This document shows, in pieces, positions 1-64,000 of a stretch of 64,000 bases of DNA; positions within the stretch are counted from its first letter, which is position 1, and each line of letters begins with the position of its first letter. This stretch comes from Oceanispirochaeta sp. (lineage in GTDB: Bacteria; Spirochaetota; Spirochaetia; DSM-2461): positions 1,920,001 to 1,984,000 of the forward strand of contig CAXXOA010000002.1 in the NCBI GenBank assembly GCA_963666275.2, read 5' to 3'. The notes under the pieces were generated by a model. The model was not told where the DNA came from, searched no databases, and worked only from the letters and a program-made list of their open reading frames with translations. A program made the translations under genes and the position numbers.

Positions 1-336
1 CCCCAGCCGGCTTTCAATATCCTGAAAAAAGAGGGGAACGCCAGCGATGAAACCCTGGCAGAGGTAGAAGATAAAGTTGTCTCCCTGGAAACCATGCGCA
101 TAGAGGGGGATTCCGTATCGATAGAAGAAGAGGACCATGAAGAGGTCCTGATGGAAATCAAGGGGAAAACCACCTTTGCAGAGCTGCTGGACTGGGGGCT
201 GAGCCGGGAGCAGATCGAGGAAGCCATGGGGATGCCCATGGGGCAGACAAGCCTTTCCGTACGGGATTACTGTATGGAACAGGGCGTGGAATTCTCATTT
301 GTGAAATCTGCCATTCAGGAAATGCTGGATCAGTAA
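1..336 (+). CDS. 3' end of a hypothetical protein (5' truncated by window edge)
   Basis: Frame of ORF 94..336 is open back to base 1 (PQPAFNILKKEGN...); acidic C-terminal region; no diagnostic motif. Confidence 0.7.
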   Translation, partial: PQPAFNILKKEGNASDETLAEVEDKVVSLETMRIEGDSVSIEEEDHEEVLMEIKGKTTFAELLDWGLSREQIEEAMGMPMGQTSLSVRDYCMEQGVEFSFVKSAIQEMLDQ

Positions 337-352
337 AAGATCCGGTAACGCA

Positions 353-382
353 GGCAGAGATGCAGAAAATTGCGCCTCTGCC
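353..382. terminator. Hairpin between convergent genes
   Basis: GGCAGAG(ATGCA)...(TGCGC)CTCTGCC inverted repeat between two stop codons; no clear U-tract. Confidence 0.35.
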
Positions 383-391
383 CGGGTCTTC

Positions 392-2344
<1,953 letters not shown>

Positions 2345-2381
2345 AAGTGCCGATTGTAACGCTTTTACCGGGAGACTTCAA

Positions 2382-4382
2382 TCATCCTGCGGGAATCAGG
2401 AGGGCTTTGATCTCTGCAGGAGGCAGGGGTTTGTAAAAGTAATAGCCCTGATAGATCTGACAGCCGTTATTCTGGAGAAAGACGAGCTGTTCCTCGGTCT
2501 CCACCCCTTCGGCCACCACATCGCACTCCAGATTGCCCGCCAGTTCAATGATGGAGAGGGCCAGAGCGTTGTCTTTGGGGGATCCGGGAATCCCATCGAT
2601 GAAGGACTTGTCTATCTTCAGGGTATTAATGGGGTAATAGGCCAGACGGGAGAGGGAGGAGTAGCCTTTTCCGAAGTCGTCAATAGAGAGGGTTATATCC
2701 ATATCCCGCAGGAGTTGCAGTTTCTCTTTCAGGCTTTTTTCATTTGCCATGATGCTTGTTTCAGTCAATTCAATATCCAGCCAGTCCGGGTCTATTCCCG
2801 CATCGGAAAGGTGATCCTTCAATTTCCGGATAAAATCAACCTGTCCGAACTGGCGGGGGCTCACATTCACCGAAACTCTCACAGGAGGCATGCCCTTGTA
2901 CTCCCAGGCCCGGATCTGTCTGCAGACAAGGCCCAGAACCATGTCTCCCAGCCTGTCTATCAGACCGGAGTCCTCCGCAATGGGGATAAAGTGCCCCGGA
3001 GGAACTGAACCCAGTACGGGCGACTCCCATCTAAGGAGGCTTTCAATCCCCCTTATCCGTCCCATATTGTCAATTTTAGGCTGATAGACCATGTAGAATT
3101 CCTCATTGTCCATGCCCTTCAGGAGTTCCGCTTCCATTCTGACCCTGCTGTCCAGCTCTTCCTGCATCTCCCTGTCATAGAGGGTTATGGAATTTTTTCC
3201 TTCCGACTTGGCTTTATACATGGCAAACTCGGCTTTTCGTATCATATCCTGCACCGCATCAGCATCGGCGGGGTAGGTACAGATACCGGCACTGGCAGAG
3301 AGCCTGATTTCCTCCCCCTCTATCAGAAAAGGGGTCCGGAAAATATCCCTGGTTTTGCTTATCAGTAACCCCAGATTGTAGGGCGACTGGATATCCGTCA
3401 GAATAATGAGGAATTTATCTCCCATAAAACGGCTGACAAAATCCCCCTCCCTGTAGGAGCATTTCAGCCTGTTTCCCACATCATGGATCAGACGGCTTCC
3501 TTTTTCATTTCCATAGAGATGGTTGATGTGTTTGAACGTATCCAGTCCCAGACACATGACGGAAAAGAACTGCTTCCTGGCCTTGCACTTTTCAAGCTGG
3601 GCTTCTGCTTTCTCTTCAAAATAGCGATAGTTCGGGAGGCGGGTCAGAAAGTCGTAGTAGGCAAAAAAGGAGGCTTCCTCCCGACTCTTTTTATAGTCTT
3701 CCCTGGTTTCAGTCAGATCCCGTATAGAATTATTGAGCTGAAGGATAATAAAATGCTGCCTTTTCACAACCAGATGCATGATCATACCCAGGGTTATGTA
3801 CACTGTCATATTGGCAATGATGACATCAAAGGTAATGATATTATTCCGGAAAGTTTCCACAGACATAAAAACGGGATGCCCCGAGTGGTAGGCTCCCAGA
3901 ATCAGAATCAGATACTGAATGCACACCATACTGCTTGCATACAGGGGAAGAAGGGGCTGAAGGTAGAAGCCGCTGAGCATGATGGCCACACAGTAGAGCA
4001 CTGTGGATGCAGTGCGGACGGAGTGAACAAAATCATTTTCCAGACTGTAGCCCGCCAGGATAATGGTAACAATGGAAACGGTCATAAAAATGGTGATGTA
4101 TTTTATAGCCCGGATGCAGCAGTTTTTTCTGATCAGAAGAAACACAATTCCGTTATAGGCTGTAAAGATCAGAAAACCAGAGAGATTGCTGAGAAAACTC
4201 CTGTTTCCCATGGGAGCTCTGGTCAGGAATTTGAGAAGTATAAGAATAAGGGCAAAAAAAACAGAAAGTATCAGACCGGCTCTGTTGATCCTTTTTTCCG
4301 CAAAAATTTCCTCGTTTTTGTAGAGAGAGCGGAGAAAAGGGGTTTTCTCCAGCAGGAGCTGTTGGGGCTTTTTTCCGCTCAT
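2382..4382 (-). CDS. Membrane-anchored GGDEF-EAL protein (probable c-di-GMP phosphodiesterase)
   Basis: N-terminal TM helices; GGDEF domain with degenerate MGDKF; EAL domain ESLLRW, VNVS, ELTE, DDFGKGYSS, KIDKSF, AEGVE, QGY. Confidence 0.9.
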   Translation of the reverse strand: MSGKKPQQLLLEKTPFLRSLYKNEEIFAEKRINRAGLILSVFFALILILLKFLTRAPMGNRSFLSNLSGFLIFTAYNGIVFLLIRKNCCIRAIKYITIFMTVSIVTIILAGYSLENDFVHSVRTASTVLYCVAIMLSGFYLQPLLPLYASSMVCIQYLILILGAYHSGHPVFMSVETFRNNIITFDVIIANMTVYITLGMIMHLVVKRQHFIILQLNNSIRDLTETREDYKKSREEASFFAYYDFLTRLPNYRYFEEKAEAQLEKCKARKQFFSVMCLGLDTFKHINHLYGNEKGSRLIHDVGNRLKCSYREGDFVSRFMGDKFLIILTDIQSPYNLGLLISKTRDIFRTPFLIEGEEIRLSASAGICTYPADADAVQDMIRKAEFAMYKAKSEGKNSITLYDREMQEELDSRVRMEAELLKGMDNEEFYMVYQPKIDNMGRIRGIESLLRWESPVLGSVPPGHFIPIAEDSGLIDRLGDMVLGLVCRQIRAWEYKGMPPVRVSVNVSPRQFGQVDFIRKLKDHLSDAGIDPDWLDIELTETSIMANEKSLKEKLQLLRDMDITLSIDDFGKGYSSLSRLAYYPINTLKIDKSFIDGIPGSPKDNALALSIIELAGNLECDVVAEGVETEEQLVFLQNNGCQIYQGYYFYKPLPPAEIKALLIPAG

Positions 4383-4389
4383 TTATCCA

Positions 4390-5787
4390 CTATTCTGCTT
4401 CTGCAGCCGTCTGGTCCGGTTCCATGCTGTTTGCCGCTTCCGCTCCGTCCTCAGGTTCTTCCGCTTCGGGAGTCACAAAGAGGCTCTCGTCAGGGAAGGT
4501 AAAATACATCTGGATGGGGTCGAAGAACTGGTCGGTAATGACAATTCTGTTCTCGATATACCGGCTGTCCACATGCAGAAGGGAGGCTCCGGAATCTCTG
4601 ATGGAATAGAGAAAATCCGCCACTTCTCCGCTGTCGAAATGAAATGTGATAACACCGTCGTAGCGGCTTTTTATCCTGGCATCCGGGAACATCTCGAAAG
4701 ACACCCGGCCGCTGTTGCCTGCGGAAACCGTCAGAACCTGCTGACTGATCAGAGCTGACTTGTCTATCCAGGTGAAACGTCCGGAGTTTTCAAACAGGAT
4801 CGTACCATAGGCCTGACTGGACATCTCGGGTCCTCTGTCGATAAATGCCTGGAGCAGTTCCTCCCGTCTTGTCCTTTCCGCCGCTATCACCTCATCCACG
4901 TCTTCGGACAGTTTGATAAAGGCTTCTGAAATTTCAAGACCCTCGTGTTTGTACTGAACAGAGATAAAGTTTTCATTGTTTATGGTGATTCTGAAAGAGG
5001 TTCCGGCAAAATCGTATCTGTTGGCACCGATCCTGGTTACACCGTCGAAGGTGCTCTGAACCGATCTTTCATCGGTATTCAGAGTGATTGTTCTGGCTTC
5101 CCTGTCAACAAAGAGGCCATAGTCGGGACGGAACTGTTTCAGATCTATCTGACGTCTTGTCAGCATATCCTGGAAGGATTCGGGCCGCCACTGGGAGGAA
5201 AAGAAATTTTCAAGCTGGGGGTCGGAAGTGTCTTTTTCATTCTGTACAACCATTTCCTGCTTGTCATTGAGGCTGTACACGGTCAGATAGGCATCAAAAG
5301 TATAGCCTTCCACACCGTCTCCGGTGAGAACCGTATACCAGTACCCCTCGAAGCGGCCCACTTCCACAAGATCACTCCGGCCCAGAACCTTGATCTCCTG
5401 ACCTTCCCTAAGCTTATAGACCCTTTCGGAAGAGGCATCGGGCTGCTCCCTCATGGGAAGGCTGGCCCTGTCGGTAAAGGCGTAGACCGAGGTCCACTCT
5501 TCATAATCCGCGGCAAACTCCTCGGCAGACGCGGCTTTTTCAAAAAACCTGACCCGCCAGGTAGGGAGTTCAAACCTGTCTTTGGTACCTTTGATCTGAA
5601 CAATATAGGAATGGCGGATCTGAGACTCCGAAAGAATATCCGTAATGGATCCCGTAGGGAGTCCCTCCTGGTCGCTCCAGAGAATGACACCGTGGCCTAT
5701 CCGGCGGTTACAGCCGGAGAGGGCGAGAGTCAGGGTTATGGTTAAAGTAAAAAGGAGAATTCTTCCGGTTTTTCTGTTCATACGCAT
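4390..5787 (-). CDS. SH3-domain lipoprotein
   Basis: Likely start 5787 (AGGAA RBS upstream); lipobox LALSGC; bacterial SH3-like segment LPMREQPD...VYKLREGQEIKVL...GYWYTV...GYTF. Confidence 0.75.
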   Translation of the reverse strand: MRMNRKTGRILLFTLTITLTLALSGCNRRIGHGVILWSDQEGLPTGSITDILSESQIRHSYIVQIKGTKDRFELPTWRVRFFEKAASAEEFAADYEEWTSVYAFTDRASLPMREQPDASSERVYKLREGQEIKVLGRSDLVEVGRFEGYWYTVLTGDGVEGYTFDAYLTVYSLNDKQEMVVQNEKDTSDPQLENFFSSQWRPESFQDMLTRRQIDLKQFRPDYGLFVDREARTITLNTDERSVQSTFDGVTRIGANRYDFAGTSFRITINNENFISVQYKHEGLEISEAFIKLSEDVDEVIAAERTRREELLQAFIDRGPEMSSQAYGTILFENSGRFTWIDKSALISQQVLTVSAGNSGRVSFEMFPDARIKSRYDGVITFHFDSGEVADFLYSIRDSGASLLHVDSRYIENRIVITDQFFDPIQMYFTFPDESLFVTPEAEEPEDGAEAANSMEPDQTAAEAE

Positions 5788-5835
5788 TTTAGCAATTCCT
5801 TCTGTCGGGGCTGCGGGTATCAGGGCTTCTATCCT

Positions 5836-5863
5836 GTGGAGGACGCAGATCTGCGTCCCGTAC
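5836..5863 (-). repeat. REP-like palindrome GTAC-GGGACGCAGATCTGCGTCC
   Basis: GGACGCAG-AT-CTGCGTCC palindrome; same family as the copies at 55891-56050. Confidence 0.7.
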
Positions 5864-5906
5864 AATATAAGTATTGCGGTATTTTACAGGGGGAAAGGGC
5901 CCTAGG

Positions 5907-7175
5907 TCAATGTTGCTGAAGCCGGGGCAGGCTGTCTATGATCACTGTCAGCAGGATCAGTCCGCCGCTGAGCACCGCCAGGGCAATACCGATTCCCCAC
6001 AGGTCTGCCATAACACCGCAGGAAAGAGCCGTCAGAGCCGTCAGGACTGTTTTCCACTGGGACTGAACAGACAGAACTGAAGTCAGGACGGAGTTGTCCA
6101 CCGCATCGGCCACGTACCCTGTCATCACTGGTTTTCTCATATTTTCGATGATATAGATAAGGATAAAGAAGAATACCGCCCCCGGTGAAAATCCGGTCCA
6201 GTAGAGTAGTCCGCTGACAAGTCCGGCTCCCAGGCCCAGTATGAGGGTTTTTTCCGCCAGCCGGGGAATCCTGATTCTTGTAAGAAGGGAGGAGTGGGCC
6301 GAAGCGGCGGAAGTGAGAAGGAAGATTCCGAAATAGAGAACTCCCACCAGCAAGGCAGTCCGTTCTTCCACGCTCCTGCGGGAAAAGAAGGGGAGCAGCA
6401 GGATCATGGTCACCATCATGGGCTGGATATAGTCCTTCATGGCTTTCAGATAAGCCGTATGAAGGGCGGAATTATGGATCAACCGGATATTCCGGGGAGA
6501 TTTCATCACTGCCAGAAACTGGAATAGCAGCCTTTTGAGGCGATCCAGGGTGCCGCAGGACGGACCCAGATCTCCGCACTCTTCTTCACCGCTTTTATCC
6601 ACAAAAGAGGGATAGGAGAGGATCAGGAAAAAATTGATGATATAGGGAATGACGGAAAAGAGAAAAACCGGATCGTAGCTTCCTGCATAAAAGACAATGG
6701 CTCCCGCCAGAAGGGAGGATACAGCCAGTCCGAACTGGGACCAGGCCCTGGTCCGGCTGTAATAATCGGCCATGAGATTTTTCATGCCCTTCTGGGTCAG
6801 GTATTCCTTGATCATTCCCTTATGGGTTCCCGAACGGAAAGCTTCTCCCACGCCGAAGAAGAAAAAAGCTCCCAGAAAAAGGCCGTAGCTTTCAGAGAAA
6901 AACAGCAGCAGGAAAGAGATTATATAGGCCACAAAAGAACCTGCCAGGGCCCGTTTTCTGCCGAATACATCCGCAGCGATGCCCGAAGGAATCTCAAGTA
7001 CATTGGTAGCGATCTCCTGAAGGGCATAGAGGCTTCCTATCGCGGTAAAGGAAAGGCCCTTGTCCCTGAGGAAGAGGATCAGGAAGGCTTCAAAGAATTT
7101 CAGGTTTTTCAGAAAACCGTAGGCACAGAATTTCCTGTACTGGGCGTTCCGGGGGAAGGGTGTTTTGGGCTGCAT
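5907..7175 (-). CDS. MFS transporter
   Basis: About 12 hydrophobic helices; motif A-like PSGIAADVFGRK. Confidence 0.85.
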   Translation of the reverse strand: MQPKTPFPRNAQYRKFCAYGFLKNLKFFEAFLILFLRDKGLSFTAIGSLYALQEIATNVLEIPSGIAADVFGRKRALAGSFVAYIISFLLLFFSESYGLFLGAFFFFGVGEAFRSGTHKGMIKEYLTQKGMKNLMADYYSRTRAWSQFGLAVSSLLAGAIVFYAGSYDPVFLFSVIPYIINFFLILSYPSFVDKSGEEECGDLGPSCGTLDRLKRLLFQFLAVMKSPRNIRLIHNSALHTAYLKAMKDYIQPMMVTMILLLPFFSRRSVEERTALLVGVLYFGIFLLTSAASAHSSLLTRIRIPRLAEKTLILGLGAGLVSGLLYWTGFSPGAVFFFILIYIIENMRKPVMTGYVADAVDNSVLTSVLSVQSQWKTVLTALTALSCGVMADLWGIGIALAVLSGGLILLTVIIDSLPRLQQH

Positions 7176-7349
7176 AGGGGTATTATACGTTCAGCCCGAT
7201 CTTGTAGGCAAGAGGTTTTACAGCTTCCGGACACACAGAATAACATAAATGCGGCAGCATAGGATTTCTCCAGTGATATCTAAGACGGGAAAACTCTGAT
7301 GGCTTCGGATCTATCTGGAGCAGGTATTTTGGATTGGTATGGTTCTTAT

Positions 7350-7727
7350 TTACATAACCTTGATAAGCAGAGAAATAAATCCACCCAGCATTGTAATGAA
7401 AATGGCTGTTAAAAAGCTGTAAACACGGTTGAATCTTTTCTCTACACCTTCGAATCTCAGATTCATATAAGATTGCATATCGGTAAACCGTTTATCCATG
7501 GATTGAAAACGTTTATCAGACTGATCCATCATCATTTCAAGCTTATCATTCTGAAATTTCAGCTGCTGCTCAATCGTAACAATCCGTTCCATCAGCTCGA
7601 GAGAGGTCTTCTCCGTTCTTTCCGGGAAGAGGAGTATATTCTGCTCCCTTATCCATTGACCGATATGATTTTTTACATAGCTCCCTATCTGTTCCAGCTG
7701 ATTCTGGTCCACCTGCGGTTCTCCCAT
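7350..7727 (-). CDS. Small coiled-coil protein with C-terminal membrane anchor (DUF1640/Bdr/CCDC90-like), paralog 1
   Basis: Repeated DKRF/EKRF heptads, C-terminal hydrophobic helix, AAGGAG RBS; paralog at 13432-13782. Confidence 0.75.
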   Translation of the reverse strand: MGEPQVDQNQLEQIGSYVKNHIGQWIREQNILLFPERTEKTSLELMERIVTIEQQLKFQNDKLEMMMDQSDKRFQSMDKRFTDMQSYMNLRFEGVEKRFNRVYSFLTAIFITMLGGFISLLIKVM

Positions 7728-7809
7728 TATAATCTCCTTATATTATAGTTTTTTGTTACAGTATGGGCAATTCATGAATTGTCCATACTGCGTCTTTACC
7801 TGTTTTATG

Positions 7810-8181
7810 TCATCCGATGCCTTTGTAGTGCTCAAAGTGGGTAACCCCACCTCCTGCGGGCAGGAGGATACACACCGCATCCATCCTGGCCGGGCCTCTG
7901 TATTTCTTTTTGGCCATATAAATTTCCGCGGTTTTCCGCATCTGCTTCAGTTTGCTGTAGTTCAGGGTCTCCTCGGGCATTCCCCGGTTCCCGTCGGACT
8001 TTGTCCTGACTTCCACAAAGACAAGGGTCTCACCCTGTCGGGCCAGGATATCGATATCCGAGTGGCCTACCTGTTCGTTCCGCTGCAGGATCGTATAGCC
8101 CCGGTCGATCAGGTACTGCTCCGCCAGGTCTTCTCCTTTCCGGCCCAGGTCGACTTTTTGCCTATTGTCTGTACTCTCCAT
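7810..8181 (-). CDS. yraN: YraN family PD-(D/E)XK nuclease
   Basis: LGRKGEDLA...GY.IL.RN, DIDILA, LVFVEVRTK, RMD; adjacent to comM. Confidence 0.9.
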   Translation of the reverse strand: MESTDNRQKVDLGRKGEDLAEQYLIDRGYTILQRNEQVGHSDIDILARQGETLVFVEVRTKSDGNRGMPEETLNYSKLKQMRKTAEIYMAKKKYRGPARMDAVCILLPAGGGVTHFEHYKGIG

Positions 8182-8285
8182 TTTCTGATCCTTTGTTGAC
8201 GCTGTCAGTGGTATGGGCTCTTCCGGGTAAGGCCCCCGTCCTCTGAAGGGGAGGCACTTTACCGGTTCATCTGTTTGTTCTAAAC

Positions 8286-8321
8286 CCCCGTAGAGACGCG
8301 ATAAATCGCGTCTCTACGGGG
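8286..8321. repeat. GTAG-type REP palindrome overlapping the comM stop codon
   Basis: Perfect 17-bp arms CCCCGTAGAGACGCGAT-AA-ATCGCGTCTCTACGGGG. Confidence 0.85.
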
Positions 8322-9843
8322 CTATCCGGGGGCGGTACTGCAGGGCTTCGGCAATATGGACTTCCTGTACTTTGTCAGTTCCCTCCAGGTCGGCTATGGT
8401 GCGGGATATCTTCAGCACTTTCAGATAGGACCGGGCGGAGAGCTGGAAGGATTCGGCGGCACGGGAGAGCATCTGCTGCGGGGCGCTCTCCAGGGCTATG
8501 TACTCCCGGACCTGACGGTTTTTCATCTCTCCGTTGGTGTGGATCCCATCCTCTCTGTACCGGCTCTGCTGAATCTCCCGGGCCCGATTGACCCTTTCCC
8601 TGATCTGCCGGGAGGGCTCTTTACAGGCAGTCCCGCTGATGCCCCCGGCCAGTTTGCGGATATCCACTACAGGAACGTCCACATGAAGGTCTATCCGGTC
8701 CAGGATGGGTCCGGACAGTTTTTTTCTGTACCGGTGGATCTCCCGGGGGGTGCAGACGCACTCTTTGGAGTCATCGTTCAGATAGCCGCAGGGACAGGGG
8801 TTGGCCGCCGCAATCAGAATAAAACGGGAAGGGTAGGTGACCCGCTCCAGGCTGCGGGATATGGTCAGGTGTCCGTCCTCCAGAGGCTGCCGCAGGGCTT
8901 CTATGATGGCCCGGGGAAACTCGTTGAACTCATCCAGAAAAAGGATCCCCCGGTGGGCCAGGCTGATCTCCCCGGGCTGGGGATGGGATCCTCCCCCCAC
9001 CAGGCCCGCCTGGGAGATGATATGATGGGGAGAACGGAAGGGCCGGTTGACAATAAGGGACCCTCCCGGGGGGATGTTGCCTGCACTGGAGTATATTTTG
9101 GTGACCTCCAGGGACTCTTCCGGATTCAGGAGGGGGAGAATCCCCGGCATGGCCCGGGCCAGCATGGTCTTTCCGGAACCCGGCGATCCCACCATCAGAA
9201 CATTGTGGCCCCCCGCAGCGGCTATCTCCAGAGCCCTTTTGGCCTGTTCCTGTCCCAGAACTTCAGCCATATCGAATTCGGTGACGCTTGTCTCTTTATG
9301 TCCGCTCTTTCTGTATTCCGCCGGTTCTACAGTCTCCTTTCCGCAGAGGCAGCGGGCAATCTGGTTCAGGTTTTCCACAGGATAGACATTGATGCCCCTC
9401 ACAATGGAGGCTTCATTGGCCGATTCGGCCGGGACATACACAGCCTTCAGTCCCTGCTCCTGGGCAAACAGGGCTGCCAGAAGGGCCCCTTTGGTGTGCC
9501 TCAGAGTCCCGTCCAGAGAGAGCTCTCCGAAAAAGAGGGAGTCCCCGGGGATTTCGAAATCCAGGATAGATGAGAGGATCCCCAGGGCAATGGGGAAGTC
9601 GTAGAAGGCACCGTTCTTGGGAACATCCCCGGGAGCCAGGTTGACTGTGATCCGTCTGAGGGGAAAGGAGAAGCCGCCGTTCACCAGGGCCGTCCGGACC
9701 CTCTCCCGGCTTTCGCCCACCGCCTTGTTGGGAAGGCCCACCAGGTCAAATGAGGGGAGGCCTTTGTCGGCTACATTCACTTCCACATCGATTTTCAGGG
9801 TGCTCAGACCGGAGAATGAGACCGAAGTAACCTTTATAAGCAC
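8314..9843 (-). CDS. comM: YifB/ComM Mg-chelatase-like AAA+ helicase
   Basis: VGLP..AV.ESRERV, ITVNLAP, AAAGGHN.LMVGSPGSGKT, PFRSPHH, GEISLAHRGILFLDE, NPCPCG, LSGPILDRID. Confidence 0.95.
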   Translation of the reverse strand: MLIKVTSVSFSGLSTLKIDVEVNVADKGLPSFDLVGLPNKAVGESRERVRTALVNGGFSFPLRRITVNLAPGDVPKNGAFYDFPIALGILSSILDFEIPGDSLFFGELSLDGTLRHTKGALLAALFAQEQGLKAVYVPAESANEASIVRGINVYPVENLNQIARCLCGKETVEPAEYRKSGHKETSVTEFDMAEVLGQEQAKRALEIAAAGGHNVLMVGSPGSGKTMLARAMPGILPLLNPEESLEVTKIYSSAGNIPPGGSLIVNRPFRSPHHIISQAGLVGGGSHPQPGEISLAHRGILFLDEFNEFPRAIIEALRQPLEDGHLTISRSLERVTYPSRFILIAAANPCPCGYLNDDSKECVCTPREIHRYRKKLSGPILDRIDLHVDVPVVDIRKLAGGISGTACKEPSRQIRERVNRAREIQQSRYREDGIHTNGEMKNRQVREYIALESAPQQMLSRAAESFQLSARSYLKVLKISRTIADLEGTDKVQEVHIAEALQYRPRIAP

Positions 9844-10727
9844 AGATACCCTCCCTGACCGGGGTTCCGGGCCAGTTCATAACGGCCCTCCCGGAGTATG
9901 AGATGATTTTTCATGGTAAGAAGGGTCAGGTCCGCCCCCACCCGGGAGGAGGGCTCCCGGAGAAGCCGGATCAATTCATCCGCCGTCATAGCTTCCCGGG
10001 AGAGCTGGTCCACAATGGCTTTCTGCAGGGGGCTGAAGTTTTCTGTATTTGTCTTCTCTTTTTTTGGAGTGGCTTCCACAGAGAGTCCGTACTCTGCCAG
10101 GATATCTGCCGGCTCCGTCACAATGGCCGCCCCCTGCTTCAGGAGTCGGGCCGTTCCCACCGATACCCGGCTTGTCAGAGGGCCGGGGAGGGCAAAGATC
10201 TTTTTATTGTACTTCCGGGAGAGCCGGGCTGTGATCAGGGCGCCGCTTTTAGGGGCCGCTTCGATCACAAGCAGCACCGGAGCCAGGGCGGCAACAATTC
10301 GGTTACGCCGGGGATAGCTCCAGAGGGCGGGGGGCATATCCCCGGGGTATTCGGAAAGGACCATTCCTCCCGAAGAGAGGATTTTCCCGTAGAGGTCCTC
10401 CTGATAGGACGGATGGATCCTCTCTATCCCGCAGGGCATAACCGCAATGGTCTTTCCCGGGGCTTCTACTGCCGCATTATGAGCCGCCGCATCAACGCCG
10501 TACATAAAACCCGACACCACGGTGATCCCTTCCCGGGCAATGGCGCTTACCAGGCGGTCTGTCATGGTTTCTCCGTATCGGGTCATCTTCCTGGAGCCTA
10601 CTACGCTGATGGTCTTTTCAAAAAGTTCCGGGTTCCACTCGCCCTGGTAGTAGAGGACCTCCGGCGGGTCGGGTATCCTTTTCAGGGATACAGGGTATTC
10701 GCTGCTTCTGCTGTCAATCTGATTCAT
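9834..10727 (-). CDS. dprA: DNA-processing protein DprA (short form lacking N-terminal SAM domain)
   Basis: YP..L..IPDPP..LY, VVGSR, VVSGF..GVDAAAH, PRRNRIV, EAAPKSGALITA, C-terminal wHTH. Confidence 0.93.
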   Translation of the reverse strand: MNQIDSRSSEYPVSLKRIPDPPEVLYYQGEWNPELFEKTISVVGSRKMTRYGETMTDRLVSAIAREGITVVSGFMYGVDAAAHNAAVEAPGKTIAVMPCGIERIHPSYQEDLYGKILSSGGMVLSEYPGDMPPALWSYPRRNRIVAALAPVLLVIEAAPKSGALITARLSRKYNKKIFALPGPLTSRVSVGTARLLKQGAAIVTEPADILAEYGLSVEATPKKEKTNTENFSPLQKAIVDQLSREAMTADELIRLLREPSSRVGADLTLLTMKNHLILREGRYELARNPGQGGYLCL

Positions 10728-10846
10728 ACAGGACTTTACTCTCTGTATTTCCCGGCTGCTTCAATTTAGTGATTTTTTTCTTAAAAGAAATATTGGTTTA
10801 TTAAATATCTTGATATGCCATGCAAGCTGTGTTAGATTATAAATAT

Positions 10847-10910
10847 AAGCCGGTTCGTTATTGCGGTTAACTCATCCACCAGACTGCATAACGGGCCGGC
10901 TTTGTTTTTT
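10847..10910. terminator. Intrinsic terminator-like hairpin after the metallophosphoesterase gene
   Basis: AAGCCGGTTCGTTATTGCGG...CTGCATAACGGGCCGGCTT, with T-rich tails possible on both strands. Confidence 0.6.
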
Positions 10911-13153
10911 TAGGGAGAATTCCTCTCAAAGGCGATACTCCGCATCAGTATCTGATACTCTCCGTCTTTATCCCGATCATCCTGCCATACCACTCTGAAA
11001 GTCCCGTCTGAAACAATAAGATCCGGATGGATCTGATCTCCCGTGGAGTCAGTGTTGACTGCTCCCTCCTGAACTCTCCGGCCCTGGGGATCGAATACAT
11101 TGTAGAGGATTTCCGACTCTTCCCAGTGGGTTTTATCCATCTGCCAGGAGAGGATGACCATTCCTTCAGGACTGAATGCTATCCGGGGCGCCACCGAGGG
11201 GTAGAGCTGCTTCCCGGGGACCAGGTTCTGAATCCTGTTCCCTCTGGGATCATAGAGCCGGGCTTCCACGCGGCTTTTCCCGGTATCCAGGTTCTGCCAT
11301 GCCAGGGCGAGAAGCCCTTCCCGGGAGAGAGCCACCGAGGGATTCCGCAGTCTGGAGAGCCGTTCAGGGGAGAGTTCCTTCTCGCTGAAGGGATTTTCTC
11401 CGTAGGCTCTGGCATGGACAGTGAATCTCCTGTCTCTATTGACATCGTACTCCCAAACTATGACAGAAGTGTTCCCGTTGGATGCGATCTCCGGCCGGAT
11501 CTGCTGCCCTAATGAGGTCTGATTGACCTTCTCTTCCGGAACAATCGTCCGGCCCTGAGTAGAGAAAACCTTCCTGTAGATATTGTACATCCCATTGCTG
11601 TCCCGATCGTCCTGCCAGGCGACAGTTATCTGATCCGGCCCTGTGAAGGCCACCACTGGAGAGGACTGGTCTCCCCGGGAGGTTTCGTTGACCTGCAGAG
11701 GATCAGTGGCAGGGCTGCCGGAGTCGCTGAACAAGCGAAGGTATACATCTCCCGAACCGGAATCATCCTGTTCTTGCCAGGTGACCGCAAAGAATCCTTT
11801 CTCATCCATAGCCGCTTTGGGATTTATTGCCCCGAGCGACCCTTCAGGATTGACCGCAAAAGGAGGCTCCCAGAGCCCCCCCGGGGCAACTCTACTACTG
11901 AGGATCCGGCTCTCTCCATCCTTTTCAGACTGCCAGACAGCCACGGTATATCCTGCCCTGTTTCCGGCGGCAGAAGGGGTTCTGTTCTGGCCCTGCCATC
12001 CGGGGCTGAGGGTGAAATCCTTGTAGTCCTCCTGTAAAGGCAGAGATCCTTTTCCTTCGTAGAGGGATAGATTCAGAGTCAGCGGCTCCTGGCGATAGCT
12101 CTCCTGAAAGTTGAAACGGACTTTTCCCTTGCGGAAAATCTTTTTGAAATAGGGATCCTCCGGAGGAAGTATGGACACATCTTCGATAGAGATTTCAGTA
12201 TTGCCTTCCGGGGAGTTTCGGAAATGGAGCACCCGGAGCCACCCGTTGCCCAGCTCTTTCCCTTTGGCTGTTTCTTCCGACTGAAAGTCTGTGAGCAGCG
12301 CATGGACCGGAGCAAAGCCATCAGAACGGGATATCTCCCGGTGTCCCGAGCCGGCCACATGGCCGCTGAGAACCAGGAATATACTGCTGTGAAGATCCAG
12401 AAACTCTCTTACCAGATCTTCCCCCTCCAGTCCGGGCATATTGTAATGGTCTCCCCAGGAACGGATGCCGTTTCTGAGGGAATAGGGGGCCTCTTCGGGG
12501 ACATTGTCGATAAAGTTATGGGTCACCACGATGACCTTTCTGTCCGGATTCTCCCGGATAACCCGATCGGCCCAGTTCAGAACCTGTTTGCGGGGATTGA
12601 ACTCCAGACTGAGAATGAGAAAATCCTCTCCCCCGGCGGAAAAGGTCATATAGTTGCTAATGTTGTCTTCTGAATAGGAGCCGCCGTACCAGGGATGATC
12701 CGCATTATCAAAGCGCTCCCTGCCGAAGTACAGGGCATAATCGCTCTGTCTGTAAAAAACATTCTTCCGGATTTCTCTGAAAAACCCTTCGTCCCAGTAA
12801 TAGTCATGATTCCCCGTGGTCATGCTGTAGGGGATCTCAGCCTCATCCAGGATCCTGTGAGCCCTGTCGGCCACTTCCCACTCTCCCGGACTCTCCGGAT
12901 CCCGGCTGTTATGATCGGTCACATCTCCCAGGTGGATCACAAAGCGGATATCATAGGCCTCCCGGTTCTCCAGTATCCACCGGGCCTGTTTTTCATAGAG
13001 GTTGTACTTGCGGAATTCCTCTACCGTATAATTCTGGGTATCCGGCAGGAGCACCAGGGAGAACTCTCTGTCTTCTGGACTATCCTGAGCGGACAGGATG
13101 GGTGACAGGAATATCAAACATAGTATCAAAAACGGTATCTGTAAGGTTTTCAT
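10910..13153 (-). CDS. Secreted calcineurin-like metallophosphoesterase with C-terminal beta-repeat domain
   Basis: Signal peptide; DTQ, HLGD, GNHD, VTH, SGH motifs; C-terminal repeats of VN....GDQ..P.(V/I)A...(V/I).WQ. Confidence 0.82.
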   Translation of the reverse strand: MKTLQIPFLILCLIFLSPILSAQDSPEDREFSLVLLPDTQNYTVEEFRKYNLYEKQARWILENREAYDIRFVIHLGDVTDHNSRDPESPGEWEVADRAHRILDEAEIPYSMTTGNHDYYWDEGFFREIRKNVFYRQSDYALYFGRERFDNADHPWYGGSYSEDNISNYMTFSAGGEDFLILSLEFNPRKQVLNWADRVIRENPDRKVIVVTHNFIDNVPEEAPYSLRNGIRSWGDHYNMPGLEGEDLVREFLDLHSSIFLVLSGHVAGSGHREISRSDGFAPVHALLTDFQSEETAKGKELGNGWLRVLHFRNSPEGNTEISIEDVSILPPEDPYFKKIFRKGKVRFNFQESYRQEPLTLNLSLYEGKGSLPLQEDYKDFTLSPGWQGQNRTPSAAGNRAGYTVAVWQSEKDGESRILSSRVAPGGLWEPPFAVNPEGSLGAINPKAAMDEKGFFAVTWQEQDDSGSGDVYLRLFSDSGSPATDPLQVNETSRGDQSSPVVAFTGPDQITVAWQDDRDSNGMYNIYRKVFSTQGRTIVPEEKVNQTSLGQQIRPEIASNGNTSVIVWEYDVNRDRRFTVHARAYGENPFSEKELSPERLSRLRNPSVALSREGLLALAWQNLDTGKSRVEARLYDPRGNRIQNLVPGKQLYPSVAPRIAFSPEGMVILSWQMDKTHWEESEILYNVFDPQGRRVQEGAVNTDSTGDQIHPDLIVSDGTFRVVWQDDRDKDGEYQILMRSIAFERNSP

Positions 13154-13243
13154 TATTTTTTTGGTGCTCCCCCTGGATGGATATAAGTATAACAGCCGGA
13201 TAGCCCGGGAGATACTGTCTTTTTGATTGGAAGGTTTTTGTTA

Positions 13244-13372
13244 TCCCCTTCGGCACTACGTCTACGCTCAATACAGGCTTTGCTCAGGGACCGAGAGGGC
13301 TGGTCGGAAGCAAGCTTCCTGCTCGCCTATACAACCCTCACCCCCGGCCCCTCTCCCATGAGGCGAGGGGGG
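13244..13372 (+). repeat. Composite REP cluster
   Basis: CCCTTCG..GCTCAGGG unit + GGGCTGGTCGGAAGCAAGCTTCCTGCTCGCCTAT unit + ACCCTCACCCCCGGCCCCTCTCCC..GAGGGG unit, each found elsewhere in the window. Confidence 0.8.
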
Positions 13373-13431
13373 AAAGTTATTATTGATTTGATTACGAGAT
13401 GGCTTTAGTGGTTTAAAGTATATTTTTATAA

Positions 13432-13782
13432 TTATAAAAAGTTGAATAGGCTGATAAGTGCTGTTAACAGGGTAAAAAGGATTCCCATGGTCCACTGCTG
13501 ATGGGAAAAGCGTTTGTCCATATAGGACTGCAAATCTTCAAATCGCTTATCCATGGTTTCAAACCGTTTTTCCATAGAAACAAAACCCTGTCTGGTCAGT
13601 TCTATCTGGTTTTTCAAGCCTTCTTCTACACGGACCATTCGTTCTATCAGTTCTGTGTCTTTTGTCACATTTTGAGGCGGAAATGGAAAAATATTTTGTT
13701 CTCTTATCCATTCGCCAATGTGTGTTTTGACATAATCGCCAATCTGTTCCAGTTGATTCTCATCCACCTGTGGCACTCCCAT
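13432..13782 (-). CDS. Small coiled-coil protein with C-terminal membrane anchor, paralog 2
   Basis: N-terminus MGVPQVDENQLEQIGDYVKTHIGEWIREQNI is nearly the same as in 7350-7727; MEKRF/MDKRF repeats; TM tail. Confidence 0.75.
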   Translation of the reverse strand: MGVPQVDENQLEQIGDYVKTHIGEWIREQNIFPFPPQNVTKDTELIERMVRVEEGLKNQIELTRQGFVSMEKRFETMDKRFEDLQSYMDKRFSHQQWTMGILFTLLTALISLFNFL

Positions 13783-13897
13783 CTCTTTACTCCTAGTATA
13801 CTGTGTTTTAATGCTCTTTACAGGGGGAAATGCTGAGTTGCTTCAATTATCCGGAAGAAACCGTCTTTTGAATGTATGATTATAAAGAAGGTAGAGT

Positions 13898-14989
13898 ATG
13901 ATCCGTATTTTTCCTAAAATGGTCCTGTTTTCTGTAATTTCTTTTATCTTTCTTTCCTGTTCCTTTTCTTCAGATGACCATCATTCCTATTCGACTAAGT
14001 ACAGAAATACAATCCTGATCATTGCTGACGGTATGGGCCCGGAACAGGTAAAGGCGGCGGGGTATTTTCAGTATGGACAGACCGGGCAGCTCAGTTTTGA
14101 AACCTTTCCCTATCAGACCGTTATGACAACCTACTCCCTGGATTCTTCTGTTACAGATTCGGCGGCAGCCGCCACGGCCATGGCTACGGGGCGTAAGGTT
14201 CAGAACGGTGTGCTCAGCCAGGAACCGGGAACACTGGAAGATCTGCCCACCATTCTGGAGATCGCTTCGGAGGAGGGCAAATTGACCGGTCTGGTAACCA
14301 CAACCCTTTCGGTCCATGCCACTCCCGCAGCCTTCGCCTCCCATGTGATGTACCGCTACGACTACGATGAGATCGCCCGGCAGCTTATGGAGGAGAGCCG
14401 ACCCGATGTGATTTTAGGAGGAGGCTACGAGGGGCTTTCATCCGCCGTCGCCCGCTACCATGGGTATAGGGCTGTGGAGGATCTTGCGGAACTTCAGAAT
14501 CTGAAATACACCGAAGGGGTCAGGTACTTCGGTTACTTCGGAACGGGTTATATGCCCTATATGTACGACGGGGTGGGGAACCTTCCGGAACTCTCGGATA
14601 TGGCATTAAAGGCTCTGGAACTCCTGGTTCAGGGGTCAAAGGGCTTCTTTCTGATGATCGAGGCCGGGCGGATAGATCATGCGGGCCATGAGAATGACCT
14701 GAAACGGAACATTTATGAAGTTCTGGAGCTTTCCGATACGGTGGAAAAGGTGGCCGCCTGGGCTGCAGGGCGGGAGGATACAATAATTATTGTTACGGCC
14801 GATCATGAAACCGGCGGGTTGAAGGTGCTGCAGAATAAGGGCGCCGGAACACTGCCTGACGTGTCCTGGAGCACAGTAGGCCATACCGGGGTGGATGTGC
14901 CTGTGTATATTATGGGGACGGATGCGGAGAAACTGGTGGATCAGATTGAGGATAATCGGGATATTTTTTATAGCCTGGTGGGGGAGTAG
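13898..14989 (+). CDS. Alkaline phosphatase (PhoA family, lipoprotein)
   Basis: Lipobox IFLSC; IADGMG, VTDSAAAATA (catalytic Ser), HATPAAF, EAGRIDHAGH, ADHETGG, GHT. Confidence 0.92.
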   Translation: MIRIFPKMVLFSVISFIFLSCSFSSDDHHSYSTKYRNTILIIADGMGPEQVKAAGYFQYGQTGQLSFETFPYQTVMTTYSLDSSVTDSAAAATAMATGRKVQNGVLSQEPGTLEDLPTILEIASEEGKLTGLVTTTLSVHATPAAFASHVMYRYDYDEIARQLMEESRPDVILGGGYEGLSSAVARYHGYRAVEDLAELQNLKYTEGVRYFGYFGTGYMPYMYDGVGNLPELSDMALKALELLVQGSKGFFLMIEAGRIDHAGHENDLKRNIYEVLELSDTVEKVAAWAAGREDTIIIVTADHETGGLKVLQNKGAGTLPDVSWSTVGHTGVDVPVYIMGTDAEKLVDQIEDNRDIFYSLVGE

Positions 14990-15006
14990 CCCTCATATCT
15001 GTATTT

Positions 15007-15246
15007 CCTCTCCTCTGGTTTTTCCGACCCTCACCCCCGCCCCCTCTCCTCTGGTTGCATAGGCGAGCAGGAAGCTTGCTTCCGACCAGCCCACAAGGAG
15101 AGGGGAGCATTTAAGACAGTAGGGTGAGGCCCCCCCTTCGACTCCGCTCAGGGACCATGAGAATATCGCATTTTTTGATAATCTGGATGTTTTATGGGTG
15201 AGGTTTAAATACCTCCCCCTGACCCCCTCCAGAGGAGGGGGTATTT
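15007..15246. repeat. Composite/nested REP cluster
   Basis: CCCCTCTCCT...AGGAGAGGGG stem with the GGAAGCTTGCTTCC unit in its loop; CCCTTCGACTCCGCTCAGGG; AAATACC..CCCCCTCCAGAGGAGGGGGTATTT. Confidence 0.8.
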
Positions 15247-15390
15247 TGGCTTTCCTGAACGGATGATTGTTAGCGGCGTCGATGGGTGTTGACAGGAGGA
15301 TTCCGGGTATTATATGAAGGGGAGGAGTCAATCTCTCTGTTACATTTTGGCGGTATTCCGTCTGGTCTGCGGAGGAAAGAAGGTAATTGT

Positions 15391-15891
15391 ATGAGTGATA
15401 ATGCCCCCATTCTGGCGGATATTGACAAAGGTGAGCCCTTTGCGTTTCGTCTGGTTCGTTCTGTATATAAAGATACCCAGTTTGTCTGTGTTCCCGGTAA
15501 TGTGTGTGATAACCCGGCCTGTTCCTGCAGGGATCTGGGGATGGCTGTGTACTTCTACCCCGAAAAAGGGGAAGAGCTGGCGGGGCCGCCGATTTATACC
15601 TTTCTGCTGGATTTGACTAACCGGAGTCTGCAGGAACGTTACGAGATGACTGCAGAATCCCGGGAGTTTGGACTCTCCTTTTTGAATCATTCTGGCGAGG
15701 ACCACTGGGTTCTTTATGATAAGGCTCATGATTTTCTGAAAGCCGAGGCCATACGGTTCAAGAAGCAGTGTACCGGGACGGAAGCGACTATTGCCGGCCA
15801 GATGGTTCCTCTGCATGATGGAAAGGCCGGTCGGAACGAGCCCTGTCCCTGCGGGAGCGGGAAGAAGTTTAAGAACTGCTGCGGGAAGTGA
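15391..15891 (+). CDS. SEC-C motif protein
   Basis: C-terminal GRNEPCPCGSGKKFKNCC; internal CDNPACSC; ATG at 15391 after a purine-rich RBS. Confidence 0.85.
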   Translation: MSDNAPILADIDKGEPFAFRLVRSVYKDTQFVCVPGNVCDNPACSCRDLGMAVYFYPEKGEELAGPPIYTFLLDLTNRSLQERYEMTAESREFGLSFLNHSGEDHWVLYDKAHDFLKAEAIRFKKQCTGTEATIAGQMVPLHDGKAGRNEPCPCGSGKKFKNCCGK

Positions 15892-16088
15892 TTTTGTTCA
15901 TCCTTCCCTTATAGACGCTGAGTTGTATTTAAACTCATATTTTTAATGATTTCCTCTTGTTCATTCTACTACGCTCTGGCAAATGGGCTTTTAAAAAACT
16001 ATTTTACAGAAAATTGAGTTTCCCCGGATATTTCCTGTGTGATAGGTTTGTAGGAACTACTATCCCATGAGATATTTAAAAGGAATTA

Positions 16089-17318
16089 TTGTTAAAAAGG
16101 ATGGCCCCAATGAAGCAATTTGAAGAGTATAGAGAGTTGAGCCTGGATTTTACAGATCATCTGGAGCACCTGGAACAGACTGTGATCAACTGGGGAGTGC
16201 GGAAATATAAAGCTGATAAGGTTTTTGCCCGGGAACAGGGGGCATTTATGGACCTCTTCGAGCCCTTCCCCCGAGGGTATCAGGCTTCCATGGTTATTAC
16301 CTGGATGTTCTGCCGGGTTCTTATGGATCCCGATAAGCTTGCCAAGTTCGCCAGGGCCTCCAAAGAAACCCTCTTTCCCCGGCAGAATCATTTCCTGAAA
16401 ATCTGGAAAAAAGAGATCCCCTTCTGGAGTCTGTTTACACTGGAAGAAAGGCTTGATAAGGATCTTTTCCGTATCCGGGACTATTTCGGTAACCGGGATC
16501 TGACAATCTGCTCTTCTTCTCTGGAGAATCTACTGAAAGAGGATGATATCCAATTGAAAGTTACCCCTGTGATCTGCGCTCTTTTTCCTCTATCCGAGGA
16601 TCTGGTTGTTTCTTACGGTATTATCAGGCGGTACAAATGCTGCCGGGCAGTGGATATCATTCATCTCTATTATTTTATGTCCGAAGAGCTGGGCTGGTGC
16701 GACAGTTTTACTTTATTTGTTCTCAAATATTATTCCCGGTTTTTTCAGATGGATCAGAGGATGGAAGCTCCCATGGTGTTTCACAAAAACACTCTTATGG
16801 AAAAGGTCTTCCGGGAAGTGTCCCTTTCAGATTTTGAACCGGAAATGCTGAATGATGCAATGGATACTCTGGTTCGGGAGCCGTTTGTAAAGTTTACCCC
16901 CAAAGGGCAGGAGGATTTTCCCTTCAGTGAAATTCTCTGGAACCGGGAGAGCCAGACGCTTCTGATCCAGTCTATGTCCCGGGAAGGGTATGATGAACTG
17001 GTTTCGCATCTGGTCAGTTTCCCCAGGGTAAAGGAGCCGTTGCTGCAGCTCTCATATACCCTTTATTCGGCGGTCAACGAATATATGGATCTGGATCTGC
17101 CGGATCAGTACTGGACGGGATTATTCAGTCAGGAAGAGGCCGATGAGTCTCCTGAACTGGCCGATATGAACACTCTGCTGGGAGAAGCCATGGAGGCTTT
17201 GAACAACAATGAGGATTTTGATTTCCAGGCCAGAGGCCGGGAGCTGGGTATGCCCGATGAGAATATCAAAAGCGCTCGGGATGTGGTGGCCCGGCTGGAG
17301 AAGAAACTGAATAATTAA
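16089..17318 (+). CDS. Hypothetical protein
   Basis: 409-aa ORF with host-like codon use and AGGA RBS; no recognised motif. Confidence 0.75.
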   Translation: MLKRMAPMKQFEEYRELSLDFTDHLEHLEQTVINWGVRKYKADKVFAREQGAFMDLFEPFPRGYQASMVITWMFCRVLMDPDKLAKFARASKETLFPRQNHFLKIWKKEIPFWSLFTLEERLDKDLFRIRDYFGNRDLTICSSSLENLLKEDDIQLKVTPVICALFPLSEDLVVSYGIIRRYKCCRAVDIIHLYYFMSEELGWCDSFTLFVLKYYSRFFQMDQRMEAPMVFHKNTLMEKVFREVSLSDFEPEMLNDAMDTLVREPFVKFTPKGQEDFPFSEILWNRESQTLLIQSMSREGYDELVSHLVSFPRVKEPLLQLSYTLYSAVNEYMDLDLPDQYWTGLFSQEEADESPELADMNTLLGEAMEALNNNEDFDFQARGRELGMPDENIKSARDVVARLEKKLNN

Positions 17319-17343
17319 TAGTGAATCTCTATGGAAAAGGGAA

Positions 17344-17757
17344 TTAGGGAATCAATGTCAGTAGAGCTTTTTGATAGTCTCTGAAATTTTTCAGTTTCTC
17401 TGTAAGAATTGTCCAGACAATTTTCCAGTCTATGCTGCGGTATTCATGAACCGCAATGTTACGGAACCCCACGGCACCAATCAGATCTTTTGCCAGAGAT
17501 GAAGAAATTATGCCATTTTGTTCCAGAGCCGTAAAAACTTCAGCCATGGTATTGATTCTGCTTTGTCCGTAATCCACCAGCACATGGAGCCCTGCGTCTA
17601 CAGACTGCTGAACAGCCCGTTCCAGGTTGAGAATGATAATATCCTGAATGTCGATGTCTTCTTCCAGCCGGGAGTAATCAAGAGGCTTTTTTTCTTCCAG
17701 GCGCTTAAGGCAACGGCCCAGGGATTCCAGTTTTGCCAGGAGTATTTCAGGTTCCAT
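17344..17757 (-). CDS. hepT: HepT-like HEPN ribonuclease toxin (DUF86)
   Basis: RNIAVHEY (RX4HXY) motif; overlaps the upstream MNT gene. Confidence 0.9.
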   Translation of the reverse strand: MEPEILLAKLESLGRCLKRLEEKKPLDYSRLEEDIDIQDIIILNLERAVQQSVDAGLHVLVDYGQSRINTMAEVFTALEQNGIISSSLAKDLIGAVGFRNIAVHEYRSIDWKIVWTILTEKLKNFRDYQKALLTLIP

Positions 17758-18148
17758 GGAGGCTTTTCTCAATCCTTTTTTTCTGCATTTCCATCAATTG
17801 GGGCATAAAATCCGTGCGGAAGTCTATAGCTTTAATCAAGTGTTCCGCCAGTTCCCGGGAATTCCCTTTTATCCTGATACCCTTTGTCAAAATCTTATAG
17901 TGGATGACTCCTTCCGCTTTGTTCAGATCTATCAGGTCTATATCCCTTGTCAGCAGGATCTGGAGTTCTGCTGACATATTCAGAATAGTCCTGGAATCCA
18001 GTTCTTTAAAGGAGATAATCGCAATGTCAATATCACTGGCCGGGCCGAGAGCATCTTCTGCTGCGGATCCGAAGAGTAAGACTGAGGTTATGTCTTCTTT
18101 TGGGCTGAAGTAGCTTGTCAGGTGTTTGATAATCCGCTGCCGGTTCAT
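17747..18148 (-). CDS. mntA: MntA-like minimal nucleotidyltransferase antitoxin
   Basis: LFGS-X10-DID (GSAAEDALGPASDIDI) plus third Asp in IDLIDL; paired with HEPN. Confidence 0.9.
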   Translation of the reverse strand: MNRQRIIKHLTSYFSPKEDITSVLLFGSAAEDALGPASDIDIAIISFKELDSRTILNMSAELQILLTRDIDLIDLNKAEGVIHYKILTKGIRIKGNSRELAEHLIKAIDFRTDFMPQLMEMQKKRIEKSLHGT

Positions 18149-18569
18149 AGTGGTATTTTACAGGGGTTTTTCTGTTTCGTGAAGTGTAGTTTTCTCTTCC
18201 TGAATATCTGATGGAATAGGTTGAATGCAATTTGTTCAATCTATGAACATTTATTTGAAAAAAACCCTTCTTTTAAGTTGTGAAAGCCCTTTTTTTGTGA
18301 TATGTTCATTAACTGAACAAAGAGAGCAGAGGTTGTTTTTCTTTTCTGTCTGTGTTTCGGCCGGCAGATCAGGATGTTCTCTATAGAGGTGTGAATTGTC
18401 CCATATCCGGTGGAATGGGTAAGGGAGATTTTGCGCTGCTCTGTGGAATTTAATGAACCTTGAAATAGTTTCCACTCGTTTGGTTCAAGGATTTTATAGT
18501 ATTCTAACCTTCGCTTTTTTAATTAAACTTATATTTTTCTTTTCTTCGCTAGTATCAAAACATAATAAA

Positions 18570-18623
18570 ATGAACAAAGAATTAATCATACTTGAGCAGA
18601 TACAAAATAATCCTCATTTTAAC
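18570..18623 (+). pseudogene. 5' fragment of wHTH regulator (copy A), truncated by a REP
   Basis: MNKELIILEQIQNNPH matches the start of 18668-19207, then runs into a CCCTCTCCCCCGGCCCCTCTCCC REP. Confidence 0.85.
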
Positions 18624-18658
18624 CCTCTCCCCCGGCCCCTCTCCCAGAGGGCGAGGGG
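18621..18658 (+). repeat. CCCTC-type REP
   Basis: AACCCTCTCCCCCGGCCCCTCTCCCAGAGGGCGAGGGG. Confidence 0.85.
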
Positions 18659-18667
18659 TGTGTAGTT

Positions 18668-19207
18668 ATGGATAAAGAACTGATTATTCTTGAACAAATT
18701 CAAAACAATCCTCATGTTAACCAGAGGGACCTGGCTACGGTTACTAAGGCGTCCCTTGGGATGACTAATGCTATTCTGAAGCGGTTTGCTGAGAAAGGGC
18801 TGATTACGATTAAGAAGATAAATAATCGGAATATCCGTTATGCTTTGACGGCGGAAGGGATGGAAGAGATTAATCGGCGGTCCTGGGGGTATTTTAAACG
18901 GACTATTAAGAATGTGGTGGATTATAAAGATGCTATCAGTGAAGTGATACGTCAGGCTAAAGAAAACGGATATAAAGGTATCCAGTTGGTTGGCTCCAGT
19001 GATTTTGATTTTATTGTGGAACATCAGTGTTACAAAATCGGTATTGATTTTAAATGTATAGAAGGTTTTGAAGACTCTGCTTCGGACGGTGGTATTCTGC
19101 ATGGAACTGAAGGCTGGTATAGCTTTGTTGCGGAAACCTTGGATACCAGGTCGTTTCAAGAAGAACAATCCGATGAGTTTTATCTGAAACGACTCATTTT
19201 GGGATAG
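18668..19207 (+). CDS. Winged-helix (MarR-like, EPS-associated) transcriptional regulator, intact copy B
   Basis: QRDLA...ASLGMTNAILKRFAEKGLI...YALT.EG wHTH; upstream of the polysaccharide locus. Confidence 0.88.
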   Translation: MDKELIILEQIQNNPHVNQRDLATVTKASLGMTNAILKRFAEKGLITIKKINNRNIRYALTAEGMEEINRRSWGYFKRTIKNVVDYKDAISEVIRQAKENGYKGIQLVGSSDFDFIVEHQCYKIGIDFKCIEGFEDSASDGGILHGTEGWYSFVAETLDTRSFQEEQSDEFYLKRLILG

Positions 19208-19249
19208 ATTCCTGATTCTTATGAATTAGAATTATATCAGAGGTAGTTT

Positions 19250-19486
19250 ATGCATACTTTGAAGATTAAAGTTAAAGACAGCGTTTATGATAAAGTTCAG
19301 TATTTTCTTGAGAATTTACCCAAGGATGATGTTGAGGTTGTCTCTGATGATATAGTTTCTGATTCCAGCGAGAGTATTGCAACGACTGGTTATGGAAAAG
19401 CATTTATTAAAAAGTGGTCTGGAATCATTTCTGAAGACAGCGTTGATTTTTCCAGAATTGATTATTTGTCAGAAAAATATAAGTGA
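19250..19486 (+). CDS. Putative VapB-like antitoxin
   Basis: 78 aa; TGA stop overlaps the ATG of the PIN gene; C-terminal YLSEKYK typical of antitoxins of this PIN class. Confidence 0.7.
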   Translation: MHTLKIKVKDSVYDKVQYFLENLPKDDVEVVSDDIVSDSSESIATTGYGKAFIKKWSGIISEDSVDFSRIDYLSEKYK

Positions 19487-19893
19487 TGAGAGTCCTTTTT
19501 GATACGAATATAATCCTGGATGTTCTGTTAAAACGGAAAGCATTTTATGATGACTCATGCAGGTTGTTTGAACTAGTTGATTGTGGGAGTTTTGAGGCTT
19601 ATTGTACTGCCAGTTCAGTTACAGACTTGTTTTATATTGTAAGAAAAGAAGTCGGACGGGATAAGACTGTTTTAATGTTGAAAGATTTGGTTCAGGTGGT
19701 ACCGGTTGTCGCTGTTGATCAAAATGTTGTAAATGAGGCTCTAGAATCGGATTTGAAAGACCTTGAAGATGCGGTTCAAACATTTTCTGCAATAAGAAAT
19801 GGGCTGGACTTTATTATCACACGAAATAAAAAAGATTTTAAAGGTGTTGATTTAGCTGTTTTAACACCGGAAGAAGTTTTGAATAATAAATAA
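19486..19893 (+). CDS. PIN-domain (VapC-like) toxin
   Basis: FDTNIILD, DLEDAVQ, IITRNKKDF. Confidence 0.9.
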   Translation: MRVLFDTNIILDVLLKRKAFYDDSCRLFELVDCGSFEAYCTASSVTDLFYIVRKEVGRDKTVLMLKDLVQVVPVVAVDQNVVNEALESDLKDLEDAVQTFSAIRNGLDFIITRNKKDFKGVDLAVLTPEEVLNNK

Positions 19894-19903
19894 TCCTCAT
19901 GTT

Positions 19904-19946
19904 AACCCTCACCCCCTCAATCCCCCTCTCCCAGGAGGAGAAGGGG
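19904..19946 (+). repeat. CCCTC-type REP preceded by a 19-bp regulator-gene fragment (19888-19906)
   Basis: AAATAATCCTCATGTTAAC-CCTCACCCCCTCAATCCCCCTCTCCC...GAAGGGG. Confidence 0.8.
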
Positions 19947-20108
19947 AGGAATGTAGAGGATTCTTTTGACATGGATAAAGAACTGATTATTCTTGAGCAG
20001 ATACAAAATAATCCTCATGTTAATCAAAGGGATCTGGCTACTGTTACTAGAGCATATTTGGGTATGGCCAATGCGATTTTGAAGCGGTTTGCTGAGAAAG
20101 GGCTGATT

Positions 20109-20336
20109 CGGCCTTTGCTCGCAATTTATTGCGGGCAAGTCAAACGTGCCGCATTGCGGCGACCTATACCGAACAAGGTTCTCTGAGCTTGCTCAGAGGT
20201 TCTTATACGGCCTTTGCTCGCTAGCGAGCATAGCATAAATGCCACGATAGTGGCGACCTCGAGATCGTTCCTCACTTCGTTCCGGTACGACTCGGACTCG
20301 AACAAGGTTCTTCGAGCTTGCTCGAAGGTTCTTATT
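20109..20336 (+). mobile_element. Two tandem structured mini-elements (99 nt + 129 nt)
   Basis: Absent from intact copy B; each CGGC-hairpin-hairpin-CGAAC-hairpin-GTTCTTAT(A/T); inserted after ATT. Confidence 0.8.
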
Positions 20337-20424
20337 ACTATCAAGAAGATTAATAATCGGAATATCCGCTATGCTTTGACGGCGAAAGGGATGGAAGAGA
20401 TTAATCAGCGGTCCTGGGGATATT

Positions 20425-20623
20425 CGGCTTTGCTCTCAATTTATTGTGAGCAAGTCATATGTGCCGCAAAGCGGCGACCACTACCGAACAAGGTTCTTCA
20501 AGCTTGCTTGAAGGTTCTTATTCGGCTTTTGCAGACTATTTATAGTTTGCAATTGTTATGAGTCGCTTAAGCGACCTCCTTAACCGAACATCAGGAATCC
20601 ATAATTATTGGATTCCTGATATT
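20425..20623 (+). mobile_element. Two tandem structured mini-elements (98 nt + 101 nt)
   Basis: Absent from copy B; same architecture; inserted after TATT, each ending in TATT. Confidence 0.8.
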
Positions 20624-20913
20624 TTAAGCGGACTATTAAGAATGTGGTGGATTATAAAGATGCTATCAGCGAGGTGATACGCTAGGCTAAAGCTGATGGG
20701 TATGAAGGGATTGCTCTTGTTGGAGAGAGTGACTTTGAGTTTATTGTTGAGCATCAGTGTTATAAAATGAATATTCCATATAAATTTATAGAGAATCCAG
20801 AGGGTAACTCTATAAAGGGATGGTACAGGTTCATTGCTGAATCTGCACCATCCGAATCTCTGAAGAGAGAACTGAATAATAAGTTCAACTTAAAAAGATT
20901 AATTGTTAGTTGA

Positions 20914-21198
20914 AGTGATTTTGATTTTATTAGGCAAATGCTCGCAATTTATTGCGAGTAAATCATAATTGCCGCTTTGGGGCGGTCATGACTTAACAAG
21001 GTTCTTCGAGCTTGCTCGGCGGTTCTTATCATTGAGCATCTTTGCTACAAGATGAGTATGCCATTTATTTCTTTGGAAGATCCTGAAGATGGTTTGTCAT
21101 CCGAACAATATCGATTTATTGCAGAGACTTTTGAAACTAATGGTTTGAAAGAAGAACTTGCTGATGAGTTTTTTTTAAAGAGGTCGATTATAGGGTAA
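20914..21198 (+). pseudogene. 3' fragment of wHTH regulator (copy E)
   Basis: SDFDFI-[insertion]-IEHLCYKM...YRFIAET...DEFFLKRSIIG* aligns to the C-terminus of copy B. Confidence 0.85.
20932..21030 (+). mobile_element. Fifth structured mini-element (99 nt)
   Basis: AGGC..TGCTCGCAAT-TT-ATTGCGAGTA..GCCGC..CTTAACAAGGTTCTTCGAGCTTGCTCGGCGGTTCTTATC, inserted after TATT. Confidence 0.78.
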
Positions 21199-21441
21199 TA
21201 TTCTTTAAATTATTATCCTGAATATTAGGGATATTATGATAAGTGAGGGGAATACTAAAAAAGTGAAAGGTTTATATTGTCAAATTATAGAAAAAATACT
21301 TTAAATTCATCACTTGAAGAGCTATCAGGTGATTGTCTTTTAAGAAGATTTTGAATTGGGAAAAATATTATCTAATTGTTGAAATATAATTTATTTTGAG
21401 ATATTTGAATATTTATAGAGAAGAAGGTAGGTGTAAAGGTT

Positions 21442-22440
21442 ATGTTAAAGAATTCGACTATTTTAATAACTGGAGGAACTGGTTCATTTGGTCATAAATT
21501 TATTGAAATGACTTTAGAAAAATATAATCCAAAGAAAATAATCATATATTCAAGAGATGAAATGAAGCAGTGGAATATGGCAGCGAATTTTAATAATGAT
21601 CCTCGATTAAGGTTTTTTATAGGTGATGTAAGAGATAAAGAAAGACTTTATAGAGCATTAGATGGGGTGGATTATGTTGTACATGCTGCTGCTACAAAAA
21701 TTGTTCCAACAGCTGAGTATAATCCTTTTGAATGTATCAAAACAAATATTCATGGTGCTATGAATCTTATTGATGCTTGTATTGATAAAAACATTAAAAG
21801 AGTTGTTGCATTAAGTACTGATAAGGCATGTAATCCTATTAACTTATATGGTGCTACAAAACTTGCCTCTGATAAGGTATTTGTAGCTGGAAATTCTTAT
21901 TCTGGAGAACATCGAACTAGATTTTCTGTTGTACGTTATGGAAATGTTATGGGTAGTAGAGGTTCTGTTATACCTTTTTTCATGAACAAAAAGAAAGAAG
22001 GGACACTACCAATTACTGATGAGAGAATGACTCGTTTTATGATAACTCTGGATCAGGGAGTTGAACTGGTTTGGACTGCTTTTGAAGATGCTGAAGGCGG
22101 AGAAATCTATGTTAAGAAGATTCCTTCCATGAAAGTTACAGATCTTGCAAAAACTATTGCACCGGAAGCTGAATTGGAATATGTAGGTATCCGTCCTGGT
22201 GAAAAACTTCATGAAATCATGATAAGTGTTGAAGATGCCATGTTTACTTATGAATACGATGATTATTATAAAATTCTTCCTGCTATACATGAATGGTATT
22301 CAGATGAAAACAGAATCAAGGATGGAAAAAAGGTGCCCGAAGGATTTTCCTACTCAAGTGACAACAATCAGGAGTGGATGGAAAGTCGGGAGTTATCCAG
22401 TTGGATTGAGAGTGAATTCGAAAAGATGGTAAAGGTCTGA
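21442..22440 (+). CDS. pseB: UDP-GlcNAc 4,6-dehydratase (inverting)
   Basis: ITGGTGSFG, SRDEMKQ, HAAATKIVPTAEYNPFEC, STDKA, YGATK, RYGNVMGSRGSV. Confidence 0.95.
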   Translation: MLKNSTILITGGTGSFGHKFIEMTLEKYNPKKIIIYSRDEMKQWNMAANFNNDPRLRFFIGDVRDKERLYRALDGVDYVVHAAATKIVPTAEYNPFECIKTNIHGAMNLIDACIDKNIKRVVALSTDKACNPINLYGATKLASDKVFVAGNSYSGEHRTRFSVVRYGNVMGSRGSVIPFFMNKKKEGTLPITDERMTRFMITLDQGVELVWTAFEDAEGGEIYVKKIPSMKVTDLAKTIAPEAELEYVGIRPGEKLHEIMISVEDAMFTYEYDDYYKILPAIHEWYSDENRIKDGKKVPEGFSYSSDNNQEWMESRELSSWIESEFEKMVKV

Positions 22441-22453
22441 TTGAGGGAATATT

Positions 22454-23608
22454 ATGATACCGTACGGAAGACAGAGTATTACAGATGAAGATATCCTTTC
22501 GGTTGTAAATCAATTGAAATCAGACTTCCTGACCCAAGGTCCGGCTATAGTCAAGTTTGAAGAAGATATTTGTCGCTATACTGGTGCTGAATATTGTGTT
22601 GCACTTGCAAATGGGACGGCAGCTTTGCATTTGGCTGTCGCCGCACTAATCTCAACTGGAAGAATACTGTCTGGTTCAGAAGGTATTACAACGCCTATTA
22701 CCTTCGCTGCTTCTTCCAATGCTATGTTGTATAATGATATTACACCCCGATTTGCTGACATCGATGAAAACACATATAATATTGATCCCAGTGAAGTAAT
22801 GAAAGGGATTAATGAGAAAACATCATTACTGATACCTGTTCATTTTGCTGGACAGGTTGCAGATATGGAAGTTATTTCAGAATTGGCCCGGTCAAATAAT
22901 TTGTCGGTGGTTGAAGATGCAGCACATGCAATAGGCTCAGATTATAAAAACGGGAAAAAGGTTGGTTGCTGTTGCTATTCTGATATGACAATTTTCTCCT
23001 TTCATCCGGTAAAAACGGTAACAACTGGAGAAGGGGGTGCTATCACCACCAATTCTAAAGAGTTGTACGAAGCTCTCCTTTTGTTACGATCTCACGGCTT
23101 AACTAAAGATCCAAGTAAACTCAAGGCTAATCCAGGTCCTTGGTACTACGAAATGCAAGAATTAGGTTTCAATTATCGCCTTACAGATATTCAGGCTGCT
23201 CTCGGAAGTTCTCAGTTAAAACGTCTAGATGAGTTTAAAGCAAGAAGACGGGATATTGTTTCGAAATATAATGATGCATTTCAATATCTGGATTGGTTGA
23301 AAACGCCTTATGAGGCTGATGGTCTTTCATCTTGTTTTCACCTGTATGTTGCCTGGTTCGATTTAGCAAAATTGAAAATGAACAGAAAGCAGTTGATGGA
23401 GATGTTGAGAGAGAAAGGTGTTGGTACTCAGGTTCATTATATACCTGTATATTCTCAGCCATACTATATTAATAAATACGGTGATCAGAAAGATAAATTC
23501 CCTGTTGCCGAGGATTATTATGCAGGGTGTCTGAGTTTACCTCTTTTCCCTGCTATGATAGATGAAGATGTTGCTAAAGTTATTGATGTTGTCTCAGGAC
23601 TGATGTAG
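22454..23608 (+). CDS. pseC: UDP-4-amino-4,6-dideoxy-N-acetyl-beta-L-altrosamine transaminase
   Basis: MIPYGRQ, LTQGP, EDAAHA, SFHPVK..TTGEGG, LGFNYR; follows pseB. Confidence 0.93.
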   Translation: MIPYGRQSITDEDILSVVNQLKSDFLTQGPAIVKFEEDICRYTGAEYCVALANGTAALHLAVAALISTGRILSGSEGITTPITFAASSNAMLYNDITPRFADIDENTYNIDPSEVMKGINEKTSLLIPVHFAGQVADMEVISELARSNNLSVVEDAAHAIGSDYKNGKKVGCCCYSDMTIFSFHPVKTVTTGEGGAITTNSKELYEALLLLRSHGLTKDPSKLKANPGPWYYEMQELGFNYRLTDIQAALGSSQLKRLDEFKARRRDIVSKYNDAFQYLDWLKTPYEADGLSSCFHLYVAWFDLAKLKMNRKQLMEMLREKGVGTQVHYIPVYSQPYYINKYGDQKDKFPVAEDYYAGCLSLPLFPAMIDEDVAKVIDVVSGLM

Positions 23609-24484
23609 ATGAAATTTACATTGGGGACAGTTCAATTCGGTCTTGATTATGGTGTTGCCAATTCAAATGGTAAACCAAATCAGGAGGCTGTGTATAGACT
23701 GCTGGATCGTGCTGTTGATTTGAATATTGACTATCTCGATACGGCTATGGCCTATGGGGATAGTCAGAAAGTTCTTGGGAATTGGTATACAGATAAAGAG
23801 AAACCTCCTGTTATCAGTAAAGTAAATCAACTGACTCCCGGCCAGGACGAAAATGGTTATTATTCAGAACTTTGCAATAAACTAAGTATCATTTTTAATG
23901 AACTTCAATGTGATCATATCAATGGTTTAATGCTTCATTACTACTATCTTCTTGAAGAAGGAGGAGATGCTCTCTATAAAGCATTGATGCGGCTGAAGAA
24001 TGAAGGTTTTGTAGATGAGGTAGGAGTTTCTTTATATACAGGGGAAGAACTGCGTAAAGCTCTAGTTTACGAAGAATTGACAATCTTTCAGTGTCCCATG
24101 AATCTTTTCGATAATCCGCTTTTGGGAATAAATGTACAAAACAAGAAGATTTTTGTTCGATCCGTTTACCTGCAGGGATTATTTTTCTTATCTCCTGAAG
24201 AAGCAGAAAGTAAAGTTCCTGAGTCTGGTCAATATTTGAAAAAACTATTGAAGATAGCTGAGCGTGAAGGTCTTGCTTCGGCTGAATTGGCATTTCGTTA
24301 TGTTTTAAGTGAACCTAATGTGTACAGCCTTGTGCTCGGTGTGGATAATGAGCAGCAATTACTAGAGAATTGTCAGAATATTAAGCTTTCTCCTTTATCA
24401 GAGGAACTCAGAAGTGAGCTTAATAGTGTTTTTAAAGATGTTCCCGAAAAAGTAAAAAATCCCTCATTGTGGAGTAAAGAATGA
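23609..24484 (+). CDS. Aldo/keto reductase
   Basis: LGTVQFG..YG, LDTA..YG, catalytic K and LH, GVSLY, RSVYLQG. Confidence 0.88.
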   Translation: MKFTLGTVQFGLDYGVANSNGKPNQEAVYRLLDRAVDLNIDYLDTAMAYGDSQKVLGNWYTDKEKPPVISKVNQLTPGQDENGYYSELCNKLSIIFNELQCDHINGLMLHYYYLLEEGGDALYKALMRLKNEGFVDEVGVSLYTGEELRKALVYEELTIFQCPMNLFDNPLLGINVQNKKIFVRSVYLQGLFFLSPEEAESKVPESGQYLKKLLKIAEREGLASAELAFRYVLSEPNVYSLVLGVDNEQQLLENCQNIKLSPLSEELRSELNSVFKDVPEKVKNPSLWSKE

Positions 24485-26508
24485 AAATACTCGCTATTGT
24501 TCAGGCCAGGATGGGTTCAACACGCCTTCCTAATAAAGTTATGCAGGATATTTGTGGTAAGCCTGCAATTCAGCATGTTCTAGAACGTCTTAATCGTTCA
24601 AATAAAATCGAAAAAATAGTTCTTGCTACTTCAGTAAACCAGGAGAATGATAAATTGGAAAAATTTGTTAATTCTCTTGGATTCAACGTTTACCGTGGCG
24701 ATGAACTGGATGTTTTGGATCGCTTTTATAAAGCAGCTGAACAATATAAACCGGAATCAGTTGTTCGGATTACTGGAGATTGTCCTTTGATTGATCCGGA
24801 AGTCGTTGATCAGGTAATTAGTTACTATGAAGAGAATGGAGCAGCCGATTATGTTTCCAATATTGATCCTCCAAGTTTTCCCGATGGTCTAGATACGGAG
24901 GTCTTTTCTTTTGATTCTCTTGAAAAAGCTTGGATTAATGCTAAGAAAAAGCGTGAAAGAGAACATGTTACTCCATACCTCAGGGAAAATGATCTATTTA
25001 GTAAAAAGAACTTTTTGAATAATGTTGATTATTCAAAGGAACGATGGACACTTGATGATAAAGATGATTTATTATTGATTAGGAAAATTTTTGAAAAATT
25101 TGATGATAATATGTTTTCAATGAAAAATATATTGTCATTGAAAGAGGATAATCCTGATTTTTTTAAAGATAATATCCATTCAATCAGAAATGAAGGAGCT
25201 GATATGGGAAGTGGACAGAAACTATGGACCCGTGCTAAACAGATCATTCCTGGAGGTAATTCTTTACTCTCTAAGAGAAGTGAAATGTTTTTACCGGGAA
25301 ATTGGCCTTCTTATTATAAAAAAGCAGAAGGTTATACCGTTTGGGACTTGGATGGTAATGAGTATAAAGATTTCTGTATTATGGGGATTGGTACAAATAC
25401 TTTAGGGTATGCACGTAAAGAAGTGAATGATGCTGTTAAAAAAGCGATAGATGATAGTACTTGTTCAACCCTCAGCTGTTATGAAGAGGTGTATCTTGCA
25501 GAGAAGCTTATAAATATGCACCCATGGGCAGACCAGGTTCGGTATAGTAGAACCGGTGGAGAAGCTTGTGCTATAGCAATCAGAATTGCACGGGCTGCAT
25601 CTGGTAAAGATAAAGTAGCATTTTGCGGATATCATGGCTGGCATGACTGGTATTTGTCTTCGAATCTTGCAGATGACAGTAATTTGAATTCTATGCTTAT
25701 TGCTGGACTTGATCCTGCTGGTGTACCCTCCGGGCTTGCTGGCTCTGCAATTCCCTTTGAGTACAATAATCTTACACAACTGAAGAATATTATTTCTCAA
25801 GGTAATGTTGGCGTTATCATGATGGAGCCATTCAGGAATAAAGAACCTGAAGATGATTTCCTACAAGAAGTTCGAAAATTAGCAACTGATAACAATATTG
25901 TATTGATATTTGATGAGGTAACGGCTGCTTTTAGAAAGAATTTTGGCGGTTTACATTTAACAATGGGTGTTGAACCTGATATGGCTGTATTTGGGAAAGC
26001 CCTTGGTAATGGCTTTGCGCAATCAGCTGTTATCGGTAAAAAAGAGGTTATGGAAGCTTCTCAAAAGACATTTATCAGTAGTACATATTGGACGGAAAGA
26101 ACAGGTCCCGTAGCAGCACTTGAAACATTGCGGATAATGGAAGAGGAAAAATCATTTGAACAGATTGATACAATTGGAAAGTACATTAACAAGAAATGGT
26201 TGGCTCTTGGAGAAGAATATAATCTTGATCTTCACGTGGAAGGTTTACCTTCTATAAGTCATTTTGCTTTTAATGAAGATAATCTAGAGCGTAAAACATA
26301 TATTACACAGGAAATGTTGAAAAGAGGTTATCTAGCGTCTAATAGTTTCTATATTAGTAATGCCCATGATGAGAAGAGTGCTGATCTTTATTTGAATAAT
26401 TTGGGGGAAGTCTTTTCTGAAATATCAGAATTTAGAGAGAAAAGTATCAATCTACTAGAAAAACTTGATGGTGATATATGTCATAGTGGATTTCAAAGGT
26501 TGAATTGA
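24481..26508 (+). CDS. SpsF-type cytidylyltransferase fused to class-III (GSA-like) aminotransferase
   Basis: N-term QARMGSTRLPNK, RITGDCPLID, REHVTPY; C-term GYHGW, LIFDEV, FGKALGNG, SSTYW. Confidence 0.9.
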   Translation: MKILAIVQARMGSTRLPNKVMQDICGKPAIQHVLERLNRSNKIEKIVLATSVNQENDKLEKFVNSLGFNVYRGDELDVLDRFYKAAEQYKPESVVRITGDCPLIDPEVVDQVISYYEENGAADYVSNIDPPSFPDGLDTEVFSFDSLEKAWINAKKKREREHVTPYLRENDLFSKKNFLNNVDYSKERWTLDDKDDLLLIRKIFEKFDDNMFSMKNILSLKEDNPDFFKDNIHSIRNEGADMGSGQKLWTRAKQIIPGGNSLLSKRSEMFLPGNWPSYYKKAEGYTVWDLDGNEYKDFCIMGIGTNTLGYARKEVNDAVKKAIDDSTCSTLSCYEEVYLAEKLINMHPWADQVRYSRTGGEACAIAIRIARAASGKDKVAFCGYHGWHDWYLSSNLADDSNLNSMLIAGLDPAGVPSGLAGSAIPFEYNNLTQLKNIISQGNVGVIMMEPFRNKEPEDDFLQEVRKLATDNNIVLIFDEVTAAFRKNFGGLHLTMGVEPDMAVFGKALGNGFAQSAVIGKKEVMEASQKTFISSTYWTERTGPVAALETLRIMEEEKSFEQIDTIGKYINKKWLALGEEYNLDLHVEGLPSISHFAFNEDNLERKTYITQEMLKRGYLASNSFYISNAHDEKSADLYLNNLGEVFSEISEFREKSINLLEKLDGDICHSGFQRLN

Positions 26509-26510
26509 AT

Positions 26511-27290
26511 ATGAAAATAGGCTTAAAAATTTGGTCTATTAATGAACACTATCTAGAAGAAGTAAGGCGTCTTCTCAGGAATAATACCATTGATTATATC
26601 GAGTTGTTTTCTGTACCTAACAGTTTTGGAGACTCTATTCGTCATTGGATCGAATTGAAAGAAGAAACTGGTGTAAATTTCATTATCCATGCGCCACACT
26701 TTATGCAAGGTTTAAACTTTGCAAAAAAGGACGCATGGTCAATTAATGAAAAGCTTTCTAAAGAAGCATTCTCATTTGCGGATCAACTAGGTAGTAGTTA
26801 TGTTATATTTCATCCTGGATGTAATGGACAAGAAGAGGAAACAGCAAGACAAATTAGTAAGTTAGATGATTCTAGAATTGTTCTCGAAAATAAACCCAAG
26901 AAAGGTATTGATGGAGTAATCAAATGTAATGGTTATAGTCCTGAGCTTATTGAACGAATACTAATTAAGACAGGTTGTCATTTCTGTTTGGATTTTAGTC
27001 ATGCAATATGCGCTGCAAATAGTTTGAAACAGGATCCTATACAATATCTTAATGAATTTAATTGTTTAGGACCAGCAATGTATCATATTTGTGATGGAGA
27101 TTGGCAGAGTGAGATAGATTCCCATCAGAATATTGGAAAAGGAAATTACCCTTTTACAAAATTAGTAAGTCTGATGGATTTATCAAGGCCAATATCATTA
27201 GAGACCCAAAAAGATCCTGAGCATCTGAGAGATTTTGAAAATGATGTTGTAAGATTTCAGGATATGGTTAAACTCAATGAAAGAAAATAA
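26511..27290 (+). CDS. TIM-barrel metalloenzyme (AP-endonuclease-2/xylose-isomerase-like)
   Basis: HAPH, FHPG, LENKP, LDFSH, YHICDG, DSH, LET metal-ligand pattern. Confidence 0.8.
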   Translation: MKIGLKIWSINEHYLEEVRRLLRNNTIDYIELFSVPNSFGDSIRHWIELKEETGVNFIIHAPHFMQGLNFAKKDAWSINEKLSKEAFSFADQLGSSYVIFHPGCNGQEEETARQISKLDDSRIVLENKPKKGIDGVIKCNGYSPELIERILIKTGCHFCLDFSHAICAANSLKQDPIQYLNEFNCLGPAMYHICDGDWQSEIDSHQNIGKGNYPFTKLVSLMDLSRPISLETQKDPEHLRDFENDVVRFQDMVKLNERK

Positions 27291-27768
27291 AATAAATTTA
27301 ATTAATTACATTAATATGAATTTAAATGAATCGTTACTTGTGTTGGAGTGGCGAAATAGCAAATCTGTTCGGAAACAAATGGATAATCCTGATATAATAT
27401 CAAAAGAGAAACATTTCAAGTTTCTAAATTATCTTCATAATAATAAAAAAAAAATCTATTTTCTAGTAAAACGCAATGATGAGTATATTGGTTGTATAAA
27501 TTATCAAGATATTTATGATAATGATAAAGCAGAATTAGGATTGTTTATTAATCCAAAAATGCAAGGGAAAGGGATTGGAACTTTATTAATTAAATTGATT
27601 GAAGATTATGCTGTCGAAAATCTCGGATTGCAATTCTTGGTATTAAAAGTTAGAAGAGATAACAATCAAGCAATTAAACTATATAAAAAACAATCATATC
27701 TACAATATAGTATAGATAAAAATTTCTTATATATGAAAAAAAAATTGTCAGAGGACGTTATAGAATGA
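27277..27768 (+). CDS. pseH: GNAT N-acetyltransferase (PseH-like)
   Basis: VLEWRN...VR..M....IS.E.H, QGKGIG, N.AI.LYKK; directly before pseI. Confidence 0.8.
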   Translation: MKENKINLINYINMNLNESLLVLEWRNSKSVRKQMDNPDIISKEKHFKFLNYLHNNKKKIYFLVKRNDEYIGCINYQDIYDNDKAELGLFINPKMQGKGIGTLLIKLIEDYAVENLGLQFLVLKVRRDNNQAIKLYKKQSYLQYSIDKNFLYMKKKLSEDVIE

Positions 27769-28787
27769 GAAATTCATGTTTTATTATAGCAGAACTCTCA
27801 GCAAATCATAATCAGAATAAGCAAGTTGCAATTGATAGTATTAAGGCAATAGGTCAAACTGGTGTCGATGCTGTCAAAATACAGTCCTACACCCCCGATT
27901 CTATAACTTTAGACTGTGATAATGAATATTTCAGAATTAACCAGGGAACAATCTGGGATGGAACTACACTTTATAAGTTGTACGAATCAGCTTTTACGCC
28001 ATATGAATGGTATGATGAATTAAGAAATTGTGCAGAAGCTGAGGGATTGAAGTTTTTTTCCTCTCCTTTTGATCAAGCTGCAGTAGATTTTTTGGAAAGT
28101 AAGAATGCTCCCCTTTATAAAATAGCTAGTTTTGAAATAACTGATATACCTTTGATTGAGTATACTGCATCAAAAGGAAAGCCTATGATTATTTCAACAG
28201 GGATCGCAACTATTGGAGAAATTCAGGAAGCCGTAGAAGCATGTAGAAGAGAAAAAAACCACGATATAACTCTACTATATTGTGTTTCAAGCTACCCCGC
28301 AAAGCCTGAGGAATTTAATCTTAAAACTATGCAGAATCTAAAAGAAACCTTCGATGTAAAAATAGGTCTATCTGATCATTCTTTAAATAATGATATAGCA
28401 ATATCTTCAGTAGCTCTTGGTGCAAAAGTTGTTGAGAAGCATTTTATTTTGGAAAGAACTCTCGGGGGACCCGATGCTGCATTTAGTCTTGAACCTAGTC
28501 AATTTAAGAAATTAGTTAGTTCTATCAGAACAGTTGAAAAAGCTCTTGGTCATGTTAATTATTCAATATCTGAAGCAAAAAAACGGAATAGAAATTTTTC
28601 TAGATCACTATTTGCAATTACGGATATAAAGAAGGGTGAGCTCTTTTCAGATGACAATATTCGCTCTATTAGACCTGGAAACGGGATTGCACCAAAATAT
28701 AAAAATGAAATTAAAGGAAAGTGTGCTAATGATGATATTAGTAGAGGTACTCCTTTGTCATGGGATTTAATTAAAAATAATGAATAG
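27765..28787 (+). CDS. pseI: Pseudaminic acid synthase
   Basis: IIAELSANHN, YKIASFEITD, ISTG, GLSDH, EKHF, GGPDAAFS, C-terminal SAF domain. Confidence 0.93.
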   Translation: MRNSCFIIAELSANHNQNKQVAIDSIKAIGQTGVDAVKIQSYTPDSITLDCDNEYFRINQGTIWDGTTLYKLYESAFTPYEWYDELRNCAEAEGLKFFSSPFDQAAVDFLESKNAPLYKIASFEITDIPLIEYTASKGKPMIISTGIATIGEIQEAVEACRREKNHDITLLYCVSSYPAKPEEFNLKTMQNLKETFDVKIGLSDHSLNNDIAISSVALGAKVVEKHFILERTLGGPDAAFSLEPSQFKKLVSSIRTVEKALGHVNYSISEAKKRNRNFSRSLFAITDIKKGELFSDDNIRSIRPGNGIAPKYKNEIKGKCANDDISRGTPLSWDLIKNNE

Positions 28788-30180
28788 TATCTTAAAAAAA
28801 ATTTCATATACCTATCTGATAAATTTTTTAGATATATTTTTTGCATTTTTTTCAATTTATTTATTAACCAATAATCTATCTATTCAAACCTATGGCGACT
28901 ATAATTATTTAATTAGTATTATAGGATTTACAATTACTTTTATTTCATTTGGATTAAGTTTATATAATTATAAAGAAATAACAGGCAAAGATAATGATTT
29001 GCAGTATTCTATTTTCAAAAGTTCTATTTCAATACAGCTATTAATTTTTTTCTTTTCAATTGTTATCTTATACTCCTTTTTATTAACAGAATATGATTTT
29101 ACTATTCAAATTATTATTTATGTATTGATTTTTTTTACGTTTTTAAATAATGAGTTTGCAAAATTTATTGGACTGAAATTGAAAATTGTAGAAAAAAATA
29201 TTTTAACTTTTATCGAACTAAGATTTTGGTTAATAATATTTTTTTTAATAAAGAAAGATTCTTTATTACAGATATTTTATTCAAAAAATTTAATTAGTAT
29301 CATTGTTTTTTTGGTATATATAATATTTTTTATAGATATTAAAAAAATTTTTAAAAGTAAATCAAATAATATTAAAAAAGCATTTACCAGTGGTTTAATA
29401 TTTATATTAATGGACTTAGGTTATTATATTCTTGAATTAGGTGATAGAGTTGTTATTAAGGCAATGTTGGATTCATATTATTTAGGTCAATACTCATTTG
29501 CATATAATTGGATAAGATTAATAGGTAAATTTAGTTTATTAATAATATATATAGTTCAACCTTATTTTAAAATTTTTCATGACAATAAAGATTCTTTTAG
29601 AAATATAATAAATATTGTTTATAAAATAGCTATTTTATTTTCCATTTGTTGTTCCATATATCTGAATTTTAATTATGAAATTATAACAAATCTTGTAAGT
29701 AAAGCTGAATACATCAAATCAAAAGAAATTTATATGATTTTATCTTTATTTCCAATTTTTTTAGTAACTGCTACTATATTACAACTTTTATTAATTCTTG
29801 AGAATGAAAAAAATAAAGTAGCTATAGCTTATCTAATTGTATCAATATTAAATATACTGTTAAATATTTTGTTTATCAAAATGTTTGGAATTATAGGACC
29901 TGCGATTATTACTTCATTCTCATATATGATTTTAGCTTTATATTTTTATATGCTTCATAAGAAATATATAAAAATATTCAGTTTAGGAAAATTATTAACA
30001 ACTCTACTAAAAATTCTATTATTAGCGATAATATTTTATTTGATATCATATATTCATTCTTTTATATTAAACATTTTAATTAGTTTCATTGTCGGTATTG
30101 GTTATCTGCTAGTATCAAATATTATTAAAATAAGTGAAGTTGAAATGCTATTTATTACAATAAATAGAGAGGGGAAGTAA
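28780..30180 (+). CDS. wzx: Oligosaccharide flippase
   Basis: Many TM helices, YG.Y near N-terminus, DR...LG.YS motif; position in cluster. Confidence 0.82.
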   Translation: MNSILKKISYTYLINFLDIFFAFFSIYLLTNNLSIQTYGDYNYLISIIGFTITFISFGLSLYNYKEITGKDNDLQYSIFKSSISIQLLIFFFSIVILYSFLLTEYDFTIQIIIYVLIFFTFLNNEFAKFIGLKLKIVEKNILTFIELRFWLIIFFLIKKDSLLQIFYSKNLISIIVFLVYIIFFIDIKKIFKSKSNNIKKAFTSGLIFILMDLGYYILELGDRVVIKAMLDSYYLGQYSFAYNWIRLIGKFSLLIIYIVQPYFKIFHDNKDSFRNIINIVYKIAILFSICCSIYLNFNYEIITNLVSKAEYIKSKEIYMILSLFPIFLVTATILQLLLILENEKNKVAIAYLIVSILNILLNILFIKMFGIIGPAIITSFSYMILALYFYMLHKKYIKIFSLGKLLTTLLKILLLAIIFYLISYIHSFILNILISFIVGIGYLLVSNIIKISEVEMLFITINREGK

Positions 30181-30182
30181 AA

Positions 30183-31448
30183 ATGAACTACATGAGAATA
30201 GTAAATGCAATAATTAATAGAACACCGTTACTAAATCGATATATTAAAAATAGATCACAAGATAGATATATTAAAGATATTAAGGTTAATAATAGGTTTG
30301 ATGAAACTGTTCTATTTATTAACCATAATTTTACTCAAGATATTGAATGCATGTCTGAATATTTTAAGGATTATTATAATGTTTTGGTTATAGATAATAT
30401 CCCTTTTTTTAATGATGCTTATTATATTTTCAAAAAAAAAGATGAGAGAATCGGTGAAGTTAGTTATAAAAATATTAGTGAAATTAAAAAAGAAAAATAT
30501 AGAATGATTGTATCAAAAAAACTTGATTATCTGATGGAAATAACAAATTTAAAATTTATTATAATGCCATCAGATTCTTTTTGGTGGATTAGAGAATTTG
30601 TGACAGAAGCAAGAGAACGGGGTCTTATAACTATAGTTGTTGATAAGGAAGGAACTATTAGTCCTCTTTCATATGAAGTTCATGCGAACTTTATAAAAGA
30701 AAAATTTCCATTTATTTCTGATTATTTATTTGTATGGTCTGAACGTCAGAAAAAGTTTTGGAATAAAACAGGGGTAAATAATGATAAAATATTTGTTGTT
30801 GGTCAACCTCGTTCTGATTTTTTTAAAAATGAAAAAAAATGGCTAACAAAAAAAGAATTAGAAATTGGTGAATATAAAACTATTCTATTTTTTACCTTTG
30901 AAATTGATGCATATATACATATTCTTGAAAAAAATAATAACAACTCATGGAAGAAACTAAGAAATAATATTAGAGAAGAATTGTTTAAGTTTATTGAAGA
31001 ACACGATGATGTTCAATTAATTGTAAAGTGTCATCCACAACAGAATGATTTATGGGATCTGAGAGATTTTTACAAAAAAATAAATAATAGTAGAATTAAA
31101 CTAATTGAAGGAGCAAAATTATCAAATCAACTCATTGTAAATAGCGATTTAATAATAGGTTTTCAAACAACTGCTTTAATAGAGTCATTGTCTACTAAGA
31201 AGGAAGTGTTTTACACTGCTTGGACAGAAGAATTTGAATTATTAAAAAAACATTTAATACCCTTTCATGATTATGAGGGTTTTCAAGTTATATCTTCAAA
31301 AAAAGAATTTAGTCAAAAACTTAGTCATTGGTATAATGATGAATTGATGACAGATTTTTCGAAAAGAAAAAAAATTGTCAGTGATTATCTTTATGTTGTT
31401 GATGGAAATGTGTCAAAAAGGATTTGCGAAAAAATTGGTGAATTATAA
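30183..31448 (+). CDS. GT-B fold transferase (TagF/sialyltransferase-like)
   Basis: VVGQPRSD, VKCHPQ, SDLIIGFQTTALIE, DG.VS.RI motifs. Confidence 0.6.
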   Translation: MNYMRIVNAIINRTPLLNRYIKNRSQDRYIKDIKVNNRFDETVLFINHNFTQDIECMSEYFKDYYNVLVIDNIPFFNDAYYIFKKKDERIGEVSYKNISEIKKEKYRMIVSKKLDYLMEITNLKFIIMPSDSFWWIREFVTEARERGLITIVVDKEGTISPLSYEVHANFIKEKFPFISDYLFVWSERQKKFWNKTGVNNDKIFVVGQPRSDFFKNEKKWLTKKELEIGEYKTILFFTFEIDAYIHILEKNNNNSWKKLRNNIREELFKFIEEHDDVQLIVKCHPQQNDLWDLRDFYKKINNSRIKLIEGAKLSNQLIVNSDLIIGFQTTALIESLSTKKEVFYTAWTEEFELLKKHLIPFHDYEGFQVISSKKEFSQKLSHWYNDELMTDFSKRKKIVSDYLYVVDGNVSKRICEKIGEL

Positions 31449-31449
31449 A

Positions 31450-31986
31450 ATGTTGTGTAAAATATTTAATAGATTAAAAATAGTATATATTAGATTATTT
31501 TATTTAATAATGTTTCCTTTTAAAAAAAATAGGCTTAGTCGTAATGTTAAAATATATACATATTGTAATTCTAATTTTAGTTTAGGTAGTAATAATTCTA
31601 TTCTCGGTTTTGGAAATATCATTATCGAGGAGAATTCTCTTCTCTTAATTAAAAATAAAGTATATATAGGATTTTTTTCAAATATTAGATGTAGTGGTAA
31701 AATTGAAATTGGAAATAATGTACATATTGGTCAATTTGTTTCTCTTTTATCCGGGCATTATGAAAACTATAGAGATAGAAACATTACTATTGGTGACCAA
31801 AAAATACAAAAAAATGTTTTAGTAATCAAAGATGATTCTTGGATTGGTGCAAATGTTACGATCATCGGAAATGTAACTATCGGTAAAGGAGCTATTGTTG
31901 GTGCAGGAAGTATTGTTACAAAGAATGTTCTCGATTATGAAATAGTTGCAGGCAATCCTGCCAAAAAAATTGGAGAAAGAATATGA
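31450..31986 (+). CDS. Hexapeptide-repeat acyltransferase
   Basis: [30 protein letters not shown]. Confidence 0.88.
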
Positions 31987-32657
31987 AATTAATAAAGAAA
32001 ATATTTATTCTAATTATTAGATCAATCAAAAATTTTGTAATTTTGAATATTATATATAACTTTAAATTTAAAAATAGTAATATCAGAAGTTTAATTAAAT
32101 CAGATAAAGCAATAATTGGGAAAAATGCTCATATTGAAAGAGATGTGAATATTGCATCATCTATTTTTTTATTGGGTGATAATTCTTTTATCCGTTATGG
32201 GACTTCTATTGGTGGAAAATATGTTAAAATCGGAAAATTTACAGTTATTTCATTTAATGTAACTTTATTAGCAGGATCTCATAGAATTAAAGGTCTTTCA
32301 AGTTATGATTTTTATTCATGGTTTTTAAAAGAGAATAATGAAATCGATACAATCCCAGGAAGTATTGAAATTGGTAATAATGTATGGATTGGAACAGGTG
32401 TTGTAGTTTTACCTAATGTAAAGATCGGGAATAATGTAATAGTTGGATCGAATGCTGTTGTAACTAAAGATATTCCTGATTTTGCGATTGTTGGAGGTGT
32501 ACCTGCGAAAATCATAAGATATAGATTTGATGATGAATTGTGCGAAGAATTAAAAGATTTGACATGGTGGGATTGGAGTGATGATATAATTAAAAAAAAT
32601 ATAAATAATTTTTATGTTGAAGATATTAAAAAAGGGGAGTTGAAATGGAAAAAATAA
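31983..32657 (+). CDS. CatB/Vat-like O-acetyltransferase
   Basis: [34 protein letters not shown]. Confidence 0.88.
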
Positions 32658-34009
32658 ATATTCTTATTGCAATATATGAACCAGATATGTCAAATCATAT
32701 CAATCAATTAGTTAATAGTTTAAAAAAAAAAGGTAATTTTGAAATTTCAATAATTACTGTTTCCAATATAATAGAAAAAAAATTAACTCATCCAGTTATA
32801 AACTTACGAAATATAAAAATTTTTCATAATAAAATGTCTTTTGATGATATAAAAAAATTATTGAAAGAAAAAAGATACAATATTGATGATTTTATGTTTA
32901 GAGAAATTAATCTTCTTAAGCAAAAAAGAAATATAGTTGAATCAAAATTTGAAAAATATGTCAATATTTGTAATAATTTGATCAAAAATAACAATATTAA
33001 TTTTATTTTTAACATCAATGAAGGAATTGTAAATAAAGCTGCTTTTATTTCAAGTATAATTTTGGATATTCCATTTATATACACTGATGGTTCATCATTA
33101 ATTGAAGGTATGCATATAAGTTCAAAAAATATGTGGAATAATAGATGGATTCAAAAAAAATATATTTATGATAATGAAAATGAGATTATTACTTTTGTTG
33201 ATAAATTTAGAAATAGAGTAATTGAAAAGAAGCCTTTTATTGGGTGGAAAGAGAATAACACTATAATAAAATATGTTTCTTTATTAATTAAATGGCTAAA
33301 AGAAATCAGAAATGATGATTACATTAGATTGAGTACATTGTTTAATAATCAATTAGTGCGTTTATTTAATAAGTTTTTCTTTAATATTAAATATAATGAA
33401 ATAAATGATAATGACAAGTATTTTATTTTTCCTCTTCATGCAGCTGATGATGCACAAATAACGCTTAGAGCTGTAGAATTTTATGATGAAGCTGAAGTAA
33501 TTAAAAAATGTGCAGAACAATTACCTGATGGCTATTATATTTATGTAAAAGAACATCCTAACTGGTTAAATAGATATAAAAAATCTTGGATCAAGAAAAT
33601 AAAAAAAATCAAAAATGTTAAACTTATAAATTACAATGAAAATATACATGATCTATTAAAAAATGCAGTAGGTGTTATTACAATAAATTCTGATGTTGGT
33701 TGGGAAGCAATATTGCATAATAAACCAGTTGCAGTATTAGCGGACCCTTTCTATAATATTGATAATGTTGTTTTTAGAATAAAAACATACAGCGATCTTG
33801 AAGTAATATATAGACAGATGATCAATAATCAAATAGATATAAATTTCAGAAAGAAAGTAATTTATGCAGCTTTGAAATCTCATAGAGAGTCAAATGTTAT
33901 GACCATAAAAAATCATGGTATAGAATTCTTAACAGATAATAAACAAATAGAATCTTTTACTGATTCTTTAATAAAGGATATTGATGAATTCAATAAAGAG
34001 AGAATTTAA
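32645..34009 (+). CDS. KpsS/LipB-like ulosonic-acid transferase
   Basis: FPLH...[26 protein letters not shown]...PFY. Confidence 0.75.
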
Positions 34010-35213
34010 AAAGTGGTATTTTCCATTTTTGTTAATATTATTAATAAATGCTAGTGGAATACGTATAAATTATGGAGGAAATCATTTTAGGGTTATTGAT
34101 TTATTACTATTATGGATTGCTGCTTTATATTTTATTAAATACTTTTTATTTAAACAGAAATGTTTTGCAATACATAACTATATTATAACTTTGATAATTA
34201 TTTTATTTCAGATAATTTTTTTAACAAATAGTATTAATAAAATAAATACTATAATAAGAATAATGGTTTTGATCGAATTGGTTTTTTTTGCGCAATATAT
34301 CAACTGTTTTGACTTAGGTAGATTTGATTTATATAAAATATTTGAAATAATGTTTCAATTTAATTTGATTATCTCAATTTTCCAATCATTAACTGGTCAA
34401 TTATTATTGATGAAATCGATAAACTTTTATATTGGTTCATTTCCTATATATAGAGCTGGCGGTTTACTTGCTGATGCTAATGCATATGCAATGTTAATTA
34501 TGAGTTTGTACATATATATATTTTTAAAATCAAATTTATTAAGAAAAAAAGTTTATACAGTATTAGTATTATTCGAAATATTATTGATTGGCTCTAGAGC
34601 AAGTATGCTGAATTTTATTATTTTTGTTTTACTATATATTTTTATCCATAATTATAAATTATTTAAAAAAATATTTATAATCACGACATTACTAGGTATC
34701 ATATTTCTTCTAAATCTATCTTTATTATATAAATATTTTCCAGGAATATTTATATTACTATTTAGAGTTGGATCATATGAATATTTGATGCAGCATCCAA
34801 TGTCATTCCTTAGTAGAAGATTTGAAATATGGACCGAATTGTTAGAAATCTATATTAAAGATTATACATATTTTGAAAAGTTTTTTGGGTTAGGGCTTGG
34901 GAATACTCAAGTAATTCATAAAATTCTTGGTAAAGTAGTAAAACCAAGAGGTGCTCACAATACATATATTCAATTTATAATGGAAATGGGTATTTTTGGT
35001 ATTAGTGTACTATTTTTATTTATAATTAAATTAAACTTAAAGATAAAGAATAAAATTAAAGATAATATAATATTTGAATATCTATTCTATTCTTTTAATT
35101 TATGGTTTATATGGGGATTAACAGGTGAATTTTTTTATCAAGTAATATTTTGGTTTCAAATTGGTTTACTATTTTCAGGGTGGAGATACAGTGAAAAAAA
35201 TTCTTGTTATTGA
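33984..35213 (+). CDS. wzy: O-antigen polymerase/ligase family membrane protein
   Basis: Multi-TM; RAGGL..DAN, GSRA, FGLGLG, HNTYI..E.GI.G. Confidence 0.78.
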   Translation: MNSIKREFKKWYFPFLLILLINASGIRINYGGNHFRVIDLLLLWIAALYFIKYFLFKQKCFAIHNYIITLIIILFQIIFLTNSINKINTIIRIMVLIELVFFAQYINCFDLGRFDLYKIFEIMFQFNLIISIFQSLTGQLLLMKSINFYIGSFPIYRAGGLLADANAYAMLIMSLYIYIFLKSNLLRKKVYTVLVLFEILLIGSRASMLNFIIFVLLYIFIHNYKLFKKIFIITTLLGIIFLLNLSLLYKYFPGIFILLFRVGSYEYLMQHPMSFLSRRFEIWTELLEIYIKDYTYFEKFFGLGLGNTQVIHKILGKVVKPRGAHNTYIQFIMEMGIFGISVLFLFIIKLNLKIKNKIKDNIIFEYLFYSFNLWFIWGLTGEFFYQVIFWFQIGLLFSGWRYSEKNSCY

Positions 35214-36306
35214 AGATTCATCAAAGTCAAATTTTGGTGGAGGTCAAAATGTAACATATCAAGTAATGGAATATTTGTACGAACATTTTGAACTATTTTT
35301 AGTTGATACAAAGAAAAGTAAATTTAATGAAAAAATTAATAATAGTAGAATGAAAATTACTAGTAAATGTAACATTCTTACTTTTGGAAAAATTGGGAAT
35401 GTCGAGAAATCAAATATGAGTATATCTATTTTTGAATCAATAATATTTCCACTTACTCTTTTATTTAATATTGTTAAAATATTTTTTTTTATTAAAAAAA
35501 ATAATATAAATAAAAATAATACAATAATTTATACAACTACAAAAAAGTCTTATTTAATTGCTATAATATTAAAATTATTTTTTGATTTTAAAATTATTAA
35601 TCACATACATAATTTTTATCAAATTAATTTAAGTACTAAAATATTACGTAAATATTTTAATAAAGCTTATAAGAATATATTGGTATCAAATACTTTAAAT
35701 GCTAATTTGAGACTAAAAAATAGTATCGTAATATATAATCCAACTGGTAGCAAAGAAAAGCATAATAGAAATGTTAATACTTATAATGTATGTACAATGT
35801 CACAATTAATAAAATGGAAAGGTGTTGATGATTTCATAAAATCAAGTGATTATGTTAAAACTAAAAATGTAAATTATTTAATATACGGTAAAGGGAATCA
35901 ATTAGCTCATTTGAAAGATCTTTCAATGAATATTGAGAATATTAAATTCATGGGTTTTTGTAATAATGTTGATGAAATTTACAAACATATAATGGATGTA
36001 CTAGTTGTACCTTCAAATTCTGAAGAAGCTTGTCCAATGTCAATACTTGAAGCTTTATCATATGGTATTCCAGTAATTACTACTAATATAGGAGGTCAGG
36101 CAGATTTAATTTCTCATAATAAAAACGGTTTCTTAGTTGATGTATCTTCTCCAAAGGAAATTGCAAAATATATAGATCAATTGGAAGATAATAATTTTTA
36201 TAATCAAATCTCTTTGAATTCCTATAAAAGTTCAGAGATCTATCATTATAAATTTTTCAAAGAATCTATCATAAATTTATTTAAAGAGGTGGAGACTATT
36301 GGGTAA
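35191..36306 (+). CDS. Glycosyltransferase family 4
   Basis: GGGQ, KG, EACPMSILEA, PVITTNIGG; GTG start after GGAG. Confidence 0.88.
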   Translation: MKKILVIEDSSKSNFGGGQNVTYQVMEYLYEHFELFLVDTKKSKFNEKINNSRMKITSKCNILTFGKIGNVEKSNMSISIFESIIFPLTLLFNIVKIFFFIKKNNINKNNTIIYTTTKKSYLIAIILKLFFDFKIINHIHNFYQINLSTKILRKYFNKAYKNILVSNTLNANLRLKNSIVIYNPTGSKEKHNRNVNTYNVCTMSQLIKWKGVDDFIKSSDYVKTKNVNYLIYGKGNQLAHLKDLSMNIENIKFMGFCNNVDEIYKHIMDVLVVPSNSEEACPMSILEALSYGIPVITTNIGGQADLISHNKNGFLVDVSSPKEIAKYIDQLEDNNFYNQISLNSYKSSEIYHYKFFKESIINLFKEVETIG

Positions 36307-37399
36307 AAAAATATTATTGATTAATAAAATGTATTCACCAGATATTGGTGGTGTAGAAACTGTAGTAAAGCAATATGCACATTTTTTATCATATGAGAAT
36401 GAAGTAACTGTTTTAACAGCTTCAAAAAAAGCAACTTTATTTACAAAAAATGAAAAGGATTGTGATATTAATATTATTCGTTGTTCATCTTTAGGAACTT
36501 TCTTTTCTATGCCATTATCATTTGTTTTAATACCATATTTCTTTAAAATTAGACATAAGTTTGATATAGTTCATTTTCATGAACCTTTTCCTTTAGGTTC
36601 ATTAATTGGGTTTTTTAGGAAACACAAAAAGAATAAATATATAGTAACTTGGCATAGTGACATAATTAAACAGAAGTTATTGAAAAAATCAGTAGAATAT
36701 TTTCAAGATAAATTATTAAAAAAATCTGATATTATTACAATTACATCAAAAAATTTACTAGATTACTCATCAGTCGTTTCTAAATATAAAGATAAAGTTA
36801 AAATTTTACCATTATCAATAAATACTGAAAATTTGGAATATACTAAGCCTAATTTTTTTATCCCAGATAAATACTATTTATCTTTAGGGAGACTTTCCTA
36901 TTATAAGGGTATAAAGGTTTTAATAGAAGCATATGAACAAACTAATTCAACTATTCCATTACTAATTATTGGAAGAGGAGGTGAGGAAAAATTTGTTAGA
37001 GAACATATGAAATCAAATTCTAAAATTATTTTTATTAATGAATTTATTACTGAAAATGAAAAAAATTGGCTTTTAAAAAATGCTGAATGTTTCATTTTTC
37101 CTTCAATTTATCCAAGTGAAGCTTTTGGTATAATTCAGTTAGAGGCTATGATTAATAAAACACCTATTATTAATACTAATCTTAAAACTGGTGTTCCTTG
37201 GGTCAGTTTAAATAGGATTACAGGCTTAACAGTTGAACCAAATGATGTGAAACAACTTAAAAAAGCAATTATGGAAATTGTATCTGATGATAATAAATTA
37301 GAAGAATACTCTTCAAATGCTGAGGAAAGAGTAAGAAAATACTTTTCTGATAATATAATAAAAAGAGATCTAAAAGAAATCTATAATTTATTGAAATGA
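36299..37399 (+). CDS. Glycosyltransferase family 4
   Basis: YSPDIGGVE, GRLSYYKG, EAFGIIQLEAM. Confidence 0.9.
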   Translation: MGKKILLINKMYSPDIGGVETVVKQYAHFLSYENEVTVLTASKKATLFTKNEKDCDINIIRCSSLGTFFSMPLSFVLIPYFFKIRHKFDIVHFHEPFPLGSLIGFFRKHKKNKYIVTWHSDIIKQKLLKKSVEYFQDKLLKKSDIITITSKNLLDYSSVVSKYKDKVKILPLSINTENLEYTKPNFFIPDKYYLSLGRLSYYKGIKVLIEAYEQTNSTIPLLIIGRGGEEKFVREHMKSNSKIIFINEFITENEKNWLLKNAECFIFPSIYPSEAFGIIQLEAMINKTPIINTNLKTGVPWVSLNRITGLTVEPNDVKQLKKAIMEIVSDDNKLEEYSSNAEERVRKYFSDNIIKRDLKEIYNLLK

Positions 37400-37421
37400 T
37401 AAATAAAAGGAGTCTAAAAAA

Positions 37422-38408
37422 TTGATATCACTAATTGGAGGATCCGGATTCATCGGATCTAGACTTTCAAAAAGATTTAATGAATCGCATCTGGACTTTA
37501 AGATCATTGATAAGAATAAATCACCTTTTTATAACAATTATTTCGTTGCTGATATAAGAGATTATATTACATTAAAGAAAAATCTTGAAGGTTCATCAGT
37601 ATTAATAAATCTTGCTGCAGAACATAAAGATGATGTTACCCCTAAGACACTTTATGATGATGTTAATGTTGAAGGTTCAAGGAATGTATGCAAAGCCTGC
37701 GATGAATTGGGAATCAATAAAATCATTTTTACTAGTTCGGTAGCTGTTTATGGATTTGCTCCCAAAGGAACAGATGAATCAGGAGATATCAATTACTTCA
37801 ATGATTATGGGCGTACCAAATGGGAAGCAGAGAAAGTCTACCGAGACTGGCTTGCAAAGGATCCTGAGAATCGATCTCTAACAATCATTCGCCCTACTGT
37901 TGTTTTCGGAGAAAGGAATAGAGGGAATGTCTACAACTTATTAAAACAAATCTCTTCTGGCATATTTCCTATGATTGGTAATGGTAAAAATGTCAAATCC
38001 ATGGCATATGTTGAAAATGTCGCTGCTTTTTTAGAGTTTTCTCTTAATAATGGTCCGGGAGAGCATCTATATAATTATATAGATAAGCCGGATTTTAATA
38101 TGAATACCCTAGTGAAAAGTGTTAAATCAGCGCTGGGTAAAAAATCTGTTACCGGTATTCACTGGCCATACTGGTTGGGATACTGCGGTGGATTATGTTT
38201 TGATACAGTGGCCTTTATCACTCGGAAAAAGCTCCCTATAAGCAGGATCCGCATTAAAAAGTTCTGTTCAGACACATCATTCGAAACTTCCTTTATTAAA
38301 AAGACAGATTTTAAAGCTCCGGTATCCCTGGAAAAAGGCATAGAAAATACAATTAAATTTGAATTTGTCGATAAACATGAGAAAGATATTCTCTTTTATA
38401 CAGAATAA
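37422..38408 (+). CDS. gnu: GlcNAc-PP-undecaprenol 4-epimerase (Gnu-like SDR)
   Basis: GGSGFIG, LAAEHKDDV, YGRTK, RSLTIIRPTVVFGERNRGNVYNLLKQI, KSMAYV, DKPD, KKFC: motif set I recognise from E. coli O157 Gnu. Confidence 0.8.
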   Translation: MISLIGGSGFIGSRLSKRFNESHLDFKIIDKNKSPFYNNYFVADIRDYITLKKNLEGSSVLINLAAEHKDDVTPKTLYDDVNVEGSRNVCKACDELGINKIIFTSSVAVYGFAPKGTDESGDINYFNDYGRTKWEAEKVYRDWLAKDPENRSLTIIRPTVVFGERNRGNVYNLLKQISSGIFPMIGNGKNVKSMAYVENVAAFLEFSLNNGPGEHLYNYIDKPDFNMNTLVKSVKSALGKKSVTGIHWPYWLGYCGGLCFDTVAFITRKKLPISRIRIKKFCSDTSFETSFIKKTDFKAPVSLEKGIENTIKFEFVDKHEKDILFYTE

Positions 38409-38497
38409 TTATATTGGGTAGGATATAATTTTACACCTTTCCAAAACCCTAAAAATAGATTAAAAATACAAATTATTACCCACAATGAGGTTACAAA

Positions 38498-39421
38498 ATG
38501 CCAGAAGAAATAAATAGCACCATCAACGATGAAGAAATAGATCTTCTTGACCTTTTTATAGTACTCCTAAAACACCGCCGTCTTATCCTCGGTTCTCTCA
38601 TCGGAGTTATCTGCTTAACCCTGGCGGGCTATTTTATCTACCCCTCCTGGAAGCAGGAAAAAGTTATGGACCAGCAGAAAGCCGAAGCTATAATGACTCT
38701 GGGAACAGGTTCCAGTTTGAAGTCCATCGGCATCCAGTACGATGTTCTTTCCCTTTTTTCTTCTGCCACCCTTCTGCTGCAGTCTCTTCAAGAAGCAGGA
38801 ATCCAAGAGTTAGGCTCGGAAGAGGACTCTATTGATCTAACTGATTTGGAACAGAATGTGCGGGCCCTCAACTATATTCGGCAGGTATTTATCAAGAAAG
38901 AAACCATTGAAGGAGATCCAATTGACCAGAACAGTTTACCTTTTCTTCTACAAGAGCCTGACAATAAAGATTCCCAGTACTTTGACATAAAATTTTACCA
39001 TCAGGATTCCCAGCTGGCCATGAGATTCCTCACCAGGCTCTACCAGAACGCCAATACAAAACTTCTTGAAAATATTAATGATAATCTAGAGGCCTTAGCC
39101 TTAACGGGTCAAGTTCGGAGTTCTGATTCAACACAAGAGAGCGATGTGGTTCTGAAAAATGCCATACAGATTGCCAATATGGCCCAAAAGTTTTTGGATG
39201 GTTCACTCCAACCTCTGGAACTATTAGAAGCTCCTTACTATGTAAAAGATGAGATATCCTTAAAAGGAATACAGTCCTTATATCAAAAAAAGGCGATTAT
39301 ACTTGTTTTTGCTGTATTCTTTCTCTCAATCTTTCTGGCCTTTTTTCTCGAGTTCATCCAGAATATCAAAGAGGATGAAGAGCGGATGGCCAAAATCCGT
39401 AAAGCCATGAACAAAGAATAA
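38498..39421 (+). CDS. wzz: Wzz/FepE-like polysaccharide co-polymerase
   Basis: DEEIDLLDLF..L.K + N-terminal TM, periplasmic region, C-terminal TM. Confidence 0.8.
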   Translation: MPEEINSTINDEEIDLLDLFIVLLKHRRLILGSLIGVICLTLAGYFIYPSWKQEKVMDQQKAEAIMTLGTGSSLKSIGIQYDVLSLFSSATLLLQSLQEAGIQELGSEEDSIDLTDLEQNVRALNYIRQVFIKKETIEGDPIDQNSLPFLLQEPDNKDSQYFDIKFYHQDSQLAMRFLTRLYQNANTKLLENINDNLEALALTGQVRSSDSTQESDVVLKNAIQIANMAQKFLDGSLQPLELLEAPYYVKDEISLKGIQSLYQKKAIILVFAVFFLSIFLAFFLEFIQNIKEDEERMAKIRKAMNKE

Positions 39422-39437
39422 CCAAAGGAAACACTCC

Positions 39438-40127
39438 ATGTCTCTGATCACCATACGTAACCTCGTTAAAACATATCCCCTGGGGCAGGTGGAAGTTCAT
39501 GCCCTCAAAGGGGTCTCTCTGGATATTACTGGAGGGGATTTTGTCTCTGTCGCCGGACCATCCGGTTCGGGGAAAACCACCATTATGAACATGATCAGCC
39601 TGATTGATTCCCCCACCTCCGGGCAAATTCAGATTAACAGTCAGGATACGGCCCGCATGAAGCGGCGGGAATTAACCCGGTTGCGCCACGAAGTGATAGG
39701 CATTGTGTTCCAGTCCTTCAATCTCCTCCCTGTTTTAAATGTTACAGAAAACGTAGAGCTCCCCCTGGTGATCGGAAAAAATCCTCTTCCCAAAAAGGAA
39801 AGGAGAGAATGGGTGTCTCACCTGCTGGGTGAAGTGGGCCTGGAAGACAGAATGACCCATAAACCTTCCGAACTTTCGGGAGGGCAGCAGCAGCGGGTGG
39901 CCATAGCCCGTGCTCTGGCCACAAAACCCCGTATCGTTATTGCCGATGAACCCACCGCCAATCTGGACACCGCAACGGGGGAAAGAATTCTCAGCCTGAT
40001 GAAAGAGATCAACAAAACAGACGGTACCACCTTTATCTTCTCTACCCACGATCCTGGCATCTGGGAAATGGCCGACCATGTGGTCTTTCTCCGGGACGGT
40101 CTGATCGAAACGGAGCAGCGCAAGTGA
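39438..40127 (+). CDS. LolD/MacB-type ABC ATP-binding protein
   Basis: GPSGSGKTT, FQSFNL, LSGGQQQRVAIARAL, ADEPTANLD, STHD. Confidence 0.92.
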   Translation: MSLITIRNLVKTYPLGQVEVHALKGVSLDITGGDFVSVAGPSGSGKTTIMNMISLIDSPTSGQIQINSQDTARMKRRELTRLRHEVIGIVFQSFNLLPVLNVTENVELPLVIGKNPLPKKERREWVSHLLGEVGLEDRMTHKPSELSGGQQQRVAIARALATKPRIVIADEPTANLDTATGERILSLMKEINKTDGTTFIFSTHDPGIWEMADHVVFLRDGLIETEQRK

Positions 40128-41584
40128 TCCTGCTCCTGGCAATCCGCAATATTCTCAGAAACCGGCGCAGCTCTGCACTGCTCATTCTGCTCATGGCTTT
40201 TATTACGCTCATATTCTTTCTGGGGAGCAGCCTGATTCTCCAGTCTGTCAGAGGTCTCAGAAGCACCTATGTGGATAACCTCACAGGAGACCTTGTCATT
40301 CAGAAAGAGTCCCGTGTCTCTATGAATCTATTCGGGGCCAATACCCCCGTTATTGACGATTTTTTTACAATCCCCGTACTACCTGCCTACGATGAAGTAC
40401 AACAGATAATTAGAGAGACTCTCCCTTCAGCCCAAATTTCCGGCATGGTCTCCGGACAGGCTGTGTTGGATATCGGCGGAGACAGGGCGGGTATCCCGCT
40501 TATGGGGGTGGATGCTGAACACTACTTTGCTCTCTTTCCCGGATTAAAACTTGTAAAAGGCTCTTTACTTGAGCCGGAAGAGCAGGGAGTTCTTATTACA
40601 GAGAGTCGGGCTAGAAGCATAGAAACCAAAACCGGTCAAACCGTACAAATAGGTCAGCCCGCCAGGCTGACTGCGGCCGGAGTCACGGGCTTCAAAATCC
40701 GGGAAGTCCCTATCCGGGGCATTATCCGCTATACCAATCCCGGGCCTTTTATGGAAGAAGTGGTTATTACCGATCCCCAAACAGTCCGGGCCCTCTCGTC
40801 TGTACTGACCGAAGCGGCCGAAGAGGTGGATGTGGAAGACGACGCCCTGGAACTGCTGAACAACGATATGGATGACCTTTTCGGCAGCGGTGACGACAGT
40901 TTCTTTGAGGATGTCGAAACAAACGATGCCACACAGGTAAACCTGATAGATTCTCTGAGGGAAGAATTGACTGCAGAGAACAATCCGGATATCCCCTGGG
41001 TAGGGGGAGACTGGAATTTCATTATTATTCGATTACCCCAGGAGGACTCCGCCCTGCTGGCCAGGAACAGGCTGAACAGCCGTCTTGAACCCTACGGGGT
41101 CAAAGCCGTAGGCTGGCAAACCGCGGCGGGCAACTCTGCTCTTCTGGTCCTGCTGGTACAGAACCTCTTTTATATCGGTATCATCCTGGTAGGAATAGCC
41201 GGTGTGGTTACCATTGTCAACATTATTCTGATCTCCGTCTTCCGCCGGACCAGGGAGATCGGGACTCTCCGGGCCATCGGGGCTTCCGATGCCTATATTA
41301 TGGGTATGCTGGGAGTTGAGAACCTGGCGCTATCCCTGGTGGGGGGAGGCACGGGAGTTCTTCTTGGACAGAATGTTATGAATTCTATTAATCGTGTGGA
41401 GTGGCCGATCCCCCATCCCTTTATTGCCGCCCTGATGGGCAGTCCTGTTTTACAAATCTCGGTCCTGCCCGATTTGGCTCTGAAGGCTGTTGCAGTGGCT
41501 GTGCTCATCGGGTTTGTATCCGCTCTTTTTCCGGCTCTGAAGGCGGTTAATATCAATCCCATGGAAGCGGTAAGGCAGGGTTAA
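40124..41584 (+). CDS. FtsX-like (LolC/E-type) permease 1
   Basis: LAIRNILRN.R, large periplasmic loop with acidic insert, RRTREIGTLRAIGA, P.EA. Confidence 0.88.
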   Translation: MILLLAIRNILRNRRSSALLILLMAFITLIFFLGSSLILQSVRGLRSTYVDNLTGDLVIQKESRVSMNLFGANTPVIDDFFTIPVLPAYDEVQQIIRETLPSAQISGMVSGQAVLDIGGDRAGIPLMGVDAEHYFALFPGLKLVKGSLLEPEEQGVLITESRARSIETKTGQTVQIGQPARLTAAGVTGFKIREVPIRGIIRYTNPGPFMEEVVITDPQTVRALSSVLTEAAEEVDVEDDALELLNNDMDDLFGSGDDSFFEDVETNDATQVNLIDSLREELTAENNPDIPWVGGDWNFIIIRLPQEDSALLARNRLNSRLEPYGVKAVGWQTAAGNSALLVLLVQNLFYIGIILVGIAGVVTIVNIILISVFRRTREIGTLRAIGASDAYIMGMLGVENLALSLVGGGTGVLLGQNVMNSINRVEWPIPHPFIAALMGSPVLQISVLPDLALKAVAVAVLIGFVSALFPALKAVNINPMEAVRQG

Positions 41585-41585
41585 T

Positions 41586-42890
41586 ATGAAAGTTGTTTCT
41601 TTGAGCCTTATGGCATTACGCTACTTCCGTCGTTACTTCCGTCGCTATCTCTTTCTCTTTTTGGCCCTCAGCTTCGGCTATGGAATCATCACAGTTCTCA
41701 CAGGTCTACAGGCCGGAATGGAAGAGAGTGTCTATCAGTCCACCCAATCCCATTACGCAGGGGATATGGTTGTTTCAGGGCGAGCCAAAAACCGTCTGAA
41801 ATTTCAAATTTCCGATGTTGAGAAGGTTTTGGAAGCGGTAGACCAGTCGGGAGTGCCTGTTCATCATTCTGTTATAAGGACCCATTTCGGAGACAAAGGC
41901 GTTTTGTACTTCAATGGTGTAGCCGTTAAACAGCGGTATGTCATGGGCGTCGATTGGGAAAATGAATCCGATTATTTTTCCAGGCTGGAGTACAGTCAGG
42001 GAGAGTATGGTCAGTGGGATAAGAATAGTGGCATACTCGTCTCCGCCCCTGTTGCGGAAGAGCTGGGTTTGGTTCAGGGGGACAGCCTCCTTCTGGAAGT
42101 GGAAACCCGGTCGGGCCAGATCAATACGGCCCGTCTGGTGGTGCAGGCCATTGTTAATGACGATACCATATTCGGTTACTACAAATGTTATATTGATAGG
42201 GACAAACTCAACAGCCTGATCGGACTCAATCAAAATGAGGCCTCCACTGTTGGGATCTATCTGAAAGAAGGGGCCAACCTGGATCATGCAGCCCGGACAT
42301 TGCAGGAATCTCTTTCTGAATCCGGACTGGACACGGCCCCTCTGGTACAAAACCGGGATGAACTGAATAGAGAATTGGGAAAAGGATGGAATGGAGTCCG
42401 CCACTTCGTCATCACTCTGCCGGTATACCTTTCTGAAGTAGCCGAGCTCCTTACGGCCATCCAGATTATTTCCTACTTCCTCTACTTCCTGATGATCCTC
42501 ATCATCATCGTTTCCGTAGCCGTTACCTACCGGTTGATCCTCCACGAACGGGAAAAAGAGATCGGAACCCTCCAGTCCATAGGCTTTCACAGCCGGGACG
42601 TAGTTTTCCTCCTGATGATGGAAACAATCATTCTCTTTCTCTGTTCCCTAGCCGCAGGATTCCTCTTCGCCCGTCTGGTAATCTGGTTGATGGGCTTTGC
42701 TTCCTTCAGCATGATCCCCAGCTTTGAAATCTTCATGCAGGGGGGGCGCCTCGTACCGGTCTTTTCCCTCCGGACCACCCTGATCAACAGCGCCATAGTC
42801 CTAGCAGCCATCATCCCCACCGTAGCCCTCCCGGTCTTCACCGCCTCCCGCAAACCCCTCCCGGAAATCCTCTCGGGCGGTAAAAACTAA
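41586..42890 (+). CDS. FtsX-like (LolC/E-type) permease 2
   Basis: N-terminal TM, periplasmic domain, EREKEIGTLQSIG, three C-terminal TMs. Confidence 0.88.
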   Translation: MKVVSLSLMALRYFRRYFRRYLFLFLALSFGYGIITVLTGLQAGMEESVYQSTQSHYAGDMVVSGRAKNRLKFQISDVEKVLEAVDQSGVPVHHSVIRTHFGDKGVLYFNGVAVKQRYVMGVDWENESDYFSRLEYSQGEYGQWDKNSGILVSAPVAEELGLVQGDSLLLEVETRSGQINTARLVVQAIVNDDTIFGYYKCYIDRDKLNSLIGLNQNEASTVGIYLKEGANLDHAARTLQESLSESGLDTAPLVQNRDELNRELGKGWNGVRHFVITLPVYLSEVAELLTAIQIISYFLYFLMILIIIVSVAVTYRLILHEREKEIGTLQSIGFHSRDVVFLLMMETIILFLCSLAAGFLFARLVIWLMGFASFSMIPSFEIFMQGGRLVPVFSLRTTLINSAIVLAAIIPTVALPVFTASRKPLPEILSGGKN

Positions 42891-42934
42891 TTTATTTATT
42901 CTACAAAAAGTAATTATACTATTTAACATTCTCT

Positions 42935-43100
42935 CATCTTGCCCTATGGGAGAGGGGAATGAGGGGAGAGGGTTGTATAGAAGCAATTGCACCTTGGAAA
43001 GGATTCCTTGGTATAAAGGGTAGTAAAAGGAAATGGGAGTGGGTAGTAAAGAGTCGACATTCTTTTAATAATCGTACCCTGAGCGGAGCCGAAGGGGGGG
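42935..43100. repeat. REP cluster
   Basis: GGGAGAGGGG...GAGGGTTGTATAG (reverse of the 13327-13372 unit) and CCCTGAGCGGAGCCGAAGGGG. Confidence 0.75.
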
Positions 43101-43169
43101 CAAAAAATCGTAACCAAAGCTTTCCAGACTTTTCTTGATTAATGTGCTACATTCCAAACGGAGATAAAA

Positions 43170-43940
43170 ATGCAAAAACAGAGAAAACTATTTATATTAC
43201 TTATATTAACTGCCGTAACAATCAATCTATCAGCAGTCGACTATGAATCCCTACTGACCCAGGCCGACAGCCTTGTCAATTACCCGGGAACCGACTACTC
43301 CGCCGAATACACCATCGTCCAGGACAAACCGGGCCAGAGCCGAACCACTACTATAGCTGCTGTATTCCGCCGGGACAGTAAAGAAACCTATGTCATTCTG
43401 ATCAAAGAACCCTCTATCAACAAAGGTCAGGGATACCTCAAACAGGGTGGGACCCTCTGGTTTTTCGACCCTGAGTCCCGTAAGTTCAACTCCACCAGCA
43501 GCAGCGACAGGTTTCAGAACACCAATGCCCGTAACTCCGACTTTACCCAGTCCACCCTGGCACGAGACTATAATGTCGTTTCAGGAACTGAAGGAACACT
43601 GGGGCAGTTTGACTGCTGGATTTTGGATCTGGAAGCCAACAACGACGAAGTTACCTATCCGAAAATGAAAATCTGGATCAGCAAGGACGGTCTGGTCCGA
43701 AAAACCGAAGATTACAGCCTTTCCGGCCAGCTCCTCCGGACAACAGCCATACCCAACTATTATAAGCTGGACAATGTGTACATACCCAAGCGAATCCTTT
43801 TTATCGATGCTCTCCGGGGAGCCACCATCAATGGAAAATTCCAAAATGAAAAAACCCAGATTACCATATCCAAACCCTCTCTGGGGAACCTGCCCGATTC
43901 AGTCTTTTCCAAGTCATTCCTGGAATCCATGAATCGCTAA
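43170..43940 (+). CDS. Outer-membrane lipoprotein-sorting (LolA-like) periplasmic protein
   Basis: Signal peptide; P..NKGQGYLK...LW, F......SDF, CWILDL, TYPK. Confidence 0.8.
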   Translation: MQKQRKLFILLILTAVTINLSAVDYESLLTQADSLVNYPGTDYSAEYTIVQDKPGQSRTTTIAAVFRRDSKETYVILIKEPSINKGQGYLKQGGTLWFFDPESRKFNSTSSSDRFQNTNARNSDFTQSTLARDYNVVSGTEGTLGQFDCWILDLEANNDEVTYPKMKIWISKDGLVRKTEDYSLSGQLLRTTAIPNYYKLDNVYIPKRILFIDALRGATINGKFQNEKTQITISKPSLGNLPDSVFSKSFLESMNR

Positions 43941-43955
43941 GGGGACAAGAATACT

Positions 43956-45290
43956 ATGACATTGAAAAGAATCTTTTTCTTACTGCTCTTCTGTTCTTCG
44001 TTCATGCTGTTCGCCCAGGAGGGGGAATCCTCCGACAATACTATGGATGACATCTCTTTGGATTCGATCGATGATCTTTTTAATGAAGTCCCAGATGACG
44101 AGGAATCCAGCGACGATTCTTCCTCAGGAGAAGAACAGGATAGCTCGGACAGTGACGAGGTTCTGGAAAGTCCACAGGATCTTTTGAATGAGCTGACCTC
44201 CCAGACAGGAGGCTCACTGACTGTCAACTACGCCTTTGCCGCCGGTTATGCCCCTGGATGGAGTGAAACTCCCTGGTACTGGGAAGATCAGGACCAGGTG
44301 TTTACCAATGTCATTGGAGCTGATCTGACTTCGGACTTTATCTTTGACTTTCAGCTCTCTCCCCAGCTCCGGGCCTATCAGTCTGTTTCTATAGATTTCC
44401 CAGGGTATACTTTTGACCTTGACAGTTTCTGGGCCGAATATAACCTGGAAAACAGAGCCTTTTTCAAACTGGGCCATTATGCCGAATCCTGGGGGCTGGG
44501 AGGCAATTACGCCTTTACAAACCTCCTTTCCCGGCTGCCGGAGAACGGAGGGGGAGGGGACGCATATACCTTCCGAACGAATCTTCCCATGGGAGTCGGG
44601 GGGCTACAGCTTTTGACAATGGCACGCAGCGGCTGGGTCGACGGGGGCAATGTTGAAAACATGGAAGCCGGGGATCTGGGCTATGGGGTAAAGTACAATT
44701 ATGCCCACCCCCTGGCGGATATGAATCTGGGAGTTTTCTACCACGATCTTATGCCCCTTAGGGCCATCTTTACTGCAAAATCCACCCTTTTTGATTCTAC
44801 TGAAGTTTTTCTCCAGGGGCTGGCGGCCTTTCCAAACCAGCAGGATACGGAAGACTCGGTTTACTCGGGAAGTATCGGTCTTGCCGACGATTTTTTCCGG
44901 GAAAAACTGACTGTAAACCTGGAATACTTCTACAATGGTGAAGTCTATTCCAAAGTCGTGGAAACCGACAGCGGTTGGACCGAAGATGAAACCAGCCCTT
45001 TTATCAAAGGCCATAACGGCGCCTTCAATCTCTATTACAACACGGGAATCCGCAATCTGAATCTTTTCAGTCGTCTACTGTACAACTTTGATGAAAACAC
45101 AGGGAAATGGGCTCCTGGATTCCATTTTAAACCTTATGACGATCTCTCTGTCTATCTCTCCGTACCTATGGCTATTGGTGATCGAGATGGTACGTACTAT
45201 ACAAGCAACTACGATGAAAAGAACAGGCCTTTCAGCATAACCCTGGCTGTGACCCTTTCGGGCAGTCAGAAATTTGCCCAGTATAAATAA
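43956..45290 (+). CDS. Putative outer-membrane beta-barrel protein
   Basis: Signal peptide, acidic N-terminal linker, amphipathic aromatic-rich strands, LEYFYNG motif; follows the LolA-like gene. Confidence 0.6.
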   Translation: MTLKRIFFLLLFCSSFMLFAQEGESSDNTMDDISLDSIDDLFNEVPDDEESSDDSSSGEEQDSSDSDEVLESPQDLLNELTSQTGGSLTVNYAFAAGYAPGWSETPWYWEDQDQVFTNVIGADLTSDFIFDFQLSPQLRAYQSVSIDFPGYTFDLDSFWAEYNLENRAFFKLGHYAESWGLGGNYAFTNLLSRLPENGGGGDAYTFRTNLPMGVGGLQLLTMARSGWVDGGNVENMEAGDLGYGVKYNYAHPLADMNLGVFYHDLMPLRAIFTAKSTLFDSTEVFLQGLAAFPNQQDTEDSVYSGSIGLADDFFREKLTVNLEYFYNGEVYSKVVETDSGWTEDETSPFIKGHNGAFNLYYNTGIRNLNLFSRLLYNFDENTGKWAPGFHFKPYDDLSVYLSVPMAIGDRDGTYYTSNYDEKNRPFSITLAVTLSGSQKFAQYK

Positions 45291-45304
45291 AAGAGCTGGC
45301 TCAG

Positions 45305-45925
45305 ATGCATTTCAAACAGTATGTCTTATATGTATCAAAGCCCCTCTTACTGTTTTTCCTACTGGTTCTGACTTTTTCAGTATCCCTGGCCAGTCAATCC
45401 GGGGACATTCATATCCGGAAAATCTCCTGGCGGGATACTGAACTTCCCGTCTCTCCCAGGAGCCATTATGTATACCGGGTCAGTTTTGAACTGGACCATG
45501 TATCCCTGGATCGTCTGGAGGTACTCCTAAAATCTGAAGGCTTTCTGGAAAAGGTCCCCTATTACAGCCGTTACAATGACACCACAACATTGCTTTATAA
45601 CCGTGTTGAGTTTCAAAATGATACTATTAATGTTGAGATGCGTCCCTTTGAACCATTCAAGGGGCAAATCCAGTTTAACAGAAAGGGTGACTCCATTCAT
45701 TGGGTTTATGAAAATACCGAGTCTATCCGGTATAAATGGTTTCCTGTAATTGCTCAGAGGCATATGGTCACATACCTGAATGCTCGACAGGATGCCGACA
45801 CTCTCAAAGTAGAAGGTCTGGCAGCCATTAAAACCTTCCCCTTTCTCCACCTTTTCGGAAAACGGATAGACTGGGCTGTAGAAGGCCGTATCCTGGCCCT
45901 TTTCCAAGCCCTTTCTAAGCAATAA
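45305..45925 (+). CDS. Exported protein, DUF6675-like
   Basis: Signal peptide; PYYS, N...I.YK.FPV, R..AL motifs shared with 58894-59655. Confidence 0.6.
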   Translation: MHFKQYVLYVSKPLLLFFLLVLTFSVSLASQSGDIHIRKISWRDTELPVSPRSHYVYRVSFELDHVSLDRLEVLLKSEGFLEKVPYYSRYNDTTTLLYNRVEFQNDTINVEMRPFEPFKGQIQFNRKGDSIHWVYENTESIRYKWFPVIAQRHMVTYLNARQDADTLKVEGLAAIKTFPFLHLFGKRIDWAVEGRILALFQALSKQ

Positions 45926-45971
45926 ACCCATAGCAGCTGATAAAAGAAAATATAACTCTTCTCCGAGCTCT

Positions 45972-46170
45972 GTAAAGACGCGATTCATCGCGTCTCCCTA
46001 TTCTCCCCTCTCCTCCTGGGCTGGTCAGGAGCAAGCTTCCTGCTCGCCTATGCTACCGAAGGAGAGGGGCAGGGGGTGAGGGTTGGCTAATCAAAAATGC
46101 CACCCCTTTAAGGGCCGGGGGCCACACCTCAACCGGAGTCTGGTCCCTGAGCGGAGCCAAAGGGGGGACA
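45972..46170. repeat. Composite REP cluster
   Basis: GTAAAGACGCGATTCATCGCGTCT; nested CCCCTCTCC[GGGCTGGTC..GCTTCCTGCTCGCCTATGC]GGAGAGGGG; CCCTGAGCGGAGCCAAAGGGG. Confidence 0.8.
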
Positions 46171-47817
46171 AGGAGTAGCCAAAATCCCCAAATCCCTCTT
46201 CTTCATCTCCCGCTTCTCATCGTACATCTTCCGATCCGCCTCTTCCAGCAGAGCATCGATCTCCTCTTCAATGGAAAGATCAAACAGCACACAGATCCCG
46301 TGACTGAAGGAAAGCCTGTAGTCCCTGTCCATGGTGCGGTTAAATTGTTCCGTCTTTTCCATCAGCCGGCGCCAGAGCTCTTCAAACTCGGCCTCATTGG
46401 TCTGTGGACAGATAAGCAGAAACTCGTCGCCCCCCAGGCGGACAGCCATATCGGAGCCCCGGATGGTTTTCTGCACAATCCCGGCAAAATCCGTCAGAAG
46501 TTTATCGCCTGCATTGTGACCCAGGTTGTCATTCACTGTTTTCAGACCGTTGATATCCATAAAACAGATTACCAGGGGCATGTCGGACCGGCGGTTCCGG
46601 CTTTTCAGGGACTGAAAATACTCTTCCCAGTAACTCCTGTTGTAGAGCCCTGTCAGTTCGTCGGTCTGCACCTGTTTCAGCAGATCCCTCTCCCGGAGTT
46701 TCACATCCTCAATGCTCTGGATCAGAGCCAGAAAGGTATCGCCCTTTTCTTCTGTATTTGACTTTTCCAGGGACAGATGGAGACGGAACCATTTATAATT
46801 ATCCCGGATATTCTTCAGTTTCACATCCACAGTTTCCTGGCTTATCTTTCCCGATACCAGGTCCTGATAGATCCTCAGCAGCTCCGGACGGAACTCGGGA
46901 GCAATTATATTCTCCATCAGCCAGTCCAGATCCATCTCATACTGGCCGTGTTCATATCCCAGGGTCTCAAAAAAGAGGTTGTTAAAGGCATGGTCCAGTT
47001 TTCCCGAGTCTGTATGAAAGGCAAACAGGCTCATCCGGCCCGCATAGAGGGCGTTGGTCAGCTGCAGATTGTTGATCCTCTCGTGTTCCGAAAGTTCCTG
47101 AAGGTGCCGGGACTGGATCTCCATGATCTTGTCCAGATCGGTCCTTTTCATAAGGATATAGCGGGAGGGATTGATTCCCCCGGGTTTGGTATGGGTCAGG
47201 AGGCACAGGTAAAGCAGGATGAAAAGGAAGCCTAATACAAGTACGCCTGCTTTTAAACCGGTCAAAGCCCCGAGTCTTTTATTCACATCCTTCTGAGGAA
47301 TTTCCAGGCAGACGAAATAACGATTCCCTTCTGCACTCCTTAAGGGGAGGAGCATGGCTCTGACTGTACCCTCCGGACGGGACTGTCTGAAATAGAAAGG
47401 CTCCTCCTGTATCACTGCCTTCCGGATAGAGTCATTATTCTGCATATAATCTATAAGCTGTGAGTCCTCATCCCCGGAGGGAATATTCTCAGACGTGGCT
47501 GTCATATAAAATCGATTTTCTCTTGAGATTCCTGTGTAAATCCTGGTAAACCCTCCGGTCATGGCCATAGTATCCAGTTGGTTTCGGATCAGGTTCTGCG
47601 TTTCGGGAGTTTTATACTCAGTTTGACCTGTCTCATCATGAAATCCTGGGGGCAGCAGCAGGGGGACTGTTCTGGCGGCATTGAGGAGCTGATGATCAAT
47701 TTCCTGCAGATTTAGCCTGTAATCGACCCAAAGGATGAGGGCCGCCGGGAGGATAAAGGCTCCTGCCAGGTATTTAAAGGATTTCTGAAATGTTTTTAGA
47801 TATACAAGCGCCCGCAA
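46129..47817 (-). CDS. Sensor diguanylate cyclase (TM-periplasmic-TM-PAS-GGDEF)
   Basis: DELTGLYNR, DINGLK.VND..GH..GD, RGSD I-site, intact GGDEF; TTG start. Confidence 0.9.
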   Translation of the reverse strand: MRALVYLKTFQKSFKYLAGAFILPAALILWVDYRLNLQEIDHQLLNAARTVPLLLPPGFHDETGQTEYKTPETQNLIRNQLDTMAMTGGFTRIYTGISRENRFYMTATSENIPSGDEDSQLIDYMQNNDSIRKAVIQEEPFYFRQSRPEGTVRAMLLPLRSAEGNRYFVCLEIPQKDVNKRLGALTGLKAGVLVLGFLFILLYLCLLTHTKPGGINPSRYILMKRTDLDKIMEIQSRHLQELSEHERINNLQLTNALYAGRMSLFAFHTDSGKLDHAFNNLFFETLGYEHGQYEMDLDWLMENIIAPEFRPELLRIYQDLVSGKISQETVDVKLKNIRDNYKWFRLHLSLEKSNTEEKGDTFLALIQSIEDVKLRERDLLKQVQTDELTGLYNRSYWEEYFQSLKSRNRRSDMPLVICFMDINGLKTVNDNLGHNAGDKLLTDFAGIVQKTIRGSDMAVRLGGDEFLLICPQTNEAEFEELWRRLMEKTEQFNRTMDRDYRLSFSHGICVLFDLSIEEEIDALLEEADRKMYDEKREMKKRDLGILATPCPPFGSAQGPDSG

Positions 47818-48090
47818 TTCAATGTCCCGTTATTGAAATATTACTACTAGTATAAACAACTGTTCGCAGTATGCCAGAAAAAAGGCTCGATTTTCAGAGA
47901 TTTTTCCCTGAACTTAAGATAGATTTAATATCCCCTGACAGCTTTTTATCAGAGGACTTTTCAATCTAATTCAGAGGGCCTGAGAGATAAGATTTCCCCC
48001 GGGAAAGTCCACCTTGTCGAAATCATCAAAATACCCTAAAATTACGCCATTCAATTTTTTGTTCATACAGATGAAAATAGGAGACATGTT

Positions 48091-51000
48091 TTGTACAATC
48101 CGGTAGATCCCAGAGTTGACTTTCCCAAAATGGAAGAGGCTATCCTTAAATTCTGGGAAGAAGAGAATATCTTTGAAAAGTCCATCACCCAGCGTGACGG
48201 TGCGGAAGACTTCGTCTTTTACGACGGACCTCCTTTTGCCACCGGTCTTCCCCATTTCGGCCATTTTGTTCCGGGGACTCTGAAAGATATTATTCCCCGC
48301 TACCAGACTATGAAAGGCAAACGGGTGGAACGCCGTTTCGGATGGGACTGCCACGGTCTTCCTGTTGAATATGAGATGGAAAAGGAACTCGGAATTTCAG
48401 GTAAAACTGAAATCGAAAAGTTCGGTGTCGCCAAGTTCAACGAATCCTGTCGCTCCATCGTTCTCCGCTATACCAATGAGTGGCGTCAGGTCATCACCCG
48501 GATGGGCCGGTGGGTCGACTTTGATAACGATTATAAAACCATGGAAACCGACTATATGGAGTCCATCTGGTGGGTTGTCAAATCCCTCTGGGACAAGGGC
48601 CTTATCTATAAAGGACACTATATCCTGCCAACCTGTCCCCGCTGTTCCACACCTCTGTCAAACCACGAGCTGAATCTGGGGGGCTATAAGGATGTGAACG
48701 ATCCGGCCATCACCATCAAGTTCAAAAAGAGTGATGAAGAGAACACATGGTTCCTGGCATGGACTACCACCCCCTGGACTCTGATCAGCAACCTGGCCCT
48801 GACTCTGGGCGCAGAAATTGACTATGTAAAGGTGAAGGATGGAGAGGAAAACTACATCCTGGCCAAAGAGAGACTCAGTGCCTACTATAAGTCCGAAGAG
48901 GACTATGAAGTCATCTGGACCAAAAAAGGAAAAGATCTGACAGGTCTTTCCTATGAACCGATCATGCCCTATTTTGCCGAAAGAGCCGAAGAGGGCGCCT
49001 TCAAAACCTTCACGGGAGATCATGTCTCCACCGAAGACGGTACGGGAATTGTTCATACCGCCAGCGGCTTCGGTGAAGAGGACTACGCGGTTCTGAAAGA
49101 TACGGGAATTACTGTGGTCTGTCCTGTGGATGATGAAGGGAAATTTACAAAAGAAGTCCCCGACTATGAGGGGCGGTTCGTCAAGGACTGCGATAAAGAT
49201 ATCATTAACCGCCTGAAAGAGGAGGGGAAGCTTGTCAAACGGGATCAGATCCTCCATGCCTATCCCCACTGCTGGCGCTGTTCCAGCCCTCTGATCTACA
49301 AAGCCGTAGGAAGCTGGTTTGTGGATATCGGCAAAATCAAAGATAAAATGCTCAGTGCCAACAGCCGGATCAACTGGGTTCCCGAGCATCTGCAGAAGGG
49401 CCGGTTCGGTAAATGGCTGGAGAATGCCCGTGACTGGGCGATCAGCCGGAACCGCTACTGGGGTAACCCCATCCCTGTCTGGGAGTGCGACGACTGCGGT
49501 GAACAGATCTGTATAGGCAGCCGGGCGGAACTGAAAGAAAAGTCCGGTCAGGATGTGGAGGATCTTCACAAGCACTATGTGGACGATATAACCATTCCCT
49601 GTTCCTGCGGCAAGGGGACCATGAAGAGGATCCCCGAGGTTCTGGACTGCTGGTTTGAGTCGGGCTCCATGCCCTATGCGCAGATCCACTATCCCTTTGA
49701 AAACAAAGAGTGGTTTGAACAGAATTTCCCCGCCCAGTTTATCTGCGAAGGTCTGGATCAGACCCGGGGCTGGTTCTATACCCTGACCATCCTGGCGGCG
49801 GCCCTCTTCGACAGCCCCGCCTTTGAAAATGTTGTGGTCAACGGACTGGTTCTGGCGGAGGACGGGAAGAAAATGTCCAAGTCCCTCAGGAACTTCACCG
49901 ACCCCATGGAAGTTATCAATAACTTCGGAGCCGATGCGCTGCGTCTGTTCCTTATGAACTCGGCAGTTGTAAGGGGAGAGGGGCTGAAATATTCCGATGA
50001 CGGGGTCAAGGATGTTCTGAAAAGCGTGATCATTCCTCTGTGGAATGCCTACAGCTTCTTTGTAACCTACGCCAATATTGACAATGCCACCCCCAGCGAA
50101 GCTCCTGTGAATCCGGAAAATCCTCTGGACAGCTGGATCCTTTCCGAATCCAGCCACCTGGTGGAAGCGGTCACCGAGCAGCTGGATGCCTATGATATTC
50201 AGAAAGCTATCGAGCCGATTGTGAAGTTCATCGATCTTCTGAACAACTGGTATATCCGCCGGTCCAGAAGGCGGTTCTGGAAGAGCGAGAACGACGGCGA
50301 TAAAATGCAGGCCTACGGGACTCTCTGGAGCGCCCTGATCACCCTTGTGAAGGTAGCCTCTCCCTTTATTCCCTTCGTGTCTGAAGAGATCTACAGGAAC
50401 CTGAAAACCGAAGGAATGAGCGACTCCGTTCATCTCTGCGACTATCCTGTGGCAGATAAGGACGTTCGGGATCTGGTTCTGGAAAAGAAGATGGACCTGA
50501 CCCAGCAGGCGGTCAGCATGGGACGGGCACTGCGAAGTATGCATAATCTGAAGACCCGGCAGCCCCTGAAGGCTCTTCATCTGGTAACCAGGGATCTGGA
50601 AGAGAAGAAAATTCTCAAAGAGATGGCTGATATCATCGAAGAAGAGCTGAATGTGAAATCAGTGATCTTCCGGGACAACGAGGAAGATCTTGTCGAATAT
50701 TCTGTGAAAGCCAACTTCCGTGTTCTGGGTAAACAGCTTGGTAAGGATATGAAAGCCGCGGCTGCAAAAATAGCCGAGCTCTCGTCCAGCGAGATCCTCT
50801 CTCTGATGGAAGGAAATACCCTGACTGTAGACTTCGAGGGAGCCGAGCACAACTCCATCGAAATCACTCAGGAGAGCGTTGTGGTAAACCGGTCTGAAAA
50901 AGAGAATCTCAAGGTTCTCAACGAAGGCGCCCTGACTGTGGCCCTGGATCCTGAAATCACCGATGATCTCTACAAAGAGGGGATTGTCCGGGATGTGGTC

Positions 51001-51225
51001 CGGTCTATCCAGAACCTCAGGAAAGAGAGCGGCCTGGAAGTGACCGACAGGATCCGGATCTACCTTGCCGGTGCGGATAAGGTAAAAGATGCCGTAGAAG
51101 CCTATGAAGACCACCTCCTCCAGGAAACTCTGGGAGACAAGTGGTTCTGGGAGGAGAAATCCGACGCCCAGACCATCAGCTGCGGCGAAGACGAAAGCTG
51201 CAAACTGGCTCTGGAGAAAGTGTAA
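48091..51225 (+). CDS. ileS: Isoleucine--tRNA ligase (type 2)
   Basis: FYDGPPFATGLPHFGH, GWDCHGLP, WTTTPWTL, DWAISRNRYWG, DQTRGWFY, KMSKS; TTG start after AGGAG. Confidence 0.97.
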   Translation: MYNPVDPRVDFPKMEEAILKFWEEENIFEKSITQRDGAEDFVFYDGPPFATGLPHFGHFVPGTLKDIIPRYQTMKGKRVERRFGWDCHGLPVEYEMEKELGISGKTEIEKFGVAKFNESCRSIVLRYTNEWRQVITRMGRWVDFDNDYKTMETDYMESIWWVVKSLWDKGLIYKGHYILPTCPRCSTPLSNHELNLGGYKDVNDPAITIKFKKSDEENTWFLAWTTTPWTLISNLALTLGAEIDYVKVKDGEENYILAKERLSAYYKSEEDYEVIWTKKGKDLTGLSYEPIMPYFAERAEEGAFKTFTGDHVSTEDGTGIVHTASGFGEEDYAVLKDTGITVVCPVDDEGKFTKEVPDYEGRFVKDCDKDIINRLKEEGKLVKRDQILHAYPHCWRCSSPLIYKAVGSWFVDIGKIKDKMLSANSRINWVPEHLQKGRFGKWLENARDWAISRNRYWGNPIPVWECDDCGEQICIGSRAELKEKSGQDVEDLHKHYVDDITIPCSCGKGTMKRIPEVLDCWFESGSMPYAQIHYPFENKEWFEQNFPAQFICEGLDQTRGWFYTLTILAAALFDSPAFENVVVNGLVLAEDGKKMSKSLRNFTDPMEVINNFGADALRLFLMNSAVVRGEGLKYSDDGVKDVLKSVIIPLWNAYSFFVTYANIDNATPSEAPVNPENPLDSWILSESSHLVEAVTEQLDAYDIQKAIEPIVKFIDLLNNWYIRRSRRRFWKSENDGDKMQAYGTLWSALITLVKVASPFIPFVSEEIYRNLKTEGMSDSVHLCDYPVADKDVRDLVLEKKMDLTQQAVSMGRALRSMHNLKTRQPLKALHLVTRDLEEKKILKEMADIIEEELNVKSVIFRDNEEDLVEYSVKANFRVLGKQLGKDMKAAAAKIAELSSSEILSLMEGNTLTVDFEGAEHNSIEITQESVVVNRSEKENLKVLNEGALTVALDPEITDDLYKEGIVRDVVRSIQNLRKESGLEVTDRIRIYLAGADKVKDAVEAYEDHLLQETLGDKWFWEEKSDAQTISCGEDESCKLALEKV

Positions 51226-51245
51226 ACCCTACCTATAAAACAGAA

Positions 51246-51472
51246 CCCCTCTCCCTTTGGGAGAGGGGAATAAAAGGGGTGAGGGTTGGAAAACGGAGGC
51301 ATATATTGAACATCCACATGTCGCACCTGAAAATATTCTCCCAACCAACCCTCTCCCAGAGGGCTGGTCGGAAGCAAGCTTCCTGCTCGCCTATGCTGCC
51401 AGAGGAGAGGGAACTAAATCCCCAGACATTCTCCCCTCGCCCTTTGGGAGAGGGGTCGGGGGAGAGGGTTGG
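51246..51472. repeat. Three CCCTC-type REPs, the middle one nested
   Basis: CCCCTCTCCCTTTGGGAGAGGGG..GAGGGTTGG; inverted copy holding the GGAAGCAAGCTTCC unit; third copy. Confidence 0.85.
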
Positions 51473-52382
51473 TTCCAAACCGACTCTTACTCTCTGTATC
51501 CTTATCTGTGTCCTATTCAGCTTCTCCTCCTGCACCACCAAACCTGTTCTCCCTGAAACAGTCACAGACCCTGCAGGAGTCCTTCCTGCCGGTGAGGACT
51601 GGTATCTTCTGGTCCGTCCTTCAGAGCACTCCGAACTTATCTCCCATCTGGCTACCCGGTTTGTTGAGCAGACCGGTTCCATTGATTCTGCCCTGGAAAG
51701 GACAAGCACCGCAGTTATGAGCGGCCGTTTTCCAACTTCAGTAGTTCCCTCTGATACGGAAGAGGGGACCACTATAAATCTTCCCGAATTCTCTTCCAGC
51801 TTTCAGGGAGATTATCCGGCCTTCTGGGTCCGAAATGCCCTGAGAAAGGATCCTTCCTGGGAAAAAACTGAAAGAGCTGTTTACCAGGGACCGTCCGATC
51901 TCCTGGTGGATACGGAGTTTCGGGACAGGATCCTGGCAGTAAAGGGAGAAAGGCGCCTGTCTGATCTACAGAAAGAGTTTCTTACTCCTGCAGAGGCCCG
52001 GCGACTCCCTGAGGACATGACGGACTGGTGGAATACGGGAGCCCCGGCTCTCCTTATCTATCTTCCCGATCTGGGGGCATACTCGCTTCCCCAGGGGCTT
52101 CCCGCACTGCCAGAGGGTACCAGGGCCGATCTGGCCCTGCTGGAAGGAGAGAGCGGCTTCTATGAGCTGAACCTCTCATTGGTTTTTACCGATGCCCGAT
52201 CCGCCCGGCTCTGGTCCCTGGGACTGCGTTTTTTCCTGGCCGCCCGGCTGGGGAACTCTCCCGAACCGGAGGAAAGACAGGCCCTGCAGGAGCTATCCCT
52301 GACAACCAAAGAATCTACCATCCGTCTGACCGGTTGGATTATGACGTCCGAAGGATGGGGTAAATTTCTTTCCAAAGAATAA
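51393..52382 (+). CDS. Hypothetical lipoprotein (start uncertain)
   Basis: Hydrophobic stretch with lipobox FSFSSC (Cys at 51531); nearest in-frame starts (51393 ATG, 51444 TTG) lie within REPs. Confidence 0.65.
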   Translation: MLPEERELNPQTFSPRPLGEGSGERVGSKPTLTLCILICVLFSFSSCTTKPVLPETVTDPAGVLPAGEDWYLLVRPSEHSELISHLATRFVEQTGSIDSALERTSTAVMSGRFPTSVVPSDTEEGTTINLPEFSSSFQGDYPAFWVRNALRKDPSWEKTERAVYQGPSDLLVDTEFRDRILAVKGERRLSDLQKEFLTPAEARRLPEDMTDWWNTGAPALLIYLPDLGAYSLPQGLPALPEGTRADLALLEGESGFYELNLSLVFTDARSARLWSLGLRFFLAARLGNSPEPEERQALQELSLTTKESTIRLTGWIMTSEGWGKFLSKE

Positions 52383-52461
52383 ACTTCACTTTCCAGAATC
52401 CCCGGCAGCTGAGCGAAGCCGAAGCTATGTCTTCCGAAGGATGGGGACGTTTTATTGATCC

Positions 52462-52499
52462 AATCGGTAGAGACGCGATTCATCGCGTCTCTACCGATT
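52462..52499. repeat. GTAG-type REP palindrome
   Basis: Perfect 18-bp arms AATCGGTAGAGACGCGAT-TC-ATCGCGTCTCTACCGATT. Confidence 0.85.
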
Positions 52500-52576
52500 A
52501 ATCGCGTCAATACCAATTGAAACCCCCTTCCCATTCCGGTATCCTTAACCCATCTTAATAGAACAAAGGTAAAACA

Positions 52577-53182
52577 ATGATTGGTGTAGTAGATTACGAA
52601 GCGGGTAATCTGAAAAGTGTAGAAACCGCACTGGCCTATGTGGGTGCCGATTTTTTTATCTCTTCGGACCCACAGAAGCTGAAAAATGCGGATAAACTGA
52701 TTTTCCCCGGAGTGGGGGAAGCGGCGGCGGCCATGAAAGTTCTGAAAGCTTCAGGGCTGGATCAGGTTCTCAGGGATTTCGCCTCCTCGGGTAAACCCCT
52801 TTTCGGGATCTGTCTGGGAAGCCAGATTCTCTTTGATCACTCCGAAGAGTCGGATACTCCCTGTCTGGGAATCCTTCCTGGCAATGTTAAACAGTTTTCA
52901 CGCGATATGGGCCTGAAAATCCCCCACATGGGATGGAATACTCTGAAACACACCAATCATCCTCTTTTCAAAGATATTCCCCAGGACAAATCCTTCTATT
53001 TTGTCCATTCCTACTATGTCTCTCCCATGTCCGGGGAGGATGTTGTCGGAACCAGCGACTACGGCATTGAGTTCACTGCAGCCGTGGCAAGAGGAAATGT
53101 GATGGCAACCCAGTTCCACCCTGAGAAAAGCGGGGAGTGGGGTCTGAAAATCCTGAAGAATTTTATGGAACTGGAGGTGTAG
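52577..53182 (+). CDS. hisH: Imidazole glycerol phosphate synthase, glutaminase subunit
   Basis: GNLKSV, PGVG, GICLG, PHMGWN, YFVHSY, QFHPEKS. Confidence 0.95.
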
Positions 53183-53183
53183 G

Positions 53184-53948
53184 ATGCTGCAGAAAAGGAT
53201 TGTTGTCTGTCTGGATGTAAGAGACGGAAAAACTACCAAGGGAATCAAATTCAAAGGAAATATAGATATAGGTGATCCCGTGGAAATGGCGGCGGAATAC
53301 TACCGTCAGGGTGTGGATGAGCTTGTGTTCTACGATATTACAGCCTCGGCAGAGAAACGGGGTATTATGATAGACGTGGTCCGCAGAGTGGCGGAAACGA
53401 TATTTATCCCCTTCTGTGTGGGCGGCGGTATTTCCTCTGTAGAGGATATGCGGGCCGTTCTGCTGGCAGGAGCGGAAAAAATAAGCGTTAATTCCGCTGC
53501 CGTGAGAAACCCCGATATCATTGACGGGGGAGCCAGGCAGTTCGGTAATCAGTGTATTGTCCTGGGAATGGATGCCATGGCGGATCCTTCCATGCCTTCG
53601 GGTTACCGGGTGGTGATCGACGGCGGACGGAAAAAAACTGAACTGGATGCTCTGGCCTGGGCAAAGGAAGCTGAATCCCGGGGGGCCGGTGAGATTGTTC
53701 TCAACTCTATTGACGCCGATGGTACAAGAGAGGGATATGAGCTGACGGCCACCCGTCTGATCAGTGAGAGCGTCGGGATCCCGGTGGTCGCATCCGGCGG
53801 AGCAGGAACACCCCAGCATCTGGCGGATGTCCTGACAGATGGAAAAGCCGATGCGGCGCTGATCGCCAGTATGGTTCACTTCGGAGACTATACAGTTCCG
53901 GGAATCAAACAGTTCCTGAATGATCAGAAGATCCCTGTCAGGATGTAG
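53184..53948 (+). CDS. hisF: Imidazole glycerol phosphate synthase, cyclase subunit
   Basis: [42 protein letters not shown]. Confidence 0.95.
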
Positions 53949-53980
53949 CTTAAAATAAGTCTCTGTATCATATCTCTTTA

Positions 53981-54005
53981 TTCCCGGAGAAAAATTCTCC
54001 GGGAA
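53981..54005. terminator. Perfect hairpin after hisF
   Basis: TTCCCGGAGAA-AAA-TTCTCCGGGAA; could be a terminator or an operator. Confidence 0.45.
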
Positions 54006-54101
54006 AAGAAAGCTCTGTCTTGCCTTTGCCAATCAAAATCAGTATATTTTATTCACAAAACACTTGGAATACCCCTTCCATTAGAAGGAGAACTGATAAA
54101 A

Positions 54102-54371
54102 ATGCCTACTTACGATTACGAATGCAAGAACTGCGGACATATATTTGAATACTTCCAGTCCATGGCGGACGATCCTCTGACAACCTGCCCCGACTGTAAA
54201 ACAGAATCTCTGAAACGCCTGATCGGAGGCGGCATGGGTGTGATCTTCAAAGGCAGCGGCTTCTATGTAAACGATGCCAAAAAAAGCTCCAGCACCTCCC
54301 AGCCCCTGAAAGACAAAGCAGAGAAAAAAGACGCAGCTCCCGCCAAAAAGGCCGACACCCAGACAGCCTAG
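54102..54371 (+). CDS. FmdB family zinc-ribbon protein
   Basis: MPTYDYECKNCG, CPDC, FKGSGFYVND. Confidence 0.92.
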   Translation: MPTYDYECKNCGHIFEYFQSMADDPLTTCPDCKTESLKRLIGGGMGVIFKGSGFYVNDAKKSSSTSQPLKDKAEKKDAAPAKKADTQTA

Positions 54372-54422
54372 CTTCGGCTCCGCTCCGCTCGGTGTATTTT
54401 CTTCCCTTTTTCAGCTCCATTC

Positions 54423-54604
54423 GTACAGACGCGATTTATCGCGTCTCTCTTCTCCGGGATAAGCATGCTTTCTCAGGATAAGCTTTTACATTATCAGCAA
54501 GGCTTTATCTCTCTTTCTCGTATACCCATAGATGCGATCAGGCTCCTATCCTTTGGCTTTTTGGGCTTAGATATAAAAAAAGACGCGATAAATCGCGTCT
54601 GTAC
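54423..54604. repeat. Inverted REP doublet (REPIN-like)
   Basis: GTACAGACGCGATTTATCGCGTCT at 54423 and its reverse complement at 54581. Confidence 0.85.
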
Positions 54605-54626
54605 AGATAGGCTTTGTAGGAGAGGC

Positions 54627-55811
54627 TCAGCTTTCCAGTAATACAGGGGGGAAGTAGATCTTCTCGGCCTGTTCTTCCGCCTGTTTCAGCAGGTCTTCCA
54701 TACCTTCGATCGTTTCCCAGTCGGCCTGAGTCTGTTTGAGATCGGGGCGCACCTCAGGATGAGTCGGCGAAAAGAGGGTGCAGCAGTCGTCAAAGGGCTG
54801 TACCGATGTTTCAAAAGCTTTGATTTTCCGGGAAATCAGGATGGTTTCCTCTTTATCCATTCCGATGAGCGGACGGAATACGGGGAGTTCTACCGAGCTG
54901 TTGGTATAGCTCAGGCTTTCCAGGGTCTGGCTTGCCACCTGACTGAGAGCTTCTCCCGTTATGAGGCACAGATCGTCCCTCTTCCGGGCTATAGACTGAG
55001 CGATTTTCATCATGGCCGCCCGGGAGTGGAGGGTTGTCGTTTCCGGACGGACAGAACGGTTGATCTGCACCTGTACATCCGTAAAGGGGACTGTGTACAG
55101 AGTCAGCCCGCTGCACCAGGGGGCCAGGATCTTTGCCAGATCTTTGACTTTATCCAGTGATTCCGGACTGGTATAGGGCGGCGTATGGAAGTACACCGCA
55201 TCCAGGCTCAGGCCTCTTTTGGCCATCAGATAACCTGCCACTGGAGAATCGATGCCTCCTGAGAGCAGGAGCATCCCCTTACCGGCGCTGTGAACAGGCA
55301 GTCCTCCGGATCCTCTGTGGGTATACCCGTAGACATAACCTTTCTCTCTCAGTTCCACATGGATTGTCCAGTCGGGGTTTTTCACATCCACACGCAATTC
55401 GGGAAAGGCTTCCAGTACCTTTCCGCCCAGTTCGGCAGAATAGCCGTAGTTGTCCATGGGGAGACTTTTGTCCACCCGGCGGGTACTGACCTTAAAAGTG
55501 CTGCCGTTGCCGGCCTCAAGGTTCTGACGAGCTACCAGGAGGGCTTTTTCTGTGAGCTCCTCCAGATTTTTTTTACAGCTGTAGGAACGGGTATATCCTG
55601 TGATTCCAAAAACTTTTTCAAGACAGGAACAGACATACTCTTCAGGGAGATCTTCTGTCTCCAGGTAAAATCTACCTGACCTTATGGTGACCCTTGTGGG
55701 GTGGGGACGGAGGATTTTTTTGATATTATTTTTTAACTGCCGTTCGAAAAGGGCCTTGTTTCCCTTTTTCAGGGCAATCTCGCCAATTTTAATAAGATAT
55801 AGATCACTCAT
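54627..55811 (-). CDS. thiI: tRNA 4-thiouridine synthase (no rhodanese domain)
   Basis: GEIALKKGN, THUMP domain, LLSGGIDSPVA, QVASQT, RPLIGMDKEE, DCC. Confidence 0.95.
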   Translation of the reverse strand: MSDLYLIKIGEIALKKGNKALFERQLKNNIKKILRPHPTRVTIRSGRFYLETEDLPEEYVCSCLEKVFGITGYTRSYSCKKNLEELTEKALLVARQNLEAGNGSTFKVSTRRVDKSLPMDNYGYSAELGGKVLEAFPELRVDVKNPDWTIHVELREKGYVYGYTHRGSGGLPVHSAGKGMLLLSGGIDSPVAGYLMAKRGLSLDAVYFHTPPYTSPESLDKVKDLAKILAPWCSGLTLYTVPFTDVQVQINRSVRPETTTLHSRAAMMKIAQSIARKRDDLCLITGEALSQVASQTLESLSYTNSSVELPVFRPLIGMDKEETILISRKIKAFETSVQPFDDCCTLFSPTHPEVRPDLKQTQADWETIEGMEDLLKQAEEQAEKIYFPPVLLES

Positions 55812-55888
55812 GGCAGGTATGGTATCAGATTTATGATTTTTGGGTCAGCCCTGACAGGCATATATTATGAGTTTTCCCGGGGGATTCT

Positions 55889-56050
55889 GAAGGGGACGCA
55901 GATCTGCGTCCCTTACGAGGAATTATCATGTTATAGGAGTTAGGTTTGCAGGGGTGTGAAGGGGATGCAGATCTGCGTCCCTTACGAGGTATTATCAAGT
56001 TATAGGAGTTAGGTGGGGGAAGTTCTGTGGGGGCCGCAGATCTGAAGCCC
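55889..56050 (-). repeat. Three-unit tandem REP array, 69-bp period
   Basis: GCAGATCTG core at 55898, 55967 and 56036; shared linker CTTACGAGG.ATTATCA.GTTATAGGAGTTAGGT. Confidence 0.85.
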
Positions 56051-56061
56051 ATCCATTGGGA

Positions 56062-57219
56062 TTATCTCCTGAACACAGCCCGGCCGACGATTTCCACCTG
56101 CTCTCTGAGGGCTGTGATAAACTGTTCCAGATCCTCCCGGGTTGTGGTCGGCCCCTGGGAGATCCTGATGGATGAGAAGGCTGTGTTATGATCGATTCCC
56201 ATGGATTCCAGAGCTCTGGTCCTGGTTTTCTTATTACTGGAACAGGCTGATCCTGTGGATATGGCAAAACCGGCTTCGTCCATCACACGGGTAAGAACCT
56301 CTCCGGGAAGGGGCGGTATGGCGCAGGTGATCATCCAGGGAGAGTAATGGGCGGGATTTCGTATCCTTGATTCCGGAAGGATCCGGCAGCCTCTTATGGA
56401 AGAAAGAGCATCCATCAGGTACGCCATCCTTGCTGCCGCAGCATCGAAATCAGTTTCACAAGTCAGTTCCAGAGCCTTTGCCAGTGCGGCGGCTCCCGCC
56501 AGGTTCTCTGTTCCGGGGCGGATTCCTTTTTCCTGTCCTCCTCCCGTATAAAGTGGGGAAAGGGGCCTTTTCAGATAGATCAGACCGATCCCCCGGGGGC
56601 CCCTTATCTTATGGGCACTGAAGGAGGCCGAATCCAGATCCCACTCTTTGAGAGTGAAGGGAATCTTGCCTGCCGTCTGCACCAGGTCCGAATGAATGTG
56701 GATTATCCGGCCCAGTTGAGATTCTTTCTCTCTTACTGTTTTAATAAGATTTTCCATGGGCTGGATCACACCTGTTTCATTATGCACCGCCATGAAAATA
56801 ACCATTCTGGTATCATCTGACAGGAGTTTTTCCAGTTTTTTTTCTGAAAGCCTTCCATCGGAGCCGGGATTAATAACCTTGATTTCCCATCCTTCTTTTT
56901 TCAGATCCTGTACGGGTTCCCATAAAGAGGGGTGTTCCAGCCCGCTGATAATGATGCGGCCTTTGTCCCGTCGGCGGAGCAGGGAGGATATCACCAGATT
57001 GTTGGATTCAGTCCCTCCAGATGTAAAATAGAGCGATTCGGGCGCACAGTGCAGAATCTCTGAACAGCTTGTTCGCAGCTCTTCCAGTCTCTGATGAGCT
57101 CTTTTTCCTTCCTGATGGAGGGAGGAGGGGTTTCCAAAGGTATTTTCCGCCTCTTTTACATACGTTGTCAGCACTTCCGGTGAGGCTGGTGTTGTGGCGG
57201 CCCAGTCAAGGTATATCAT
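56062..57219 (-). CDS. Cysteine desulfurase (IscS/NifZ-like)
   Basis: MIYLDWAATT, FGNPSSLH, TSGGTESNN, SAHKIRGP, STGSACSS. Confidence 0.93.
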   Translation of the reverse strand: MIYLDWAATTPASPEVLTTYVKEAENTFGNPSSLHQEGKRAHQRLEELRTSCSEILHCAPESLYFTSGGTESNNLVISSLLRRRDKGRIIISGLEHPSLWEPVQDLKKEGWEIKVINPGSDGRLSEKKLEKLLSDDTRMVIFMAVHNETGVIQPMENLIKTVREKESQLGRIIHIHSDLVQTAGKIPFTLKEWDLDSASFSAHKIRGPRGIGLIYLKRPLSPLYTGGGQEKGIRPGTENLAGAAALAKALELTCETDFDAAAARMAYLMDALSSIRGCRILPESRIRNPAHYSPWMITCAIPPLPGEVLTRVMDEAGFAISTGSACSSNKKTRTRALESMGIDHNTAFSSIRISQGPTTTREDLEQFITALREQVEIVGRAVFRR

Positions 57220-57337
57220 AAGACAATACGATACCCTGAAGCATTTGCTTTTTTCAAGCGTGCACGGCATTTATTCCTTATTGAAAGGGTGATATTAAAT
57301 ATTGATTAAAATTGAAAGGAATGCTATTTTTCTATAT

Positions 57338-57637
57338 ATGGAAAACAAATGTAATTGCCCGGAAGAAGTGGTAGAAGGGTATGCCAAAAAACTGAAGGTC
57401 TGCGGACACCCTCTCAGACTGAAGATGCTCTGTCTGATTGAAAGGCAGGACTGCTGTGTTTCCGAGCTGTGGCAGTGCCTTGATCAGCCCCAGCCTGTTA
57501 TATCCCAGCATCTGGCCGTACTCAAAGATAAAGGAATCGTTGAGTCCCTGACGGAAGGAAATAAAAGAATCTACAGAATTGTCGATCCCTTTGTGCAGAA
57601 CATAGTCAAAGGTTTTGACGGCGTCCTGAATGTGTAG
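57338..57637 (+). CDS. ArsR/SmtB family regulator
   Basis: LK..GHP.RL, CVSEL, QP.ISQHLAVLK..GIV...EGN..IY. Confidence 0.9.
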   Translation: MENKCNCPEEVVEGYAKKLKVCGHPLRLKMLCLIERQDCCVSELWQCLDQPQPVISQHLAVLKDKGIVESLTEGNKRIYRIVDPFVQNIVKGFDGVLNV

Positions 57638-57663
57638 ATCGGTTTCTCTATTATTATAAACAT

Positions 57664-57697
57664 AAAAGCCGGAGGTTTTACCCTACCGGCTTTTTTT
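57664..57697. terminator. Bidirectional intrinsic terminator
   Basis: AAAAGCCGG...CCGGCTTTTTTT between convergent genes. Confidence 0.8.
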
Positions 57698-57712
57698 ATG
57701 CCACATGACTAT

Positions 57713-58795
57713 TTATTTCCTGTCAGGATGATGATGCCTGTAATGAAGATACAGGAAAAATACAAGAACCAGTAACAGAGAAAGCAGAACCGGCAGGAAC
57801 CGCATGACTCCCCGGATGGAAACAAAAAGGAAAATACTGAATCCCGCAAAAACCTGAATCCCTATGATCAGAGAGAGGATCTGCCTCTCATCCAGCCCCA
57901 TGTCCAGGAGTTTGTGATGCATATGTTCCCTGTCGGGAGTGAAAAAGTGGAGGCCCTTCCGTTTCCGGCGGATCATGGCGGCAAAAACATCTGCAATGGG
58001 GATCATAAGCATGGTTACGGGAAGAACCAGAGCGGTACCGCTTTGGGGCTCCGCCATGAGGGGGAGTAGGGCCAGTAGAAATCCCAGAGTCAGGCTTCCC
58101 GAGTCGCCCATAAAAATCCGGGCCGGGGGGAAGTTGTAGAAAAGGTATCCGAAAACGGATCCCAGAAGGGTAAAGCATATAATGGAAAGGATGTTCTGTC
58201 CGTTTAACAGAAAAACTATGGCATAAATAAAGGTGGCCATTCCAACAATACCGGCGGAAAGGCCGTCCATTCCGTCTATCAGGTTGACCGCATTGGTTAT
58301 TCCGATAAGCCAGATAATTGTGAGGACAGGACCGAACCAGCCCAGATTAAGGGCTATGTCTGTAAAGGGAATTGTTATGTAACGGATGCCAACGCCTCCG
58401 AGGATCACAAGAAGGGAGGCTATGATCTGTCCATACAGTTTGATCCGGGCTCTCAGATTGGCAAAGTCATCCAGGATGCCGATGATGAATATCAGAAAAA
58501 ATCCTGCAAAGATTATCAGATTGTTTAGAGAGTATTCCAGGGAAAAATTGATTGATGAGTTCAGCAGTTTTGCCGTTCCCAGGGAGGTAACCCCTCCGGA
58601 AACAATCAGAGAAAGAACGATGCCGATTCCTCCCAGGCGGGAGATCTGGCCGGTATGAATTTTTCGTTCATCCGTAGAGTCATCGAACCAGTTTTTCTTT
58701 TTGGAAAGCTGTATCAGGAAGGGGATCAGGTACAAATTTAAAATAAATGCCAGTGTAGTTGCTGTGAATGCCAGCAGCAGACTTTTCGCTTCCAT
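57713..58795 (-). CDS. wecA: WecA/TagO undecaprenyl-phosphate GlcNAc-1-P transferase
   Basis: RKIH...RLGG, GILDD, NAVNLIDGMDGL, NFPPARIFMGDSGS, DREHMHH. Confidence 0.9.
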   Translation of the reverse strand: MEAKSLLLAFTATTLAFILNLYLIPFLIQLSKKKNWFDDSTDERKIHTGQISRLGGIGIVLSLIVSGGVTSLGTAKLLNSSINFSLEYSLNNLIIFAGFFLIFIIGILDDFANLRARIKLYGQIIASLLVILGGVGIRYITIPFTDIALNLGWFGPVLTIIWLIGITNAVNLIDGMDGLSAGIVGMATFIYAIVFLLNGQNILSIICFTLLGSVFGYLFYNFPPARIFMGDSGSLTLGFLLALLPLMAEPQSGTALVLPVTMLMIPIADVFAAMIRRKRKGLHFFTPDREHMHHKLLDMGLDERQILSLIIGIQVFAGFSIFLFVSIRGVMRFLPVLLSLLLVLVFFLYLHYRHHHPDRK

Positions 58796-58893
58796 GCAAT
58801 CCCCGTTTTTAATAGTAATCAACAATCTAAAACATCATACAGTACTCGGAAATCCTTGTCCATAACCGTATGTTCTTATATATTCTAGTACAT

Positions 58894-59655
58894 ATGAAGA
58901 AGAAATTTATTCTTAAAAACCTTTTATTGACAGTTGTTGTTCTTTTGAGTTTGGCTTTTCCTCTTTCTGCCAAAAAGCCCGAAGAGTGGGACGGAATCAA
59001 CTTTCTTGAGAGGGAGCTCAACTACGTGGAAAGCTCCGAACTCTCACTGATTCCCCGATTCGAACAGGAGGGCGAGGTTCGTAAGATTCTGAAGGATTTT
59101 GATCCCTCCGGAACGGTGGAACTTCTCTACAGAATGCCTCTGCCTTCCAATCAGGGTGATGATCTTATGCTCCATATCCTGAACAGCATCAGCCGCATCA
59201 GTACGATGGAGGGTATTGAATACTATTCAGGCAGCCGGAAATCCATGTATCCCTATCTTGAAAAAGCCGCTGTTGTGGAAGATAAGAAGAGTGAAACCCC
59301 CATAGCGGACCTTCAGTTTGATTCCCTGCCCTCCAAACCGGGGAAGTTCGTTATCTACCAGAGAGACACCACCTTCGGGGATACCTGGTATGATGTGGAA
59401 ATGGAATACACTGGCTCTGCCATCAGGCTGTCCATGACCAATACCACAACCATGTGGTACAAGGTGTTTCCGGTGCTCAGAAAGGACAGGCTTCATATCG
59501 AAATGATCATTGTTCCTCACGAGGATGATCTTCTTTTCTATGGCCTGGCAGCCTTTAAACTGGGCAATACCTTCGGTTTTGAAATCCCCCTGGATGAGTC
59601 TTTCGACCATAGAATGAGCGCTCTGCAGGTCTGGTTCTATAACCAGGTCTACTGA
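58894..59655 (+). CDS. Exported protein, DUF6675-like
   Basis: Signal peptide; ISTMEGIEYYS.SR, Q.D.TFG, R..AL..WF. Confidence 0.65.
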   Translation: MKKKFILKNLLLTVVVLLSLAFPLSAKKPEEWDGINFLERELNYVESSELSLIPRFEQEGEVRKILKDFDPSGTVELLYRMPLPSNQGDDLMLHILNSISRISTMEGIEYYSGSRKSMYPYLEKAAVVEDKKSETPIADLQFDSLPSKPGKFVIYQRDTTFGDTWYDVEMEYTGSAIRLSMTNTTTMWYKVFPVLRKDRLHIEMIIVPHEDDLLFYGLAAFKLGNTFGFEIPLDESFDHRMSALQVWFYNQVY

Positions 59656-59667
59656 TACCGCTTAACC

Positions 59668-59723
59668 CCATCGCCGTACCAGCGTCTGCCTTTAACTAAC
59701 AGAGAGCCCCGGTACGGCGATGG
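59668..59723. repeat. 13-bp perfect inverted repeat after a stop codon
   Basis: CCATCGCCGTACC...GGTACGGCGATGG, 30-nt loop. Confidence 0.7.
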
Positions 59724-59825
59724 TAAGTCTTATCCAGATGTCCTCATGTTAGTCCTCGCAAAGTAACCTTATAACCAGCTCAACACGTATGTCCGGTTAG
59801 ATCCAACTTATCTATAGATCCACAC

Positions 59826-59999
59826 GTAAAGACGCGATTTATCGCGTCTCCTTATCTCCCCTCACATCGAGCATCAAGACAAACCACGCATGTATCTCTA
59901 ATCAGATTGTATAGAGATGATACTGGACGTGAAGAGATAAAGCAGACGACAAGATATGAATCAATCAAGAACAGAAGACGCGTTAAAACGCGTCTGTGC
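59826..59999. repeat. Inverted REP doublet (REPIN-like)
   Basis: GTAAAGACGCGATTTATCGCGTCT and AGACGCGTTAAAACGCGTCTGTGC with fold-back spacer. Confidence 0.75.
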
Positions 60000-60070
60000 A
60001 GGCTCCTCTCAGCCAATAATCAATAACTGAGGAAAGCCTGCATTAAGCTAAGCCGAAGCAGCCCTATAGA

Positions 60071-61402
60071 TTAATAGGACAAAGAGCTTGTGATGATAAT
60101 CTCGTATTTATCAAAATCCGAGAAGGCCAGGTCGTTGGAAAGATCCACCGCCAGGGTGCCCCTTGCGTGGAGGCTGTTCAGTTTATCCAGATAGAGGATA
60201 AAGTCGGCTCCCGTTCCGTAACGGAAGTCCTGTTCTTTGTCGAATGCTTCGCCTTCCCGTTTGGTAAGACCCATATCAAAGAAGGGCTGGAACTGGGCTT
60301 CTCCGACGCCTTCCCACTGGATCACTCCCACAGTCAGGTCGTGGCTCATGAAAACACCGGATATTCCGTACATGGAGCTGTTCGTCGGGCCTCTGAGGTA
60401 TTCATCCATTCCCGAGAGTTCATCCTGAAAGCTGAAGACTCCGTAGAGGCGGTTGGAATAGTTCAGCCTCTTATGGAGAATCTTATAGTATTTCTCTTCC
60501 GCATCGATAGTAAATTTCAGGCCATTGTAGTCTTCCGTATCCGGACGGAACACATAGGCTACGCTGTTGCCGGCGGTCAGGCTGAATCCTTCCCTGAAAT
60601 TCTTCTTCCAGTCCACCGCGCTGTAGCCGCCGCTGTGGCTGAATTTCAGATAGTAAGGTTCTTTCTCGTAATTGAAACCGCTGTCGCCGTAATTGAAACC
60701 GATGGAGGGGCTGATCCTGTAATAGTAGTCATTCCCCAGGTCGTATTTGGTAGAGATGGAAAAATCACTGTTATAGTAGTTATGCTCTTCTATGAGGGTC
60801 CCATCTTTCTCTGATTTCTCATTTGTTACGTATTGCTGCATAAAGCCGAAGTCGTACTCTTTGTCTCCGATTTTGACATCATTCAATTGAGGATTGAAGG
60901 TCCAGGCTCCCGGGGTGAAACTCTCTTCTTCTTCATCCCACTGGAGGTCCAGGTTCATGCCCAGATAGAAGTTGTTCATACTGCCCAGAGCATTGTCGTA
61001 AAATAGTTTCAATCCCACCCGGAATCCGACGCCGGTCTCATACTTGGGATAGGGTATGGGAAGGATCGTCCAGGTATCCTCAAGGAAAATATCTACAGTG
61101 TAGTAGGTTGTCTCTTCCTCGGTCCTGAGTTTCCGGGTATGCATCTGAACGCCTCCCGGGTTGAATACTCTTGTATTGATAAGGTCCTGTTCCTGATCGG
61201 AAACAGCGGCAACAAGGGCTTCGTAGGAGGGGAAAACCTGCCCCTCCTGAAGATTCATCTCTTTTCTGAGGGCCTTTTCTTTGGTGATGCCGTCTATATT
61301 GATATCGAATTGTTCGATTATATGTTGTTCTTCTGCGAATAGCGCAGTAAAGAAGAGGAGATTCAGCAGTATTGCCAGTTTTTTTAAGTCTATTTTTTTC
61401 AT
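60071..61402 (-). CDS. Outer-membrane protein with single POTRA-like domain and beta-barrel
   Basis: Signal peptide; G.TKE..L...L..G..F...L....Q.L.N.R.F; DTWTILPIPYPKY; C-terminal aromatic residue. Confidence 0.7.
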   Translation of the reverse strand: MKKIDLKKLAILLNLLFFTALFAEEQHIIEQFDINIDGITKEKALRKEMNLQEGQVFPSYEALVAAVSDQEQDLINTRVFNPGGVQMHTRKLRTEEETTYYTVDIFLEDTWTILPIPYPKYETGVGFRVGLKLFYDNALGSMNNFYLGMNLDLQWDEEEESFTPGAWTFNPQLNDVKIGDKEYDFGFMQQYVTNEKSEKDGTLIEEHNYYNSDFSISTKYDLGNDYYYRISPSIGFNYGDSGFNYEKEPYYLKFSHSGGYSAVDWKKNFREGFSLTAGNSVAYVFRPDTEDYNGLKFTIDAEEKYYKILHKRLNYSNRLYGVFSFQDELSGMDEYLRGPTNSSMYGISGVFMSHDLTVGVIQWEGVGEAQFQPFFDMGLTKREGEAFDKEQDFRYGTGADFILYLDKLNSLHARGTLAVDLSNDLAFSDFDKYEIIITSSLSY

Positions 61403-61475
61403 AAGCTACCCTATCATGGAGATTTGAATTTCAGCAAGCCTTTACGGAAGGGTATTCCGTGACTATACTGTCTCC

Positions 61476-62486
61476 ATGGAAATAATTAGAGAATTTATCT
61501 TTGGCGGATTTCCCTGCCGGGCCGCCCTGTATAATAAAAGCGAGATCCTTCCCGAAGACACGGATCTTCTGGTGGGAGATAGGAATACTCTGTCTCTTAT
61601 TACAACACATGATAACCTTGAAATCGTTACACTTTCTCCCGGAGAAAAAGAAAAACAGTGGCCTGCGGTAGAATCAATCCTCAAAAAGGCCATGGAAAAG
61701 GGTATGGCCAGGGATTCACTGATCACAGGTATCGGCGGCGGAGTCGTTACCGACATGACAGCTTTTGCCTCCAGTCTCTATATGAGGGGCTGCCGGCTCA
61801 TCCTCATTCCCACAACACTCCTTGCCATGGTGGATGCCGCCCTGGGCGGGAAAACGGGAATCGATGCGGGTGTCTATAAAAATATGATCGGAAGTTTCTA
61901 TCCCGCTGCCGAAGTCAGAATCTGCCCGGAATTTCTCCAGTCTCTTTCAGACCGAGAATTTCTGAACGGTCTGGCCGAGGTTATCAAAACAGCCATCATC
62001 GGAGATCCGGAGCTTCTGGTTCTTATGCAGGAGAAAAAAGAGGAAATCCTGAAACGGGATCCTCAAATCCTGGGCCGGCTTATCCGGAGCTGTATCCTCG
62101 TGAAGGGAGCTCTGGTGGAAGAAGATCTCAGGGAAAAAGGCCGACGGGCCCTTTTGAACCTGGGGCACACTTTCGGACATGCTCTGGAAGCGGTCACCGA
62201 TTTCGAATGGTCCCACGGCGCCGGTGTCGCCTGGGGAATGGGCAAAGCCCTGGATGCCTCAGTAAAACTGGGCCTGGCCGATTCCGCCTGGGCCTCGGAG
62301 ATGAAAAACATGATGCTGGATTACGGTTTCGCCCTGGAAGCCTTTGCCGATAAAGAAGCGATTCTGAAAGCCATGACAATGGATAAAAAGAAAAAAGCGG
62401 GAAAACTCAGGTATATTCTGCCTGTGGCTCCCGGCGACGTTCGGATAAAAACCCTGGACGAGGAGTTTGTCCGTTCCGTCCTGTAG
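61476..62486 (+). CDS. aroB: 3-dehydroquinate synthase
   Basis: GGGVVTD, PTTLLAMVDAALGGKTG, KNMIG, LNLGHTFGHALE, HG. Confidence 0.93.
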   Translation: MEIIREFIFGGFPCRAALYNKSEILPEDTDLLVGDRNTLSLITTHDNLEIVTLSPGEKEKQWPAVESILKKAMEKGMARDSLITGIGGGVVTDMTAFASSLYMRGCRLILIPTTLLAMVDAALGGKTGIDAGVYKNMIGSFYPAAEVRICPEFLQSLSDREFLNGLAEVIKTAIIGDPELLVLMQEKKEEILKRDPQILGRLIRSCILVKGALVEEDLREKGRRALLNLGHTFGHALEAVTDFEWSHGAGVAWGMGKALDASVKLGLADSAWASEMKNMMLDYGFALEAFADKEAILKAMTMDKKKKAGKLRYILPVAPGDVRIKTLDEEFVRSVL

Positions 62487-62580
62487 GGGCAGACCGTTTA
62501 AAAAGGAAGAGTGGGAAACGCTGGAGTCGAGAAAGCGGTAAGTGCTGTTTCGTTAAGTAAACGTAAACGTGACAGGTCAA

Positions 62581-62608
62581 GTATGGGCGATTCATGAATC
62601 GCCTATAC
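62581..62608. repeat. REP-like palindrome
   Basis: GTATGGGCGATTC-AT-GAATCGCCTATAC. Confidence 0.75.
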
Positions 62609-62698
62609 ACCTAAGCGCAGGTACCGTAAATCCCAGAACTTACCTACTAGTCAGACATTGCTTTCTCTTACTGATACCCGCAGGTTCCTGTAAACTTT

Positions 62699-62740
62699 CT
62701 CCCCTCTCCTTGTGGGAGAGGGGCCGGGGGTGAGGGTCGG
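62699..62740 (-). repeat. CCCTC-type REP just after the hrpA stop
   Basis: CCCCTCTCCTTGTGGGAGAGGGGCCGGGGGTGAGGGTCGG. Confidence 0.85.
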
Positions 62741-62742
62741 TT

Positions 62743-64000
62743 CTAATAACTGATATACGAATCGACCCGTCTGTAGGCTTTATTAATCTTTTCCCAGGAT
62801 TCGGCGGCTATCTCCTGGGATACATCGTCTGCCAGTACTTCCAACGAAGCAAGTGAGTCGTTCACAGCCCTGGTGAATTTGCCCATGGACCGGAACCAGT
62901 AGTGGCCTTCGTCATCGCACTGAAGGGCTATGAATCCAAAGGACTGTTTTTTTCTTTTTCCCGCCCCGGCAATCTTCAATACCATATCCATATGATCCGC
63001 CAGCTCTTTAAGGTGCTGGGGATTTTCTGAATGATAGGTCTTTCCGGGGATACCCTGGATGATATCCTTTTTGGGATTGATGCTCGTTATGACTTTAAAA
63101 ATGAGATCAATCTGGAGGCCCGATACAATCTCCTGGCCTTCCCAGTGAAGGATTCCCTTCATCCCGCTGTAGTCAGGCCACTGTTCGGGAGCCATCTGTT
63201 TCAGCTCCTTCCAGGCGCTGTTCCACTCTATAAGAGCCATTTTTTTCTTTTTCCCTTTGCCCTTGGCGGGGGTAATGACAGGAAATCGGGTTCTGCCAAT
63301 GCTGATTTCCTGGGAGGTATCCCGCTTCTTTTTCTCTTTGTGGCCCTTGATCTGAGGTTCCAGTTTCAGGGCTAGAGATTCGGATGTACGGCTTACAAGG
63401 GCTCTTGTCAGGGGAGATACAGAGCGGGCATAGGTCTGGCTGGTTCTGACGATCTCTCCCGCCACAATGTAGGGAGGGCTTTCGCGGAACATGGTTGATC
63501 CCGGATGAATCAGTATCCTGTCAGCGGTAAGGCTCTGGTAGGATCCCCGGCCCGAACGGATGCAGACAAACTGGATCAGTCCCCGGGCACAGGAGCAGAG
63601 GTAATCGTCCAGGGGGCCACCATGCTGAACAGGTATTCCCATCTCTCTGACAATATCTTCCAGCTGTTCCTGAATATTCACAAGCTCCAGCATGGTCCTC
63701 TCTTCCAGATAGTAGCGCTTGCAGAAACCGGTTTTGTCTCCCGATTTCAGGAACCCGTCGAAGAGTTTCAGATAGGCTACGAAGTCTCCCCGTTTATCCC
63801 TGAAATAGTGATGGGCCTTCCGGGCTTCCATCTCTTCTCCCTGGGGCAGCAGGTAGGGGGAGTTGGTCGACAGGAATGAGGCGGCAATCAGGGTCTCCCT
63901 CAGAACTTCCGGATATTGCATGATCGATTCGGTTATCATCCTGGCAAGGCGGGGCATCAGAGGGAAGGGGGTCATCATCTTTCCCGTCGAGGTCAGACGG
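62743..64000 (-). CDS. hrpA: HrpA-like DEAH RNA helicase, C-terminal part (5' beyond window)
   Basis: LT..GK.M..FPL.PRLARMI (HA2 domain), GDF, IHPGS (OB fold); frame open to window edge. Confidence 0.8.
   Translation of the reverse strand, partial: RLTSTGKMMTPFPLMPRLARMITESIMQYPEVLRETLIAASFLSTNSPYLLPQGEEMEARKAHHYFRDKRGDFVAYLKLFDGFLKSGDKTGFCKRYYLEERTMLELVNIQEQLEDIVREMGIPVQHGGPLDDYLCSCARGLIQFVCIRSGRGSYQSLTADRILIHPGSTMFRESPPYIVAGEIVRTSQTYARSVSPLTRALVSRTSESLALKLEPQIKGHKEKKKRDTSQEISIGRTRFPVITPAKGKGKKKKMALIEWNSAWKELKQMAPEQWPDYSGMKGILHWEGQEIVSGLQIDLIFKVITSINPKKDIIQGIPGKTYHSENPQHLKELADHMDMVLKIAGAGKRKKQSFGFIALQCDDEGHYWFRSMGKFTRAVNDSLASLEVLADDVSQEIAAESWEKINKAYRRVDSYISY

Follow-up and report, generated by a model that had tools for sequence, protein, structure and literature searches.

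Tiny gene-free hairpin elements at TA|T targets: five long members in a regulator locus of Oceanispirochaeta and a candidate route of movement as single-stranded DNA

The regulator locus and its five inserts

In this work, we have analysed a stretch of 64,000 nucleotides (the window) from the 5.27-Mb genome of Oceanispirochaeta sp., here called G000. In the leader of a polysaccharide cluster, the window carries one intact regulator gene, which also matches MarR_EPS weakly, under the cut-off of that model, and two damaged relatives that contain five short inserts. The features are as follows.

18668..19207, + strand: regulator copy B, intact, a winged-helix gene (HTH_24); the empty allele
19971..20913, + strand: regulator copy A, a pseudogene with two insertion sites and a TAG at 20683-20685
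20107..20205, + strand: copy 1 (c1), 99 nt, ends redefined at the A|T cut; left flank GCTGA
20172..20177, + strand: central AACAAG of copy 1, complementary to both junctions with one C.A mismatch (from sequence and circular fold)
20206..20334, + strand: copy 2 (c2), 129 nt, in tandem with copy 1; first bases TA; the host continues TTACT
20260..20295 (ends approximate), no strand assigned: nested extra hairpin in copy 2
20423..20520, + strand: copy 3 (c3), 98 nt; left flank GGATA
20521..20621, + strand: copy 4 (c4), 101 nt, in tandem with copy 3; variant core AACATC...GATA
20914..21199 (ends approximate), + strand: fragment C, which contains copy 5 and represents the 3' half of a third regulator allele
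20930..21028, + strand: copy 5 (c5), 99 nt, partly decayed; its TTAGG start pairs with an internal CTTAA
20301, 20487, 20587 (AACATC) and 20995 (start positions), + strand: equivalents of AACAAG in the other copies, from sequence

An earlier note on this DNA had described five copies on the same strand, and both the sequence and blastn bear it out, with the unit boundaries (TT to ...CTTA) now placed 2 nt further left. Its observation that removal of the inserts restores the regulator sequence at all three sites also holds: once c1+c2 and c3+c4 are excised in silico the sequence is colinear with intact copy B, and excision of c5 restores the frame of the third, partial regulator copy. The inserts of copy A amount to 228 nt in frame but containing a stop, and to 199 nt out of frame; since the pseudogene bears an independent TAG, they occupy redundant DNA. 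The suspicion of an assembly artefact could be put aside, as unitigs bridge the inserts: one of 1749 nt covers 18910-20658 with zero differences in three runs of one sample, possibly the source, and a second covers 20640-21440 without differences in one run of the same sample. No joints were seen in the contigs of the three runs.

Both blastn and the covariance model R1 find five copies in the whole of G000, all within 930 bp, to be set against about 91,600 TATW sites in the genome. Import of the leader from a copy-rich donor, together with tolerance in redundant alleles, is a plausible account of this clustering. A copy in the related genome G003 (L007) stands at the homologue of the second window site. 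The right end of copy 4, GATA|TT, is the same as the host site GATA|TT (one case), and the c3-c4 pair may have entered via this end.

Remnants of the regulator seem to be piled up in the leader. A CCCTC-type hairpin repeat with about 30 genome copies is found at 18570-18658 and 19883-19945 of the window and at 840-940 of L007; twice it stands directly after the regulator motif AATCCTCAT(G/T)TTAA, leaving stubs of the regulator start, and in the G003 leader, too, repeats come after such a stub. A nucleotidyltransferase-HepT pair and a pair of a small ORF with a PIN gene (17344-18148 and 19250-19893), which are likely toxin-antitoxin modules, lie alongside the regulator copies and in between them. 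In the nested hairpin of copy 2 the GAA loop reads on the minus strand, and a free-standing relative of this hairpin occurs at C1:2461024-2461065 of G000.

Anatomy, fold and spread of the family

Comparison of the copies at the sequence level establishes their ends, their target, their stacking in tandem, the existence of empty sites and an asymmetry between the strands. Each unit consists of a start dinucleotide (mostly TT), a left arm, AA-C-AAG, a right hairpin and CTT-A. Most members form a single hairpin in the left arm; long-form units have two hairpins there, in a junction that TTCGG/CCGAA closes. Not all copies have the GTT/GTT inner loop in the right arm: it is missing in c4, L314 and L315. 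Thus, of the three covarying hairpins announced earlier the covariation stands, but three hairpins are not essential, most family members having two. As had been proposed, the units have the character of a non-autonomous mobile element without ORF or terminal inverted repeats, and target duplication is absent as well.

The earlier note had the insertions occur after ATT. Our comparisons place the cut at TA|T instead, with TT as the element's own sequence, for two reasons. In a search that allowed one mismatch, six of the 22 full copies in the highest-copy genome, G500, begin A|AT with a compensating internal AT in register, and others begin A|TA; and a tRNA-Arg site that is intact as TTATATCCA in L164 is split into TTA|TT... 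and ...CTTA|TATCCA in L139 and L155, an argument that uses the direct comparison of these loci. (An ARAGORN test of tRNA restoration, in which 1 of 99 arrays was restored with an imperfect boundary, was not used as evidence.) Since TT belongs to the element, the pairing of TT|CGG with CCGAA, and of TTAGG with CTTAA in copy 5, is correct as pairing but is mainly an internal stem rather than a reading of the target. The target approximates YTTA|TW: among the matches listed, the left flank has T at -3 in 57/77 and at -2 in 56/77 with A at -1 imposed, A at -1 in 93/118 when it is not imposed, and T-rich 3' flanks. In G500 a host T lies just 3' of the cut in 22/22 copies. The right end, CTTA|T, resembles the target, hence the tandem pairs, in agreement with the explanation first given for them.

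Some variants of this plan deserve mention. Ultra-short tandem units whose right arm is AACAAAC-TT-GTTTA are interleaved with full units at L115 4878-4998, L146 1-190 and L093 1070-1230. In G500, one subfamily occupies TA|TAAT sites (C1:29727, C2:4480, C6:80096, C11:18686, C12:6083 and 7483); it recreates TATAAT at both junctions and so may duplicate -10 boxes. We also considered whether left arms are copied from the host 3' flank; 4/68 had at least 7/10 identity, with a null mean of 0.9 and maximum of 5, and the idea was rejected in general. At L058 660-770 (a gene start) and L035 2980-3070 (a tRNA end) the left arms resemble the adjoining host sequence and may restore it after insertion, two cases that remain suggestive.

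Folded as circles, the + strands of the window copies gave z values of -4.7 (c1), -2.3 (c2), -5.0 (c3), -8.7 (c4) and -1.6 (c5) against 100 dinucleotide shuffles with DNA parameters; c2 and c5 are thus weak taken alone. For four of the five the predicted circular fold closes, and the join falls on the C.A mismatch that separates two helices. Over 11 long-form copies, the 13 pairs are 94.4% paired, four of them with two-sided changes, compared with 36-56% in slid controls; none of 500 shuffles was as high, which is not a probability because the copies are kin and the structure was taken from c1. An alignment of 54 short copies contains 36 two-sided cells against 10.3 in shuffles (0/500), with the reservation that these copies too are related to one another and that the pattern used to find them included the core. 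At the first variable pair of the left arm, the 109 units listed have T-A in 57 cases, A-T in 22, G-C in 21, C-G in six and other in three, counts obtained with an arm finder that favours paired starts.

Which strand folds? The two strands of the window copies fold within about 1 kcal/mol of each other (DNA parameters), and the G.T wobbles earlier invoked in favour of the + strand are not a valid argument within the window alone, since the C.A mismatch in the centre of the + strand becomes a G.T when the minus strand is read. The conclusion itself is supported by the family: GCGN(N)AGC mini-hairpins occur on the + strand in 42/109 units and on the minus strand in 0/109 among the matches listed, and in 13/20 and 0/20 in G500, while GNA-type triloops number 39 against 5 and paired GA steps 91 against 13 when the two strands of 184 arms are compared. 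Passages of PMC13037366 describe GCGN(N)AGC as an unusually stable DNA mini-hairpin. As these mini-hairpins are strand-specific and no reverse transcriptase was found in four carrier genomes, the active form is likely single-stranded DNA with the + strand folding. For the window copies, which have no GCGN(N)AGC themselves, we infer the same from the family data.

Our comparisons indicate that the window inserts (98-129 nt) belong, as long forms, to a widespread family of tiny mobile DNAs that measure 38-149 nt. Among the matches listed, this family comprises 109 units at 93 metagenome loci (38-149 nt, median 54), in tandem at 46/93. To arrive at these, 166 matches were reduced to 128 by leaving out 13 stemless loci (L051, L096, L192, L194-L203) and duplicates, and nine units too close to a contig end and ten lacking the left arm were then dropped; the arm is thus present in 109 of the 119 units examined among the matches listed. 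The conserved core AACAAGGTTCT..GGTTCTTAT occurs in at least 120 metagenome stretches and in 27 viral stretches, about a dozen of which have a stem by eye, and a narrow pattern of it gave two matches in a genome collection, one titled Sedimentibacter. Long and short forms are linked by a second covariance model (R2), built from the 54 short copies, all from outside the window, because it returns window copies as its sole matches in G000 (four, c4 being missed). Scanning for more copies, as had been suggested, thus yielded a family that extends to other genomes and metagenome loci. Long copies were found by R1 in two of 37 other genomes of the host's family, four in G003 and one in G025, and a DNA search added a sixth outside long copy in G010. 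In a phylum of small genomes, R2 matched 6/149, with 22 matches in G500 and matches in one of 39 relatives of G500. That assembly (825,412 nt in 12 contigs, maybe incomplete) holds 22 full copies and one degenerate one; no split or ORF-bearing copy was seen in all of it. The hosts of the family are unrelated.

Empty alleles are provided not only by copy B but also by the G000 orthologues of the L009 and L315 sites, where the insert is absent; at the L315 site, both flanks lie close together in eight other genomes of the genus. On the evidence of these alleles the elements are mobile.

Rfam returned no match to the family at the gathering threshold for the window, and only tRNAs for 15 family loci. 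Titles and abstract openings of published work, mainly outside subscription journals, contained no description of the family that we could find, and blastn against plasmids and phages gave no match. The 15 listed of 16 papers that contain the core 11-mer deal, to judge by their titles, with unrelated subjects. Of the pattern searches, the first viral pattern gave 0 matches; ATTCGG..CCGAACA..TCYTAT gave 12 viral stretches, none convincing as a copy, and matched 10/401 genomes of the phylum, roughly as often as the reversed-pattern control did. A long-gap viral scan gave 13 stretches, of which only L193 was retained as real, and a viral scan for the AAGAAT variant gave seven, none real. The class pattern matched 5/61 genomes against six control matches, and the exact left-arm pattern matched 0/201 small genomes.

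Target reading and the search for an enzyme

Save for the C.A mismatch, AACAAG is the complement of the target consensus, and the earlier note had proposed that base pairing chooses the site. This is partly upheld. In G500, pairing of the 3' flank with the bases before the C amounts to 48 against 33.7 in shuffles (p = 0.0018, n = 20, kin copies), whereas the metagenome copies listed give 116 against 110.2 (p = 0.14, n = 63). Moreover, the host T at +1 is kept even opposite a T (15/20 G500 copies are unpaired there) and is therefore not set by pairing. Pairing may thus bias the choice of target, yet it is insufficient alone as an explanation.

No transposase family recurs at the copies when 637 ORFs from the 129 loci listed are clustered; those clusters that do recur represent orthologous neighbourhoods, phage-type recombinases and housekeeping genes. 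When 94 neighbour ORFs were scanned against Pfam, two plasmid relaxases, one Y1-like gene and one reverse transcriptase also came up. We judge the Y1-like gene (L124), which has a single copy upstream and a GTAG repeat of its own, to be incidental, and likewise the reverse transcriptase at L099. At the latter locus (5676-7400), the reverse transcriptase has 339 aa, a pair of repeats lies close by and a small ORF lies upstream, an arrangement that we take to resemble a diversity-generating retroelement.

A Y1/RAYT transposase flanked by the motif of the copies was sought, following the earlier note, and none was found: none of the seven Y1 genes of G000 has a model match or the motif nearby, and no Y1 was matched in G500, whose assembly may be incomplete. 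Y2 was seen in 0/5 genomes including G500, in a search whose control was silent too; reverse transcriptases were found in none of G500, G552, G487 and G486. In the 114 ORFs scanned of the 836 in G500 there is no transposase. Its only recognisable recombinase is one Xer-like gene, and its GIY-YIG match is a single long frame of 496 aa. The core motif was not found beside Xer-like genes. An integron integrase over the cut-off is present in the long-form carriers G000, G003 and G025, against 0/14 controls, and is under the cut-off or absent in the carriers G486, G487 and G500. G000 has an integron in its chromosome, at C1:1034000-1064710, on another contig, 1-Mb-scale away; its integrase is complete, its cassettes extend over about 30 kb, and model R1 finds no element copies in the array. 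Several of the cassettes are interrupted by near-identical ORFs of 426-440 aa, opposite in orientation to the cassettes, which by eye look like group II intron reverse transcriptases.

The orientation of the copies has no bias with respect to replication, as judged from local GC skew as a proxy (50 loci, split 19 vs 31, and G500, split 10 vs 11), or with respect to gene direction (21 vs 29, p = 0.32).

A candidate mechanism and its rivals

With moderate confidence, we propose that these gene-free elements are moved in trans by a peel-and-paste enzyme of the HUH type, via a closed dumbbell circle of single-stranded DNA, into TA|T. The + strand would fold, and the central AACAAG would pair first with the left junction (host YTA and element TT) and in turn with the right one (element CTTA and host TW). 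This swap of partners, with a cut beside the C.A mismatch, would release a small closed circle and leave the host exactly resealed; a strand-transfer enzyme provided in trans would rejoin the circle into a host TA|T, and the target-like right end would let new copies, or whole dimers, settle beside old ones. We infer the excision as a closed circle and the reinsertion at TA|T from the ends and the fold; the identity of the enzyme is our guess. HUH enzymes are favoured because precise, duplication-free excision of strand-specific hairpin DNA is the chemistry of that group, as far as it is set out in parts of PMC5027513, PMC6006769, PMC8266576, PMC7290912 and PMC3337134. Thus, of the earlier assignment to a non-autonomous HUH-type element, the first half is supported and the second unproven. 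Against an HUH-type enzyme stand the failure to find one, the lack of strand bias, the plain antiparallel stem at the junctions and the conserved host T 3' of the cut. No excised circle or circle joint was seen in the contigs of the sample.

The nearest known systems show how far the comparison carries. IS200/IS605 elements are excised precisely as single-stranded circles, and their ends-only derivatives are mobilised in trans, in the passages of PMC5027513 and PMC7290912, respectively, that deal with them. Like these derivatives (PATEs), the family has strand-specific hairpins, a short AT-rich target and neither terminal inverted repeats nor target duplication; precise excision, implied here by the empty alleles, and movement in trans are further points in common. 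In contrast to IS200/IS605, one central segment serves both ends by a plain antiparallel stem with a C.A mismatch, whereas Y1 guides are read by cross-pairing (portions of PMC8266576 and PMC6006769); copy 4 compensates in the antiparallel register (AG/CT to TC/GA). The family also differs in that no parent IS with these ends was found (all of G500 and the seven Y1 genes of G000, a limited sample), in lacking the lagging-strand preference reported for IS200/IS605 (GC-skew proxy; 50 loci and 21 G500 sites), and in its units down to 38 nt, in tandem arrays. With REP, REPIN and BIME sequences and their RAYTs it shares small non-coding hairpins of single-stranded DNA that are mostly intergenic, clustered and expanded in lineage-restricted bursts. 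REP hairpins, in the relevant part of PMC8266576, have a GTAG/GTGG foot and cleavage at CT or CA; the family has no such foot, is cut at TA|T and stacks head to tail rather than in inverted doublets, and no motif-flanked RAYT was found, the one Y1-like ORF among 94 neighbours being that at L124.

Two further systems may be compared. IMEX such as CTX phage insert at dif-like attachment sites; they likewise have a folded single-stranded attP donor and no enzyme of their own, but the family's units are dispersed over many sites. IS91/ISCR elements use a Y2 transposase and a GAAC/CAAG target; the target here is TA|T, and the control of the Y2 search (0/5 genomes) was silent. The family behaves as a non-autonomous single-stranded DNA element of the REP/PATE type with the logic of an empty integron cassette, and departs from each in a defining respect.

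A rather unlikely alternative is that the units are ORF-less cassette circles moved by a tyrosine recombinase (an integron integrase as at attG, or the host Xer as for CTX phage), which would exchange one strand and rely on replication to place them in double-stranded TA|T sites. As in attC cassettes, an AAC segment inside the unit pairs with its start, circularisation recreates the site, and arrays run head to tail; integrases are present in the three long-form carriers named above, and an Xer-like gene is the only recombinase recognised in G500. Insertion at attG requires only the three-base motif GWT and has no leading/lagging bias, according to a part of 10.1101/2022.09.11.507474, and no strand bias is seen here either. 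The core, however, is A|TW and not G|TT or G|WT, with ATT for GTT in 10/11 long copies (L314 has GTT); the AAC is not invariant, varying in G500 to ATC, TAC and TTC; and no ORF-bearing unit was seen. The polarity is reversed too: in attC the bottom strand is the folding one, and GCGNAGC lies on the AAC...ATT strand in the family, but its complement lies on the cassette strand in the resident attC-like spacers of G000, which end in GTT. Copies also occur in G486, G487 and G500 without an integrase over the cut-off, the G000 integron array has none, and Xer-like genes lack an adjoining core motif.

A further reading, which we hold to be unlikely, would make the units minimal DNA parasites that cross phyla, down to 38 nt, as closed single-stranded dumbbells served by a universal host enzyme (an Xer-like recombinase or a type IA topoisomerase), with the six-base segment partly choosing the target. 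Decidedly unlikely, in our view, is a universal host enzyme that breaks and rejoins strands of the folded element and of melted AT-rich targets such as -10 boxes. Type IA topoisomerases, one such enzyme, break and rejoin single DNA strands. The unrelated hosts, the absence of a common neighbouring gene, the failure to find known transposases in G500 and the TA|TAAT subfamily with T-rich 3' flanks are all consistent with it. Against it, copies are patchy (22 in G500, matches in 1/39 relatives and 6/149 genomes of the phylum), so that a visiting enzyme fits at least as well; we found no precedent in the literature, and G500 is possibly incomplete.

Spread through a structured RNA (a small circular or retro-element) followed by reverse transcription, an RNA route as in the other option of the earlier note, a structured RNA insertion, is very improbable. 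In its favour are the fold, which is a closed rod, the occurrence of some GNRA and CUUG loops, and folding energies that are similar for RNA, but GNA triloops and GCGN(N)AGC predominate in a strand-specific manner, the four carriers searched lack a reverse transcriptase, Rfam has no match, target duplication is absent and orientation is unrelated to transcription. That the units are immobile, being hairpins duplicated locally or regulatory leaders in the polysaccharide locus, is scarcely credible and, through the empty alleles, largely refuted: against the confinement of the G000 copies to one leader and the position of L007 at the homologous G003 site stand a precisely interrupted coding sequence, unrelated sites, empty orthologues in sister genomes and occurrence in both gene orientations.

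What could be gained from the family? It offers a way to test how hairpin repeats of this small size spread when they have no transposase themselves: its ends, folding strand and target are fixed to the base, natural compensatory variants are available, and an oligonucleotide of 40-60 nt could be used as bait for the enzyme. If the central six bases steer insertion, the result would be a very small, scar-free and partly programmable insertion module. Copies disrupt genes, tRNA genes and TATAAT-like sites. To this family the window locus contributes the long form, the boundary and the strand. The window also holds two more REP-like repeat families (D6, D18), at 8294, 45976, 52471, 54427, 54581, 59830 and 59976; 5831 and 55884-56054.
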